In this document: piece by piece, positions 1-64,000 of the stretch | Numbering within the stretch: position 1 is the first letter of the stretch | Layout of the letters: each line of letters begins with the position of its first letter | Source of the DNA: Neophaeotheca triangularis | Taxonomy: Eukaryota | Direction: 5' to 3' | NCBI GenBank assembly: GCA_054600435.1 | Contig: BAAIJX010000004.1 | Location: 62,001-126,000 of the forward strand | DNA: 64,000 nt | The notes under the pieces: generated by a model | Database searches by the model: none | What the model was told of the DNA's origin: nothing | The model's input: only the letters and a program-made list of their open reading frames with translations | Translations under genes and position numbers: made by a program

Positions 1-319
1 GAAGCAGCTGCGAGACCTGCGTAACCAGGCAGGTATCGGAGTCGGTGGAAGCGGCGGCCTAGCCCTGGGGCAAGTCCATACCGCAGAGCTGAAAGGGGGT
101 CATCTGTTCCCCATGACACATCCGCATGAGTTGGCTCGACATATCTCCGCCTGGTTGCAACCTCGAGTGGTCGAAGTGCGAGCTCAAGACGCAGAGAGAG
201 ACAGAGCGAGAAAGGGGGAGACGAGTGCCGAGCGTTATGCCATCTCCAAGGCGCGGGCAGACGTTATTGCGCAGTGGAACGGCAGCCCGCGGGGGAAGCC
301 ATTCAAGGGTAAATTGTGA
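1..319 (+). CDS. 3' end of an alpha/beta-hydrolase (MpaH-like fungal abhydrolase/thioesterase), probably peroxisomal; 5' part outside the window
   Basis: The frame is open from nt 2: KQLRDLRNQAGIGVGGSGGLALGQVHTAELKGGHLFPMTHP...GKL*. GxGGSGG followed by a GHLxPM catalytic-His motif matches fungal abhydrolases. The C-terminal GKL is PTS1-like. Confidence 0.6.
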   Translation, partial: KQLRDLRNQAGIGVGGSGGLALGQVHTAELKGGHLFPMTHPHELARHISAWLQPRVVEVRAQDAERDRARKGETSAERYAISKARADVIAQWNGSPRGKPFKGKL

Positions 320-379
320 ACAGTATAAGAACGGCGGTGGTAAGGAGACTGCTATACAGGGCTCATGTGGTTGTAGCGT

Positions 380-1850
380 TTAGTAAACAACGCGATAATC
401 GAGCCTGCTAGTTTTGTATCCCTCGAATGTAAGCAGTCTTTCAACCTTACTACGACCGTCACCGTGCCGCCAAGCTCATGAACTGATTGGCATGCAACTT
501 GATCGCCTCTGATTTCGTTTCTTTTGCCCTCTTGCATATCGCACTACTAATAAGGTATGTAGTAACTAGTAAGCCCCCCAGATGGTGCAGTGGTTTTGCC
601 AAGCCGCGGGTAACGTAGATCTTCCCGATCCCGAGTAACCTAGTTTTCTTACCGTCAAGTCCTAAACCGACGTCACCGTCAAGCAGATCCACCAGAAGCT
701 GGGCAATGTGGACAATCCACTCTCAACGTTCTGCAGCCGATCGTGCTACAACTACTGGCAAGGTTGTACACACAGCCTTCAACGTGACGCTGTGCTGCTC
801 CGCAGCGGTACCTTCATCAACAGTTTTTGGGTATCGCCCCGAGCAGAACGCCACCTCGATCTGAAGATCAGGCTCCGTAAACGATGATCGGGAGTAAAAT
901 GACCGACGGCGGTTTTTTGGGGGCACTATCGTACAATAGTTCCGCCACCGAAACGTCGCAGACGAAGGATCGCAAACGCCGTCTGTTTCCTAGGTCATTT
1001 CTGCCCAGACGACACTATGAAGGATCCCAACACTGTCTGAAAACCATCATTGGAAGAGCAGCATGTATTAGCCGGACCTTCAGTGCCAACCGGTTCCCCC
1101 GGGGGCCATCACTATCCCAACATTCATCTAGGATAGCGCGCACTCGCCGGCCTACCTGACAGTCCCTCGATGTTGAGATTAGAACAAAAGCCGTACTGCC
1201 GCAAAGGGCAAGTGCCAAATGCACATTGGAGAAAGCCCTGAGCCCTCCAATGTCGATCAAACCTCGAGATCGCATCCCGATCGGCTTGCTCGGACGGCTC
1301 ATTCGCCGAGCTGCGAGTAGCTATGTACCCGCCTATGGGATAACCTTGAGGGCCTAAATGCACCTCGCCAGTCGTAGTCAGAACGACGTCAAATCGGTCC
1401 ATTCAAGCCCTCTAGCCAGTGGTAAGATAACACGACGAGTTTTCAGGGGTCATGAGATAACCGAACTCAACCCCTCATTTCACCGCTACGACCACGCGGT
1501 CATACGGAATTCAACTGTTGACACTCGAAGAGGCTCCCTGGCGCCTTTGTGCAGCTGTCTCAGCGATACTTCGATGCTGATTAGTGCGGACGGCCATCCT
1601 TTCGAGCAAGCCTCACTAGAGCATGCGGAAAGTCATGTCCGCGTATATCTTGCCGAGAAACAGCACTGCCGAAGGGACTATCGAAGACATCGCTTCCGAG
1701 CACGTTCCATAGAGTGTTAAAGCCAGAAATTTTGATTGATGCGAGCGCCCTGGGTCTGCCGTTGTGGAGCCGGCATCAGCTCCTGGCGAAGATTGCAGCT
1801 CTTTGTATCGGCAACTCGCTGCGTCGTCAGTCAAACTACAGCCCATCTAG
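380..1850 (-). pseudogene. Possible decayed gene of unknown family
   Basis: Minus-strand protein-like segments are broken by stops. 926..723 and 692..459 are the same frame separated by a single TGA, and 1402..1124 and 1846..1616 are further fragments. No recognisable motif. Confidence 0.2.
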
Positions 1851-2260
1851 GTAAGTCGTCCTAGGTGCGTGCGGTACAGGCTCTGGGGTCGATGTAGCCG
1901 GCTACGTGCCAGTTCATAACGATTTCATGATTTCATCAGATGTATCGTCAGAAGTTGCTACGCATCGTTGGCAGCCTGAGTAGATGCTACGTTCTCAGGC
2001 AGACAGGCTGAGCATAAGACGCGCACTTGGCCACTTCATCATGTGCTAAGCGTGTAGTAGCCTCACCGCGAACCTTTTTACTTCATACGATACCTGGCTA
2101 CGACGACAGTTCGACGAGTATGAGAACCACATACGAGATAGACTGTCACATTTCTGCCGTATCTTTTGCTGCTTGTCAGCCTTGCTCGGCAGGTTCGCCC
2201 AAGCAGCAAAGCTACTTGATTTTCCCCCTGCGACAACCAAGAACCTCTCAAAAAGTACTT

Positions 2261-3073
2261 TCAGTTGCTACCGAGAGTCCTACCACCTCCCGACCCTCCG
2301 AGACCCCCCTGGCTACCACCACCCTGCCCGCCCTGAACTCCGCCACCAACATCCACTTTCGCAAATGCAGACAAAAATTCCCAAGTCAACCCTTTGTCCT
2401 CATCGAGGGCCTGCTTGACCTCCGGCACCTTAATGAGCTCTCCGCCATTCTGACGAATCAGCTCATGCATGATGCTCTTGAATTTTCCGGTGACGTCGCC
2501 TTCGTAGAGGGCCAAGACAACCTCTACGACCTTGTCGGTATTGCCGTCGGCGGCGTCGGCGAGGGCTCTGATGCGCTTGGCCATCTCGAGGCGAAGACCG
2601 GGCACCAGGTATTTGTCGGCCGTTCTGAAGACTTCGAGATAAAACGAACAGGCCGGGGCGGTCTCGAGGTGCATGGCCTCGGTCACGGTGGAGGAGTTGG
2701 GGCGGTAAAGCCAGCGGAAAACCATCTCTAGCGCATTGGCGTCGTCGTCGTGGAGCGTGATTTCGGTCTTGCCGGCCTCCTGGATTTGGTTAGTACGTCA
2801 GATCGTGTATTGGGTGTGAGGCCATGTGGTACTTACAGCCCACTCGGAATCTGGCCCCATCGCATTCATGAAGTACGCATTATCGTTGCAGAGGATAATG
2901 CGGTGGAGGCGAATGGAGCGCTCGCTGCTCTTGCCGTAGACGATCTTGATGTCGGAAAAAGCGGCGGCGTTGGCACCACCGGTGAAGAAGCTGATGCCTG
3001 TTAGTTTAACGGTGCAGGACTTGCAGACCGTGAGCGCAGGAACCCACTTGGAGAAATCTCCGACGGAAGGCAT
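2261..3073 (-). CDS. BTB/POZ-domain protein
   Basis: Exons 3073-3048, 2990-2837 and 2779-2261 (introns GTGGGT..CTAAC..CAG and GTAAGT..CTAAC..CAG). Spliced product MPSVGDFSNFFTGG...FSDIKIV...LHRIILC...YF...EAGKTEITLHDDDANALEMVFRWLY is a typical fungal BTB signature. Confidence 0.8.
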
Positions 3074-4199
3074 GGTATGGATAGTGAAGTTGAGGAAGGT
3101 GGAGTTGAATAGGGTAGAGTGTCGGTGAAGTGAGAGAAGAAGAGTTGTAGTAGTTGTATGGTGTGTTGGAGTTGGTATGGAGTGGCTTCGTGTTTGTAGG
3201 AAGATATCGAAAAGGTGATCGTGTAGGTGGGAGGAATAGGAAGAGTCGAAGGTTGTCGAGACAAGGGAAGGCTTTGAAGTAGGCGACCTCAGGGGTCTGT
3301 GCCCCAGCCTGCATGACCACTGCGCCTTCACGCAGACGCACGTGGACAAGCGGTCTATAAGCGTCCGTTCGAGGTGAATGCGGTCGATTGCAGCCAACCA
3401 GCGCCTTCCATTGGACGCTAGCGCCATCCACGACCACTTTGCCTTGATGCGAAGGAAGAAATCGAGTTTGCAAGACCCATTCACGTCTCCCAGGCCCATC
3501 CACGTCTGCTCAGCTCGTCCATCTGATTTTGTTAGCGCCAAGGACCAACCGTTCGAACCAGGCGTTGTCGTTGCGGAAGTCGCTACGGTGAAGGTGGATG
3601 GATCACTTCATTCCTCCCCCACAACACTCTTGAAGACCTCTAATAGCGGATACGCTCACTGTATACCTCTGAGATGGCTGAATCATATAAACAACAGGAA
3701 GCCAAGGAGTCGAAGGCCTCATGTTGTGATATCGGCATGCCGCAAAGCAGCAGACCAAACAGACTCAGAATCGCTTTTGTCATCTTTCCCCTGATATTGC
3801 TGAATCTCCCAGAGAGAAGCAGACAAGACAACAGTACGCACCTATCTTATGGTCCGGAAAGTCGGCAAGAGACAGGAACAAAGGGCTTTGCTACTCTTCT
3901 AGAAGTAACTATCGCTTCTTGAAGGCACGGAGGTATTTTTAGAGCCAGCTGGAAGAAGGCGCTGGGTCGAACCATGGATGATATCGTTGAGACCGTCAGA
4001 CAGGCAAAAAGTTTACTCCCCTCGAAAAGAACAACATATGTACATTCATGCAAAGCGTAAACCATAACAATCGTAACCCAAGCGCCAAGACAGCGGGCCT
4101 AAGCATCACTCATACCTTCATCCAACCCTCCTCCCAGTCTCCTCCGCACCACCAACCAACCCACCGTTCACAGCCCCATGCCTCCCAGCAAAAGCCCAC

Positions 4200-6392
4200 C
4201 TACCACCCCGCCCTCTCCAAAGCCTGTGCAAGAACATCCCTCCGACTCCGATGCAACTCAAGCCCACCATCCCCCTGATCCAAAACCGCCAAAAGCCGCC
4301 TTACATCCGCATAAGCGCGATGAAAAACGGCAACCTCCTTGGCAAAAGCCACACCACCACTTCCCCCAGCACCCCCAGGGCCACTTCCACTTCCACTACC
4401 CCCATCCCCCCCAAAACCAGCACCAGCACCCGCACTCACATCCGCACCCCTCCCCCCCAGAACCTCCCTCCGGACGGCCTCCCCGGCGAAACCCAAAAGA
4501 TGCGCGACAGCCAGGCCCTCCTCAAAAGCTCTGAACCAAAAAACCCACCAGACGGGCGCTTCCAGGGGGAAGAAGTCCCAAAACCCAAAGAAGGCCTGCA
4601 GCGCCTCGCTAGCGGACTGCAAAGCGGCGGGGACATTGCACTCGACGCCCGCGGCGGCGTTCTCGCTCGCTTGGAGTAGCATGAGGCAGTGGTGGTAGTT
4701 GCTTGTGGCGAAGAGGGCTTGGCGGAGGTGGCGGGGGGAGGTACCGGGGGTAGGAGTCGTGAGGAGGGCCGGGGGGAAGGTTCTGTGTAAGCGGCGGAAA
4801 GCGGCTATTAGGGTTTCTTTGTGGCGGGGGGATTTGGCTAGTGGGAGGGAGAGGGAGAGTGGGGAGGAGAGGTTCTCTTGGACAAGGTTGCCCAGGTGCC
4901 ACATGCTGCGGAGGTAGGCGAGGTCGTTGGTGGCGGTTTTCGGGTCGACGAGGTGGTGGGGTTGAGGGGGGATTGTGGTGTTGGGGTGGGAGGGGGGAGG
5001 GGCGATGACGGAGATAGACATGAGGTTTTCGACGCGCGAGTGGGCGCCGGTGCAGAGCGGGTCTTCGGTGCCAGTGCCTGGGGCGAGTTCGGCCGCGTCG
5101 CTGAGGGATTCTACTGGGACATCGGAGTGCGTGGCTGTGGGGGGCAGTTTGAGTAGGACGGTAAGGAACGTGTCTTGGAAGAAGACGGCTTGCCAGAGTT
5201 TGCGGCGCTGTTGTTTCTCCAGGATGCTGGCGCCGGGGACTGAGATTTCCGGGTCGCGGTGCAGTCGCATGGCGTAGCTTTGTCGGAGGTGTATGCCGGC
5301 CCAGGCGTAAGCGTCGGAAGCGTGATTATCGTTCATGAGGAAGTACGCCATTAGCAACATCGCCTGGATAGCCCGCATACTCGTGCGGTTCAGGTACGAA
5401 TAAATGCGCAGACTCTGATTGGCAGCACTGGCATAGAACTCGGCCGTCTGACTTCGCTCCTTGAAACTGCTGCTCTGCACAAACTGCGTGCCGAGCGCAT
5501 AGATGGCATAATGCAGCGCCAACATAGCCGCATCGGACTCATTCTTCTCCTCGGTAGGCATATTCCAAAAGCGCTCGTAGTCCGCGTAAAAAGTCCTGCG
5601 GTGGATGAACGGGTAGACCGGATCGACGCACTCAAAGTACTGACTGACGAGGATATCGGCTTGCTCTCTCGACGGCATGACGGAGATGACTTCCGGCAAA
5701 CCGCCAGCGCACGTCCAGTAGTTGCTGAAAGGGTGCTGGCTCCCGACGCCAAAGACATTGCTAGGCGACGACTTGGAGTAAGGGACATTGCTGAGCAAGT
5801 ACGGAGAAGTACCGCCACCGAGGCCAGCCGCGGTGGAGAAACTGCTCCGACCGCCATACGTCTGCGAAGGGTTGTAGGTGGTATTCGACGCGCCTCCAGT
5901 AACCGGGACCGCGGCAGCATCACCCCCATCACCTCCAACCCCCAGACCCTGGGCCCCATGCGCTAGCTTTCTAACTTTGGAAGCAGCCGGTTTGGTAATG
6001 ACCCTGGCCTTCGCAGCAGCCGGGCTTGTGGAAGTCCTATCCGCGCTCGCAATCAAGTTGGCGACAGCCGTGTACTCGCAATTGGACTGGCGCTTGACAC
6101 AAGCGAGACACGGGCGGCTGCGGTCACATTTAGTCTTGCGCTCGACGCACTCAAGGCAGGAGAGCGTGGGCTTGTTGCGTTTTTGCTTGGGCTTGTTGGT
6201 GTTGGAAGCATCGTTGTCAGTGGCCGCCGGGGTGTTGATGGTGGTGGTGGTGGTGGTGGGAGAAGTCGCCAAAGCCTGTTGCTGCGGTGGCGGTGCTAGG
6301 GGTGGTGGATGGTTGTCATAGCCGTTGGAATAGTCTTGTAGGGACTGGAACGACCGCTTGTCCCCAGCAGAGGCCTCGTGCGACGGTTCCAT
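4200..6392 (-). CDS. Zn(II)2Cys6 fungal transcription factor with fungal-specific TF (middle homology) domain
   Basis: 730-aa ORF with CLECVERKTKCDRSRPCLACVKRQSNC binuclear cluster. YFECVDPVYPFIHRRTF and LHRDPE...RRKLWQ are Fungal_trans-type motifs. Confidence 0.93.
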   Translation of the reverse strand: MEPSHEASAGDKRSFQSLQDYSNGYDNHPPPLAPPPQQQALATSPTTTTTTINTPAATDNDASNTNKPKQKRNKPTLSCLECVERKTKCDRSRPCLACVKRQSNCEYTAVANLIASADRTSTSPAAAKARVITKPAASKVRKLAHGAQGLGVGGDGGDAAAVPVTGGASNTTYNPSQTYGGRSSFSTAAGLGGGTSPYLLSNVPYSKSSPSNVFGVGSQHPFSNYWTCAGGLPEVISVMPSREQADILVSQYFECVDPVYPFIHRRTFYADYERFWNMPTEEKNESDAAMLALHYAIYALGTQFVQSSSFKERSQTAEFYASAANQSLRIYSYLNRTSMRAIQAMLLMAYFLMNDNHASDAYAWAGIHLRQSYAMRLHRDPEISVPGASILEKQQRRKLWQAVFFQDTFLTVLLKLPPTATHSDVPVESLSDAAELAPGTGTEDPLCTGAHSRVENLMSISVIAPPPSHPNTTIPPQPHHLVDPKTATNDLAYLRSMWHLGNLVQENLSSPLSLSLPLAKSPRHKETLIAAFRRLHRTFPPALLTTPTPGTSPRHLRQALFATSNYHHCLMLLQASENAAAGVECNVPAALQSASEALQAFFGFWDFFPLEAPVWWVFWFRAFEEGLAVAHLLGFAGEAVRREVLGGRGADVSAGAGAGFGGDGGSGSGSGPGGAGGSGGVAFAKEVAVFHRAYADVRRLLAVLDQGDGGLELHRSRRDVLAQALERAGW

Positions 6393-6871
6393 ATCTTGTC
6401 CTTATTCCCTGGTTATTCGCGAGTGCCAGCTGTTAATGCCGCGTTATAGCCAGACGCTGGACATGAATCGTCGGGAGACGGCGGGGACTTGGCTGCCGAT
6501 TGGTGAAACCAGACGTCACTTCGACTTCATCTAGCCCGAGCCTTTCAGACACTTTCGTGGTCTTGCTGGTAATGAAGAGGTATCGTAGTAGCAGTAGTAA
6601 CCAAATGCGTCGTTGTATGATAGCGACAATTCTTGGCAGTGTACCTTATTCTACCTTCGGCCTCTTGCACTTCTTCTATCGCTGACAACCTCCTAATATC
6701 CGCCACGTCCACGATGAAGTCGACTTTACCTTTAGCCGTCGCGAAGCCGAAACTAGCGTGGGACCCGGGACGAGCCCCCGCTCTGTCAGTAGCGGTTTGC
6801 TTGGCATCAGAACCACCTCTTGCAGTGCACCTCTTTATGCGCGTATACTCTACCTGGGTATAGGTACACAG

Positions 6872-6876
6872 CTCTC

Positions 6877-6915
<39 letters not shown>
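6872..6915. repeat. (CT)n microsatellite
   Basis: About 22 CT units with one interruption. Confidence 0.95.
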
Positions 6916-6916
<1 letters not shown>

Positions 6917-7197
6917 GGTTAGGATTCAGACATGTTCAAGATGACAACAGAATGATTTAAAATTACAAAGCCTCGTCTACACAGAACAAGCACCCTTTCC
7001 AACGACCACCAAGTCTCGAGGCGTCCACCACTCCCAGCTCTTAGACAAGTACCCCCCCCTCCCATCAACATTATTCCTCTCGAATGGCGCGCAACGCTAA
7101 AATCGCCCTCGTCAACTTCAACTACTTTGCCTTCCCAGATCCCCACCTACATCCTTCCCTTTCCCAACCAACCCCTGATTGAAAAAAAAAAGCCTTC

Positions 7198-8937
7198 CTA
7201 CCCAGCATGCTCAACAATCTCGGTGACCAGCTTCCCATTCTTGACAAAACTCCTCATTTGCTCAGGCAAAGGACACTCGCTGGAATCCGCCTCCTCCCCA
7301 GCCCCCTCTCTAGGAGGGAGCACAACATTCACAGAACTGCTCTTGGAGCTCAGCACCTCGGTCCCGACATCGCCCGCAGGCAAGAAGATCTGCGCGCCAT
7401 CGACCTGATCGAGCATTACTGTCGGCAGACTGCCCGTGACTTGCAAAGCGAAACCGGGACACTTGATGACGTCGACCGAGGAGACGAGGGTGTCGAGGAG
7501 GATTTGGGTGCGTGGGGAATTGTCGATGGAGATGGCGTTGGCTTTGCCTTTGAGAATGATGGTGGTGTTTGTGCAGCGGGTAATGAGGATGGATTGGGAG
7601 ATTTCAACTTCGAGTTCAATTGGGGAGGAGGGGGAGTCGTGGTTTTCGATGAGCCATTTGTTGCCGTCGAGTTCTTTTTTCGGTTGGCGTTTGGGTTGGG
7701 TTGTTTGAGGGGTCGAAGTGGTTGTCGCGGAGTTTTGTCGCATAGAGGCCGGTTTGGGCTTGGGGTCTGGGCCGCGTGAGCGGCTTCGTTCGGAGTCTGG
7801 GGTCGAAGTCGTTTGCTGGGTGCGGAGGGAAGGATTCTTGTGCGTCATTTGCGATTTGTCGACTTTTTTGAGACCTTTGGTTACTTCCTCGCCGCGGTTT
7901 AGTTCGGAGAAGACGGCGCCCATGTCGGCGGGTTGGGATTTGTTCTGAGGGGCAGGGCCTGGTGGTGGTGGGGGAGGGCCACCTGCGTTGTCGAAGTTTG
8001 GCATGGGTGGTGGTGGTGGCGGTGGTGGTGGCGCGCCGCCCGATGAGGCAGCACCGTTTGTGGTGGGTGTGGTACTATCAGAACTGTCGGAAGACGAATC
8101 GGAAGGCAAACTTTCTTTCCAAGCCTGAGGGGCGGGGATGCCATTATTGTTCCACGTCACACCGCTGGGGTAGTGTTTCTTGATGTACGACTGCAACGCC
8201 TTCAGCAGCCCGTAGTAAGCCTGGACATACTTGACTTGTGGCTGTCCTCCATCCTTCTCCTTGTTGGCGGACAAGACTCTGTTGCCAAACATTTGCGCGC
8301 CTCCAATGATCTCACCAACAAAATCCGCCGGCTTGCCGTCCATGACAAGCCACTGCAAAGCGCCAATACCCTCTGCAACCATGCTCAATTGGTCTTTGTA
8401 AGGTGAAGCACGGTTGCTCTCCCGCACTTCGCCCACGGCACTCATATCGGCTTGAAGATCGGAGATGAGAACCGCGGCATCAGAGGAAGTCATATCCGGC
8501 TTCTTCGCACGCGTGCTGACGAGGACAAAGCGACGCTGATCCGCAAAAGCCTTCTCAACAGCCCTGGCCTGCTCCTCCACTGCCTTGTCTCCCAATTCCT
8601 TAGCTCGGGAGGCAAAGTTTTTGGCGTGTTCGTCTAGCAAGGCATCCATCTCGGTGATTTGGGTGGGCACTGGAGGGTGTGTTGCTGTGTCTCGTGCTTT
8701 CGATGCATTCTCGGCTGTAGCTGGGAGTTCGGGGGCCGAGGAAGATTGGTGCATGCCCCCGGCCGCGCCGGTTGCGAGTTGGCCGGCGGATACATGTTGC
8801 GCGCTGGGATCGGTAGCGGAGGAGGCGATGTCTTCGAGACGGGAGGTTGCGGCTTCGAGTCTGCGGATGAGAGTTGTTAGGGGGTTTGGCTTGTCGAGAA
8901 CGGTAGCGGAGGGTGAGGTGGGCGAAGGAGCAGTCAT
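7198..8937 (-). CDS. SRV2: Adenylyl cyclase-associated protein (CAP/Srv2)
   Basis: N-terminal LIRRLEAATSRLEDIA motif, polyproline tract, WH2-like AVFSELNRGEEVTKGLKKV, and C-terminal CARP beta-helix ending KLVTEIVEHAG. Likely start MTAPSP at 8937. Confidence 0.95.
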   Translation of the reverse strand: MTAPSPTSPSATVLDKPNPLTTLIRRLEAATSRLEDIASSATDPSAQHVSAGQLATGAAGGMHQSSSAPELPATAENASKARDTATHPPVPTQITEMDALLDEHAKNFASRAKELGDKAVEEQARAVEKAFADQRRFVLVSTRAKKPDMTSSDAAVLISDLQADMSAVGEVRESNRASPYKDQLSMVAEGIGALQWLVMDGKPADFVGEIIGGAQMFGNRVLSANKEKDGGQPQVKYVQAYYGLLKALQSYIKKHYPSGVTWNNNGIPAPQAWKESLPSDSSSDSSDSTTPTTNGAASSGGAPPPPPPPPPMPNFDNAGGPPPPPPGPAPQNKSQPADMGAVFSELNRGEEVTKGLKKVDKSQMTHKNPSLRTQQTTSTPDSERSRSRGPDPKPKPASMRQNSATTTSTPQTTQPKRQPKKELDGNKWLIENHDSPSSPIELEVEISQSILITRCTNTTIILKGKANAISIDNSPRTQILLDTLVSSVDVIKCPGFALQVTGSLPTVMLDQVDGAQIFLPAGDVGTEVLSSKSSSVNVVLPPREGAGEEADSSECPLPEQMRSFVKNGKLVTEIVEHAG

Positions 8938-9473
8938 GATGGTTGGGATGGAGACGAAGAAGGAGAAGAGGAAGAAGGAGAAGAAGAGTAGTACCGCTTG
9001 ATCAAAGTAGTCAAGTTGTTCATCTGACCAGGTCCACCGGGAGCAGTCATGTTTACAAAGTATCGGAGGTATGATGATGATCTCTTTCCCTTCCTGCCTA
9101 TAAGGGGGAGCTCTGGCGATCGCTGCTGCTGCTGGTATCCGTGTGACCTGCGGGGTCTGTTGCTGCTGCTGCCTCACACGACTGGATTGAGCAAACAAAC
9201 AAATAAAAAAAGAATAGGGATCTTGAAGAAATGATAGGAGGAATCTGACGTTAAGCTAGGGGGGGTTAGCTAAGGCAAGGCAAGGTATGTGTCTCAGTGT
9301 CCGTCATGAGACACGACGGGACATGGGAAACTTGTCGTCGTCGTAGCCAAGCATCGGAGCTGGCCCCTGGTGGCACGCTAGGCTCTGCCCGCTCCCGGGG
9401 GCTCTTTGATTGCAACGCCACATCCGGACCACGACGACGATAATAATAGTACCTAGATACACCCGGGAAGCGA

Positions 9474-9496
9474 TACATATACATATACATATATAT
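9474..9496. repeat. (TACATA)n/(TA)n simple repeat in the SRV2-PfkB divergent intergenic region
   Basis: tacatatacatatacatatatat. Confidence 0.8.
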
Positions 9497-9520
9497 TTAT
9501 GTGTGTGTGTCATGTTAACC

Positions 9521-10973
9521 ATGAACGTCCAGGGGAGCGAAGAATCCGCCAAAAATCATGCTATCGACTTTTGCACCTTGGGCATGTTCATAATCGGTAG
9601 GTGGCATTATTAACAATTCGTCCTCTCTTTCTCAAAATCAGCCCCTGTGTTCCATCTTCATCCGCTTCACCGAGTCAATTGCAAAAATACGAAAGGGTGA
9701 AGAGAGAGAAACCGAAGAATTTGGACTTCGCACTCGAGATAGTGGTGTCCCCGAGGCTTCAAAGGATTGAAAGGAGAAAAAAGCAAACCCCAAACTCGCA
9801 ACACTCCACCACCCATCCACTCGTGCCACTTTCAAAAAACTAACCCCACTCCCAGACGAGATCCACCCCCCACCCAATGCTCCCGACCGCATACCCCAAC
9901 TAAACATCATCGGCGGCGCGGGAACCTACGCAGCCTTAGGTGCACGCCTCTTCAGCCCGGCCCCCAACCTCTCGCGCAGCATATCATGGCTCATAGACAC
10001 CGGCCCCGACTTCCCCCCTTCCGCCCTCACGACGATAAAATCCTGGCAAACTTCCGCAATCCTCCGCTCGCGCTCATCCCCCACAACACGCGGTTGGAAC
10101 GGCTACACCAACGACAAAGGGACGCGGGAATTCCGTTACTTGACGGCGAAACTGCGAGTCGGGGTGGGGGATCTCGACGCCGCCGGGTTGAGAAGCCGGA
10201 GTTTCCATCTCATCTGCAACCCGCAGAGGTTGGTGGAAGAAGTGCAGGCACTGTGGACGAAACTCGCGGAAGCCGGGGTCAGCCATCGCCCTTATATCGT
10301 ATGGGAGCCTGTGCCGGACTTGTGCGTGCCGGAGCAGCTTGCAGCGACCCTCGAGGCTTTGCGGTTCGTTGACGTCGTCAGCCCGAATCACGAGGAGCTT
10401 GCATCGTTGTTCGCTGGCACGGCAGAAGCGCAAACCGCCTCTCCCACCACCACCACCTCCTCCGACTACGACAGCGACGGCGGCGATTCTACCAACCCCA
10501 CCCTCGAAACCCTCGCCCAAACCCTCGTAACCCACGGCATCGGCCCAAACAGCACAGGCCTAGCCCTAATCCGCGCGGGCGCCAAAGGCGTCTACCTCGC
10601 CTCCCAAACCACAACCGCGCGCCCCCTCAGCAACAGCCTTCCCCCCAGCACCTCCTCCCCCAGCAGCCCTTTCCCCAACACTTCTCCCCGTCAAAACCCC
10701 AACTCCCTCCACCGCTGGCTCCCGCCCTACCACCCAACCCCGGAAAAAGTGCTCGACCCCACCGGCGGCGGCAACACCTTCCTCGGCGCTTTCAGCGTGG
10801 GACTAGTGCGGAATCGGGGCGATTGGGTCGAAGCGGCCAAATGGGGAAATGTCGGGGCGGGGGTAGGGATCGAGCAGGTTGGGGTTCCGGAGCTTAGTTT
10901 TGGGGAGGGGGAGAGGTGGAATGGTGTGGGGGTTTGGGAGAGGTTGGAGGGGTATAAGGGGCGGGTGGGTTGA
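9521..10973 (+). CDS. PfkB/ribokinase-family carbohydrate kinase (Mak32-like)
   Basis: Exon 9521-9596, intron 9597-9855 (GTAGGT..CTAAC..CAG), exon 9856-10973. Product contains DFCTLGMFIIDEI...IIGGAGTYAALGARLF and the PfkB signature VLDPTGGGNTFLGAF. Confidence 0.88.
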
Positions 10974-11607
10974 GATTTGGATCAAGGGAGGTGGCGGGGA
11001 GGGGTCGGGCTTCGGTTTCTTTGGGACATGGACGCCAGGTTTCTGGTGCTGAGTAGGCCGAGTTGTGGTGATGGGAAAGCACGAGAGTGTATCGAGTCGG
11101 GTCCGCAGTCGGAAAAAGAAATTGAGGAAAAGGCGCTCATGTCAACTACAGACAGCAACGTTTGTTGGTTCACGGAGAACCGACTCCTCAGATCGAAATA
11201 GAAACTGATAATATGGATAGAAATATGGAAACAGAGGTACACCATAGACGCAGAAGGCAATGCTTCAAGTTTAGGAGAAGCTCCAAACCAAAGACATGCG
11301 CATCCAGCGGGAGCTCGCAATAGGTAAGTATAGAAGCAAAATATAATGAGCGAGGGGTATAAGCAAGCCAGCAAGCCCTACCAAAAGAAGACCCGAAAGC
11401 ATACACTCCCGGTCCGAAACGGACGGAAACGCCTGCAGCCAGCGCCAACCCAGACAACCCGCAGACGCCCATTTCCCGAAAGCCTATCCAGCAAGCTCTG
11501 CCGTCAACACCAACGCAACCCACGCCCAAAGCTTATCCTAATGCCACCCTCAAACCCCTCTTTCAGCCCCTTCCCTACCCCATTTCCCCAAGCCCAGCTC
11601 CGTCACC

Positions 11608-14300
11608 CTAATCCTCGCTCCCAGTCTCCCCATCCCGACTCCCAACCTCACTCCACGAATCCGGGGTTCGTATGCCGGAACGACTCAACCCCACAGACCT
11701 ATGACCGCCGTCAAAAGCACCAGCACCAGCCAAACTACGAGCACCAGCGTCAAGGTCTTCAAAATCACTATCCTCCTCACCGGTGATGTCGATGACTTCT
11801 ATGGATTCGCTTTCGTTGCCTTCGTCGTCGGTGGTAGGGGCTTGGTTGTCATTGGCGGTACGGCCGGAAGAGGTAGATGCGGGAGCTGAGTCGAAGAGCC
11901 ACGACGCCTCCGTCTCGGTCTCGGTTTCAGTGTCAGTGTTGTTGTGAACTTGAGGATGTGTCTCTGGGTTCGCGAGGTCGGCAGCTTGCTCAAGTGGCTG
12001 AGGGTCCCTCTGAGCGGCCTCGGTAGCCGACTGCGTCCCAGCAGCAGCACCCGAAACCCCTCCGACCGCGGCAGCAACAGCAACAACGGGCGAAGGACCA
12101 CGGCCCGAATGAGCAAGATCATTCACACCCTCGGTGTCAGAGCTCTGCTTGAAAGAAGTCGCAGCAGCGGCATCCGGCTCCCTCTCCCTTTCTTTGATCT
12201 TCTGCTTCTCCCCCCGCTTGATCCTGAACCGCGCACCCGCAACTTCGGGATGGCGCTCCCACGGCGCGCTGAGCGGAGGCGGGACATCGACCAGCGGCTC
12301 TGACTCCTGAGAAAGCGGCTGGGTTTGCGATTGCTGTGAGTTGCCAGCTGTAGCAGCTTCGCGAACAGGGTCGTAACGCCTTCGTGCTAGCGGGACTGGG
12401 TTTTGCTGCTCCTGCTGCGCGTCGTGGCTGGCGAGTCTGGCGCGCGTGAGCTGCGGGGTTAGGTAGTAGAGCTCGTCTTCTTCCTCTTCCACCGGGGCCT
12501 TGGTTTCGTCGGCTTCGTTCCAACCACGTAGCCATGATTCCTGCCCGTGTTGCACAGGCAAAGAGACCGGGGGATCAGGGGTCAGGTCTACCAACGGACC
12601 CTTCTGACTTGAGTCTTCTTGCGCGTTCTTTCCGTTGACAACGTCGCTCTCAGCATGAGCGACGGCGTGCGCGGCTTGCTGGTCATCCATGTCGCGGAGA
12701 CTAGCCTCGATAGCGGCACGAAGGTCGTGATTCGGGAGAGTCCCGTCGGTGTCGCGATTTCGTTGGTGTTGGCGCTGACGGACGGTGGCAGCATTGATGG
12801 GAATTTCAGATTCGGAGAGGGACAGAGCGATGGCTAGTTGTTCCTCGTAGCTCAGATCTTCGGTTCGTGGAACGGAAGGAGCTGATGCGTCGTGGCCAAG
12901 ATTCGATTCAACGGGTGCTGACGGTAGTGCTTTATTGAAGATGGCGCCAATGTCCTTGTCCATTGGGAAGCTCAGATCGCTGCTGCTAGGCTCATCGAGT
13001 GAGACTTTCGGCGGCACCTTTGGTGGCTTCGGCGTGACCGATCGCTCAAGCTCAAACTCATCAGTGAAAGGGTTGGCGAAAGAGCTGCCAGCTTGCCAGG
13101 CCCGGCTGTGGGAATCATCTTCAACAAGCAATGGCTGCATCAAACTCCCTTTCATCTCCCGAACAGGACTCTTTGGCTCCCCCTTCGGTACATCTGGCAA
13201 CTGCAAAGGGGGATCCTCAGCCTCGAAATCTGGCGTCTTCAACTTCCCATCCCCATCAACCATGGTATCGAAAGAAGTAGGGCTCGCCGGAACCTCAGCA
13301 CTTGCATCTCCCCGTCTCCGCCGCAGCCGCATCTCATACATTTCCTGGTTCCTGCGAGCCAAATACTCCCTCCCCAACCGCCTCCTTTCCGCAGCAGCTT
13401 TCTCGCTCCTCTCAACCACAATCCCCTCTCCGGGCGTACTGCCCTCTGACATCTTCCACACCGTAGCCCTACTCATAGCCCCAGAAGCAACATCCCTCCC
13501 CGTGGCACTAGCAGCAGCGTGCGTGCTGCCCTCCGCTTCCCTCCTCAAGCCGGCATCAGTAGCCGGTGTCCGGCCTTCGAAAGCGAAAGCCTCGGCCTGT
13601 CGTCGTAGCTGCGGATCCAGCTCTTCGCCAATACTCCTCAACAACTCGGCGATCCTGCGACGCTGTTCCTCGATCCAAGCTTGGAGGGGAGGAGACTCGT
13701 AGATGGCGATGCCGAGGGTAGTTATGAGGGTGAGGGTGAGGAGGATGCCTAGATACCAACAATTGTAAGTGTCAGCTAGATTGTAATTGACTGGTGGAGG
13801 TAAGTGTGACGGTGACGGCGGGTCCTTCGGAGTGGTAACGGCCTCGTACCACAAACCGGCCTCCGAGTCGATAGCAGTGCAGAGTCCCTCGACAGCAAAG
13901 TCCACACGAAGGGCGTGGGCCACGCTGCCATTTCTCGAGAGGAATTAACAGGTCCCAGCCACAATATCGTAGAAAACCCCAGCGCAAGTCGTCTTATTCT
14001 CGATCCAGTTAAGCTCGGAACATTTGCAGAGAGGCTCATGAAGACTTGCTTGACAAACGGCAATCTTCTCCCCAAAGAAGTCGACATAGGCCTCAGCAAC
14101 AACATCTCCGTTCCTCCAGATTTCGTGCTCGTAAGAAGCAGCATCCGACAGAAAGATAACTTCAACGTAGAAGCTGCCGTCCGGGCTCGGGACATGTACG
14201 TGTTGTATAGACCAGGACCAGGACCAGAATCATAACCCGGATGAGGAGGAAGAGAAGGGCATAACGAAAGCATACCTTTAACCACTGCAGGCGCCGGCAT
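11608..14300 (-). CDS. Membrane-anchored protein with ubiquitin-interacting motifs (UIM)
   Basis: Exon 1 14300-14276 (MPAPAVVK+G), 527-nt intron 14275-13749 (GTATGC..GCTGAC..TAG), exon 2 13748-11608. Hydrophobic GILLTLTLITTLGIAIY near the N-terminus. UIM-like SYEEQLAIALSLSE and DLRAAIEASLRD. Confidence 0.75.
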
Positions 14301-15166
14301 TTTACCAACCAGTCACCACACTTGATACGCAACTTTCTTTACTCTCCTTCGGCAAAAGAAAGAAACCACAGCCCCCGAGTATCTAATGCCTCACTTCAAC
14401 TTCTCCACCGGTTCGCGCAGTGCGACCAAGACCAAGGCAGGGCCGCAGACCGGTCCACGTAGGTAGGTAGGAGGAAGACGGTAGATAAGTAGGTTAAATA
14501 CAAAGTGTAGCAAAAGGAAGGAGTTGTAGGTACTTGGAAGCAGGTAACGTTAGTTATTGGGGAGAGGTGGAGGTCAGCAATACCCGTGGACGTTATTAGT
14601 CTCGTCGCCACCGACAAGGCAGCAGGACTGACGAGACTCGAGGTCCTGATAACGTTACTTGATACCTGAGGTACCTACCTTACCTTACCTAACCTTACCT
14701 AACCTAGTGGCGGCGGCGGAAAGTGTGGGGTAGCTAGGTAGCTTGGAAGGGCTGACGAACCGGTTATCGCCTGGCGCTAGATAGGGTAGGGAGGGAAGCT
14801 TGGTATGGCGCAGTGCGCAGTTTATCTGCCCTAGACATGCAAGACGGGAGTCGATATTTCAACATGTCAAGGTATGTGTAAATGGCAAAGAGGGTTTTGG
14901 TGACTGCGAACGGGTATCAATGAAATTCCGCCTACACGACGATCGAAACTACTTCTACCAGAACGGAGGAGGGCAAGTTGTAGAGACAAGCGCTTCGTAC
15001 ACTCCAGCAAAGAAGGTAGGGCAATGCCATAGTCCCTCTGCACTCGCTCTCTTCGTAAAAATCCACGCGCTCAAAAGGAACACAGCACCATCCAACACGC
15101 ACTCTCCCCACTCATTCAAACCTGCCACCCTTCCCGCATCACCTACACTCTCACTCACTCACTCAC

Positions 15167-16184
15167 TCACTGTCCCGCAGCCTCCTCCCTAGCCTTCCGA
15201 TACCCACTCTCCTGCTCCGTCTGCAAATCCTCAATACTCTTGCCAACCTCCTCCAGCACCTCGGCAGCCTGCCTATGGTACTCCTGCTGCGCAAGCACCA
15301 ACTCCTTCAGATTCCTCAGCGGCTCGGGCGTATCCAGCACATTGCGCATGACACTAGTAGCCTCATCGACCTTCTCGACAAAGACGTCCTCGGCAGCCTC
15401 GATTTTCTCGCGCTGCTGCTTAGTGAAAGACTCCTCGTGGCGGCCGCCGGCGACAGCAGCGCCCTTGGCGGCGTCGAGGGAAAGACGCGCGTTGCCGACG
15501 GCGGTGCGAGCACGGTCGGCCGCTTTCAGGGACGTGTTGAGCGTCGTCATCCAGCCTGCGAGGAAGCGGCCTTGGATCTTCTCGTCTTGCTCTAGGCGCG
15601 AGCTGCCCACTTTCTCTTGCGCAATGGCGTACTTTTCGAGAGCTTGCGCGAGCGGGTCCGGCTCCGTGCTGCCTTGAGGCGTGGCCATCGAGATGTCTTG
15701 GGAGCCTGCGAGAGCTGCGCGCGCAATGGCGTGGGAGAAGGTCTTGGGTTGCGGTTTCGCGGACGGTGGGGCTGTGAGGGCTGCTTGGGCTTCGGCGGCC
15801 GACGAGGCTGTGGAGAGGAGGTTCACCTTGTGGGGGTGTGTGTGTCAGTAGGTCATGTCGTGGGGCTGTCTGTTGTCGCTAGGCGGTCGTAAGCGGCGCT
15901 GTGTATACCTTCTCTCCAATACTCTTCCCCAGATCTTGAAAGCTCTCGCGCACATTGGGAGGGTAGTCGTAAGCTTCATTGGCATACTGGCTGGTCGCGG
16001 CCAGCAGTTTTTGGTGCGTCAATTTGAGGGCATCGATGCGCGTCTCGAGCTCAATATAGTCGTGAGGGAGTTCGGTCTTCTCGGTCGCATTGCCGAACTG
16101 CTCTTTGAGAAATTGTTGCGAGCGGTTGGCAAAGGGCGTCACGCTGTTGGAGACTTGGTTGGTGAAGGCGCGGAACTGGTCCAT
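15167..16184 (-). CDS. BAR-domain protein, Gvp36-like
   Basis: Exons 16184-15909 and 15826-15167, intron 15908-15827 (GTATAC..CTGAC..AAG). TELPHDYIELETRIDALK...YANEAYDYPPN and helical BAR segments. Confidence 0.85.
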
Positions 16185-16775
16185 GGTTCGGGGCTTATAG
16201 GGATCTCGGCTAGTGGGTGGTTGTGTCGGGAGCTGTAGGCTGTCGGGGAATGTTTCAAATGCTTCTGGGTTTTGTTGCCTGAGACTGTGTGGAAGGTGGA
16301 GTGGTTGTGTTTGGAGGGGAGGAGTGGGCGATCCAAGTAAGGTTAGGGTTACACGCGCGACGACCTTGAAGCTCGGACGCGTATCTGAAAGCTACGCCCC
16401 ACTCTTACACGTGACACTGGGGGCCAATGAAAGCAATATCATGCTCGTTTCAAGCCTCGTCGCTGCTAGGAACCAATGCACAAGATGTCTTTGCCCGACG
16501 CAGTTGTGGCTACGATACAATTATAGACAGCGTACGTCTCGCGCTCCATCCTTCGCATTGCCATCACCACGACCACCACCCGCCGCCGCTATGGCGCAAA
16601 TACCCATCATGTCCCCAGAACAACCGATCACACAGACCGATTGAAAACCTACAAAGCCAGCGAGCAAGTGTACATTCACCACCTCCAGCTGCTCAGGGCA
16701 CAGCTCCGACCTCCTGCAGACGCCCACCGACCCCGAAAAAAAAAGGCCCAACTCTCAAAGAAGTGGAGAGCAGAC

Positions 16776-19700
16776 CTAAGTATAAGACCGCATAGCCTCA
16801 ACATACCCAACCCCGCCCTTGAGATCCCGATCAAAGCTCTGCTGCACATCCAGCACGCGAGTGATGTGCTGGATAGTAAGCTGGGACTTCTCATTGAGAG
16901 CCAGAGCTTGCGCGGTGCGGACGGCGTTTTTGATCTGCGAGAAATCGATAGATTTTAGCAAAACACGTTCCACTCCAGTCCGCCACCTTTACTATTTTAG
17001 CGGTGTGAAAAACAAGCGAAGAAAACTCACCTGCCGCCCATTAAGAGCATGTCGTCCCAAACCCTCCAAATCCCTCTCCCCAATCTCCCCAACCTCGCAC
17101 GCACCCTGCTTGCCCACCATGGCGAGAAACTGCTTCCAAACCGTCTTCCTCGCCTTGACAGTCAACTCGCCATACCTGAGTGCAACATGAATGCGACTCT
17201 GGAAGGCATCATCAAAAGTCTCAACCCTGTTGGTGGTCAAAAACAAAATCCCCTGGAAATACTCTAGCAAGCGCAGGAAGATGGAGACAAGAGCGTTGCG
17301 GTGGATGTCGTGGACTTCACGCTTCTCGAGAAATACATCGGCCTCGTCAAGGAGGAGCACGGCGCCCCAGGAGTGTGCGATGTCGAGGATTTTCTGCAGT
17401 TCGTATTCGAGCTTAGCGGGGTCGGTGCCTAGTTCGCCGGCGGAGACCATATACAAAGGACAGCGAAGCAGCTCGGAGATCCCCTCGGCTGTGAGGGTTT
17501 TGCCTGTGCCTGTGGAGTTGGTGGGGTTAGAGAAGGACGTTGGGAGGGGAGACGATTTTCGAGGGGTGAGGGTTTACCTGGCGGACCATGAAGAACGCTG
17601 ACTAGGCCTTTGCCCTTGCCCTGAACCACGTCGTCGATGGTCTTGGCGGCGTGGAATTTGTGACCCTCGACCAGCGCCCTTACTATAGACTTTTGGTTCG
17701 GAGGCAGCACGAGCGAGTCGAAAGCTTGATCGTTGTAGGTGATGTCATGAACGCCGGAGACGGTGAATTCAAGCCAAAGCTTCTCGGAAAAGGCGAAACC
17801 GTAAACAACGCTGGTGGCGAGGAGAAGCTGCTCGTCGGTGAAGTCATCGATGCTCTGTTTGCTCGAGTCTCCGCCGTTTTCGAGCTGTTCGACGTTGTTG
17901 GTGCGGATGGGGTCGCCGTTTTCGTCGACTTCGACGGGCAAGTAATCCACAATACCGTCTTCAGCTTCGACGAGCTTGAGTTTTGTTCTAGGCTTGTCGG
18001 ACTCGAAGGGATCCTGCTGGAGCTGCTGGCCGGAGAGATCTTGCTCTTCGTCCGAGTCTGAGCCGCAACACCCACAGTCCGAGTTGTCGTCGGAGTCGTC
18101 ATCGCTGATGAGGTCGTCGCCTTCGTGGGGCTTGATGAGGCTGATGCTGTAGTTTGGGTTGATACGGCGGAAAGTGGCCGGATCGACCATCATGCGGCCG
18201 TTGATGTTGATCTTCAGCACTGTCTTCTTCTTCTTCATGAACGCCATGCCCTTGTGAAAGCGGTAGTTCATGCCTTGAAGCTGCACAAACTTGCGACCGC
18301 GCTCAATGATTTGCTGCTTGATTGCACCAGGGTCCTTGTGGTAGCGAAGGGGAAAGGTGTTGAGACTGGTTATCTTGCGTGGTCCCTTGAAAGCATCCAC
18401 CTCGCCCTCAAAATCGCCCATTCCAAAGACCTTGCCGTCGTATTCAAAGTACTTGCCCTCGATGGCGTAGTAATCTCTCTGCATCGTCTGATATCTGTTT
18501 GCCATGTCGACCTTGAAACAGCGATGCTCGTCCCAAACGCCATAGCTGCTGGTAATGGCAACCTCATTTGGCTTGAAGAGGGCCCAGAGAAGCTCGTAGG
18601 TGATGTTGCCGGCCGCGAGTAAGGGGAATAGTGTTTTCTTGATTTGGGCATAGTCTTCGTCAAGAAACTCGACAAGTGTCTTGCCAAGAGCTCGCTGAAG
18701 CTTGAGCTGCTTGATGACCTTCTTCTTCTTCTCGACCTCGATTCTAGCTTTGAGCACCTTCTTATAATGCGTACGAAGTTCTTCAAGGTAGAGGAAAAGC
18801 GTGTTGGGATCGATTGCTGGTTCTTCCGCCTCGAGGCTGACGCTTTTACAGTCCTTCATGATCTCCTGGAGGACTGTTCGCAGAGCAACATGCCTTATGT
18901 CGATGGTGGTATCGCGGTATTTGTTCTCGCCATCGAAGCGGCGACGCACTAGAAAGGCATAGTCGTCAAAAGCCGATTGATCGTCCTCGGTACTTTCCCT
19001 GAGCTCGTAGCGGAACTGGGTATTTGACCAGACCTGGTCTACACGTTGGTATCCGGGAGTCTTGCCCTTCTTTGCCTCCTTTTTGTCGGCTTTTGGGGAT
19101 TTGGCCACTTGTGAACGCTTCTTCTTCCTGGCCTGCTTCTCCGCCAATTTCGCCTTGAGCTCTTCTATCTGCTCAGCCAACGTACTCTCGCTTGTCTCGT
19201 CGCCGGGAGATGATGTGTCCTCGGAGTCTGAAGCGGACTGCGCAGCCTTTTTCGCCTTCTTCTGTTTCTTCCCCTTTTTGGCCGTCTTCTTCTTGCGTTT
19301 TGAAGCCTCGTCGTCGGAACCGTTGTCGGAGTCTTGTTTGGCAGGCTTGCTCTTTTTCTTCTTGTTGCGTTCGGGAGCCTCGCTCTCCGAGCTATCATCG
19401 GAGTCTTGCTTGGCGGGCTGCTTGCCCTTTTTCTTGCTACGTTTAGGCGTCTCGTCCTCCGAGCTGTCATCGGAGTCCTGCTTGGCCTTCTTGCCGATCT
19501 TCTTCCTGGAATGCTTCTTCTCACTCTTCCGCACTGGCTCCGAGTCACTCTTGTCATCGTCACTCTCAGACTCATCTTCAGACTCCTCACTACTCGTTTC
19601 GTTAGATTCGCTTTTGGTACCCCGTTTCCCGGCCTTCTTCTCGCATTTTTTCTTGGAAGTCCTTACGCCGTTCGCTGTTTTCCGACGGGTGCTCCGTTTG

Positions 19701-20017
19701 GAAGACTCTTCGCCTGTTAATGACTCGGAGCCGGATGTGCTGGAATCTTCTTCCGCCTCATCGCCCCGAGCTGCACCAGGAGCTCGCCGAACCCGGGCTT
19801 TGGCATTTTTGCGGGACTTTCTGGTCGTTTTGGGTTTTGTGGGGCTGTTGTGATCCGGTTTGCTGCACTTCAACTTTTTGGGGGAAGGTGTGGGTGCGGG
19901 AGTAGGATTGTCTGATATCTGTTGCTCAGACTTGATGGTAGAAGTCTGGTCTGAGTCTAGGCGATCGGTCTGACCGTTGGTCTGGCTGAGAGCTTTTGAG
20001 TCGTCGCTTTCGACCAT
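16776..20017 (-). CDS. Fungal AAA+ ATPase with long charged N-terminal region
   Basis: Introns 17577-17510 and 17030-16935. Splicing restores Walker A HGPPGTGKTLTAE. Walker B LLLDEAD, FLRLLEYFQGILFLTTNR and LNGRQIKNAVRTA are also present. Confidence 0.92.
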
Positions 20018-21160
20018 GCTGTTGAGTTTGAGGTTCCTTGGGAAGACGGCACAGGTGCTGGAAGGGACGTGTGATGTAAGTGAAAAGAGGGCAGAGGATG
20101 GGTGCCAGTACTAGTAGGAGTTGAAGGGGTGGGAATACTATTAGAGCGTCCACTCATGAAGCCAGCTTTGCGTTGCTACTTCCAGCTAACGATAGAGGTG
20201 TCACAAAGGCTTGAGAGGTGACTACAGAAGGGTTAGAAGTCTTTGTAGTGTGTTGTGCGTGACCAGCTTAAAAGGTCAGGTGGGGATACGAAAGTGAAGG
20301 GGGAAGGAAAGTCATGAGCATAGCGACATTAAGGTAGGTATGCTTGCTTATATGTACTCACGCGCATGCCGTGGCTCTGTACTTGCAGCCTGCATGTAAT
20401 AAGGCTGAGGCGGAGCTTGTTGCCTACCAAAGTGCTCCAGCTCTCTCGTTAGAGGAATGACGGGACGGGTGCAATTGGCCGAGGACAAAGGTGCTATGAG
20501 TCGGAAACTGTACGAGTCGAAAGCCCAACCAGTAGATGCATGTGTGCCTAGGTATCTATCTAGGTGAGTGCGGCGTCCAAGTCGTCCACGGGTCGTTGTG
20601 ATGCCGGCCCCAACATGGAAGGGCGGGCAGCGGCGGGGTCACCTCTCCGGACGCCACGGCCACGCGCAGCAGTGACGGTAAGCCGTAACGCGCAATGAGG
20701 TGAGCTGCCTGAGATGTTCACCGGTTGTGCGGGAACCTGGAAGGAAAGGCAAGGGCAGGCAAGGCTCCAGTCAGGTGTTTACGTAGTAGGTTATGGTTGT
20801 TGATCAACTCCATGAGAAATCAATCCGTTTGTAGTTCTTTTCAGTGGTTGAGACAAGAAGCGAAGACGATTCACCGATGTATAGTACGTTCCTTAGCAGT
20901 ACAAGCAGTTCACTGGAGACGCGCTAGTAAACAGCCGATGACGGTCCCGACATATGAGTTCGGGAGATTCTCGGCCTTCACATGCTTGGAGGCGGAACTT
21001 GGGAACATCAAGTCTAGGTAGTACATTGGATAGTCGTGTAGGGTTCTATTACGGAGCACACGACGAATAGTTCGCTCATCGCCTCAGTCAAGTCGCCAAC
21101 GACAAGACAATATGACTTGTTGCTGCCCTACGCGCCACATCTTCGAGAAGCGGCAGAGTA

Positions 21161-24100
21161 ATGGACTCGGAAAGCTTCACGGGGGAGCCTTTGGGCCCAT
21201 CCGGGGGCTTCAATTGGGTCTTCCTGGTTGAGTTGGTTGTATGCGCCATTCTGGCCGTCTTCTTTCTGTTTTACTTCAACCGGCTCTTTGCGACTCTCGT
21301 GTCCTATGGGGTGCGCGCCTTTACCTGGCACAAATATCGAGCCTACATCGATATCACGGCACTGCAGATCAGTCTGCTGGGTGGTAGGCTCTTTTTCAAG
21401 AGTTTGAGTTATCAGGCGCACAATGAGACGGTGCTGGTGCATGATGGGCACATCACGTGGAGATACTGGCTGCCTGTTGTCAAGGAGGCCGAGATCTTCA
21501 AAGAGCAGGATGGGAAGCAGGCAAAAAGGGGACGAAAGCAAGAGGCGTCGGGCAGCGACAGAAGTGACAAGAACGTGGACGAAAAGGCCGGGTCAGAGGA
21601 CGGTTCGAGATCTGAGAGCCCTGGGAGAGCAGAAAATGCTGGGCAGAAGCCAAAGAAGGAACTTCCGTGCAGGATATCGATCAAAGTGTCTGGCGTAGAG
21701 GCGTTCATATACAACAACAGTTTATCCTACGACGCCGTCGCCAATGCAACCAAGGCTCATGCTCAGCGCCAGAACTCGGGTTCGAGTGATGATCAAGCGT
21801 CCAGCGAGGATCAGGACTCTTCGTCCGCCTCCGAGAAAGAGAAAATATTCCCCAAGGTTTCCAAAACCGCCACGCAGCACACTGAAGGAACGGAGAAGTC
21901 GGACAATCTCAACACCACCCCAAGTCCGAGTCAAGAGCCCAGTAAGAAAGCCAATATTCCAGCCTGGTTGCGGATGCTCCCCATCAAGATTGAATGCAAG
22001 AAAGCTGCCGCCGCTGTGGGCAACGAACACACCACCAGCGTAATTACCGCGAAGCTTGAGCACGCAGTCGGGACCGTTGACGCCAGCTCTTCCAACCCAC
22101 TTGATCTCTACAAGCTGCTTTTGGCATTCGACTTCGAAAAGATCAACGTTCAAATGAGGCCGAACAGAGACTTTAAGCAGAAACAACTCGATTCAGCTCA
22201 GCGGGTACTGCAAGAGCGCGAAACCCAGGAACCCCCGAACGATGGCTTCAATGTCCGTCCCATCCAGCGAGCACGATCGATCTGGCTCGCCTTGACCAAG
22301 TCTTTCTCTTTTCGAAAAAAATCCAGTGGCTCGGTCCGCACGGCTTCATACACCTCTTCTGGTCCAAAGGGTGATAAGGACCTCAAGCATCGAGTAGAGG
22401 ACCAACAACCGGGCAATGCGCCGTGGCACGGTCTTACACGCTATCTGGATGACAACGATGTCAATGAGCACGAAGAGTGGGATCCGGTCGAGTATGCGAG
22501 ATGCTCGACTATTGTGGACTGTGAGCGAGTTGGGATGTGTTTTCACTTCGACATGCCCGGTACAGTGCCACCGGTTATTGAAGACCCCGAGATGCTCGCA
22601 GATGGCATTTATGAAGACGACATGAACGGCGCAAAGCCTCCAGATTACGGCCTTGACCTGTACGTGCATGGTGGCACCGTCACCTACGGACCGTGGGCGG
22701 ACAGGCAGAGGCTGGTTCTGCAATCCGTCTTCTTTCCGCAGACCTTCGTCGATGCCAAGCGTCCTGAGCGCCTAAAAGTAGGCGACACCAGAGTTGCAAC
22801 GGTTATGAAGATTTTCGTCTCTGTCGAAGAAGATGTCGTGCTTCGTATACCAACCCGCGAGCCGTCAAAGGACTTCAAGTGGAAGGGTCGGTCGAAAATG
22901 GGCATGACCGACGAGGATGAGCACGGCAACCAGGGCAAAGGTCGTAGCAAACATGGACGAAAGTTCAACAAACGCCTCCGGAAAGGGAAGACTGGTCCAT
23001 CTGGTGCCGACATTAGGCCATACGCTTGGCTCGATATCAAGGTGGAGAAGGACACCGTAGTCAACTATACCATGGACTACTTCATACGAAAGGACTCCTA
23101 CGTCAACAAGCTAGATATCGACTGCAAAGGCCTTGAAATGAACTCGAGCGTTAATCACGGCCTTCTTTGGAGGTCAGGCCCGTTGAGCCTAGAAGCCGAT
23201 TTGTCCATGGCGGAAACATGGAATACGCTTCGCCGCTGGCCTTTCAAAATTGTCGTCGACGATATGAGGCTTTTCATCCTGCGCGACCACTTCTTCCTCA
23301 TCATCGACATCGTCAACGACTGGTCTTCTGGGCCAATGCCCGATTTTTTCACATTCGTCCCTTACCTCTACAAGATGGATCTCACGCTCAACAACTGGAT
23401 CATGTATCTTAACACTAACGACGCCAACATCATCAATGACCCTGCTGATTTTGATGGAAACGACTATCTCACGCTCGAGGGCAAAATCCTGGCAGCCGTA
23501 TTGGACATTCCGCAGCAAACCTACAGGCCTTTGCGCAATCAAATTGGCTTTGACTGCCTCTGTACAGACATGTCAATGCGGATGCTGAACTCCTCCAGAA
23601 ACACTCTGCGTACACTGCTACATGATAAGCTGGTGGCCACCTTACCGAGGTTAACTCTCAAAGGGTCTTTCAACTCTAACATGGAAGTGGGCGAGGGTCT
23701 GGTGGACTGCCTACGCATGGACCTCGTAGGCACGGGGCTTGATTTGAAGGCTTACGGCTACCTTGTTGGAAAGCATTTCATCAATGTCAAGGAAAACTAC
23801 TTCGGCGACTACATCCACTTCAAAACATTGGAGGAATTTCAAAATGCTGCAGACGACTTCCAGACGGCGAATGAAAAGACTGCGTTTGCGAATGAGCCCA
23901 AAGCCAAGGATGGCAACGAGTTGGATGTCATACTGTGCATCGTGGCGGAGGATGCTTCCGTCCTGGCACCTACCAATCTTTACTCGATGAGAGAGCATGT
24001 CAGGGCCGAATTACCGTACGGTGCGATTGACATCAGAATCAACAGCTACTATTTCGATATGGCTATCAACATGTCACCGATCAGCATACTGTCTGGGTCG

Positions 24101-27100
24101 TCTCTGGACCCTGACTCCGAGCCTGGCGAGACGGCATCAAGCACTCAACTCTATATCAGCAAGCTCGATCTCTACGGCCACAGACTGTTCGGTTTAGGCC
24201 CAGAGGAAACGCAATACTATACACACTGGGATGTCGATGTGGGCTCCATCACCGGGGAATGCTCCAATACATTCATCAAGGAGCTGGCCAAGGCCGGCAA
24301 AGCTTTTGCATTCACGTTCGAGGACGGGGAGAATGCTCTGCCCATAACGATGCCGTACGAACTTCACGATACGGTCTTCGTGCAGGTACGGACAGAGATT
24401 CTCCGCATTTGGCTTCACGTCGGTAACGATGCGTTGCTCGTGTCTGCCAATCCAGTCAGCGTTGATGTGAACGACTGGTCGCGAGGGAATTTCACTGAGA
24501 GGGTATGCGTACTAGTACCTGATCTCACTTTCGCCTGCGTGGATGCCAAGAGCGCATCGCGAAAACGCGCAAAGGAGTTCCGCAAGAGGCCTGTCAAGAC
24601 GTACGCTTTCTTGCAGACGAGCGTGGCGCTTAATGTTGCCGGCAGACAAAAGGATTTTGACGGACGAGTGAGGAAGCAGCAGGCGCACTTTCGAAAAAAC
24701 GACCAGCGTACTTCCCGTATACCGTTCTTGAAGACTAATCGGGTTGTGAAGGAAGACGATCCTGAGTATTCACCAGACGTCCAAGCACCAGCCCAACAAT
24801 ATCCGGGTCTCCCATCACCCTTGGATCGGCAAGGCCAGCAGTTGCGGAGGCCGGCTTCAGTCAAGTCGACCAGCACTTTCTTCAGCCACAAGTCTGTGGG
24901 TTCCAAGAAGTCCAATTCTTCGCTGGCTGCGTCAATACGTGGTCAGACGCTTGCTGTACCCGGAACTGGCAAGGAAGGCAGTTCAAGAGCATCGTCAAGA
25001 AGCGGCCGCAGCGGCCGTAGCAGCCTGAATTCCTCTGCCCCCTCCTCGCATCCAGCTTTGCCCGGGGATGAGGAACGAGCACGCTTTGGCCTGGCGCCCT
25101 CAACCATGGCCTTCTCAAGCTCTTTCGCTGAGCCCTACTTTCCTCTTGACCTTGTCGAACCTGACCAGACAAATGTGCCTAGAATTCCTGAGCCCGACGA
25201 CGCCGACGATAGCACATTGGATGCTTCCTCGCCATCTGAAGAAATCCACGAGCCTGAGCTTGATCGCGACTTTACCCACACCAACGTTTTTGTCAAGCTT
25301 ACGACAGGTTTGCGTGTATACGCCGAGCCTCAGTTGGCCATTGCCGCAGCCGAGATAGTATCCATGCTGCAGCCCAGTGATCCTGAAGACGCCTTGGATA
25401 ATTTTCAAATGGACGTTCTCGGTGCGATTGTCGGCCAACAGCAAGAACGTCACGGAAGCTCGCAAGTCATCGATGTCAACGTGGAGCTCCCTCGAGCTGC
25501 GCTGCGGATCTCCAACCCAGGTGAAAACGGAGGCGAGTCCGATCAAGTGGATTTGGACCTTACCGACCTGGATTTGAAGCTCCGTATCAAACAGCAACCC
25601 TCGTCCGCTGGGGCTGTGAAATCATTTGCCGTCCACAACACTCTTGATAGTGTTAAGTTGGCCTTGCGGCAAAACAAGGAGGGTACGCTCTCCGATCCAG
25701 CTCTTGAGATGACCGTACGAGACCTCTTGATCTGGCTGGCTTTTGCGGATAACAAGTCCTTGCACGTTCAAGTTCGGGATACTTTGTTCGGCGCTTCTAG
25801 CAGCCAGGCCGGTTATGCAGTTGACTTGATTCTCAGGCTGCTTCCACAGGTGGAAGACATCGTCCAGCGCTTCGCCACTCCGTTGCAGCGCGTGGAACAA
25901 AGACTTCACTGCCTGGTATTGACGTTGACCGAGCATGGCGAGGATGTCCCAGACCCGCCGTTCCTGACACGCATGACATATGTTTTGCGGGCTTTTCCAG
26001 ACCACTACCGCAATCAGGCATCTTGGAAAGTTATATCGCGTTTCCGACACATCTTACAGAGTTTGGAGCAGCACCAGTTCGAGTCTCTCAAGCGTAGGCT
26101 CCAAAGTGACAAACCCGATTGCGGCGAGAACACTGCCGCTAACGTGCTGCAAACCTGGGCACAATGGCGTAATTGGGATGTACCAAACGTCGGGCAAACG
26201 CTGGCGTTCCGCAGGCTGTTCAACGAAGAAGACGCCAAGACAGTTCGTCCGCCTCAGACCAAACCCACGGCGTTGACAGTGCGAGCTGAGACCTTCCGAA
26301 TTGCTGTCGACAAGGGGCCAAAAGGTAGCGAGATCTTGATAGAGGAGACATCACTGGGCGTTGACATCACACCGCCGACCACCCCGACAGGTCTCATGCT
26401 CGTGGAAGAGAACACACGTACCAAAACAGTCATGCAGCTGCACTCCAACGCCATTTCCTTCCTATTTGACTGGGAACTCTGCCGCATCCCCGAGCTCGTA
26501 CTGCCGTACACTTCTCGCATCGCCGGGTTGTCAAGCCAGTCGCCTTACAAAGAGCGTCGCACCGCCGGTCGAGCTCTGGAGGACAACCTAGACCGCCATG
26601 ACTTCCACATTGCCATCTCAACGAGCGAGAGCAGCCTGACCTTCAAGACCATCAATCTGCGCCTCCGATCGCAGGCCGAGACCTTGAAGATGTCGCTGAT
26701 CGGCACTACGCAAGCCAACGAAGAGTACGGCCAAGCTATCAGCGCGCTCATTCATTCCGACGCTGCCATGACCGAATGCTTCGGCCAAGAACGCTGCATT
26801 TGGCAAACTTTGCTCACTGGGCCTAGCTTGTACATTGACCATCTCGAGCCCTCTGAAGGTAAGGATTTTCCGCCTACCGTGACTTTGGCAGCGGCATACA
26901 GAGAACTGCAAGTCCTTATCAAAGAGCCGCTGCCCGGTATCTTACACGTAGCCGACGACATCGTGCTTAACGAGGTCGCCAAGATCAAAGAATTGGTAGA
27001 GGGTTTCACAGCAAACAGCCAGAATCTCCCGGATCAGGCCCTGGTGGGCCCAACAAAGAGCGTTGGTCCGCCAAAGATACACGTCGCGCTGCTGGCGGGA

Positions 27101-30100
27101 AACTTGCATCTAGAAATGTCTCTGCTGCAATCCTTGAGCTACCAGCTTCTCGGTACTGCCGCAAGAGTGCGTATAGCTCCCAGCTTGTCCGAGCACCGGT
27201 TATTGGGGATCGATTTCGACATCGGCAAGCAGAACCACTCGTTTATCAATCGGACTTCGGGCGAACTGGACCAGCAAGAGATCGTCACGGTGCCGCCGAT
27301 CAATGGTCACGTGGGATTGCAGCTCAAAGAGAACGAAACTTCAGTTTCTGTCGTAGCCACCATTGAGCGTATAGAAGTCGACGCCGGTGCCGTGCAAGGC
27401 TTGTTGACCGTGGTCAGTCAGTCGGAAGTCCAGCACATTCTGTCATCAGTCCAGAATGGTGTTACAGAAATCAAAGAACACGTGCAGGAAGTCTTTCCGC
27501 CGCGGGAGAAACCTGGAACAACTGCCCAGTCTGCGGGCAAGGAGATCTTTTACGATGCTCGCTTGGCACTTGCCGGCGTGCGCGTGTCTGCCGTTACGCC
27601 GCATGCCAAAGACGATTGGACTTCTGAGTTAGAGTTTGGGATTGGCCCGTTGCACGCTTCGGTGTCGAACCGGCAGTCTCTGCCGACGAGTGGAGGTATC
27701 AGGTTGCCCGAAGTGCGGGTGCAGATCCGTGGCATCGGGGCGACGCTTGCTACTCGAGATAAAGGGCATCGGCACCAGTGCGGTCATGTCGGCCTGGGAG
27801 CCAATGTTCACTTCACTTCGCGCACGGATGACGACGGGAAACTGCTGCGCGAGCTCAAGATACACAGCCACGGTATTGGCATCGATTTCTACCCTGATAC
27901 AGCTTCCACGATTGTGGATATTGTCAATCACCTCCAAAACCGGATCAAGGAGCTTGACCTGTCCAAAGAACGTGACTACATCCGCAGACTGCGCGACTCG
28001 AGGCGCGAGAAGGTCGTGGAAAAAATCAAGAGCCGGCGCGAAGATGCTGGCGGAGACCAACAGTCGACCTTCTCGACCGACGATCTGTTGTCAACGACTG
28101 TGACGTTCGAGCTGACGGCTATCAAAGCCGTCTGGCATGTCAGTACGGTATTCGCAGCACAAGGCAACGGAAGGGTGGAGAATCCTGTTCTCTCGCTCGC
28201 CCGGATATGCTTTACAACGCACGGCGGCAACGAGGCGCGGCTTACGATCGACGACTTGCAGTTGCAGCTTACACCCAAGACGCAGAGCGATACTAAGCGC
28301 ACTCTCAACTCTGCGTTGCTACCCGAGATTGGTTTCAGCGTTGCTTACTGGCGAGGAGACCGCGGGAGGCGTCTGGCTTTCAAAGCGACGGGTAAGCCCC
28401 TGGATTTGCGACTGGAGTCCAAGTTCTTGATCCCGGTTAGTGCTGTACAGAGGTCTATGGAGTATGCCAAGAGCAAGTTCCAAAAAGGCACAGCGACTTG
28501 GAAGAGCACCCAGACTTCTGGTGGTGCCCCAAGGGCCAATTTGCTGGGCAACAAGGGCATCGCTTCTATTCTCGTGGAAGCCGAGTTTGCTGGTGCAAAC
28601 GTCTATCTACAAGGCGCGGGCGCTGGTAACAGCAGTATCTCGGCTATTGCGGCTTCGGCGCAGGAGCATGGTGCGCAGCATGGCAGATACGGGCAGTTTG
28701 CCGCCGAGGGCAAACTCATGCACACCAGCCTGAGCGCTCCGGGTATCGCGCTGAAATTACAGTACAACGATGGCAGTCGAGAGGGGAGAGAGTCGATTAT
28801 CAACACCGAGCTCCGCGTTGATGCCTCCAGCAATTCGCTGCTTCCCAACGTGGTACCACTCGTACTCGAGATCTCAAACAGTGTCAAAGATGCTTTTGGC
28901 AGTCGGGAGAGCGAGGCGAAGAAGCCACCTGAACCGTCTCAAGAACATCGGGACTCGAGTGCCACGCAAGAGACTTTCATCAACGCCGATCCATCTCAGA
29001 TCTTCGGCAAGACCAAAGTCAATATCGGAATTCGCGTCAAGAAGCAGGAATTCAGCTTGACATGCCAGCCTATTGCGAGAATTGACGCAGCGGCGAGATT
29101 GGACGACTTCTACCTGACCATGAACACTATCGATTCGGACGAGCACGGGCACTTCTTTGCTGTCTCGGCGGTGCTTACCAAGGTCGACGCGCACGTCAAG
29201 CACATGTATTCGCGCGAGCCTACTTTCAGCTTCGACATGGATTCGATTGTATTGTCGTTGATGAACAGCAAGCACTTGAGCGGCGTCAATGGCGTTTCTG
29301 CGATTTTGAAGATCAACCCCACGAGAACCACCATCAACGCCAAGCAGCTACAAGACTTGTTACTGTTTCGGGAGATTTGGCTGCCTCCGGAGATACGTAA
29401 TCCTCAGCAGCCCAACTCCCAGCCACAACAAGACCAGCAACAGCAACGGGCGGATGACTACTTGGTCAATCGCTACCAGACGGTTGCGGCGGCGGCGGCT
29501 TTCCCTTGGAACGCTACAATCACAATCGCCGAGCTGGGCGCGGATCTTGACCTTGGCCAGAGTGTTGGAAAATCGTCCTTTACCATTCGCAACCTGTGGG
29601 CCTCGTCGCAAAAGTCTTCGGATTGGGAGCAAAACATGTGCATTGGGATGGATCACATGGGTATGGAGAGTTCAGGCAGGATGAGCGGCTTCATCGAGCT
29701 GGGAAAGCTCGGCGTCCGCACTTCCATCAAGTGGCCCGAAGGCGACGAGCTCAAGAGGAAGACGCCTTTGGTTCAGGCATCTGTGGGTTTCCAACGACTG
29801 CGTGCCAAGGCTTCTTTTGACTACCAGCCTTTCGCTTTTGGTGATATTGGGGGGTTCGACTTCCTCATGTACAACGTCCGTGAGGCGAGTCAAGGGACGC
29901 GAGACCGCTTGGTAGCTGTGCTGGATTGCGCCAAAGCCTACGTGTTCTGCACTTCTACCAGTCCGGCTCAAGCTCTCGCTCTGTACCAAGCCTTTGACCG
30001 CTTGATTCAAGAGAAGCAGACGGCGTACGTTCAGTCGCTAAGGGACATCGAGAAGCACCTCCGGCGCCAGAGCACTGTCGTACCCACGCGCTTCGGGCCT

Positions 30101-31210
30101 CAGGTCGACAATTCTCCAGCAGTCGCCTCGCAAAAGAAGTCGATCATCTCCCTCAACACTGATGTAGTCCTCACACTCGGCTCCATCAGCGTCGGCGCCT
30201 TCCCCTCGACCTTCTTCGACCGCCAAATCCTCAAGCTCGAGGCCAACAACATCCAGGCCCGCTTCGCAGTCGGGCTAGAAAAAGGCCGCATCCACAGCGG
30301 TTTGGGCATGACGCTCGGCCAGCTGCAAGTCGCTCTAGCCGCCGTGAAACGGCGTGCAGTTCCCAAGTCCCTCGGCGACATCAGCGTCGACGAAGTCATC
30401 GACAGCGCCGTGACATCCAGCGGCGGCACCATCCTCCGCGTCCCCAAAGTCGTCGCCAGCATGCAGACATGGCAAACGCCCGACACCAACGCCGTCGACT
30501 ACATTTTCAAATCGCTCTTCGAAGGCAAAATCGACGTGGGCTGGAATCTGTCCCGCATCAATTTCATCAAAGGCATGTACACTACCCACTCCCGCTCCCT
30601 GGCATCCCGATTGGGGAAACCACTCCCGCAGTCGGCAGTGAAAATCACCGCCGGCCCACAAGCCGGCTCCAACACTCCGCAAGCCAACAAAGAAAGCACC
30701 CCCTCGACGCTCCAAAACACTCTCGACTCCGCGCGCTCGTCGGCCGAATCCGCCGCCCAGCGCAACAGCCCGGACGACAGTGAGCAAGCGAAAATCACCG
30801 CCGAGGTCAATTTGCCGCAGTCCAAATACACTTACACGCCCCTCGAGGAGCCGGTGATTGAGACTCCGCAATTGCGGGATATGGGCGAGGCGACGCCACC
30901 GCTGGAGTGGATCGGGCTGCATCGTGAGAGGTTGCCGAATGTCACGCATCAAATTGTTATTGTTAGTTTGCTGGAGATTGCTAGGGAGGTGGGCGAGGGG
31001 TATGAGCGGATTTTGGGGAGCAGTCGGGAGGTTGGAGGGATGGGGGAGCGGGAGCTTGAAGAGCGGCGGGAGCAAGAGGGTGACGGCTTGGGCGAGGTGG
31101 AGGATGGAGCTGGGGAGAAGAACGGTGGGGAAGATTGGGAGCGTAGTAAAGGTAAAGGAAGGGGGAAGGCGAATGGCAAGGGTAGGGAGGAAGGCAAGGA
31201 CAAGGCTTGA
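21161..31210 (+). CDS. CSF1: Csf1 / BLTP1-family bridge-like lipid transfer protein
   Basis: Single-exon 3349-aa ORF. N-terminal TM (FNWVFLVELVVCAILAVFFLFYFNRLFA), YGPWADRQR motif, and C-terminal PVIETPQLRDMGEATPPLEWIGLHR typical of Csf1. Confidence 0.92.
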   Translation: MDSESFTGEPLGPSGGFNWVFLVELVVCAILAVFFLFYFNRLFATLVSYGVRAFTWHKYRAYIDITALQISLLGGRLFFKSLSYQAHNETVLVHDGHITWRYWLPVVKEAEIFKEQDGKQAKRGRKQEASGSDRSDKNVDEKAGSEDGSRSESPGRAENAGQKPKKELPCRISIKVSGVEAFIYNNSLSYDAVANATKAHAQRQNSGSSDDQASSEDQDSSSASEKEKIFPKVSKTATQHTEGTEKSDNLNTTPSPSQEPSKKANIPAWLRMLPIKIECKKAAAAVGNEHTTSVITAKLEHAVGTVDASSSNPLDLYKLLLAFDFEKINVQMRPNRDFKQKQLDSAQRVLQERETQEPPNDGFNVRPIQRARSIWLALTKSFSFRKKSSGSVRTASYTSSGPKGDKDLKHRVEDQQPGNAPWHGLTRYLDDNDVNEHEEWDPVEYARCSTIVDCERVGMCFHFDMPGTVPPVIEDPEMLADGIYEDDMNGAKPPDYGLDLYVHGGTVTYGPWADRQRLVLQSVFFPQTFVDAKRPERLKVGDTRVATVMKIFVSVEEDVVLRIPTREPSKDFKWKGRSKMGMTDEDEHGNQGKGRSKHGRKFNKRLRKGKTGPSGADIRPYAWLDIKVEKDTVVNYTMDYFIRKDSYVNKLDIDCKGLEMNSSVNHGLLWRSGPLSLEADLSMAETWNTLRRWPFKIVVDDMRLFILRDHFFLIIDIVNDWSSGPMPDFFTFVPYLYKMDLTLNNWIMYLNTNDANIINDPADFDGNDYLTLEGKILAAVLDIPQQTYRPLRNQIGFDCLCTDMSMRMLNSSRNTLRTLLHDKLVATLPRLTLKGSFNSNMEVGEGLVDCLRMDLVGTGLDLKAYGYLVGKHFINVKENYFGDYIHFKTLEEFQNAADDFQTANEKTAFANEPKAKDGNELDVILCIVAEDASVLAPTNLYSMREHVRAELPYGAIDIRINSYYFDMAINMSPISILSGSSLDPDSEPGETASSTQLYISKLDLYGHRLFGLGPEETQYYTHWDVDVGSITGECSNTFIKELAKAGKAFAFTFEDGENALPITMPYELHDTVFVQVRTEILRIWLHVGNDALLVSANPVSVDVNDWSRGNFTERVCVLVPDLTFACVDAKSASRKRAKEFRKRPVKTYAFLQTSVALNVAGRQKDFDGRVRKQQAHFRKNDQRTSRIPFLKTNRVVKEDDPEYSPDVQAPAQQYPGLPSPLDRQGQQLRRPASVKSTSTFFSHKSVGSKKSNSSLAASIRGQTLAVPGTGKEGSSRASSRSGRSGRSSLNSSAPSSHPALPGDEERARFGLAPSTMAFSSSFAEPYFPLDLVEPDQTNVPRIPEPDDADDSTLDASSPSEEIHEPELDRDFTHTNVFVKLTTGLRVYAEPQLAIAAAEIVSMLQPSDPEDALDNFQMDVLGAIVGQQQERHGSSQVIDVNVELPRAALRISNPGENGGESDQVDLDLTDLDLKLRIKQQPSSAGAVKSFAVHNTLDSVKLALRQNKEGTLSDPALEMTVRDLLIWLAFADNKSLHVQVRDTLFGASSSQAGYAVDLILRLLPQVEDIVQRFATPLQRVEQRLHCLVLTLTEHGEDVPDPPFLTRMTYVLRAFPDHYRNQASWKVISRFRHILQSLEQHQFESLKRRLQSDKPDCGENTAANVLQTWAQWRNWDVPNVGQTLAFRRLFNEEDAKTVRPPQTKPTALTVRAETFRIAVDKGPKGSEILIEETSLGVDITPPTTPTGLMLVEENTRTKTVMQLHSNAISFLFDWELCRIPELVLPYTSRIAGLSSQSPYKERRTAGRALEDNLDRHDFHIAISTSESSLTFKTINLRLRSQAETLKMSLIGTTQANEEYGQAISALIHSDAAMTECFGQERCIWQTLLTGPSLYIDHLEPSEGKDFPPTVTLAAAYRELQVLIKEPLPGILHVADDIVLNEVAKIKELVEGFTANSQNLPDQALVGPTKSVGPPKIHVALLAGNLHLEMSLLQSLSYQLLGTAARVRIAPSLSEHRLLGIDFDIGKQNHSFINRTSGELDQQEIVTVPPINGHVGLQLKENETSVSVVATIERIEVDAGAVQGLLTVVSQSEVQHILSSVQNGVTEIKEHVQEVFPPREKPGTTAQSAGKEIFYDARLALAGVRVSAVTPHAKDDWTSELEFGIGPLHASVSNRQSLPTSGGIRLPEVRVQIRGIGATLATRDKGHRHQCGHVGLGANVHFTSRTDDDGKLLRELKIHSHGIGIDFYPDTASTIVDIVNHLQNRIKELDLSKERDYIRRLRDSRREKVVEKIKSRREDAGGDQQSTFSTDDLLSTTVTFELTAIKAVWHVSTVFAAQGNGRVENPVLSLARICFTTHGGNEARLTIDDLQLQLTPKTQSDTKRTLNSALLPEIGFSVAYWRGDRGRRLAFKATGKPLDLRLESKFLIPVSAVQRSMEYAKSKFQKGTATWKSTQTSGGAPRANLLGNKGIASILVEAEFAGANVYLQGAGAGNSSISAIAASAQEHGAQHGRYGQFAAEGKLMHTSLSAPGIALKLQYNDGSREGRESIINTELRVDASSNSLLPNVVPLVLEISNSVKDAFGSRESEAKKPPEPSQEHRDSSATQETFINADPSQIFGKTKVNIGIRVKKQEFSLTCQPIARIDAAARLDDFYLTMNTIDSDEHGHFFAVSAVLTKVDAHVKHMYSREPTFSFDMDSIVLSLMNSKHLSGVNGVSAILKINPTRTTINAKQLQDLLLFREIWLPPEIRNPQQPNSQPQQDQQQQRADDYLVNRYQTVAAAAAFPWNATITIAELGADLDLGQSVGKSSFTIRNLWASSQKSSDWEQNMCIGMDHMGMESSGRMSGFIELGKLGVRTSIKWPEGDELKRKTPLVQASVGFQRLRAKASFDYQPFAFGDIGGFDFLMYNVREASQGTRDRLVAVLDCAKAYVFCTSTSPAQALALYQAFDRLIQEKQTAYVQSLRDIEKHLRRQSTVVPTRFGPQVDNSPAVASQKKSIISLNTDVVLTLGSISVGAFPSTFFDRQILKLEANNIQARFAVGLEKGRIHSGLGMTLGQLQVALAAVKRRAVPKSLGDISVDEVIDSAVTSSGGTILRVPKVVASMQTWQTPDTNAVDYIFKSLFEGKIDVGWNLSRINFIKGMYTTHSRSLASRLGKPLPQSAVKITAGPQAGSNTPQANKESTPSTLQNTLDSARSSAESAAQRNSPDDSEQAKITAEVNLPQSKYTYTPLEEPVIETPQLRDMGEATPPLEWIGLHRERLPNVTHQIVIVSLLEIAREVGEGYERILGSSREVGGMGERELEERREQEGDGLGEVEDGAGEKNGGEDWERSKGKGRGKANGKGREEGKDKA

Positions 31211-31849
31211 CTTTTGAAGCATTAGCGAGGCGTTTGGTGGGCTGGAGGCTGGGTTTTCCGGTATTGTTGGAGTCGTCTAACACAATTGACTGATTGTGTA
31301 TTGAGTCATACTTTTGTAATCAATATTCATATAGAGAGAATCGTGTTCATTGGTGATACTCTTGGTATGGGATTGATTGATACTTGTACTGTAAGCAACT
31401 CTTTGGTGACTCGAACGAATTTCATGTTCAACTTTCATCATATTGTCGTCGAACATGTTGGATGAATCAACGATGAGTCTCCTGAATATCATCTTTACTT
31501 GACGTTGCAACAAGAGAGCTGGTTGGGCATGAATACGCATAGTTATGTCAGCGTGGACATTCAGTACTTTAGTCAACTTAAGGTAACTTATAGGTAGGTA
31601 ACCTAAGGTCAAACGATAAGATAGCACGGACCATTCATTTGTCCCGCCGCCAGCTAGCGCCGATTATTGAAGCCCCACCGCCCACATTTGGTGGGAGAGT
31701 AAATTCTCTCGCTTTGAAACCTCTCATCACCTCGCCGTCGCTGCTTGACTTCTCTTCTCTCTCCACCTTCGCCCTCACCGCCACCACCACCTTCTTCTCT
31801 CCCTCACCACCACCACCACCACCACTTTACAACAAGAAGCCTTTGCGAG

Positions 31850-31922
31850 GTACATTTACACCACCACCATCTGCTGCCTCCTGCCCAACTTCTCCCTCAC
31901 TGACACTCCTTCTCCTCTCCAG
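31850..31922 (+). other. Probable 5'-UTR intron of the eEF2 gene
   Basis: GTACAT...CACTGAC...pyrimidine tract...CAG, about 120 nt upstream of the ATG. Confidence 0.6.
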
Positions 31923-32043
31923 GCAGTCTATCCAAGCGAGGTCATCGACTGCGCTCAAAGCACTCGAAGCGGGGCATTTCTAAGCCCAACTGCGCGGAAA
32001 ACTTTTACCTCACCCCTCATAACAACAAGACAACACCGCCAAG

Positions 32044-34796
32044 ATGGTCAAGTAAGTTTGGCCCTATACACGACGACGTAAAGAGGAGGCTCAATGGCGG
32101 GCGGCACCAGACCTTGACAATGCTGGTGGTAGTGGTCCTGGTGGTGGTGACGGTGGTGATGGTGATTATGCCGGTGGCGGCGCTGACAATACTCCACCCA
32201 CAGCTTCACCGTCGAGGAGATCCGTGGTCTCATGGACACTCCCAAGAACATCCGTAACATGTCCGTCATTGCCCACGTCGACCACGGAAAGTCTACCCTC
32301 ACCGACTCCCTCGTCCAGCGCGCGGGTATCATTTCGGCCAAGAACGCTGGTTCAGCCCGTTTCACCGATACCCGTCCCGATGAGCAGGAGCGTGGTGTCA
32401 CCATCAAGTCGACCGCCATCTCCCTGTTCGCCCAGCTCGGCGACCCAGAGGACATGAAGGACATTATCGGCTCCAGCAAGACCCCCGACGAGAAGAACGA
32501 GTTCTTGGTCAACTTGATCGACTCGCCCGGTCACGTTGACTTTTCCTCCGAAGTCACTGCTGCTCTCCGTGTCACCGATGGTGCTCTCGTCGTCGTCGAC
32601 ACCATCGAAGGTGTGTGCGTGCAAACCGAGACTGTGCTCCGCCAGGCTCTCGGTGAGCGTATCAAGCCTGTCGTTGTCATCAACAAGGTCGACCGTGCGT
32701 TGCTCGAACTGCAACTCTCCAAGGAAGACCTGTTCCAGAACTTCTCCCGTGTCATCGAGTCCGTCAACGTCGTCATCTCCACCTACTTCGACAAGGCGCT
32801 TGGTGACGTCCAGGTCTACCCCGACAGAGGTACCGTCGCTTTCGGTTCCGGTCTTCACGGCTGGGCCTTCACCGTCAGGCAGTTCGCCACCAGGTACGCC
32901 AAGAAGTTTGGTGTCGACAAGACCAAGATGATGGAGAGGCTTTGGGTGAGTTTCGAACACTCCGTTAATTTTGAAAGTGAATGATTTCTAACTCTCTATC
33001 AGGGCGACAACTACTTCAACCCCAAGACCAAGAAGTGGACCAAGACCGGTACCCACGAGGGCCAGCCTCTTGAGCGTGCCTTCAACCAGTTCTGTCTTGA
33101 CCCCATTTTCCGCATTTTCGATGCCATCATGAACTTCAAGAAGGAGGAGATCCCCAAGCTTCTCGAAAAGCTCGAAGTCAAGCTTGTTGGTGACGAGAGG
33201 GACCTCGAGGGCAAGCAGCTCCTCAAGGTGGTCATGCGCAAGTTCTTGCCCGCCGCCGACGCTCTCTTGGAGATGATGATTCTCCACCTGCCATCTCCCG
33301 TCACGGCCCAGAAGTACCGTATGGAGACTCTCTACGAGGGTCCCCCTGACGATGAGGCCGCCATTGCCATCCGTGACTGTGACCACAAGGGCCAGCTCAT
33401 GTTGTACGTCTCCAAGATGGTGCCGACCTCCGACAAGGGTCGTTTCTACGCCTTCGGTCGTGTCTTCGCCGGTACCGCCCGTTCCGGTCTCAAGGTCCGC
33501 ATTCAGGGCCCCAACTACACCCCTGGTCGCAAGGAGGACATGTTCATCAAGAGCATCCAGCGTACCATTCTCATGATGGGTCGCTACACTGAGCCCATCG
33601 AGGATGTGCCCGCCGGTAACATTCTCGGTCTCGTTGGTATCGACCAGTTCTTGCTCAAGTCTGGTACCCTCACCACTTCCGAGACCGCCCACAACCTCAA
33701 GGTCATGAAGTTCTCCGTCTCCCCCGTCGTGCAGCGCTCCGTCGAGGTCAAGAACGCCAACGATCTGCCCAAGTTGGTCGAAGGTCTCAAGCGTCTGTCC
33801 AAGTCCGACCCTTGCGTCTTGACCATGATCAACGAGTCTGGCGAGCACGTTGTCGCTGGTGCTGGTGAGCTCCACTTGGAGATTTGCTTGCGCGATCTCG
33901 AGGAGGACCACGCTGGTGTGCCCCTCCGCATCTCCGACCCTGTTGTGCAGTACCGTGAGTCTGTCAACGGCGAGTCGAGCATGACTGCCCTGTCCAAGTC
34001 GCCCAACAAGCACAACCGTCTCTACCTGACCGCCCAGCCTTTAGCTGAGGAGGTTTGCAAGGACATTGAGCAGGGCCGCATCACCCCCCGTGACGACTTC
34101 AAGGCTCGTGCCCGTATCCTTGCCGACGACCACGGTTGGGATGTCACCGACGCCAGGAAGATCTGGTGTTTCGGTCCCGACACCAACGGTGCCAACTTGC
34201 TCGTTGACCAGACCAAGGCCGTGCAGTACCTCAACGAAATCAAGGACTCCGTCGTCTCTGGTTTCCAATGGGCCACCAAGGAAGGTCCCGTTGCCGAAGA
34301 GCCCATGCGCTCGGTCCGCTTCAACATCATGGATGTCACCCTCCACGCTGACGCCATTCACCGTGGTGGTGGACAAATCATCCCTACGGCCCGTCGTGTC
34401 CTCTACGCCGCCACCCTGCTCGCTGACCCCGGTCTCCTCGAGCCCGTCTTCTTGGTCGAGATCCAGGTCCCCGAGCAAGCCATGGGTGGTATCTACAGCG
34501 TGCTCACCCGCCGTCGTGGACACGTTTTCGAGGAGACCCAGCGTCCCGGTACTCCCCTCTTCACCGTCAAGGCTTACCTGCCCGTCAACGAGTCTTTCGG
34601 TTTCAACGCCGACCTGCGCTCCAACACCTCCGGCCAGGCTTTCCCCCAGTCCGTCTTCGACCACTGGCAGCTGCTTCCCGGTGGCAGCCCGCTCGACAAG
34701 ACCTCCAAGGTCGGCGAGATTGTTGCCGAGATGCGCAAGCGCAAGGGTATCAAGATCGATGTGCCCGACTACACGAACTACTACGACAAGTTGTAA
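32044..34796 (+). CDS. EFT2: Translation elongation factor 2
   Basis: Exons 32044-32051, 32204-32945 and 33003-34796. MVNFTVEEIR..., G1 [21 protein letters not shown], diphthamide loop [11 protein letters not shown], end YYDKL. Strong codon bias. Confidence 0.99.
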
Positions 34797-36109
34797 GCGA
34801 CAGCTTGGTCGAGTGGTTGCGTCATGGGTGGAAGCATGGGTTGAAATGGGAAGCTGGTTTTCCGCTGCTACGGCAGGGGAGTTGATTCTTCCGTCTTGCA
34901 TGGTCGGGGGATGCAGAGCGCTCGTGGGATAGAAAAGCGAGTCTTTTGCATCCTGCCTTTGGCGTGCAGCATGCCGTAGGGTAGAAATGGAGGAAACGAA
35001 AGTCACACAAAAAATGCCACTATCATGATGACAAGAATGAGATGCGGAGAGCAAAATGGAGATGAGTAGTCGGTGGTAGTTGCTTTGCATTGTGGTAACT
35101 AGGTACTAGGTTTTAGTGCTTTTTACGAAATTCGAGGAGTTCTTTTACACTTTTGTTGTGAGTGTATCGTTCCGTATGTGATGTTTGTGGGTGGTTAGTC
35201 TATGGCTGTAGGTTGTCGGGTTGTGTTTGAAGGTTTATTAGTTGTGGTTTTCTTGGTGCTAGGTATGTTGTCTGTCGCATGTTGTGCCTTTTCATTAAGT
35301 AAAGAAGGGATATTGTTAAAGGTTAGGCTTAGGTTGGAAGGTGAAGTATGACGAGGTAGAGTAGGGCAAGTTGAGTGAAGCAAGGTGAGGGGAGAGTCTT
35401 GGGTTGAAAAGAAAAAGAGGCAGTTCGAGTTAAAGCGGTCTAAACAAAGTAGGTTGTTTCAATGTACTTCCCAAGTACTTTTACCACTCGTTACCTCTCT
35501 GGGCCTCCTAAGATCCTCCTTAGGCCTCAAAGACCCCCCTACCGACCTCTTATCTCATCTTTCGCCCTCCCCCTCCCTGTCACTCTCCCTACACCTCCAT
35601 CCCCCAAAGCCCAAATCTAGTAACTTCAGCCAATATTCCGAGCCCACTCACTACCTGTTACTAGTCCCAGCCCGCTCGCTGAACAGGCTTTCGAAACCGC
35701 TGAGACTAGCTGATAGAGGGGATTGTTTTGAGCCCGCTACAGATGCTTGCGGGCGGGCGGGCGGACGAGGTTCGGAAGCGCTAGGGCCTCTAGTCGAGAT
35801 TCAGTCGTAACAGTATTGTACACTATAGGTTTGCCTGTCATCAGAGGTCGCTAGAGACTGGCTAGAAGAATAGGAAAGTACGACTTGAGAGTCGACAGCA
35901 ACCCTACTATTCCCTATGCCTGCTTCAATTGCTGGTCGGTCTAACCATCCTCTTTCCCCCTCCCGCCGCGTGGCGCCTTTGACTTTCCAGGGGACCGTGA
36001 CGATCCGGTCGCTCATGACTGCCCCGTTCCCGGTCCCCTCAACAAACCCCATGACCCAGCGCCGTGCGGCCGGGTCACAGCCAAATTGCCCGAGACAACT
36101 TCGCAACTC

Positions 36110-38422
36110 CTACCACCGATCGTCCTCCTCAGCAACATCCTCACCATAAACCTGCTTCTGCCGCTCCCGTTCCTGCTCAGCGTCAACATCTGCTTCCAAA
36201 TCCATAACAACGTTCCCATCATTCGCGGCCTCGACACCAACCTTACCGACCGTACTTCCCTCCGCTCCGCCGCCAGCACTCGCTTCCACAGCCGGCAGCG
36301 TCCCAGTAAACCACTCAACCTCACACTTCCCAACCCCCTCCAGCACACCCCCTTTCCCACCTTTAAGCGCGAGCAAGAACCTCTCCGCCAAATACCGCTC
36401 CGTGTACCCCACCACGGCCGCGTCTTCGCGCTCCGGGTGCGGCAGCACGGTTCCTTCGTCCAAACCATCGCCGAGGAAGACGAACTGCCGCAGCGCCTCG
36501 GCAGCTGAAGTGTAAGAGTGCTCGGGAGCGGGAAAGATGACGGCCAGAGCTTTCGGCCGGTTGTCGAGACGCTTGACGGCGCCGCCGAAACCTGCGCGGC
36601 CGCCGCGGTAGCTGGGAGCATGGCCGTAGTCGGGAGTGCCGCGGGCTCTGCCTCTGCCGCGACCGCGACCGCGGAAACCGCTCGGGTCGTAGGCCTGGTG
36701 GGAGTGCGTCTGTGGGCTGTTAGGATCTTGGTTTGATGAGGAAGTGTAGAAGGTTGCCGGGTCGAGGCCGGCGGAACTGGCTTCTTGCTCGAGCGCGGCG
36801 AGTTTCTCGCGCAATGCGCGGGTGGATTCGGATTCGTTGGGTTTGGGGGTCGGGATGTCGGAGGTGGTGGTAGCCGGGGCTGGGCTGGCGGAGGCTTTCC
36901 CGCTCTTTTTTGCTAGCATGGCGGCCATCTTCGCTCGCTCTTCATTCATCGCCTTCATTTTGGCGTCGAGTTCTTCTTTTTGCTTGGCTGCGGCTTCGCG
37001 CTTGCTTTGCTGTTCTTCGTGCTTCTTTTGCGCTTCTTCTTGTCGACGAGCCAGTTCTGTAGGGTCAATGGCGGCTTCTTGCGTGTCTTGATAGTTTGAC
37101 ATCTCCGTATCCTCGCCCGCTGCCTGGCCGTTTGTTGGCTTTGTGGCGTCTCTTTCCGGTTTATACCAGTATACTTTGACGAAGCGGTTGTCGAAGACGA
37201 CTTTTGGGCTTTGGTAGGCGGCTTTTGCTTCTTCATAGTCGCTGAATTTCACGATTGCCAGCTTTTTCCACTCTTGCATTGTAACTTCCTCAATCTGTCC
37301 GAATTGGCTGAAGAATTCTCGCACTGCTTCTTCGGAAAACTTGTCCTCCGGTATCTGCTCAACTACAAGCGATGTGATGGAGCGATCTTGGTTCATGCCC
37401 GTAGAGGAAAACTCTGATCTACCGCCACGCCCACGGCCCCTCCCTCTCATCCCACCTCTGCCACGTTCAGAGCGGTTATTCGAGGAGTGCATGTTGACAC
37501 TACCAGAACGATCCGGTTGTGGCCCATTGAAGAAGGCCGCATTCGGGTTGGATGGATCGTACTCGGAGTGGCCATTCGCATCCAGAGGGGTATCATCGTG
37601 GTCGTACTTGCAAGTCGCGCCAAAGGTGCAATATCCCTTCTGATCGTAATCTCTGCATCTCTTGCCCGTCTTGCGAGGAGCATTGAATCCATTGCCCTGG
37701 GGAGGCGCGTTGTAAGCATTGCCATTCTGGAAAGGCGATCCACCCGCACCAGCAGGTGGCATAGGCATTCCCATAGCCTGAAGAGCGGCAAGCATGGCCG
37801 CAGGGTTGTTGGGGTCGAAAGGAGGCATCCCTTGAGGAGGCGTAGGCATGCGAGGCATGTTACCCATCTGCGGCATCCCAGCGGCAGGCCCAGTGGGCGG
37901 CATAAAGTTTTGAAACTGCTGCATTGACTGGTGCTGCGGTTGCTGCGGGACAACTCCGCCACGGCCACCTCGCGCATCGAGCCCACCACCCCTACCACGC
38001 CTAGCCTGCTTCATCGGTCTATTCTCAGCTTGCCCAAACCCTGGCAACTGCTGGCCCGGCACTTGCTGCTGACTCGTCGCATCCTCCTCAAACCCTCTCT
38101 TCACACCCGCACCGGCGCCCATACCTGATGCGGCTGGCGCAACCCCACCCGCACCCGCAGGCTTTGGCACCCAGCCCACCTCAAACTTCCTCTCCCTGAT
38201 AGCAGCAAAAACCTCCTCGACAAAGCCCTCACTCTTCTCCTGTAAGAAATCTTGCAAGCTGTCCACCGCGGTCGGTTTGGCCGCTTCCTCACTCTCGTCA
38301 CTCCCGACCAGCGCTAGAACATAGTCGGCCAGAACATCGCTGTCGGCGTCGCTTATGACTTCGAGGCGTTTGGTGACCCATGTCTTCAGTGCTTCCGTAT
38401 CTGAATCGCCGAGGATCGGCAT
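36110..38422 (-). CDS. RBM26/RBM27-like RNA-binding protein (PWI + CCCH zinc finger + RRM)
   Basis: PWI-like LKTWVTKRLEVISDADSDVLADYVLAL, CCCH CRDYDQKGYCTFGATCKYDH, RRM with FFSQFGQI and VFDNRFVKVYW, RGG tracts. Start MPILG at 38422. Confidence 0.9.
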   Translation of the reverse strand: MPILGDSDTEALKTWVTKRLEVISDADSDVLADYVLALVGSDESEEAAKPTAVDSLQDFLQEKSEGFVEEVFAAIRERKFEVGWVPKPAGAGGVAPAASGMGAGAGVKRGFEEDATSQQQVPGQQLPGFGQAENRPMKQARRGRGGGLDARGGRGGVVPQQPQHQSMQQFQNFMPPTGPAAGMPQMGNMPRMPTPPQGMPPFDPNNPAAMLAALQAMGMPMPPAGAGGSPFQNGNAYNAPPQGNGFNAPRKTGKRCRDYDQKGYCTFGATCKYDHDDTPLDANGHSEYDPSNPNAAFFNGPQPDRSGSVNMHSSNNRSERGRGGMRGRGRGRGGRSEFSSTGMNQDRSITSLVVEQIPEDKFSEEAVREFFSQFGQIEEVTMQEWKKLAIVKFSDYEEAKAAYQSPKVVFDNRFVKVYWYKPERDATKPTNGQAAGEDTEMSNYQDTQEAAIDPTELARRQEEAQKKHEEQQSKREAAAKQKEELDAKMKAMNEERAKMAAMLAKKSGKASASPAPATTTSDIPTPKPNESESTRALREKLAALEQEASSAGLDPATFYTSSSNQDPNSPQTHSHQAYDPSGFRGRGRGRGRARGTPDYGHAPSYRGGRAGFGGAVKRLDNRPKALAVIFPAPEHSYTSAAEALRQFVFLGDGLDEGTVLPHPEREDAAVVGYTERYLAERFLLALKGGKGGVLEGVGKCEVEWFTGTLPAVEASAGGGAEGSTVGKVGVEAANDGNVVMDLEADVDAEQERERQKQVYGEDVAEEDDRW

Positions 38423-39097
38423 GATTGTTCGGCTGTTTGGACGGCGTTTGAAGCTATGGTGAAGGGTACAATATGTTGGCTGTACAAATAGTTGGAAGAG
38501 CTTAGAGGGCGGCACTAGGTGAAGGTCGCGTTTAGTAAGAGCTAACAAAGGGTTGTCGGCTTGGTGGTGGCGGTAAGGATATAGCTACTCGTGGTGGTGA
38601 GGTTGGTATGAATTTTGAACTCGCGCAGTCAAAGGTGTGCGCTGAGGGTTGACTGAGGTAGGTAAAGGTCGCGCGCAAAGAAACGCGATCCCAGCTCGCT
38701 TCATCAGTAAGGTTGAAGCTTGCTGCCAAGACACTGACGTCGGGATTTGCTGAACGTCACTTAGGGTTCAGGTTTGGGTAGGACAATCGTTGCTTTAACA
38801 CACTACGGCGACGGAGCACGTTTGTTCTTTCGAATTTGGAGACGTCGGCTATGACGAGATCATAAATTGGTCCAAGGCTCGTCGTTTTGTGCAAGCGGAA
38901 TGAATGTTCACACTAAACTGTCCGTATTCTGTGTATCTGTGGGTGGGAAATCTAAGCCGAGCCCTTGACCCCTGGCTTTGCAGCAAGCGGAACACGCCGG
39001 ATTTGGCCGAAGAAACCCACTTTTGTCATTCAACGTCTGAGAGCACAATTCAAAAGATTATATTTGAACACACATCAATTCCATCATCCGATCAAGC

Positions 39098-39308
39098 GGT
39101 GAGATGTTAGTAACACTAAAACATCCATTCAACCCGATCAGTAACTGACTCCCACCAGGGCCGAGCGGTCTAAGGCGGTTAGTACACACCAACAATTCGT
39201 CCTCGTTCACCTGAACCAACCTAATCACCTCATTAGCCAGCTTAAGGTGTTCACACATCTGAAGTTCGCTGGTCCGAAAGGGCGTGGGTTCGAATCCCAC
39301 TCTCATCA
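39098..39308 (+). tRNA. tRNA-Leu(AAG) gene in four pieces: two spliceosomal-type introns plus one canonical tRNA intron
   Basis: Exons 39098-39105, 39159-39177, 39237-39247 and 39267-39308 join to GGTGAGATGGCCGAGCGGTCTAAGGCGCCAGCTTAAGGCGCTGGTCCGAAAGGGCGTGGGTTCGAATCCCACTCTCATCA (80 nt). Acceptor GGTGAGA/TCTCATC (one G-U), D stem GCC/GGC, anticodon stem CCAGC/GCTGG around TTAAGGC, long variable arm, T arm GTGGG-TTCGAAT-CCCAC, discriminator A. Confidence 0.88.
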
Positions 39309-39323
39309 ACAGTTGAGACTTGA

Positions 39324-39331
39324 TTTTTTTT
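39324..39331 (+). terminator. RNA polymerase III oligo(T) terminator
   Basis: T8 run starting 16 nt after the tRNA discriminator base. Confidence 0.8.
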
Positions 39332-40207
39332 GCACTTTTCCCCCTCACGTCCTCCTCTATGAGGCAGGGTAGCCTGTAGGTAATAGGGCTTTAGTCTGAG
39401 CTCGGCAGGTTGATGGGTACCGAATTGCATACTCGTTTCATGCTTATCCTATCCTTTTCGTATCTTTTTTCTTCTCTCGTATATTTCTCCAGTCTCCTAG
39501 ATATCGATTCATCGAAATCCCATGGACAATGATACGAGAACCCAAGCCCAGCGTAATATCCGATCTAAGCAGCGTCGTGGCTCCGAAGCCCGTCATCGTC
39601 TTTTCGCCTTCACGCCCGCTAACACCAGTAAAACGCTTCTTTCGGATATCTCAACTCCTTTACAACCCTCGAACCGCAATGGATCAAAGGAATCACAAGC
39701 GGAACGATCATGGTCAATGTTTGAAAGATATTTTTGGCACGAAAGGAACTTGAGACAGGAGACAGCCTCGATGGTTTTTGGGGCAAAGAAAAAAAAAAAA
39801 AACCTTACACAGAGGCGTATTGTAGGAGGTACTGTCGCATTTTAATGTTGGGAAGATTTTTCCCGGGATAAACAAGAACCAGTCGCCCCAGCACACCCAT
39901 GGCACACACTATTCAAGAAACGAAAAGATGAAAGGACACGGCAAAAGCAAAGCCGCAAAACCGACGAGAGAGACGGCAAACCCAGCCCCTGTCAATTGTA
40001 GCAAAGATGGGAGCGGCGACTTCCACTTGATCCATCTATACATCCAAGTAAGTACAAGCGAGTAACCAAACACCACCGCTCTTCCTCCCTCGATGGCTCG
40101 AGAGACCAGCGTAGATGCCCTAGCTCTTTCGCACCAACATGACATCCACAACACTCGGGGCCACTCTCGCTCTCATCTTTCACTCTATCAAGATTCTCTA
40201 CCTTCAT

Positions 40208-42444
40208 CTACATCTTCGCCTTGCCCTCTTGGGTAGTCGGCAGCAGCAAATCCCTGACCTCTCCGGCAGCCTCATCGATGAAGAAACTCATGCGGTCGCA
40301 ACCGAGGTGCTTGCTGATAATGTTGAACTGCAAACTGTTCTCGTTGATCATGTAGGCGATACTGCAAGACGATCCACAACGTTAGCGAACTGTAAACCAA
40401 GCGCGGAATGAAAAGGAAAGAAGAGAAAATCAAACTCACCCCCACCCCTCATCAATGACCTGACTCCATCCATAACCATTGAAATACTCCGAACTCAACT
40501 GACTGGACGAAATGAACCAATTCCCGCTGTATCCAAACGCATCGTCCTTGTAAATTTCCGGAACCTCTTCGCCGCTTCCAATCATCTTCTTCAGCCCGAA
40601 CAAATGCCTGTCCACGCCCTTGCCATCGCTCGCATCGGTAATGTACTTGACGTGAGCGTCCACGGCGGCGCGGAATCGCTGCCGACATTCATCGGGAGAG
40701 ACGTTGGGGTCGGCCATGCCGTCGCAGAAAGCGACCGATTCGTCCGACACGGAGCGGCAGGTTTCGGTGCGGCCTTGTTGGAAACGACGGGTTGCGGCGG
40801 ATTCGTACGTCGGGCGATTCTTACCGTAGAATTTGTGGTAGGCGAGTTGGATCAGCAGCTGCACGTAGGCGTCGGGGGAGCACTTGAATTTCTTGATCAG
40901 GCCTTTGCCGTAACCTTTGTAGGCTTGCACGCGGAGGTCGTGCTCGCCGATGAGTTTGACGTGGTGCGAGGTGGCGGTTGCAATGTCGGTTTGGTTTTCA
41001 GGGGTGAGTTTGAATTGCAGGGGGGTGGGGGAGGGGAGGGTGGAGCGGACGGTCGGGTTGTCGTAGTCGAGCTTGTTTTCATGCATGAGCATGTTGATGT
41101 AGTCGTTGAGACGGTGCGTGGGGGTTCCGTCCATCATGCTGTGCTCGCCCATGAAGCCAGAGGTGCCGTTGTCGTTGACGATGAATTGGAGCGGCTTGTC
41201 GAACCAGCGATTGCTGCCGTCGCCGTGCCAGTATTGGTGTGCGCGCTCTTCGAGGGTGATGGGGGAGGCGTCGTCGAGGCAGACAACAAACGAGGACGAC
41301 TCAATCTCTTTGAGAGTGGTCTCATTGGTAGGAGCGGCGGTAATCAGGCGCTCACGCATTTCTGTCCAGGTGTCGCGGTTTTCGGTCGTCATGATACCGA
41401 CGGCGGGGGATTTCTCTGCTGCCTCGTAGATGCGCTGGAATTGCTGCTCGAGTTCTTTGGTGGTGAGCTGCTTGCCGTCGACTTCGTGCTTGAGCTTGAA
41501 GAACTGGTTCTTGCGGACAACCACAATGTGCGCATTCTCAGCGGCGGGGTATTTGGCAGGGTAGTCTGCGGGAGCGGCGGGGATGCGGCAGGCGTTGAAC
41601 ATCCACTCGTAGCTGCTCATTGCAATGGGGAGCTTCTTCATGTATTCAGGCTCAAGAGTACCCTCGTCGACCTGCTTCTTGAACTCGAGCACGCTGGTTG
41701 TGATGGCCGCGGCCCTCTTGGCTGGCTGCCTCCTCCTCCTGTCATCGCGGTGGCTGTAAAAGTAGCTCACGTACGGTACGACGGGGTCACGGTAGCCCAG
41801 GTATGCTGCGTGGTTCCACCATTCGTAGATCCAGTTCTTCATACCGGGCTCATCCCTACGCGCTTCGAGACGCTTCTGCAATTCATGACCAAAGCTGCCA
41901 GGAGCGATGAAAGCATCGACGGCTTTCTGTGTCTTTGCGTACTCTTCCTTGCTGAGGAGAGGGTGTACGGACTTGAGGTAGCGCTGGGCGGTCTCCTCGA
42001 GAGTGGGGACGGGGAGGGTGGGGAGGGAGTCTTCGTAGCGGAGCATGGGGCCCTTGGAGTGGTCCTCTTTGTAGCCTGAACATTTACTATTAGCTTTGCC
42101 CCATCCGGCAGCGGCGGATTAGAAAGGATGCATACTCCCAGGCAGGCCACTGCTCTTCCTCTGCTGCTGTTGCTGCGTCGGCGCCATCCTTGCAATCTCA
42201 ACCTAAAACGACAACAAGTATCTCAAGTCAGTGACGAGTACGATAAAAGGGCAATGACGATGGATAGAAAGGAAAGAAGCAAGCCGGTCGGTCTCGAGCT
42301 CTACTAGAAAAAAGTCACGATATTACGCACCTTCGGCACACGAGCTCTGGTAGTAGTCAAATACCTCGGCGTAGCAGCGGGCGTGGTGGTGGTGATGCGG
42401 GAGGCTCTGGTGATCAGCGAGGAGCTCGCTCTCGTCAGAAACAT
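40208..42444 (-). CDS. CAT2: Carnitine O-acetyltransferase, mitochondrial/peroxisomal (Cat2/AcuJ-like)
   Basis: Exons 42444-42331, 42202-42136, 42075-40440 and 40361-40208. LPTLPVPTLEET, NRWFDK, catalytic EHSMMDG, TYESAATRRFQQGRTE. R/S/T-rich presequence and C-terminal AKM. Confidence 0.95.
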
Positions 42445-42472
42445 GTCAAGCTTGGAACTCAACAGCGGGCGA

Positions 42473-42503
<31 letters not shown>

Positions 42504-42515
42504 TGGATTGATTGC
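42473..42515. repeat. (GATT)n microsatellite upstream of the CAT2 ATG
   Basis: About 7 perfect ATTG units plus degenerate copies. Confidence 0.9.
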
Positions 42516-42661
42516 TTGAGTGAGTGGTATGCGAAAAGGACAGCGTGTGGGTTTCTGATCTAAACAGGACAAGAGTGGTAAACTTGGTAAGTTACCTAGG
42601 TAAGGTAGGTAGAGAACCCTAGTCTCATTGACTTAGGTTGTTGTTGGCTATCCGCCAAACA

Positions 42662-42868
42662 CCTCGGTCCAGAGGAAAGGAGCTTGGCGCGCGCGTCTTG
42701 GGAAAGCAACCCCGACCCGCGTCCACTGCCGGGTGATAATAATGTGTACCTTATACACAGCATCGAAGACTTGCCGGAGCCGCTGAACCGTCTACCGTGC
42801 AGCAAGTCGTGACCTACCTAGGTAGATATTAGAGCTTAGGTTAGGTAGACATCATCAGTGAGCCGAGG
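42662..42868. promoter_or_regulatory. Two CCTCGG/CCGAGG motifs (FarA/FarB-Ctf1 fatty-acid response element) upstream of CAT2
   Basis: CCTCGG at 42662-42667 and CCGAGG at 42863-42868, about 220 and 420 nt upstream of the ATG. This hexamer is the known Far-type site for fatty-acid utilisation genes in Aspergillus. It is short, so a chance match is possible. Confidence 0.45.
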
Positions 42869-43438
42869 ATGCTCGCACGCTGCTTCCGGTGATACACGTA
42901 ACACGCTGCTCAATACCAACCGGTTCTTACACAGGTAGACAGGCCGAGTTGAAGAAGAGCCTCCAACGCCGCCAACACCCACGCAGACGCAATCGCAATC
43001 ACCTGAAAATAGCACAGAGCTTAAGCAGTACTAGATGTACAAGTTTTCATACAGCACCCACAAACCAGCACCACCACCACCAATCAGCAGTAGAAATCTA
43101 GCTTAGTCTAGAAGTAGCAGTAGTAGCGCAGCAATGGGGGTATGCAAAGAAGAAACGCTCGCAATCACCACCACCACCACATCAAGAAAACCCTCCGTGA
43201 CAAACAATCTAGTCATCGCGGGTGTTGGCAGCCATTTCGAGCTGCTCAACGTGCCCGCGCCAGAGGGGTCCCTGACAAAAAGCCCGCCAGACTTCTTCTG
43301 GGTCGTCCCTAAGCACCACAGAAAAAGCTCACGCGTTAGCTTGGCTGAAAAAAAGAACAGGTTAGAAACATCGAAAATCTCCTCTTGAGCCAATGCGCGG
43401 TCTTTCTAGAGTGACGGTAGGGAGTTTGGTATATTGAT

Positions 43439-44785
43439 TTACGGGTTCTCAGCGACGAACTTCTCGCCCTTCTCGATGTTGCCCTTCAGGTCCTTGAGGC
43501 AGACGTCCAAGAGGCCCTGCTCGTGCTCGGTCATCTTGCCGACGGGGTGGATCTCCTCAACACCGTTGGGGCCAAGGGTGACGTTGGAGGCGAAGTACTT
43601 GACGCCCTGGTCCTTGTAGAGAGGGCTCTCGACGAAAGTGGGCTCGATGACACCCTTCTGACCCTGAGCGGCCTTGAGGAGGGACTCGGCGAAGCGGGCA
43701 CCGGCCATGGCCATGGAAAGAGTAGCGCTACCGGCACCACCCTTGGCCTGGACGACCTCGTCACCGCCGAATTGCACACGCTTGATGTAGTCGGCGAGGG
43801 CCTGGCCTTCGAGAGAGTAGCCAGATTGGGAGAGGAGGGGCACGATGGTGGCGCCTGAGTGACCGCCGACAACGGTAATGTTCTCGTTGGCAGGGTCGGT
43901 GTTCTTGTGTTGAGAGATGAAGCGCGAGGCGCGGACAACGTCGAGGGTGGTGACACCGAAGAGCTTCTTGGGGTTGTAGACGCCCTTGGACTTGAACACC
44001 TCGGCGGTGATGGGGACGGTGCTGTTGACGGGGTTGGAGATGATGAGAATGTTGGCGTCGGGGCAGGACTCGGCAGCCGACTTGGCCAAGTCACGGACAA
44101 TGGAGGCGTTGGTGTTGAACAAATCTGGATGTTCCATAGCAGTGAGTAAATCGTTCGTCCAATCCGCAGCGTGAGAGTACTCATGGCGGCTGAAGATGAT
44201 GGATGCAGCCTTACCGTCTCTGGTCATGCCCGGCTTGCGGGGGACACCGGCGGGGATGAGAACAATCTCAGCACCCTTCAAGCAGTCCTTGACACCCTCG
44301 GGTGTAGGGTCGTAGCCCTTAACCTGTGCGGCAGCAGTGCGGTTAGCGGCCGATTTATCCAACAACCAACTCTCCCAAGCCTCGTGCGTCGTCTCCCAAT
44401 AGTTGTTCTCCAAAGCAGGGTGTTGATCGAAACTTACAACACTCTTGGTGTTGATGTGGCCAACGTCGGCGGCAACACCAGGGCCGCCCTTGATGTCGTA
44501 GAGAGCGAGCTCAGTGACGCGGGGGTTGAGCTTGAGGAGGAGAGACAGCGGCTGGCCGATACCGCCGGCAGCACCGAGGACAGCGACCTTGGAGGCCTGT
44601 AAATGGGGACGTCAGTGAAGGAGCGCAATATTATTTGAATTGCATAGTCGAGGTATGAGGCGCCGAGGTATGGAGCCCTAACCATTGGGATGGGATAGTC
44701 AAGTACTTACGTTGCTGGCGGTCGCGGAGAAGGCCCTGCGCTGAGCAGCGCCGAAAACGGTGGAGGCGGTGCGAGTAGCAAACAT
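43439..44785 (-). CDS. MDH1: Mitochondrial malate dehydrogenase
   Basis: Exons 44785-44711, 44596-44438, 44323-44215 and 44124-43439. Presequence MFATRTAS...[48 protein letters not shown]. Confidence 0.97.
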
Positions 44786-45839
44786 GTTGGTTTTGTGTTG
44801 TGAAGAGGTGTGGGGCGGTGTATGAGAAGTGTCGTGGTGTTGTTGATGATGGGAGGAGAGTTTGTGTTTGGTGTATGCGTGAGAAAGTTGACTTTGGGTG
44901 AAGCGCCGGAGCCGAAAACGGGGCAGCTGCGATTGAGCATGGTCTGTGCTTCAAAGAACTTCACCTCGAAATGTTGGGAGCCTTAGGCCATGAACGTGTA
45001 CTACCACTCTCCATGGATAACTGAGCATAGCTAAATGAGATCCTCAGGATAGAGCATCACTGAACAATAGGCACAGATTTCCGGACTCTACGTCTCAATC
45101 TCCCAAAAGCAAGCGCCACAATCGTGTAGATATCTTCAAACCCTTCGAGACCATGTCATGTCCAAGCAGACAGGGTACTCGCAATACTAGCCTAGCCACC
45201 TCGCCTTGGCCTTGCAATCCCATTCCCATATAACGATTCAGCCCCTTGCAACCAATCGGTCCAAAGCAACACTCTTCCCCAAAGACGAGGAAACACCCTG
45301 CTTTGACCAAGTGTACAACGGATCGAGTACCATATCGAAGACCGAGCCCGATCTCTTCCCGCGAAGTGAAGAGAAGCAGAAACCCAAGAGAAAGCCCTCA
45401 AATAGGAGTTTGGCACAATATACAAAAAAGCTAATACATATCTGTACACAGACACACACGCGCAGGCACCCCTCAACCGTCAAGCGTGGATCTCGCAGGT
45501 AAGAAGGCCCCTCAATTTTTCGAAGAAACCAGGCGAGCCTCGCTCGTCCGAGCCGTCTCCCTCTTTCCATTCGCCGTGCACGCCATCAATATGCTTTGAG
45601 TGAGAGCTTCTTCCTTTTCGTACAGCCCACACGCAATCCACACGGCCACTCGCCTGCCGTCGAACCCTTACTCGTTGTCTCTTCTTATATTCCGTTGCTG
45701 CCGAAGCCAGCGGCAAATCTGCCCCCATACTCCTCGCTCGACGGCATGGACAACGCGTAGTTTCCTCCCCCCCCATCCATCAATCCCCTAACACAGCCTC
45801 GTACACGAAATCTACCGGCTAACCTCCATAGCCCATCCT

Positions 45840-47366
45840 CTACGTGACAACCTCACCAATATCCACGTTCTGCGGCCTCCACCTCGCCTTCCCAGCCCCA
45901 CCCTCAGTGACCTCCCGACTCCTCCCCAAAACCCCCTCAAAATCACTCGGCAAACACACCTCTTCCTTAGGAGGCGAATACAAATACCAACTCCTCATCG
46001 CGGCAGCGGAAGCCCTAACCCTGCCTTCATCCAAACTTGCTCCTACGCCCTCGCCCAATTTATCCTTGCCGCTGAAAACGCCCACGACAAAAACGGGAGA
46101 GCGTGAGTGCCGGCCGGTTTCGGAGATGAGGCGGGCGACGGGGGGCTCGAGGGATTCACGTGCGCAGAGTCGGGAGAGGTCGCGGGTTGGGTGGGTGAAG
46201 TTGAAGAGTTTGTGGAGCGGCAGTTGGCGGGAAAGAATGTGCTCGCGGTGGAAATGCTTGGTGGCTGCCGAGCCGGAGTGGAGGTATAGAGCGCCTGTGA
46301 GGGCGCGGATGAAGGCTGCGGACGCGGCTTCGAGTGTTGTGGTTGCGGTGAGGGTAGATTGATCTGGGTCGACGAGGTTGGCGGGGTTGGGTGTTGCTGG
46401 GGAAGGGTCGGCGCTGCCTGTAGGCTGGGTGTTTTGGTTGGGGGTCGTGTTGGTGGGAGTTGACAGCGGGGAGTTGGGGTAGGGGTGGACGCCTTCGGAG
46501 GGTAGGCCTGATCGGAGGTCGCCAAATTCGTCGTCGTAGACCACTCGCGATGAAATGCCACGGCGGTAGTTCCACTCTTCATTACGACGGCCGGTACCTT
46601 TTAGTCTTTGTGCATTGGGCATGTGTTCGGGGAGGTCTTTAATGAGCGTTCGGCCGTCTTCGCTCATGGCATTGCCGGGGGTTCGTCGTCGGAGTTGTAG
46701 GAGCCCCGGGTCGACTTCCATACCGGGTTCCGCCACGGCTTCTACACCCCATTCTGCCCGCATGGCAGAGAGAGTTGCAGATCCCACATATGCGTATTGT
46801 GCGGCGAAGAGGACCGGCATTGGGAGTCGCGGGTAGTTGCAGAGGAGGTATTCTGAGGTGTACAGACCTAACAGGTCCTGACCGATTGTGGCGAGAGGAG
46901 CATTATTGTAGCCCGGTCTAGAGTCGACTGTTGGATCTACGAGGCAGCGGGCTAGCGTTTGTAGGGGGAGCTTGGAGGGGAGGGACAGGCGGGCGTGGAG
47001 GGCGGAAAGTTTTGCTGAACGCAGGGCCGCTCGATGGGTAGGGGCATTCAGCGTCGCCGGCGTATCGACTGCATCGTTCGGTATGCCTTCTCCCCCTGAC
47101 GCAACGGTGTAGTCTTCATTTGGTGTCGCCGCCACCGATGCCGTGCTAGCTTTTCGCCTGCTAGCTATGCCCCTTATATGCTGTCTCGGCCGCAATTGAG
47201 GTTGCGTGTGTATCCCCCTCGTACATTGTGGAACCCCTGCATGCTGTCTCGATTGTGCAGCGGCACTCAGCGATCTCTGCTGCAGGTATAACCGTGGGTT
47301 TCGAGGCGCCTGTTGTATCTGCAGTTGGGTGGCCCATCGGTCCAGACGTATGCGCTTCATCGACAT
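45840..47366 (-). CDS. MRPL3: Mitochondrial large-subunit ribosomal protein mL44 (RNase III-like + dsRBD)
   Basis: SAKLSALHARLSLP, YPRLP, PTRDLSRLCARE...ARLISETGRHSRSPVFVVGVFSG..KLGEG, and an Arg-rich presequence. Confidence 0.9.
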   Translation of the reverse strand: MSMKRIRLDRWATQLQIQQAPRNPRLYLQQRSLSAAAQSRQHAGVPQCTRGIHTQPQLRPRQHIRGIASRRKASTASVAATPNEDYTVASGGEGIPNDAVDTPATLNAPTHRAALRSAKLSALHARLSLPSKLPLQTLARCLVDPTVDSRPGYNNAPLATIGQDLLGLYTSEYLLCNYPRLPMPVLFAAQYAYVGSATLSAMRAEWGVEAVAEPGMEVDPGLLQLRRRTPGNAMSEDGRTLIKDLPEHMPNAQRLKGTGRRNEEWNYRRGISSRVVYDDEFGDLRSGLPSEGVHPYPNSPLSTPTNTTPNQNTQPTGSADPSPATPNPANLVDPDQSTLTATTTLEAASAAFIRALTGALYLHSGSAATKHFHREHILSRQLPLHKLFNFTHPTRDLSRLCARESLEPPVARLISETGRHSRSPVFVVGVFSGKDKLGEGVGASLDEGRVRASAAAMRSWYLYSPPKEEVCLPSDFEGVLGRSREVTEGGAGKARWRPQNVDIGEVVT

Positions 47367-47750
47367 GAGGCGGGAAGAAGAAAAGAATTATCGCCCCCCG
47401 AAAGCAAACCTCCTCTTACTAGTACAAACAACGGGCAAGATTGTATGTGCGTGTGTATTGGGCAATAATGGGAGGGCGACTGTTTCGATGATGCCGTGCC
47501 GTCGTCCGTCTGTGTCTGTCTCCCTTTGAGATTTTGTCGGGCAAGAGCACACGACAAAGCACAGCACGGACCCTCGACAAACCTCCGCCTCCTGCCCGCA
47601 ATGCCAACGCCAAGCCCTGACCCGACTTCACCTCTACAAGCCATTGGACAGCCAGCTACACATATATGCGCCCAGCGATAACGAGGCCGCACAGCTATAC
47701 ACCCAAACCGAACCAGAATCTCCACTCCCACTCTTCTCGAAATCGCAACC

Positions 47751-48261
47751 ATGGGCGGTGGCGGCAAAGTCTCGTAATCCTCCCATCTCCCCATCCACCC
47801 ACCCCGCCAAACACCACTAACCCACCTGACCTACTCCAGCTACCCTAAACACATCTGGTCCCCAGCAGGAGGCTGGTACGCCCAACCGGCCAACTGGCGA
47901 ACCAACACTGCCGTCATGATGGGCGTCATCGTCGGCCTGACCGCCATGGCGTGGAGCGTGAGCGCCGATCGCGAGCATAGGGATAAGATGCCTGAGGTAC
48001 GTCGCACAAACAATAGCTAGAATGTCCCGAGAAGAGCATTCCAAGCCCTAGAGAAGATCGGCGAAAGCGGGGCAAAGAGGTGGCGGTTGAGATAAATCAG
48101 ACGAGAAAGTGTGGATGTTTGGTTCATGAAGAGCAGTAATGCTGACTCTTTTCGCGCAGCCTGGCCGTTTCTACCCAAGCAGATACTGGAGCCGCGAGAT
48201 CAGGGAACACGAAGCGCAGCAAAAGCTCGCTGGGTCGGCGCTTCTGAACAAGCAGCAATAG
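47751..48261 (+). CDS. Small NADH:ubiquinone oxidoreductase (complex I) accessory subunit, NUUM-like; not in ORF track
   Basis: Exons 47751-47773, 47840-47996 and 48160-48261 with GT..CTGAC..CAG introns. Product MGGGGKVSYPKHIWSPAGGWYAQPANWRTNTAVMMGVIVGLTAMAWSVSADREHRDKMPEPGRFYPSRYWSRE... with one TM helix. Confidence 0.82.
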
Positions 48262-48947
48262 ATGGAAGAGACAAATTACGGACAAGGCAAGGCGTTTTTT
48301 TGTAACCGGGTTGGGAAATTTGTGTCGAATTCGAGAAGTCGAAGCTTCTCAAGCGTGGACAGATGTAAATATGCTACAATGACGAGCGGCGAGTTCCGAA
48401 TGTTCAAGAAGTCGCGCATGTTTTTACCGCCGGTTGAGTTTGATATCTTGAAGGCGAGGTAGGTGGACTATAACGTGTTTTGAGAGAGAGACTCTCTAGT
48501 AGCAGGTTTGTCTACGCTCTGTAGGACTGCCTTGGAACTCTTGAATACCTCAACATCAACAGGCTCAGGCCCATCACATGGATGCCTGGGACTCTTTCAA
48601 AGGCAGCGTACTTTCCAGCAAACGAATACCACACTCGCAGCGGCAAAGAACTCGGTCCCAAATCAGGCGACGCTATAAGTTACTTGGACTCAATACGGGA
48701 CAATTGACAGTTGACAAGCCTGTTCCCGCAGACGAGGCCTGAAAGCTTTTGACCATGTCAGCGCTTTAGGGCCTATTGCGAGGAGTACGCAAAAAGTCTC
48801 CTAGCGACGGTATAGAGAGCATACAATCACGAACAAAGCCAAAGTCAAGTTGTGGGAGAACGATGCAAGTATGCAGCTACATCCGCCGAAAAGGCTACAA
48901 CTACCATACATCTACACAAACCCCTATCATGCCACCCATCTACACAT

Positions 48948-50634
48948 CTACCCGTCCAAAACCCTCAACATCTCCCCAACATCGACAATCTTACACCTCT
49001 CTCTCCCCCTCTCCTTGCCCCTTCGCCTCTCTTCAGCGTCAATAACCCCCCACTCCTGCCAACTGACCCACCTCAAACCCCTCCGCTCCACCTCACCTCT
49101 AACGCCCTCCCACCCAGCCTTCGCACCTCCTTCACCAGACCCCGCCTCAGGCTCATGGAACTCAACACCCCCTTCCCAATCTGCAGCAATAATCTCCGCG
49201 GTGTGAAAAGCGTCGTCCATCGTGCTGGCAATAACGCCCGTCGGCCCCCGCTTCACCCACCCGGCACAGTACATACCTGGCACATGGCCTGCGGTCAGCG
49301 GACCCGCGGGACCGCGTGCGGGTGATAGGATGCGGCCGTGGACGTCGTTGGGGATGATGCCACGGTGTTCGTCAAAGGGGACGCCGAGGTCAGGGAAACC
49401 GGGCAGGGGTTCGGAGAGGTAGCCGACGGAGCGGAAAGCGAGGTGGGTTGAGATTTTGGTTTTGGAAGTTGGGTCGTTGGAGGGGTTGACGCGGAGCGCG
49501 CGGAGGGTGTTGAGGGAGGCTTGTGGGTCGGAGGGGCTGAGGGAGTCCGAGGGTGGCTGCGTGTAGCTTGTTCCTGTGAAGCCGACGGCGCCGAGGGAGT
49601 TGGAGGAGGTTTGGGAAGGGAGGAAGGCGGCGGGTGCGCGCAGGTAGCCGAGTTGCCAGGCGCGCTGGCTAGCTTCCAGGGGGCTGCGGGAGCCCTTTTC
49701 TAGCACTTCGGCTATGCGGCGGAGTTGCCGGGGGAGCTTTTTGCGCTCGACGCCGATCAAGTCGTCCCAGGGCTCGGGCGGGGGTTTGAAGCCTACATCT
49801 TGCAGGTGCATGAGTTCACGCAATTCTTTGATTGTGTAGGGGGCTTGAAGGGGCCCGCGTCGGCCGATAATTTTGACGTTCCGGATCTTGCTACGATCGA
49901 GCGCTTCCAGGGCGTGTTCGGCAATATCGGTTTTGCGAAGTTCGGAGATTGGTTGGAGGAGGACCCGCGTTACGTCGATTGCTACGTTGCCTTGGCCGAT
50001 TACTACAGCTGTGTCGCCGCCTTCGAGGTCTGGGTTGAGGTTTGCGTACTCGGGAAGTCCGTTGTACCAGCCCACAAATGCTCTTGCTGAGACAACGCCT
50101 TTAAGATCTTCCCCCGGTATACCGAGTGCCTTGTCTTTTGACGCTCCGTAGGCAAAGAGCATTGCATCGTAGTGGGGAGCGATACTGCTTATTGGCAGCT
50201 TGCCGGGCTCGTCGCCGATGGATATGTTGCCGGCGAAGTGGAAGTTGGGGCTCTTACCCACGTCTTCGAGAGTTTCGGCGCTTTTCTACAACTATCCGCA
50301 TGAGTGAGCTGCCCTGTCTGGATTGTTTCAAAGGTGGACGGCAACGTACCTTGACTTCGGGATGATCGGGGGCTACACCGAACCGCACGAGTCCGTAGGG
50401 AGTAGGTAGGCTCTCGTACATGTCGATTTTGACGTCTGGAAGTCTTCGCATCAGGCGGTAGGCCGAGTAATATCCCGCTGGTCCAGATCCAATGATGGCG
50501 AGTCGGAGAGGGTGTTGTCGAGTCTGCGCCGATGTAATGTTCGATGTGTAGGCCCGTTGGGCATTATATTGGGTGGTGACATTACTGCGACAATTTGCGC
50601 AGACCCAGGCACTCCGTCGTAGGAGGAGATTCAT
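48948..50634 (-). CDS. ARH1: NADPH:adrenodoxin (ferredoxin) oxidoreductase, mitochondrial
   Basis: Intron 50349-50286. IIGSGPAGYY, PYGLVRFGVAPDHPEVK, IGQGNVAID, GWVKRGPTGVI. Exact start Met is uncertain. Confidence 0.94.
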
Positions 50635-50950
50635 ACTACCTGGATGGAGCATCTGGAAGAAAGATGAAGCTGGCATGCGAATGTACAGTCAGTCAGCCCA
50701 GTATTCGAAAGCGGTCATATACATGGATAGTAGTACCCGCAAGGCCTTATCTGATCTGATCTCAATCGGATGCATGGATGAAACGCGATAAGATAACGAA
50801 TTTGAGATAAGGTAGGAGGCACCTAGGCAGGTAACAGTCGTCGTCCGGTCAACGAGACGCCAACACAACAGACGCCGCGGCCGACCAGGAAACCAGGTTA
50901 CCAGCATCATTTCCAAGGCGGACTAGTAGCAATATAACAACAGCAATAAC

Positions 50951-50980
50951 TACATCTACATCTACATCTACATCTTCATC
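50951..50980. repeat. (TACATC)n short tandem repeat
   Basis: Four perfect TACATC units plus TTCATC. Confidence 0.85.
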
Positions 50981-51222
50981 TATAGAGGCTGATGATCCTC
51001 CACCTTTGGCACTCTCACCTTGTCTCAGACCTCAACCTCAGTCTCTCGTCATCTACATTCCTTACCATTTGCTTGAATAGATAGGTCCCTTGCCAATCTC
51101 AATCTTACATACCCTACTACTACTATCAAACATCGTCGCTACTACCATCACCACATTCCAATCCAACCCCCCTCCCAAGGCCCCCCACCTTCTCTCCTGG
51201 CCGCCACCACTTGGCCGGCACC

Positions 51223-53721
51223 ATGGGCGCGGACTCTTCCCCTCCATACCTCTACGAGGCCCCCAGCCGGCGCAGCGTTGCCTACCCATACTCGGATTTC
51301 AACCCAAAGCGCGTCTCGCAGAATGCCTACTACACCGCTCTCTCCGCCCAACAGCAGCAGCGGGAACATCAACACCGACCGAAGAGAGAGGGACCGCTGA
51401 TCAATTTCAACGAGCATCCCGACTCTTACCTCATCCTTCCGCAAAAGCCTCAACGGACGGACCTCAAGGCTTTGCCTCCAGGGACGAAGAAGGCCATCAC
51501 GGTGACAAGATGGGTGCAATTCGCGTTGAGATTGGTGCAATTGATTGGTTGCATCGGATTGTTGGTACTGGTGATTTTTGTCAAAGGGGCGCAGAATGCA
51601 GAAGCGTGGATTATGAGGATACCCGTGAGTCCAGCTAGACGTCTTAGGTTTGCTTGCCGGCGACTGACTTTGAAATGACAGCCCGCTTGGGACATCCTTA
51701 TCACTCTATACGCCATCTACCACCTCCAACGCCCGGCCAAAGGACGCACTCCCGCCAGCAGCTCCAGCTACCATGTCTTCGCCCTCTCCATGGACATAGG
51801 CCTCATCCCGTTTTACGTCTACATCGCCATGGTTTCCCAAAGTAACTACGTCTTGGAGACCGGCGCAAATGGACGTTGGCGGACCTACTTCGACGCAAAG
51901 GCAACCAATGCAATCTTGCTGGCTATTTTCGTCGCCTCTATCGTACAAGGTGCACTACACTTGATCAGCATCGGAATCGACATCTATCTTTTCATCGTCT
52001 TCAGGAAGATTGCTCAACTTCCACAGGATATGAACCCTTTGGAGGACAACCTCACATCTAGGGGCCCTAGGCAGAAAGGCCACAAGTATAAGAACTCGGA
52101 CGCACCTCTGTTGGCTCAGATGAGCGAGAAGAAGGGGGCGCAAATGAGTGAAAGTACCGTCTCCCTGAACAACCCGGCTCGTGCTTCTATGCGTGACTCC
52201 TACATGTCAGACTATCGGGCTGTTCCTTTCGGCCACAGCAGATTGGATTCGGATACGACATTCTCTCCTCACAATCCCGACTCTGCAAGGTACTCACGAC
52301 AGCAATACGAGCAAGTCTATCAGCAATCCTCTTCAGCACGGGATTCCCGTCCAGACCTTGGAGAGCACAGGAACTCAAGAACAGATTCGCTCTCCCCGTC
52401 AAAGAAAAAGTCGTTTGTCGACACCTTTGAAATTCCTAGCGCACCTTCGATAGAAGCCCTCACAATGGTGCGTCCGGAATCACGCCCTGCACGTCCAGGG
52501 ACCGCCGGTCGCTTTACCTCTCCAGGCCCAGACACTGCCAACAATGCCGCTCTGACAGATGAGGTGGCCAAGAGCCAACAGAAAGAAGGCCTGCTGAACG
52601 ACAACTGGTACGTCATGGACGACGAGAACGAGACTGGCGACATCGGTCAAGCCTCCACAATCCGTGGCCGCTCTCCTCCTCGCGCGCACGATACCACTCT
52701 CGCCGCTCTCGACGGCGGCAACAGCAGGGCCCACCAGTCCACGATAAACCCGCTTCAAGTGCCTCAACCCCTGAAATCCCACCCACCAAGTCCAACTCCC
52801 GACTCTGGCAACCCGGATATCTCGACCGCCCGCACCCCTCCCCCAATAATGCCCCCTGAACTCCAACACCTGCAAACAACCCTCAAGAGAAACCCCACAA
52901 TCGCGACTGATTCTTCCTCAATCTACTCACGCCCCTCCATCCACTCTCGCCACTCCCAACACTCTCTCTACAATAGCAACGACCCCTCGCGCTCTCTAAC
53001 GTCGACCCCCAAGAACAAATACTACGGCGACCTACAAGCCGCCACCCTCGGCATCCGCGGCCCACCCTCTCCAAACCGCGCAAACTCCCGACCAGGCTCT
53101 AGTGGCGGCGAGAGCAAACGCGGCCGCTACGCCGCCTCCCACGACCCACAGCGCTCCTACCACCAATCGCCCAGCCGTCCGAGCAGCCGCCCAGGAAGCC
53201 GTCCGAACAGCCGCCCTGCCAGCCGCTCCAACTCCCTCTACAACGAAACGTCCAGCCTGTACAACCAAGACCCGCACCCGGACCTCCCACCTCCCGTTCC
53301 CACGCGCACATCTTACAACCCAACGACCCAAACCACCACAAGAAGCGACGGCAGCCCAGAACCCCCACTCAAAAGCCCCAAACGCCGCTCCACGCACTTC
53401 CCGGCCTCGACCGATCCCACCAACGCCAATGCCGGTGCCGAAACCGACGCCCCAGGCAGCCCGAGCAAGCACCGCGGCCACCGACGGGAACAAAGCCGCG
53501 GCCCACCGCAAGAGAGCCCTACCAGAGCGCAAGCCCAGCCCAGAGTCATCAGCCGCAGCGGCGCGGATTTTCATGAATACCAATTCGAGCCATCGGTCGC
53601 GAAACCGGGGCTGAGCGCGGGGGTTTGGGGCAAGGGACCGCAAGCCAGCACGGGCGGGGCGAGGAGGCGCGAAGTCAGTGGTAAAGTTGCCGAGGAGGGG
53701 AGGGGGGGCGTGGGGTATTAG
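51223..53721 (+). CDS. Uncharacterised fungal membrane protein (about 4 N-terminal TM segments, long disordered S/P/R-rich tail)
   Basis: Exon 51223-51624, intron 51625-51681 (GTGAGT..CTGAC..CAG), then in frame into the 643-aa ORF. Several hydrophobic stretches, then LPQDMNPLEDNLT. Confidence 0.8.
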
Positions 53722-54070
53722 CTGTAGTGTAGACCGCGGATGGGGTGCTAGTCAGTGCCATGGAGTGACGGAGGCCGGGTGACGCGGGCGTTGTACGCGA
53801 GGCTTTGGGCTCGCGGCTGGCTCTGGGGATGGGACGGCATTCCTGGTTTGGGCGTTTGCGATGAGGAGAGCGAAGACGGGTTTGGTTGGACAGATGACGG
53901 CCCTTGGGGGGCGTGACAAAAAGCTGGTTGGGATATGGGATTCTTTTCGCTCTTTGAGATGATGGCTTGTGGTTTTTGCTCGACGTTTGCTGAGGGAAAG
54001 GGGGGTCTGGGCTGGATTGGAATGGGAACGGGATTGGAATGGATTGAATTGGACATGTATGCCGGGACGA

Positions 54071-54095
54071 TGCTTTGCTTTGCTTTGCTTTGCTT
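54071..54095. repeat. (TGCTT)n pentanucleotide repeat
   Basis: Five TGCTT units. Confidence 0.85.
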
Positions 54096-54714
54096 GGTCA
54101 GAGGGGAATGATCTTTGTTCACGCCGCTGTCTATGTTTCGTTATGCATTTGTTCATACTGCATGCGTTTCTATCGATATCTTTGGTACACTGGATCATTT
54201 TGTCACCTCTATACTCAATGTCGCCGGTTCGATGACTGTCTTGACTGTTTCGACTGTATGTTGGTGCGAATTGGCGACAGGGTGTTTCTATCTAGAAGCT
54301 CGAGTTTCTCAGGAAACGTCAAGAACCGCTCTTACACGTGCGCTTGGAAGTGTCGTGGACACATGATGTCCTTGGGAAGGGAGGGCTGTGCATGAAAAAT
54401 AGTGGTTGAACTCGTGGCTACATAAGAAATCAAAAAAAAAAAAAAAAAGCCACCCACGAGTGGGCCAAAGCGGCTATGGTCCGCATCTCGCGACCTCCTC
54501 AACCCACCCGACGTAGTCGATGCCATCAGGCTCCCAGCCGCCCTGTCCAGCCAAAGCAGCCCCATTACATTCCCAAACCATTCCATGCGTCTTACCAACC
54601 AATTCGTGTCAAAACGGAAACCAAGACCGGCCTTGTCACCAATGCCCGAAGTTCTCCGAGCCCCAAAAACGCCGGCTCGACTCCAAACATCACCAACAAT
54701 AGAAAGCTTCCCAC

Positions 54715-56933
54715 TCAATTGCTCTTCCTTTCCCCGCCCTTCTGACTCCCACTCCTATCAGTCCTGAGAGTCTCGTCGCTACATCTCGTCGACAACTCCA
54801 AAACGCTACTGACGCGGCTCGTCCTGGTCGAGCCCTCGGAGATCGAACTCGCGCTGGTCTCGGGTCTTTGCCGTCGAAGGGCGGGTGGTAAATAGTTGTT
54901 GCGAGGGTTGTTGGAGGTTGTGGGGACGTAGTCTTGGAAACCGTTTACGGGGGTGCTGGAGGTGGAGGAGCTGTCGGAGTTGTCGGGGTCGTATGGGGTG
55001 GTTGAGTCGTAGGGAGAGGGTGGGTAAGGGCTTGTACTGAAGGTGGGGCTGAATGTTGTGGGCGGTGTGGAGGGTTGGTAGCAATTTTGTTGGCCTTGAG
55101 AGGTCGAATTTGAGGCGTCGTACGAGGGCAGGTGGGAGGTTTCCTCCTTTGAGGTGTAAGAGGGCAGCGTCGTCGTGCTTGAGCGGGAGTTTCGGGTGCT
55201 CGGGTTGTTGCTGTTGATGGTATTGTGAAGGTGCCGGGGAAGCGGTACTCGTGACGGGGGCGGATCGCATTGGACCATGTTGGCCACAATGTTGTGGACA
55301 TTGCGGAGTTCGCGAATCTCAGCCTCCATGATCTCACCCTTTTCGGCAAGATCGGCGTCGGCGTCACTTTCCATGAAGGCTTCTTGGACGATCAGTCCTC
55401 GCTTTTCTTCGTAGTCTCCATGTCTTCCCCCTTTATCTCCAATGCCGAAACAGCTGAAGGCGGACTTGAACTGCCCCCATCGCTTCTGCATTTCTGCTCT
55501 CCGAGCTGCCCTTCTGTAAGCTCGGGCGTTTCGGCGTTCTTCCCTATCTGCCGCTCGCTCCACTTTGGTGCGCATGGAGATGCACTTGGACCTTATCACT
55601 GCAAAGAGTGCGCCGAGGCCCAATATGCCTGCGATGATCTCGAGCGCTCGCACGAGAGGGCTGGTATTGCCTACAATGTTGACGCCCTTAAGGTGTGGGG
55701 ATGTAGACTCGTCTTCATACCATAGCGGATCTCTGGTGCTCTGAGCAGTGGCAACGCCATCTTTGCAAGCGGTGATTTCCATGGCGTAGAGGGGGAGGTC
55801 TTTGTTAAAGGTGCAGTTATAGGTCTTCGGCAGGGACGAGTGGCCTGCTGCTAGAGTAGCTTGGCTGCCCATTTGCGAGTCGTGCAATCGAATGTACCCG
55901 GTACGGTGCTTGTCTGCGATATCATGGACCTTGTCGCAAATGCGTTGGGCAATGACTTTGGTAGCACATACGACGCTGTCGCACTGCTTTACCAAGTCTC
56001 CTAGGCGGACTTGCTCACGGTATTGTCGGACATGCTTGTACAACGACTTTCTCTTATGCGCCATGGCCTTCTCCAGATACTTGGCCTGTTCTTGCAAGCC
56101 GATGAGTGCCTCGACTTCGGCCTCGATGTCAAAACCGTCGTTGCCGTGCCCCTTCGCGTCGCTGTCAGGATCCACGCTGTCTGGTTCCCCTTCCTTACCA
56201 GCATTATTGCCTCTGAGTGCGGTAAGTTGGATGGACGAAGAGTGACCACGCTCGTCAACGCTGGTTCCTATGCTTTGTAGCTGATGGGTAGGGTCGGTGG
56301 TCCACTCGATGCCGAAACCATGCGCTGACGCATTCTGGGAACTGCCTTCCAGTCTGAACTTGACTTCTATGATTTGCAACAATACATCATCTATCAGAAA
56401 ATCTCCGTGGTCCGCCTGCTGTGGCCATACCCCCGAAACAGTCTCCACATTGGCAAGGAAAGTTTCTCCGGTGGCGTCGGTCAGTGTGACCTTCTCGAGG
56501 CGAGAGTAAGTGTAGCTATGCTGTGGCGAATAGAGCTGTAATTGCTGGCCATTGAGGGTCAACTCCGGTCGGAAGATATGGATGTACGGGTCGACTCGTA
56601 AGTCAAAAAGCTACACTAGGGTCAGAGGGTGGAGAGAAGGCTACAGAATACGCGCGGCCATCAAGGCTAGGTCCAGGCTTGTTGCGTGAAAGGGGACATA
56701 CAAAAGGACTGGAATGACCAGGAAATGGTATTGAGAAGTGGATGGAGCTAGTCGAGGCATCTAGACAATTTCAAATCAGCCCGAGTCCGCCACACTCTAG
56801 TCTGGCTGGATTGGGAGAGGCGAAACATACTGTACTCGAGCACTTTGAGACTTCCTGCTGTAGCAACGGGAGCTGCCATGAGGACAACGACAAAAAGAAC
56901 GAGTATGGACAGCAAAGGGCAGAAGCACAGCAT
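54715..56933 (-). CDS. Uncharacterised type I membrane protein (signal peptide + single TM)
   Basis: Exons 56933-56831, 56760-56702 and 56610-54715 join in frame through two GTATGT..TAG introns. Signal-like MLCFCPLLSILVLFVVVLMAAPVATA, TM ALEIIAGILGLGALFAVI followed by a basic RRAARR segment. Confidence 0.75.
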
Positions 56934-57677
56934 GGCGGCGAGCAATCTCACATGTCAATGCGGCAAGAGGCTGCCTTGGGTAGTTGAGTAGGAGGTATGT
57001 ACTTCAAACGAAGGAAGAGAAATGGCGGACTACGGCGAGCAGTCAACAACGAGGGCCAGGGCCTCTAATGTCCTTACAGAGCGCGCAAAACAAACAGTCG
57101 ATAATGGAATGACACCTGACTTAGGTGGAAAAGTAAAGAACAATGCCAGATGTCAGCAACAGCAGGCAGCGAGATAATATAACATGGGCGAGGCCACGCA
57201 CTGCCACCACGGCCCGTTCGAAGGATTCGTTCCGGATTGGACAAGGGGCGTGGCGGGGCGGGGGGTGAGGTCGGCATAACCTTTCTCTACCTCCGACCCT
57301 CCTAACTTAGGTTAGCCCGCTCACTGATGATTCAGCACGTTGACTCGCTTAGAGTAGTGGAGAGTGGCTAACTCCCGATGCCGACGTCAATTGCCAAGGC
57401 CCAGTCGACTTTCGTAGGTATCGCTTCAAGCTCTCGAGCTAAGGTTAACTGCTCGCCATTGGAGCGCATTCTTCTTTTACATACCCCCTTTGCCTTTACA
57501 TACCTACGCGCTGTTCACCAGGATATCGTTCAATAGGTATTAAAGCCCTCCATATACTAACCCAAAGCTCACTCCCAACTAATCCCGCTCACTTGCCGCC
57601 AGCCAGCTTCACGCCAAAACAACCCCCGAACCCGCTGCGAGCGAAACCTCCAGACACCACCACCCCCAACCGTAACC

Positions 57678-57921
57678 ATGCTCCCGCTCGGCCTGCTCCA
57701 AGCGACCGTCGGCAGCCCAATGCTGGTCGAGCTGAAAAATGGCGAAACCATCAACGGCCACCTGACCGCCTGCGACACCTACATGAACCTCACCCTGCGC
57801 GAAATCTTCCACACCAGCGCCGACGGCGAGACCTTTATGCACATGGACGAGGCGTACGTTCGCGGCAACAACGTAAGCACAGCCAACCAGCCAACCAGCC
57901 ACACTATTCCCATCACTGTTT

Positions 57922-57954
<33 letters not shown>

Positions 57955-58240
57955 CCATGGATCTCTTTCCCTGCCCTTCCCTCTTGACTGCACACCCATC
58001 GCTAACCCCTGCCCTCTTTCCTTACCCAACAGATCAAATACCTCCGTGTCGGCGACGAGATCCTCGAAAAGGCCAAAGCGCAACAAGCAGCGCAACAAGC
58101 CCAGCGCGGCGGCGGGTACCAACGCGGCGGACGCGGCGGCGAGCGTGGCGGGCGAGGTGGACGTGGAGACGGCCATGGGGGCGAGCGCGGCGGCGCTGGA
58201 CGTGGAGGCGGCAGAGGCGGGAGAGGCAGAGGTGGAATGA
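57678..58240 (+). CDS. LSM4: U6 snRNA-associated Sm-like protein Lsm4
   Basis: Exons 57678-57872 and 58033-58240. MLPLGLL...PMLVELKNGETINGHL..CDTYMNLTL...YVRGNN|IKYLRV Sm1/Sm2 motifs and an RGG tail. Confidence 0.95.
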
Positions 58241-59214
58241 GGGGTGGTGGTGGTGGTGGCGGTGGTGCTTGAAGGGATATGGTGGTGTGCGCTGCTTGAC
58301 GGTCACTCGCACCTATCTTCGGGGTGGTGTGGGGCAGTGTGTTGGAGGCTGGTATTGATGATGGACGATGTTGGCGAAGGCGTCCGGTGGGGATTGTACA
58401 CGGGAGGGGAACGAGGGAATTGCTTTTTTTTGAGCCTAATGGTTCCGGTCGATACCCCCCAATGGTAGCGCAGCGAAGCTTTCTGCAAACATCATCATTA
58501 AGTATACTTTTTTGGGCAAAATGGGGTGACATACAATTGGCAGGATCCGTGTGAATTAGGGCTCGAGAATCATGCTGAGTGAGGCTTTTGCGCAGCGGCA
58601 ATGGGATGGGAAGCGCAGCATGAGACACGGGGTCGGGAAGGAAACTTGAGGAGAGTGAGGCACATATGATCAAGCGCACACGAGCTTAGAGCGATACCAG
58701 CAGCAAGATGTCAGTCACAACGAGTACAATATGGGAAAAGAGGCGCAAGTTTAAGCAAGATGATTCACATCTCATTGTTTTCGAGCTAAAGCAGCACGAG
58801 CAGCTCCTTGACAGTAATGACAATGAAAATCCACAGTAGAGTACAAGTAAGGTCGCCCACGCAAACGCAAGCACTCAAACCTCCCTCAACCGCAAACTCT
58901 CAATCCGCCAAAGAGAGCACGCGTGGATTCAAGCCTTCAGGGGAAGCGATTCCAGCGCGCACCCTTGGTCTGTCTAGAGCCGCATGCCCCCCGTTTGGGA
59001 TCGCAGATCTTCTGGTAGTCGAGAAAGATACCCCATGCACAGCTGTCTGTGTAACGCCTGAGATGCCATTGATGCACCGCCCATTTCCCCTTTGTCGTGG
59101 TCGAAGATCGTGAAGATCGTAGTGATGTTTCGCCAAAGAACGCCGCGCTCCTCTGAAGATGCAACAGTTATCAGATGGACTCTGAAAAGAGACTTGGGTC
59201 GCAGGGAGTGAGAC

Positions 59215-60728
59215 TTAGGCATGAGCGCCCGCATCCGTCTCCTTGTCGTCCTTTGCCTTCTTCTGCCCAGCCTCGTTTCCGTCATCGTGCTCGTCGCGAG
59301 AACGCTTGGTGCCGGTGGACTCCTCTTTGGTGGCGGCGCGAGCGCTGGCCTCACCTGGAACGATGGAGACGGGAGCTGGCTCGTTTGAGTCCTTCTCACC
59401 TGCATCGGAGCGGCGGCGATGGCTGCGTCCCATGCTGTCGACGCTGCCGTCACGGCGACGGCTGCCATCCTCGTCGTCGTCGCGTCTGCCCCTACCTTGA
59501 CCGCGACCATCATTGCGGTTGCCGCGCCAAGCGCCATCTGGCGCGTGCCTGTCGCGACCGTCATCCCTGTCACGACGTCCCCCACGTCCACCGCCACGAC
59601 CGCGACCGCCACCACGACCACGTCCATCACCACGCCCACGGCCACGTCCACGTCCGTCACCCCTGCCGCGATTACCACCGCCGTAGCTAGCGCGTGTGGT
59701 CTCGTGGGGGTCGATATTTCCGTTCTTGATCTCCTCGTTCTTCCAGTCCATGTAGTCCACCTTCCTCATGACCTTGAGCTGCATATCGTTGGGCCCGTTC
59801 CTGTAGGTAGGGGTGGGATCGAGCTTGAGGAAGGCGTCGGCCAACTCGGGAGTGTCAAACTCGACGAAGACGCTACCCTTGAAAATCTTATCATAGTCGT
59901 TGCTCCTGCGCAGACGAACGACCTTTGAACCGTAAGGCGCAAAGAATTGCTCAACGGGAATCTGCATGTCTTCTTTCAGCGGGAATCCCTTGATGTAGAG
60001 GCTGGCCTTCATAGACTCAGACTCCCTCAGCGGCTTGTTGGCTCTTGCGTCGGTGGTGTACTTGGAGTCGAGAGGGATCTTGCGCTTGAAGGTCTCCTCT
60101 CCTGGGCGGCCATTCTCAATCAGGTCGAGGAACTTGCTGTTGCGGATGGCGTCGATGATGGCGGAGTAAGGGCTGAAGTGCTTCATGCGCGAGAAGGAGC
60201 AGATGGTCTTGACGGGGACGGGCTTGTTCGCAGGTCCTCCGGTTTCGTTGAGCAAAAATTGGTCAGTCGGCAAGTTTGCATCGCTAACGTAGAACTCAAA
60301 CTGGGCCCTGATCTCGTCGGCGTCGTTGCTCTCTTTGAGCTTGTAGTCTTTGGCTTGGGGCTTGTATTCGTAGTGAGACTTGTTGTAGGAGTCTGAGCGA
60401 AGATACTGTGAGCCGTCGGATCCCTCGTGAAGGGACATGTTCTTCACTTGGGAGGTCATACCAGAGTCCTTTGTGGAGTTTTTGCCCTTCTCGGTGACCT
60501 CTTTGTCGGCGTCCTTGGTCACATCCACTGCGTCAGCCTCTGCGCCAGTGGTGCTGTCGCCATTGGCGACTTTGTCTGCGACTCAAAGTAGTTAGTAAAT
60601 TACCGGGGAGCTTTGCGAAACTTCACTTGAGCGCGATTTTACGTACCTTCTTGCTTGTCCTCAGTCATGTTGGTGTTGTTGATCTCTTCAGCCTTGTCGG
60701 CAACTTGGTGCTCTGTGGTATCCGCCAT
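59215..60728 (-). CDS. LHP1: La protein homologue (La motif + RRM + RGG tail)
   Basis: Exon 60728-60647, intron 60646-60576, exon 60575-59215. La motif IRAQFEFYVSDANLPTDQFL...ICSFSRMK and RNP1 FKGSVFVEF. Confidence 0.93.
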
Positions 60729-61717
60729 TGCGCGCGGATTGTGGTTGTGGTTGTGGATGTGGTGTGAGGTTGGCAGAGGAAGCTTCCGAGTCAAAAAAGT
60801 TCAGGTAGGTATTTCGAAAAGCTATGGTGGGGTTGCCGGATCTCGGGCCGCTCTTCAGCCTCAGGCACAGCGGCAGCTTACCAGCTTCCGAACTATATCC
60901 GGTAGACTTCACTTGTCAAGGTCTCACCTGAACTTTTTTCCTCTCGGCGAATACACAGCGAAAACGCTTACTAGCAACGAGAGCGGGACAGGCCAGTAGT
61001 CCCAATATCTTGCATTCGACTGTCATAGTTGCAAGCCTCCACGGCGCTCAGCATTGGCCGCAGACGCTTGATTCGGCTGAAAAGAAACGGGCCCCTGGGC
61101 TATTCTCAGCTGATTGCATGCTATCAAACAACATAGCGACCGGAGCAGCGTGGCCAGCTTGTACAGTAGTCTAATATCACTACGTGCTCTCTAGTCAGCT
61201 CGTTATGAAGACAAAATTCCTCCGCGAAGCTCCTCAATCTGCATTCTTTACGATTCCCGAACGGCTTTTGCTTTCCCAGCAAAACTGGACGGCTTCCACT
61301 CGCTCATCGTCCATAGCTGCGAGGTCCTCGACTCAGTCCTTTTACCTTGAGATCCAACCGTGCTTTGGGGTCACACTGTAGCTACCTTGCCGAGAATGCT
61401 CAGTATAACTTCATAGCACGGACTCTAAGAGCCCTCATCGAGCTGAATAGATATGCCATTCTTGGCCATTGTTGCGTTTCAGCAACACTTGAGGCCGTCC
61501 CCTTGGCTACGTGATCACTGCTTGAAGTTAGGTGCGAGACTTTACCGTGCCGAGAAGCTCTGAATGGAGCACTTTATATCGAGCACTGCAGTAGCAGATC
61601 TTAACGCAAGAGTGTTCATATTGTACTATCCTGCTACTCTGAGCCTCCTCACTGCAGCTTCAATGCATCGTCGCCGCACTTTTCGAACGGAGGCGACGAC
61701 CACATTCTCGGGGCGGA

Positions 61718-61992
61718 GGTAAATCACTAACTACTTTGCATTGCAGACAGAGTTGCAGACAAGTTCACGACAGCACCAGTGGCGTAGGGGTTGGTGTAAT
61801 AGTCAAGGCCAGAGATGATGACATAGACGTTACCGAGAAACACAGCAACTCCATCGAGAAGAGTAGCAACTCCACGAAGCACTCTAGTACGACCTCCCAG
61901 GCGAAGAATATTTCCTTTTATGAGACGACCTGGTCACCAAGACAAAAGAGTCCGGTATGACTTCCCAAATAAAGAACCCGTCCTTTTACCAG
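61718..61992 (+). pseudogene. Degenerate inverted partial duplicate of the La gene (intron 1 3' end + start of exon 2)
   Basis: ggtaaatcactaactactttg..gcagac matches La intron ggtaatttactaactactttg..gcagac. The translated copy DSTSG...VTEK...NSTKHSSTTSQAKNISFYE matches La DSTTG...VTEK...NSTKDSGMTSQVKNMSLHE. Confidence 0.75.
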
Positions 61993-63071
61993 ACAGGTTA
62001 CCGAGCTATTCTTATACGTTTGTTGGATCGCGCACATTCCCCTTCTGCCCCTGTGAAGCAGATTGAGCCTATCGACAGGGCTCGAATCAGCCACGAAACG
62101 ATGCTGCCGCGGCCGTAGCATTTGATCGCAGCGACCATCCGTAGCTGGGAAACAACAACAGCGAATTCTGCCTGCACATGATGGACCGCCGGCGCTGCTC
62201 CGCAAAAACTCTGGAGCCACCCCACGAAACCTACTACCGGCTGGGGTTCATCTCGAGGACCTACACGTCAGCCAGCAGCTGTACCTCGCGCTCGAATGCA
62301 ACGCGACAGCCCCATCCAAGCTAGGGGACCCTTGGCCCTCCTTCCTCACGTGCTCCATCCATCGCAGGAGACTCTCGTTTCAAGCGCCAATCACTCTTCG
62401 ATTGAAGGAAATCTGGCTACCTCACCCTCCCAGGCTTCTACCGCCCTGAAGCCACAAGCGCAAACTTCTCCCTTCTGAGCATCTTCACTATGCTCTGGAA
62501 ATCCGTGCAAAAAGTCCGACCGAAACCCCAGTCAGTCACGCCCGTTTCAGCATCTTGGTGCTAACATAAAACCAGCCCGACTGGCTGGTAGGATACGACC
62601 TCCAACCTGAAAGGAGTCAGCTCGCGAAATAGCCCGCACGAGTAGGATTCCTCTTTTGAAAGATCGTACACCATGTCCAGGGTGACGTCGGTGACAAAGC
62701 GGCATCGTGGAAAGAGGACAATCTTCTCGTCGCGCAACTAGTTCGCTCTGCTTGCGCAAGTCAAGAGATCATGACCTTGAAATGTCTTGTTTGGTTCTCG
62801 TCCTTGATGCTGAGACGCTTCTGGATAAGAAGATTGCGCGAGCAGCTAGCAGTGCGGGAATCAGCACTAGGGCCTTCTTAGAGCCTACCTATCCCGTGGA
62901 GTCGCGAGACAGCCTAGCTTAGTAGAAACCTTTTTCGAGATGGAGTTGATCAGTAAACACACATCCATCAGCCACGGTTCCAAGAGCGCTGACAACACAA
63001 ATCTCCATACTAGCAAGTAACAGTACTATACAGCGTCCACAAGCACCCTCACCCAAGCAAACCCAACACCC

Positions 63072-64000
63072 TCACGCCTCCTCATCCGCACCCCCCTTTT
63101 CCAATCCCTCAACCAACGCCCTCCCCCTGGCCCAGCTCTCCTCAACCCCCTCCCTAACCCACCTCTCCCTCCCAGGCTGCCAGCCCTCAACCTCCCCCGT
63201 GCGGCCCTTCTCCTCACACAACTGCAAAACATCCCAACACCTCTCATCGCCCAGCAGCGCCAGATTCTTGGCCAAATCCATCAACGTGCCGATGCGAGGG
63301 TACCAGTTGAGGGGCGGGGATATCATGTCCATGAGGTGGCGGTGGGCGAAGTGCAAGTGGGTAGTGGCTTCGGCGAGATGGGGAGAGGAGTGGAGGGTTG
63401 GGCTTGTCGTTGTTGGTGGTGTTGGTGGTGTGGAGGAGGGTTTGGGGGTTGTGGCGAGGGTTAAAGCGTGCCGGCCTGCGGCTATGAAGACGAGGATTAG
63501 CCGGTCGTAGGTAAGGGGGTTGGGTTTGATGCGGAGTTCGAGGAGTTCGGAGACGAGGAAGGAGGCTTGGGAAGCGTCCGGGGGGGAAGCGCGTCTGCAG
63601 CCGCGGAGTAGGAGGTTGAAGGTTTCGATTGTCGCAAGTGTGTGTCGGGGGGCTCCGGGTTTGGTGGAGGGTGGTGCGAAGGTGTGGAGGGTTTTGTAGA
63701 GTTTGAGTGCGGAGGGAAGGTTGGAGTTTTCGACGTATACTTCGAGGAGCAGATTTAGGGCTGCGATTGGGATGGGGCGGTCTTGGGAGTGTAGGTCTGT
63801 GAGGATTTGAAAGGCTGTGGAGAGGTCGTCGGGGTTCGTTTTGAGGTGATGGTAAAGGGCGCGCGTAGTGTTGGTTGTGGGTTGGAGGTTCTCTAGCGGC
63901 ATGATGGTGAGGATGCTGAGGGCGCGGCGCAGGTCGGGGTCGGGGCCGGAGAGGTAGGTGGATATGAGGAGTTCGTAGTGGTTGCGTTGGAAGGGTGTCC
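63072..64000 (-). CDS. Pentatricopeptide-repeat (PPR) protein, 3' part; 5' end outside the window
   Basis: The frame is open to the window edge. PPR-like helices HYELLISTY, ALNLLLEVYV...ALKLY, ETFNLLLRGC...IKPNPLTYDRLI. Confidence 0.8.
   Translation of the reverse strand, partial: TPFQRNHYELLISTYLSGPDPDLRRALSILTIMPLENLQPTTNTTRALYHHLKTNPDDLSTAFQILTDLHSQDRPIPIAALNLLLEVYVENSNLPSALKLYKTLHTFAPPSTKPGAPRHTLATIETFNLLLRGCRRASPPDASQASFLVSELLELRIKPNPLTYDRLILVFIAAGRHALTLATTPKPSSTPPTPPTTTSPTLHSSPHLAEATTHLHFAHRHLMDMISPPLNWYPRIGTLMDLAKNLALLGDERCWDVLQLCEEKGRTGEVEGWQPGRERWVREGVEESWARGRALVEGLEKGGADEEA

Follow-up and report, generated by a model that had tools for sequence, protein, structure and literature searches.

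In reviews, the introns of tRNA genes and spliceosomal introns are treated as separate classes with separate machines for their removal (PMC12530127; PMC10485636). The four-subunit tRNA endonuclease (TSEN) of fungi and animals is described as removing introns only between tRNA positions 37 and 38 (PMC10485636). The spliceosome removes the intron of fission yeast U6 snRNA, and a fungal U6 gene can contain as many as four introns of this type (PMC5855946); the enzyme that makes U6 is polymerase III (bioRxiv 10.1101/2023.01.27.525755). GT-AG introns, recognized mostly by sequence signals, are also described in fungal U1, U2 and U5 snRNA, U3 snoRNA and rRNA (PMC5855946; PMC5832005). Genes for tRNA that contain two or three introns, the D arm included, plus the canonical one are described in Cyanidioschyzon merolae and in the nucleomorphs of cryptophytes and chlorarachniophytes, and standard eukaryotic tRNA finders miss them (PMC4090602; PMC10485636; PMC9602550). 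No report of spliceosomal introns in tRNA genes was found in the literature. Introner-like elements of Dothideomycete fungi are a known route by which new spliceosomal introns arise at unusual places.

Here, we describe a locus at 39098-39308 on the + strand of the window, the whole 64-kb stretch of DNA that was analyzed. It forms a complete tRNA-Leu(AAG) only once two inserts, 39106-39158 and 39178-39236, are removed and the intron that interrupts the tRNA at 37/38 (39248-39266) is also taken out. The layout is as follows:

39098-39105, + strand: exon 1, 8 nt, the 5′ strand of the acceptor stem (7 nt) and T8; pairs with 39301-39307 (7 bp, one G-T)
39106-39158, + strand: insert 1, 53 nt, at 8/9 of the tRNA
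39106-39111, 39144-39149 and 39156-39158, + strand: signals of insert 1, namely donor GTTAGT, branch box ACTGAC and acceptor CAG
39148, + strand: predicted branch A of insert 1, 10 nt before the end of the insert
39159-39177, + strand: exon 2, 19 nt, from G9 to G26, with the whole D arm and most of the A box
39178-39236, + strand: insert 2, 59 nt, between tRNA positions 26 and 27
39178-39183, 39221-39225 and 39234-39236, + strand: signals of insert 2, namely donor GTTAGT, branch box CTAAT and acceptor TAG
39224, + strand: predicted branch A of insert 2, 12 nt before the end of the insert
39237-39308, + strand: exon 3, containing the canonical 37/38 intron
39237-39247, + strand: exon 3a, the 5′ strand of the anticodon stem and the loop to G37, with anticodon AAG at 39244-39246
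39248-39266, + strand: 19-nt canonical intron at 37/38; the tRNA is 80 nt long when this and both inserts are removed
39267-39308, + strand: exon 3b, with C38, the 3′ strand of the anticodon stem, the long variable arm, the T arm and the 3′ strand of the acceptor stem
39287-39297, 39301-39307 and 39308, + strand: B box, 3′ strand of the acceptor stem and discriminator A, all within exon 3b

The host resembles fungal U6 in being the gene of a small, structured RNA that does not code for protein, which for U6 is made by polymerase III. Unlike U6, it is a tRNA and not a component of the spliceosome, and the explanation of U6 introns by reverse splicing into an RNA at the catalytic center is not directly applicable; moreover, the third intron of the tRNA calls for another splicing system, one made of protein only. 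The inserts share GT-AG ends and sequence signals with the introns of the other fungal snRNAs, U3 and rRNA, but neither source names a tRNA among the hosts (PMC5855946; PMC5832005), which in the review are U6, U2, U5, U1 and rRNA (PMC5855946). As in C. merolae and the nucleomorphs, further introns accompany the canonical one. However, the introns of those genes are described as short, of the bulge-helix-bulge (BHB) type in C. merolae, and their removal is attributed to an endonuclease, whereas those found here are 53-59 nt long and have GT-AG ends and a branch box but no BHB.

The identity of the gene becomes apparent only after removal of the inserts. ARAGORN called no tRNA at the locus in the native window, and Rfam found on the native sequence only a T-arm fragment of 15.9 bits (39279-39300). 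When all three pieces were cut out by their coordinates, ARAGORN called a tRNA-Leu(aag) of 80 nt whose acceptor stem has 7 bp; this is how the spliced and unspliced forms compare when scored against each other, as a preliminary description of this DNA had suggested. The D arm is identical in 8/8 uninterrupted Leu/Ser-type genes, and the variable and T arms are nearly identical to those of uninterrupted genes. The joins of exon 1 with exon 2 and of exon 2 with exon 3 fit the layout of the same eight genes and of an uninterrupted relative, L002, which also has an intron at the 37/38 site. ARAGORN itself cannot fix the borders, as 92 of 98 constructs shifted by up to 3 nt were still called as tRNA, and both insert borders are ambiguous by one base (G/G), GT-AG being one of two equivalent cuts. 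The two inserts and their signals read in the sequence just as the preliminary description had given them. Its claim that no base is gained or lost on their removal is borne out by the uninterrupted Leu/Ser-type genes, all eight of which have T-G directly 5′ of GCCGAG, as in the join of exons 1 and 2. The length of 80 nt that it gave for the product correctly implies loss of the 37/38 intron, although this third intron was never named. Two parses by ARAGORN -i were rejected: with insert 1 alone removed, a spurious Glu(ttc) swallowed insert 2 in an 81-nt "intron," and with both inserts removed, Leu(taa) was called with the canonical intron misplaced, an anticodon-loop intron still being required. 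The first two exons, of 8 and 19 nt, are short for spliceosomal exons, which counts against the explanation preferred below.

Both inserts carry the signals of spliceosomal introns. Each begins with the donor GTTAGT, which is near GTRAGT, although none of the window's four best mRNA introns, with their GTGAGT or GTAAGT, shares the T at +3. The branch boxes follow CTRAY, with CTGAC 10 nt and CTAAT 12 nt before the end of the respective insert (10-15 nt in the mRNA introns of the window), and the inserts end in YAG, CAG in insert 1 and TAG in insert 2. The four best mRNA introns measure 57, 57, 57, and 114 nt, and the inserts, at 53 and 59 nt, match them in size. A three-signal filter (GTNAGT as donor, CTRAY at a distance of 8-20 nt from the end, YAG as acceptor), applied to segments of 45-70 nt on both strands of the whole window, passed only 8 of 3,324,360 segments, among them the two tRNA inserts, an alternative end of insert 2 and three mRNA introns whose removal restores an open reading frame. 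The resemblance to the mRNA introns of the window noted in the preliminary description thus holds for signals and sizes, apart from the T at +3. Its further proposal, that the transcript is a spliceosome substrate at 8/9 and 26/27, is favored by all sequence and comparative tests, but no spliced joint across either insert was seen in the public contigs from sources X1, X2, X3, and X5, which are of low depth and cannot show absence. The RNA-type contigs from X2 (39088-39252) and X5 (39148-39317), the library type of the latter being a guess, retain the inserts and may be carried-over DNA. Overall, the sequence favors the assignment of the inserts at 8/9 and 26/27 to spliceosomal-type introns, and their splicing is predicted on this basis.

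Is there any sign of another way of removal? At the exact junctions, 4 of the 10 possible BHB pairs form for each insert, and the best of 49 shifted registers gives 7 and 8 pairs, against a random mean of 6.74 (sd 1.18); the BHB motif, or its relaxed form HBh′, is absent at the junctions of inserts 1 and 2. A tRNA endonuclease route is therefore unlikely for them. By position, too, only 39248-39266 fits a canonical intron removed by TSEN and tRNA ligase, in contrast to the inserts at 8/9 and 26/27, where the four-subunit TSEN is said to be inactive (PMC10485636). Neither insert has a notably stable fold (z -1.64 for insert 1 and -0.95 for insert 2), and a structured or self-splicing element is supported neither by these values nor by Rfam, which gave only chance-level matches in the inserts at E up to 10. 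Inspection by eye found no IRE1-type stem-loops at the junctions. A common origin of the two inserts is likewise unsupported, as 17% of shuffles score as well, and no further copy of either lies within the 64-kb window. Introner-like elements are marked by many near-identical copies across a genome; as far as the 64-kb window goes, the lack of further copies, of significant likeness to each other and of a stable fold would set the inserts apart from them.

Public contigs contain three versions of insert 2, all of 59 nt, and the two versions other than that of the window have CTAAC in place of CTAAT. DNA contigs of X1 match the window without difference over 38800-39188 and 39282-39600, and over 39189-39281 they have a different insert 2; the insert 2 of the window has an exact match in a 165-nt contig of X2 (39088-39252, 0 differences). 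In a 153-nt contig of X1 (39159-39311), 12 substitutions and 2 one-base indels all fall inside 39196-39233 of insert 2, that is, 14 changes in the 59 nt of the insert versus none over 94 nt around it (39159-39177 and 39237-39311). The insert of this contig has CTAAC for CTAAT and retains the donor, TAG and the 59-nt length. X3 and X5 have the third version, with 5 differences each, and the insert accounts for 5/5 of them in X3 and for 4 or more in X5; the flanks of X3 are about 6-7% diverged from the window. A second copy in X3 has a diverged insert 1 (8 substitutions and 3 indels over 39086-39186) and a different upstream flank, and a further copy in X1 and X3 has a differing insert-1 tail, again with CTAAC about 10 nt before AG. 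In one paralogue, the border of insert 1 and exon 2 has one G fewer, which means either a one-base shift or a defective copy. Among these related strains, X1 has no fewer than two copies with this architecture and X3 no fewer than three, and in all copies compared exon 2 is invariant and the canonical intron without differences. The exons are under purifying selection relative to the inserts and flanks. This pattern of conservation over copies and strains, like the anatomy, the splice signals and the missing BHB motif, is seen directly in the DNA. X1 and X3 yielded no contig joining exon 2 to exon 3 and none leaving exon 3 into unlike sequence before 39237 or 39267, which carries no weight for or against an intron-free copy, since contigs can show presence but not absence. 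Two wider scans gave only rejected candidates: exon 2 followed by GTNNGT matched 8 loci in metagenomes, all of them ordinary uninterrupted tRNA genes whose anticodon stem happens to begin with GTNNGT and none of them a relative, and the end of exon 2 followed by the donor gave 9 chance matches in bacterial and archaeal genomes.

The signals that may govern transcription are the following:

39059-39065, + strand: TATA-like box TATATTT, 33-39 nt before tRNA position 1, a putative promoter element
39088-39097, + strand: putative 5′ leader; an X2 RNA-library contig begins at 39088, a weak hint, as a contig cannot prove a start
39324-39331, + strand: run of eight T residues, 16 nt past the end of the tRNA, resembling a polymerase III terminator

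The gene is intergenic and lies on the strand opposite to both neighbors; an antisense open reading frame (39058-39390) has no Pfam match. In X3, a paralogue whose upstream flank differs in other respects has TATATAT in the same position, and a T>C change at 39326 in the terminator-like run leaves five T residues. The transcribed unit itself contains no T run longer than 2, but this depletion is not a significant polymerase III signature, since the same is true of 14.5% of random 237-nt windows. The A and B boxes are intact in the tRNA sequence and, together with the T8 run and the TATA-like box, are indirect signs of polymerase III. Insert 1 displaces the A box to about 100 nt from the TATA-like box. 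If TFIIIC and TFIIIB chose the start site by its distance from the A box, the start would fall inside insert 1 and exon 1 would be lost. The preliminary description placed insert 1 correctly but overlooked this separation of the A box from exon 1, a real problem for the choice of the start site.

We consider it probable that the locus belongs to a working family of nuclear tRNA-Leu(AAG) genes with a precursor that requires two spliceosomal steps and, after them, one step by TSEN. The removal of the inserts, the removing enzyme, the polymerase and the order of events are what we infer from the features above. The gene would be a member of a small family, with a precursor containing three introns of two kinds. 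The precursor, probably a polymerase III transcript of about 240 nt, would start near 39088, at a site set by the TATA-like box upstream and not by the A box in its displaced position, and end at the T run. Two U2-type (GT-AG) introns, at 8/9 and 26/27, would be removed by the spliceosome. Only after this could the cloverleaf form, and TSEN and ligase would then remove the canonical 37/38 intron. The logic would be the same as that of fission yeast U6 snRNA, which is made by polymerase III and spliced by the spliceosome.

The precursor might instead be a capped polymerase II transcript that starts from the TATA-like box and is spliced co-transcriptionally, the tRNA being freed by RNase P and RNase Z. 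The X2 contig begins about 28 nt downstream of this box, a distance that suits polymerases II and III alike. Initiation by polymerase II would remove the difficulty of the displaced A box and also favor the recognition of a donor that lies only about 18 nt from the 5′ end; in Arabidopsis, a tRNA-like molecule with a precursor made by polymerase II is described (PMC6152437). Still, we regard polymerase II as unlikely, though worth serious attention, in view of the eight T residues that follow the gene at 16 nt and persist for the most part in X3 (T5), the lack of any visible same-strand gene around the locus and, as a weak hint, the fact that neither RNA-type contig passes beyond 39088-39317. 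U6 shows, moreover, that a polymerase III transcript can be spliced (10.1101/2023.01.27.525755; PMC5855946). Another reading takes the copies as dead or dying tRNA-derived sequences, pseudogenes or a repeat, whose insertions are never removed, with Leu(AAG) supplied by uninterrupted genes elsewhere. Insertions in the D or T arm of eukaryotic tRNA genes are indeed usually taken for pseudogenes (PMC4090602), the contigs of X1, X2, X3, and X5 contain no spliced RNA, and one paralogue has the one-base discrepancy at a border. We consider this reading unlikely: with 8 passing segments in 3,324,360, full splice signals in both of two random insertions are implausible; within a single contig, the exons and the canonical intron have no difference in 94 nt, as against 14 changes in the 59 nt of insert 2; and the branch box is kept or improved while the architecture is the same in at least two X1 copies and three X3 copies.

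Removal by a protein endonuclease and a ligase, whether the endonuclease is TSEN with a relaxed motif or an enzyme like IRE1, has its model in C. merolae and the nucleomorphs, where excision from tRNA genes with several introns, the D arm included, has been confirmed (PMC4090602; PMC9602550), and bases 1-4 of the acceptor can pair with the four that immediately precede the AG of insert 1 (register shifted by -2). It is nonetheless very unlikely, as only 4 of 10 BHB pairs form at the true junctions and the best shifted registers do not rise above random; in addition, inserts of 53-59 nt with GT-AG ends and branch boxes contrast with nucleomorph insertions of 3-24 nt (PMC4090602), and fungal TSEN is described as confined to 37/38 (PMC10485636). 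That the interruption is an artefact of assembly or a chimera, as might be suspected because X1, the best DNA source, is without the window's version of 39189-39281, is most improbable. Over both flanks and from exon 1 to the start of insert 2, X1 does not differ from the window, an independent X2 contig of 165 nt is exact over 39088-39252, the window's version of insert 2 included, and X3 and X5 have the same architecture.

If the preferred reading, two spliceosomal steps followed by TSEN, is correct, the mRNA-splicing machinery helps to make a tRNA, which has not been described before. The three kinds of tRNA intron, TSEN/BHB, group I and group II, would then be joined by a fourth, and mRNA-type introns would extend among non-coding RNAs beyond snRNAs, U3 and rRNA. 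Two unrelated splicing systems would act in series on one transcript of about 240 nt, and the gene would provide a natural test both of splicing with exons of 8 and 19 nt and of polymerase III with a displaced A box. A review of U6 raises as an open question whether abundance, structure or closeness to the catalytic center governs the sites at which non-coding RNAs gain new spliceosomal introns (PMC5855946); the locus would bear on it, tRNA being abundant yet outside the spliceosome. A wider version, which we put forward tentatively as a serious possibility, is that all gene copies of the main CUN-leucine tRNA in this fungal lineage carry the two spliceosomal introns, that these are older than the gene duplication, and that an essential tRNA thus depends on the spliceosome and then on TSEN. 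Counts of eukaryotic tRNA genes may be incomplete, because the finders are described as allowing an intron only at 37/38 (PMC10485636). Both ARAGORN and Rfam miss the uncut gene; such genes are invisible to standard tRNA finders, and the phenomenon may therefore be wider than one family.

The tRNA-Leu(AAG) gene at 39098-39308 is an interrupted gene, and this observation is confirmed: the sequence reads as the preliminary description claimed, with two inserts at 39106-39158 and 39178-39236 splitting the tRNA. A canonical tRNA intron lies inside the 72-nt third piece, and therefore the gene has three interruptions.

Parts of the tRNA-Leu(AAG) gene
39098-39105, plus strand: exon 1, 8 nt; acceptor 5' strand and T8
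39106-39158, plus strand: insert 1, 53 nt; GTTAGT donor, CTGAC box, CAG end
39159-39177, plus strand: exon 2, 19 nt; exactly G9-G26, the D arm
39178-39236, plus strand: insert 2, 59 nt; GTTAGT donor, CTAAT box, TAG end
39237-39308, plus strand: exon 3, 72 nt; anticodon arm, long variable arm, T arm, acceptor 3' strand, discriminator A
39248-39266, plus strand: canonical tRNA intron, 19 nt; between G37 and C38

No tRNA is called by ARAGORN in the native 64 kb, and Rfam has no match in the window at gathering score; a relaxed threshold gives only a T-arm fragment (15.9 bits). Pieces were deleted by coordinates in a script and the results rescanned. With the intron option, ARAGORN calls a tRNA after deletion of both inserts, but nothing in the native sequence or after deletion of insert 2 alone; a 'Glu(ttc)' call with insert 1 alone deleted is a spurious parse. 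Once all three pieces are deleted, the call is tRNA-Leu(aag), 80 nt long and with an acceptor stem of 7 bp. Insert removal does restore tRNA-Leu as had been claimed, once the canonical intron is also deleted, and the in-silico spliced form is called as a tRNA where the unspliced one is not.

The insert borders are not fixed by ARAGORN, which still calls a tRNA in 92 of 98 constructs whose borders are moved by up to 3 nt. The exact borders are those indicated by comparison with uninterrupted genes. In eight of eight uninterrupted Leu/Ser-type genes from metagenomes, T-G stands immediately 5' of the same D-arm sequence and G26 is followed immediately by the 5-nt anticodon-stem strand; one of these genes (L002) has the variable arm and almost all of the T arm in common with the present gene, and its sole intron is at 37/38. 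The joins match this layout, in agreement with the claim that no base is gained or lost. Either insert border can be shifted by one base with the product unchanged, the GT-AG cut being one of two equivalent readings. A second acceptor-like CAG lies at 39238-39240, 4 nt past the TAG of insert 2; its use would leave the anticodon stem short of four bases.

GTTAGT opens both inserts and YAG closes them (CAG in insert 1, TAG in insert 2), and a CTRAY box is found in each, CTGAC 10 nt from the end of insert 1 and CTAAT 12 nt from the end of insert 2. How often do such signals coincide? When GTNAGT, CTRAY 8-20 nt from the end and YAG were jointly required of all 45-70 nt segments on both window strands (n = 3,324,360), eight passed.

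Segments passing all three splice signals
39106-39158, plus strand: insert 1
39178-39236, plus strand: insert 2
Alternative 63-nt end of insert 2, plus strand: second CAG at 39238-39240
32946-33002: intron of the EF-2 gene; removal restores a long reading frame
51625-51681: intron; removal restores a long reading frame
2780-2836, minus strand: intron; removal restores a long reading frame
42520-42567, plus strand: antisense, inside the stretch covered by the carnitine acyltransferase ORF (minus strand, 40436-42118 and beyond)
62531-62575, plus strand: short, all three signals

The window holds 13 ORF-restoring intron candidates. The four with GTRAGT donors were taken as the best mRNA intron set, and the other nine, with poor donors, may be of chance origin. 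The four best are 57, 57, 57 and 114 nt long, with CTAAC or CTGAC 10-15 nt from the end and CAG in all four. The likeness of the inserts to the mRNA introns of the window, as proposed earlier, holds for size, branch box and acceptor but not for the donor, which has T at +3 where the four best have A or G.

In animals and fungi, according to a 2023 review, the four-subunit tRNA splicing endonuclease (TSEN) excises no introns other than those between 37 and 38, which are also the only ones that eukaryotic tRNA finders consider (PMC10485636). A bulge-helix-bulge motif, scored per junction pair over 10 base pairs, 4 in the central helix and 3 in each of the two outer helices, reaches 4 of 10 pairs at the true junctions of each insert; with 49 shifted registers the best values are 7 and 8, against 6.74 ± 1.18 for 2000 random junction pairs. 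Neither insert has a notable fold (z of -1.64 for insert 1 and -0.95 for insert 2), and no Rfam match within them rises above chance level. No further copies of either insert are present in the 64-kb window, and the likeness of insert 1 to insert 2 is not significant, 17% of shuffles scoring as well. The reading of both inserts as spliceosomal introns is the best supported and, in our judgment, reasonably probable.

Public sequencing runs were compared through Logan contigs at 80% likeness (X1, X2, X3 and X5; 4 of 21 matching runs). X1, a DNA run and the best match, is identical to the window at 38800-39188 and 39282-39600. Between these flanks a single 153-nt contig (39159-39311; depth 194 vs 118-127 in the flanks) differs by 12 substitutions and two indels of one base each. 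These are confined to 39196-39233, leaving the canonical intron and exons 2 and 3 without change. The branch box of insert 2 is CTAAC for CTAAT (39225 T>C; adjoining 39220 C>T and 39226 C>A), and TAG and the 59-nt length are retained. Because exon 2 is also reached in another contig through an unlike insert-1 tail, the 153-nt contig is taken to merge two loci of the strain. The flanks are perfect, yet the insert-2 version has 14 changes, apparently in common with the strain's own paralogue (window 39189-39281), an indication of gene conversion among the copies of the tRNA gene, intron included.

X2, a metatranscriptomic RNA library, has a 165-nt contig exactly matching the window at 39088-39252, the window's insert-2 version included, which provides independent support for the assembly. 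X3 bears the same organism label as X1, and its flanks are 6-7% diverged; its orthologous locus has both inserts, with five substitutions in insert 2, all within the insert. A second X3 copy has a diverged insert 1 (8 substitutions and 3 indels over 39086-39186) and a different upstream flank, and a third has another insert-1 tail, in which CTAAC precedes AG by about 10 nt. In X5, which has another organism label and a library type that is only guessed, a 170-nt contig (39148-39317) contains insert 2 and shows five differences, at least four within the insert. Overall, among the matches listed, exons are invariant and insert bodies drift, with signals and lengths retained; for the X3 contigs over insert 1 this covers the differences placed in that listing. 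X1 has the interrupted architecture at two loci or more, and X3 at three or more. In the X1 and X3 paralogue, the insert-1 tail ends in ACA right before GGCCGAG, one G fewer than CAG/GGCC at 39158/39159 of the window; either the intron slid by one base (9/10 for 8/9) or the tRNA product would be short of one base.

Spliceosomal introns are known in genes for U6, U2, U5, U1 and rRNA (PMC5855946) and for U3 (PMC5832005). The literature check that had been called for yielded no report of one in a tRNA gene in open-access literature and bioRxiv, so that an earlier description elsewhere is possible. A 2014 tRNA-intron review nowhere uses the word stem 'spliceosom', names nucleomorphs and C. merolae for non-canonical eukaryotic tRNA introns, and presumes D- or T-arm insertions in other eukaryotes to be pseudogenes (PMC4090602); a 2025 paper terms the three eukaryotic intron types unrelated (PMC12530127). 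The present gene shares with U6-type genes mRNA-type introns in a small non-coding RNA gene, but its host is a tRNA, and an ordinary 37/38 intron stands beside them. As far as found, it is the first case of mRNA-type introns in a tRNA gene.

The most probable maturation path is as follows. A precursor of roughly 240 nt, from about 39088 to the T-run, would have both GT-AG introns excised by the spliceosome. The fungal spliceosome recognises introns as units, a mode termed intron definition, and should therefore cope with exons as short as 8 and 19 nt. In the fold predicted before splicing, pairing is already possible in the acceptor stem and T arm; only after the spliceosome has acted would the D arm and anticodon stem join them in the L-shape that TSEN would need to locate the 37/38 intron, and end processing and ligation would come last. 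The intron of fission yeast U6 is spliced by the spliceosome (PMC5855946) and U6 is transcribed there by polymerase III, as stated in a preprint (10.1101/2023.01.27.525755), so that a polymerase III product can serve as a spliceosome substrate. The A box, separated by insert 1, lies about 100 nt from a TATA-like box, and therefore the start would be set by that upstream element, or else the precursor would be made by polymerase II.

No contig in X1, X2, X3 or X5 joins across either insert. The contigs from both RNA-type libraries (X2 and X5) are unspliced and possibly derive from carried-over DNA; both fit inside the span expected of a polymerase III unit, from 39088 up to the T-run, and this counts as no more than a weak hint. 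Mature tRNA is seldom captured by ordinary RNA-seq and its reads are not locus-specific, so we still infer the removal of the inserts.

The tRNA gene is intergenic, with no enclosing gene on the same strand.

Surroundings of the gene
36110-38422, minus strand: left neighbour, PWI / CCCH zinc-finger / RRM protein; 5' end toward the tRNA, start near 38422
39059-39065, plus strand: TATA-like box TATATTT, 33-39 nt upstream of tRNA position 1
39324-39331, plus strand: T8 run, 16 nt downstream of the tRNA end
3' side, minus strand: right neighbour, carnitine acyltransferase gene

One paper reports informative TATA-like motifs (-34 to -28) in S. pombe and A. thaliana but in none of the other species that it studied (PMC11547032). 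The differently flanked second copy of X3 has TATATAT at the offset of the window's TATA-like box. The longest T-run between 39088 and 39324 is at most 2, which proves nothing because T-runs above 2 are likewise absent from 14.5% of random 237-nt windows. The left neighbour, head-to-head and about 675 nt from the tRNA gene, has domains typical of RNA-processing factors, probably a coincidence. Genes for EF-2 and malate dehydrogenase lie farther out. The kinds of gene present and the style of their introns suggest a fungus of filamentous type. The related strain of X3 has 212 extra letters at 38934-38937, upstream of the tRNA gene, and an intergenic A14 run is located at 39789-39802 (plus strand) between the tRNA and carnitine acyltransferase genes.

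Follow-up and report, generated by a model that had tools for sequence, protein, structure and literature searches.

The window, by which we mean the whole 64,000-nt stretch of DNA that was analyzed, carries on its forward strand a tRNA-Leu(AAG) gene (39098-39308) from which a clean 80-nt cloverleaf is obtained once three inserts are cut out in silico (Table 1). Within the third exon, CCAGC (27-31) occupies 39237-39241 and T32, T33, A34, A35, G36, and G37 occupy 39242-39247, and beyond the third insert C38 (39267) is followed by GCTGG (39-43) at 39268-39272. An earlier note on this DNA had described a 19-nt insert between G37 and C38 followed by GCTGG, and both the coordinates and the bases that it gave are exact. 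Upstream, on the reverse strand, lies a long open frame with CCCH zinc-finger-like and RRM-like segments, which from its translation we take to be RBM26/27-like; this frame is divergent to the tRNA gene, and its 5' end is ~500-650 nt from exon 1. The gene next to the tRNA gene that is covered by RNA contigs from two metatranscriptome runs (X3 and X4) encodes a carnitine acyltransferase.

Table 1. Features in and around the tRNA-Leu(AAG) gene, in window coordinates.
Feature	Position	Strand	Description
Long open frame	36110-38584	-	CCCH zinc-finger-like, RRM-like, presumably RBM26/27-like
TATA-like stretch	39057-39066	+	within AGATTATATTTG; ~35-40 nt upstream of mature 5' end
Exon 1	39098-39105	+	8 nt; acceptor-stem 5' strand (1-7) and U8
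Insert 1	39106-39158	+	53 nt at 8/9; GTTAGT...ACTGAC...CAG; spliceosomal type
Exon 2	39159-39177	+	G9, D stem-loop, G26; contains A-box-like sequence
Insert 2	39178-39236	+	59 nt at 26/27; GTTAGT...CTAAT...TAG; spliceosomal type
Exon 3a	39237-39247	+	anticodon stem 5' strand and loop through G37; anticodon AAG at 39244-39246
Insert 3	39248-39266	+	19 nt, TGTTCACACATCTGAAGTT, at 37/38; canonical-position tRNA intron
Exon 3b	39267-39308	+	C38, anticodon stem 3' strand, 11-nt variable region, T arm, acceptor 3' strand, discriminator A
B box	39285-39295	+	GGTTCGAATCC, in T arm
T8 run	39324-39331	+	16 nt past discriminator; RNA polymerase III terminator-like
mRNA intron	40362-40439	-	78 nt, in carnitine acyltransferase gene; GTGAGT..GCTAAC..TTGCAG

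The tRNA gene becomes visible to standard tools only in its spliced form. ARAGORN called no tRNA in the uncut genomic sequence, Rfam at its gathering score called none anywhere in the window, and at a loose threshold the Rfam tRNA model matched the T arm alone (15.9 bits); a search for further tRNA pieces across the window found none. The inserts were then cut by their coordinates in a script, and ARAGORN was run on each product. Nothing was called when only insert 3 or only insert 2 had been removed, a tRNA with an anticodon-loop intron was called after removal of inserts 1 and 2 (the intron being placed slightly differently, as 21 nt, and the tRNA read as Leu-taa), and a regular 80-nt tRNA-Leu(aag) with the 7-nt loop TTAAGGC was called after removal of all three. 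In the spliced product, the acceptor, D, and anticodon stems (the last being CCAGC/GCTGG) are 7, 3, and 5 bp long, the variable region measures 11 nt, and the T arm is standard; the hallmarks U8, A14, a GG-containing D loop, U33, G37, the T loop GTTCGAATC, and a discriminator A are also present. When both strands of the window (128 kb) were scanned for a 7-mer that can pair with the 3' acceptor strand and has T and then GT after it, the sole hit was 39098, 53 nt ahead of the D arm; with one such acceptor-pairing site in 128 kb, chance does not account for the complete gene. We considered it unlikely that the locus is a dead or dying tRNA copy, a pseudogene that took up the three inserts by insertion and yields no mature tRNA. 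The failure of both ARAGORN and Rfam to call the uncut gene speaks for such a copy, but all 80 exon nucleotides give a flawless cloverleaf and the ends of the inserts coincide exactly with splice-signal motifs.

The 19-nt insert lies one nucleotide 3' of the anticodon, and with it removed a 5-bp stem carries a 7-nt loop that has U33 and a purine at position 37. Being too short and having the ends TG..TT, it is ruled out as a spliceosomal intron, and the sequence supports its assignment as an ordinary canonical-position eukaryotic tRNA intron; taken alone, it is nothing unusual. Introns of this kind are cut by the Sen2/Sen34/Sen15/Sen54 endonuclease (TSEN), and the halves are joined in fungi by Trl1 and Tpt1. 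The claim of a canonical 37/38 intron in the earlier note held up, given that removal of the insert, along with both long inserts, restores the very loop that the note had named as that of the mature tRNA. The note had also proposed that 39241-39250 pairs with 39255-39264 as an anticodon-intron helix. This pairing exists, with eight Watson-Crick pairs, one G-U pair, and one A/G mismatch, but its first base, C31, is needed in the anticodon stem. For 39237-39272, the fold of lowest energy retains the stem 27-31/39-43 and adds six pairs (A35, G36, G37, and i1-i3 with i13-i8), and i14-i19 and C38 stay unpaired, so that the 3' cut site is single-stranded in the usual eukaryotic pre-tRNA layout. When the 19 nt were shuffled, 28% of 500 shuffles folded equally well or better; the helix is therefore within chance, and the case for the intron rests on the restored cloverleaf and not on the helix. 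U32 and G(i17) could form a wobble pair, and the in-register central helix (32:i(-3)) has two of four pairs; the favored fold uses another register. An 18-nt GT..AG segment at 39247-39264 was considered as a mini spliceosomal intron and rejected, since its removal would leave an 8-nt loop. The insert resembles canonical 37/38 introns in its position, its partial pairing with the anticodon, and its single-stranded 3' cut site, and the gene differs from those that carry such introns in also having two inserts that TSEN is not expected to recognize.

Both long inserts begin with GTTAGT, a hexamer present 14 times in 128 kb, and in both an ACTGAC or CTAAT motif sits 13-17 nt before a YAG end (CAG and TAG, respectively). 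Each shows the U2-type combination of a GT(N)AGT start, a CTRAY motif 10-40 nt before the end, a YAG end, and a length above ~40 nt. They are of the same style as the mRNA intron in the local carnitine acyltransferase gene, which is bridged by a marine metatranscriptome contig from run X3 (joint 40361 to 40440). The simplest reading of their sequences is that inserts 1 and 2 are U2-type spliceosomal introns. We weighed against this the possibility that the endonuclease cuts all three inserts, as introns of the tRNA type, at relaxed bulge-helix-bulge (BHB) sites, with the GT..AG ends being coincidental. Some eukaryotes do have multi-intron tRNA genes, with introns outside 37/38 that are removed without the spliceosome, according to part of a review of tRNA introns (PMC4090602). 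We tested five GT..AG inserts for a BHB, two from the window and three from the metagenomic tRNA-Leu genes described below, with 3-nt bulges and a 4-bp central helix. None of the five forms all four central pairs in register (insert 1, 2/4; insert 2, 3/4; L039, 3/4; L118, 1/4; L054, 2/4), and the flanking helices are poor, those of insert 2 being absent. A register shift of up to 2 nt lets some inserts reach four of four, but such shifts amount to 25 registers tried, each with a chance rate of 2%. Moreover, the GTNAGT starts, the branch-like CTRAY found in four of the five distinct inserts (none is evident in L054), the YAG ends (5/5), and the lengths of 51-151 nt are needs of the spliceosome and none of the endonuclease's. 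We regard cleavage of all three inserts by the endonuclease as very improbable.

Three further observations were made on these introns. The GTTAGT starts of both long inserts are the exact complement of the branch consensus CTAAC/CTGAC, and when the fold was constrained, all six positions of the 5' splice site in insert 1 paired with the insert's own ACTGAC. The third intron base is a pyrimidine in four of the five GT..AG inserts (T, T, C, C, and G). The contig that bridges the carnitine acyltransferase intron indicates that a close relative is transcriptionally active in such marine samples.

The DNA of a relative, X2, was compared with the window, and all counts that follow cover the differences listed for it. 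There were 12 differences in 161 nt of the 5' flank, 2 in the 53 nt of insert 1 (two 1-nt indels), 5 in the 59 nt of insert 2 (all substitutions), and 11 in 277 nt of the 3' flank, compared to none in the 80 nt of the exons. Among the listed differences, the contrast between exons and nonexons (7 for inserts 1 and 2 combined, which total 112 nt, and 23 for the two flanks) was significant by Fisher's test (p = 0.008). No listed difference falls in the 19-nt insert, which is too short for this to be informative. The absence of listed exon differences, next to flanks that differ at about 1 in 12 positions, argues against a decaying copy and is consistent with a gene whose spliced product is in use. 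One X2 contig matches the window from 39159 rightwards and for at least 255 nt leftwards is unlike it; the unlike part ends with CTAAC and 8 nt directly before the first matched base, G. This contig is probably from a second Leu-AAG gene copy, to judge by its sequence, with a different first intron that is possibly shifted by one base. In a further organism, B, uninterrupted Leu tRNA contigs (a loose-end consensus of two contigs) have a D arm that runs straight into an anticodon stem starting with CCAG, which is the joint predicted by cutting insert 2. Run X8 gave only ordinary Leu tRNA contigs, which match the 3' half of the gene.

A metagenome scan for the 3'-terminal 11 nt of exon 2 with GTNNGT next to them yielded at least 120 loci. 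The 5' GT of the inserts was imposed by this search pattern, and their YAG ends, their branch motifs, and the restored cloverleaves were not. Among the 120 loci listed, 21 were ordinary tRNAs (20 of them uninterrupted, plus L108), 95 gave no tRNA call, also after trial removal of GT..AG segments, and 4, representing three distinct genes, had a GT..AG insert exactly at 26/27 together with a 37/38 intron. These genes are L039 (Leu-UAA; a 51-nt insert at 26/27 and a 19-nt intron at 37/38), L118 (Leu-UAA; a 52-nt insert with TACTAAC and a 10-nt intron), and L054, which is nearly the same as L094 (Leu-CAA; a 151-nt insert and a 45-nt intron). The lengths of the 37/38 introns were read from the stems, as ARAGORN also calls tRNAs at many wrong lengths. 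The exons of L039 and L118 differ by 1 nt, whereas both introns and the flanks have diverged, and exons that are kept while introns diverge are a signature of selection on the spliced product. This layout, found in three further genes listed with conserved exons and diverged introns, is hard to reconcile with insertions in a pseudogene. An insert at 8/9 was absent from all four of the split metagenome loci listed. L108 is a regular tRNA-Leu(AAG) whose sole intron is canonical and 30 nt long; it is identical to the window gene at 63 of 80 nt, including the whole D loop and variable region, and it follows that the split gene is not alone among Leu-AAG genes in having a 37/38 intron. We considered that, in a fungal-type lineage, the production of leucine tRNA could depend on the spliceosome, given that 26/27 introns occur in three isoacceptors and several species with the 37/38 intron kept, and we would put this at a little under an even chance. 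The same scan returned a family of tRNA-derived sequences (L018, L053, L079, L082, and L085) with a D-arm-like start, a GGGTTCGAATCC-like T arm, and a shared tail with GTTGTGTGTTGTCAGGTAG-like words, none of which is called as a tRNA by ARAGORN; it looks like a tRNA-derived, SINE-like repeat.

The signals around the gene bear on how it might be transcribed. Downstream of all five split genes listed, at 3-16 nt, stands a run of T5-T8; none of these genes has five or more consecutive T internally, and in the window gene no more than two T occur in a row. A terminator downstream with none inside, along with the B box of the window gene, fits transcription by RNA polymerase III, which is most likely the polymerase used, and the TATA-like stretch upstream is a possible TFIIIB/TBP site. 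An A box normally lies at about +8 to +19 of the mature tRNA sequence and places the start shortly before the gene. The A-box-like sequence in exon 2 is separated from exon 1 by the 53 nt of insert 1 and lies ~60 nt downstream of the mature 5' end, and for this reason a standard start directed by the A box would fall inside insert 1 and exon 1 would be lost. The 8-nt first exon of an uncapped transcript is, in addition, an awkward and unusual substrate for the spliceosome. Transcription by RNA polymerase II would ease this point, with a cap and a longer first exon helping the recognition of insert 1, and the nearby 5' end of the divergent protein gene would allow for a shared promoter region. 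In that case, the locus would make a spliced noncoding RNA that releases the tRNA, or a tRNA-like RNA with another role, and its polymerase III features would be vestigial; the T run that follows all five split genes listed and is missing from their interiors is, however, sensible only for polymerase III. In small shares of the metatranscriptome runs X3 and X4, contigs were found only on 39785-41200 and none over the tRNA gene. This result has no bearing on expression; contigs on the neighboring gene and none on the tRNA gene count weakly against polymerase II, and their absence over the gene can also be set, along with an A box that insert 1 has moved off the start site, on the side of a pseudogene. 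The retained terminator and the lack of internal T runs point the other way. We treat a polymerase II origin as a serious alternative, though an unlikely one, about as probable as a dead copy, and prefer transcription by polymerase III.

Taken together, the observed anatomy of the gene, the conservation of its exons, and the recurrence of the pair of 26/27 and 37/38 introns in other tRNA-Leu genes suggest that this is probably a working nuclear tRNA-Leu(AAG) gene of fungal type, with two U2-type introns and one tRNA intron that would be removed by two splicing systems. Polymerase III, perhaps placed by the upstream TATA-like stretch, would make a precursor of ~230 nt, from which the spliceosome would take out inserts 1 and 2 in the nucleus. 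The precursor ends would then be processed, after which the endonuclease would cut out the 19-nt intron and the fungal Trl1/Tpt1 pathway would join the halves. Expression, polymerase, enzymes, and order are the parts of this scheme that we infer. There is precedent for such a substrate in the fungal U6 genes, which are transcribed by polymerase III and carry up to four spliceosomal introns, and the U6 snRNA intron of fission yeast and other fungi is removed by the spliceosome, as reported in part of a review (PMC5855946).

The proposal in the earlier note that two splicing machineries act on one precursor is well supported by the sequence, if the gene is expressed. Two machineries are the simplest reading because a 37/38 intron shares the gene with two long inserts of another kind, and making tRNA-Leu(AAG) from this locus probably needs two unrelated splicing machines. 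The same note held that the long inserts must be removed first, an obligatory order that we consider plausible. Part of a tRNA review describes TSEN54 as using the mature tRNA body as a ruler (PMC10275265), which makes this order reasonable, and the window gene differs from canonical TSEN substrates in having its mature body split at 8/9 and 26/27. Because each long insert falls in a single-stranded linker that joins two helices, the cloverleaf can be drawn with its four helices complete and the inserts still present. Constraining the RNA to the cloverleaf raises its energy above that of the minimum-energy fold by 8.3 kcal/mol in the full precursor, by 4.6 kcal/mol in the precursor with only the 19-nt intron, and by 5.9 kcal/mol in the mature tRNA, and these differences of 2-4 kcal/mol are too small to prove a folding block. 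A second argument comes from compartments. The spliceosome is nuclear. In budding yeast, tRNAs that contain an intron leave the nucleus first, and the tRNA endonuclease then cuts them at the outer membrane of the mitochondria, according to the same review in part (PMC10275265). If the yeast arrangement applied here, an endonuclease on the mitochondrial surface and a nuclear spliceosome would favor the removal of the long inserts first.

In the textbook division of labor, spliceosomal introns belong to transcripts made by polymerase II and to a small number of snRNAs, and the introns that an endonuclease cuts belong to tRNAs. Several known systems come close to the window gene. The U6 snRNA genes of fungi such as S. 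pombe share with it short GT..AG introns with branch sites in the gene of a small structured polymerase III RNA (PMC5855946, in part). U6, however, is positioned in the spliceosome's active site, so that reverse splicing explains its gain of introns, whereas a tRNA has no such proximity. Spliceosomal introns are also present in U1, U2, U5, and rRNA genes, and the list in the available part of that review names snRNA and rRNA, tRNA being absent from it (PMC5855946). Several introns per tRNA gene, on the D-arm side as well as at the canonical position, are described for Cyanidioschyzon merolae, for the nucleomorphs of cryptophytes and chlorarachniophytes, and for Crenarchaeota in parts of two papers (PMC4090602; PMC9602550). 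Those introns are of the BHB type and one endonuclease serves for all of them, whereas the noncanonical inserts of the window gene are without a BHB and carry spliceosomal signals. HAC1/XBP1 mRNA resembles it in that one precursor is handled by both the spliceosome and a pathway of endonuclease plus tRNA ligase, as in nematode xbp-1, which has spliceosomal introns and one IRE1-type intron (PMC12530127, in part); there, an mRNA is cut by IRE1, and here a tRNA would be cut by the tRNA endonuclease.

Searches of full-text literature outside subscription journals brought up no paper that describes introns of the spliceosomal type in tRNA genes. The word spliceosome is absent from the available part of a 2014 review of tRNA introns (PMC4090602), and in that of a 2023 tRNA review it is mentioned once, as a contrast (PMC10275265). 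What appears to be new is the presence of predicted spliceosomal-type introns and a 37/38 intron together in one tRNA gene, of which we found no published description. If our reading is correct, the spliceosome can act on tRNA precursors, and the gene provides a natural substrate for studying how it deals with polymerase III RNAs that are short, uncapped, and highly structured. A built-in test of processing order would also be at hand, because the tRNA endonuclease measures from the folded body. Should the production of leucine tRNA depend on the spliceosome in such a lineage, translation of leucine codons would be tied to spliceosome activity, and each such tRNA would follow a fixed order of nuclear and then cytoplasmic steps. 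It may also be asked, with three leucine isoacceptors using the 26/27 site, if these introns are ancient or were gained there more than once. Given that ARAGORN and Rfam both miss the gene, fungal tRNA sets may be under-counted, and split genes of this kind could explain tRNA genes that are apparently missing.
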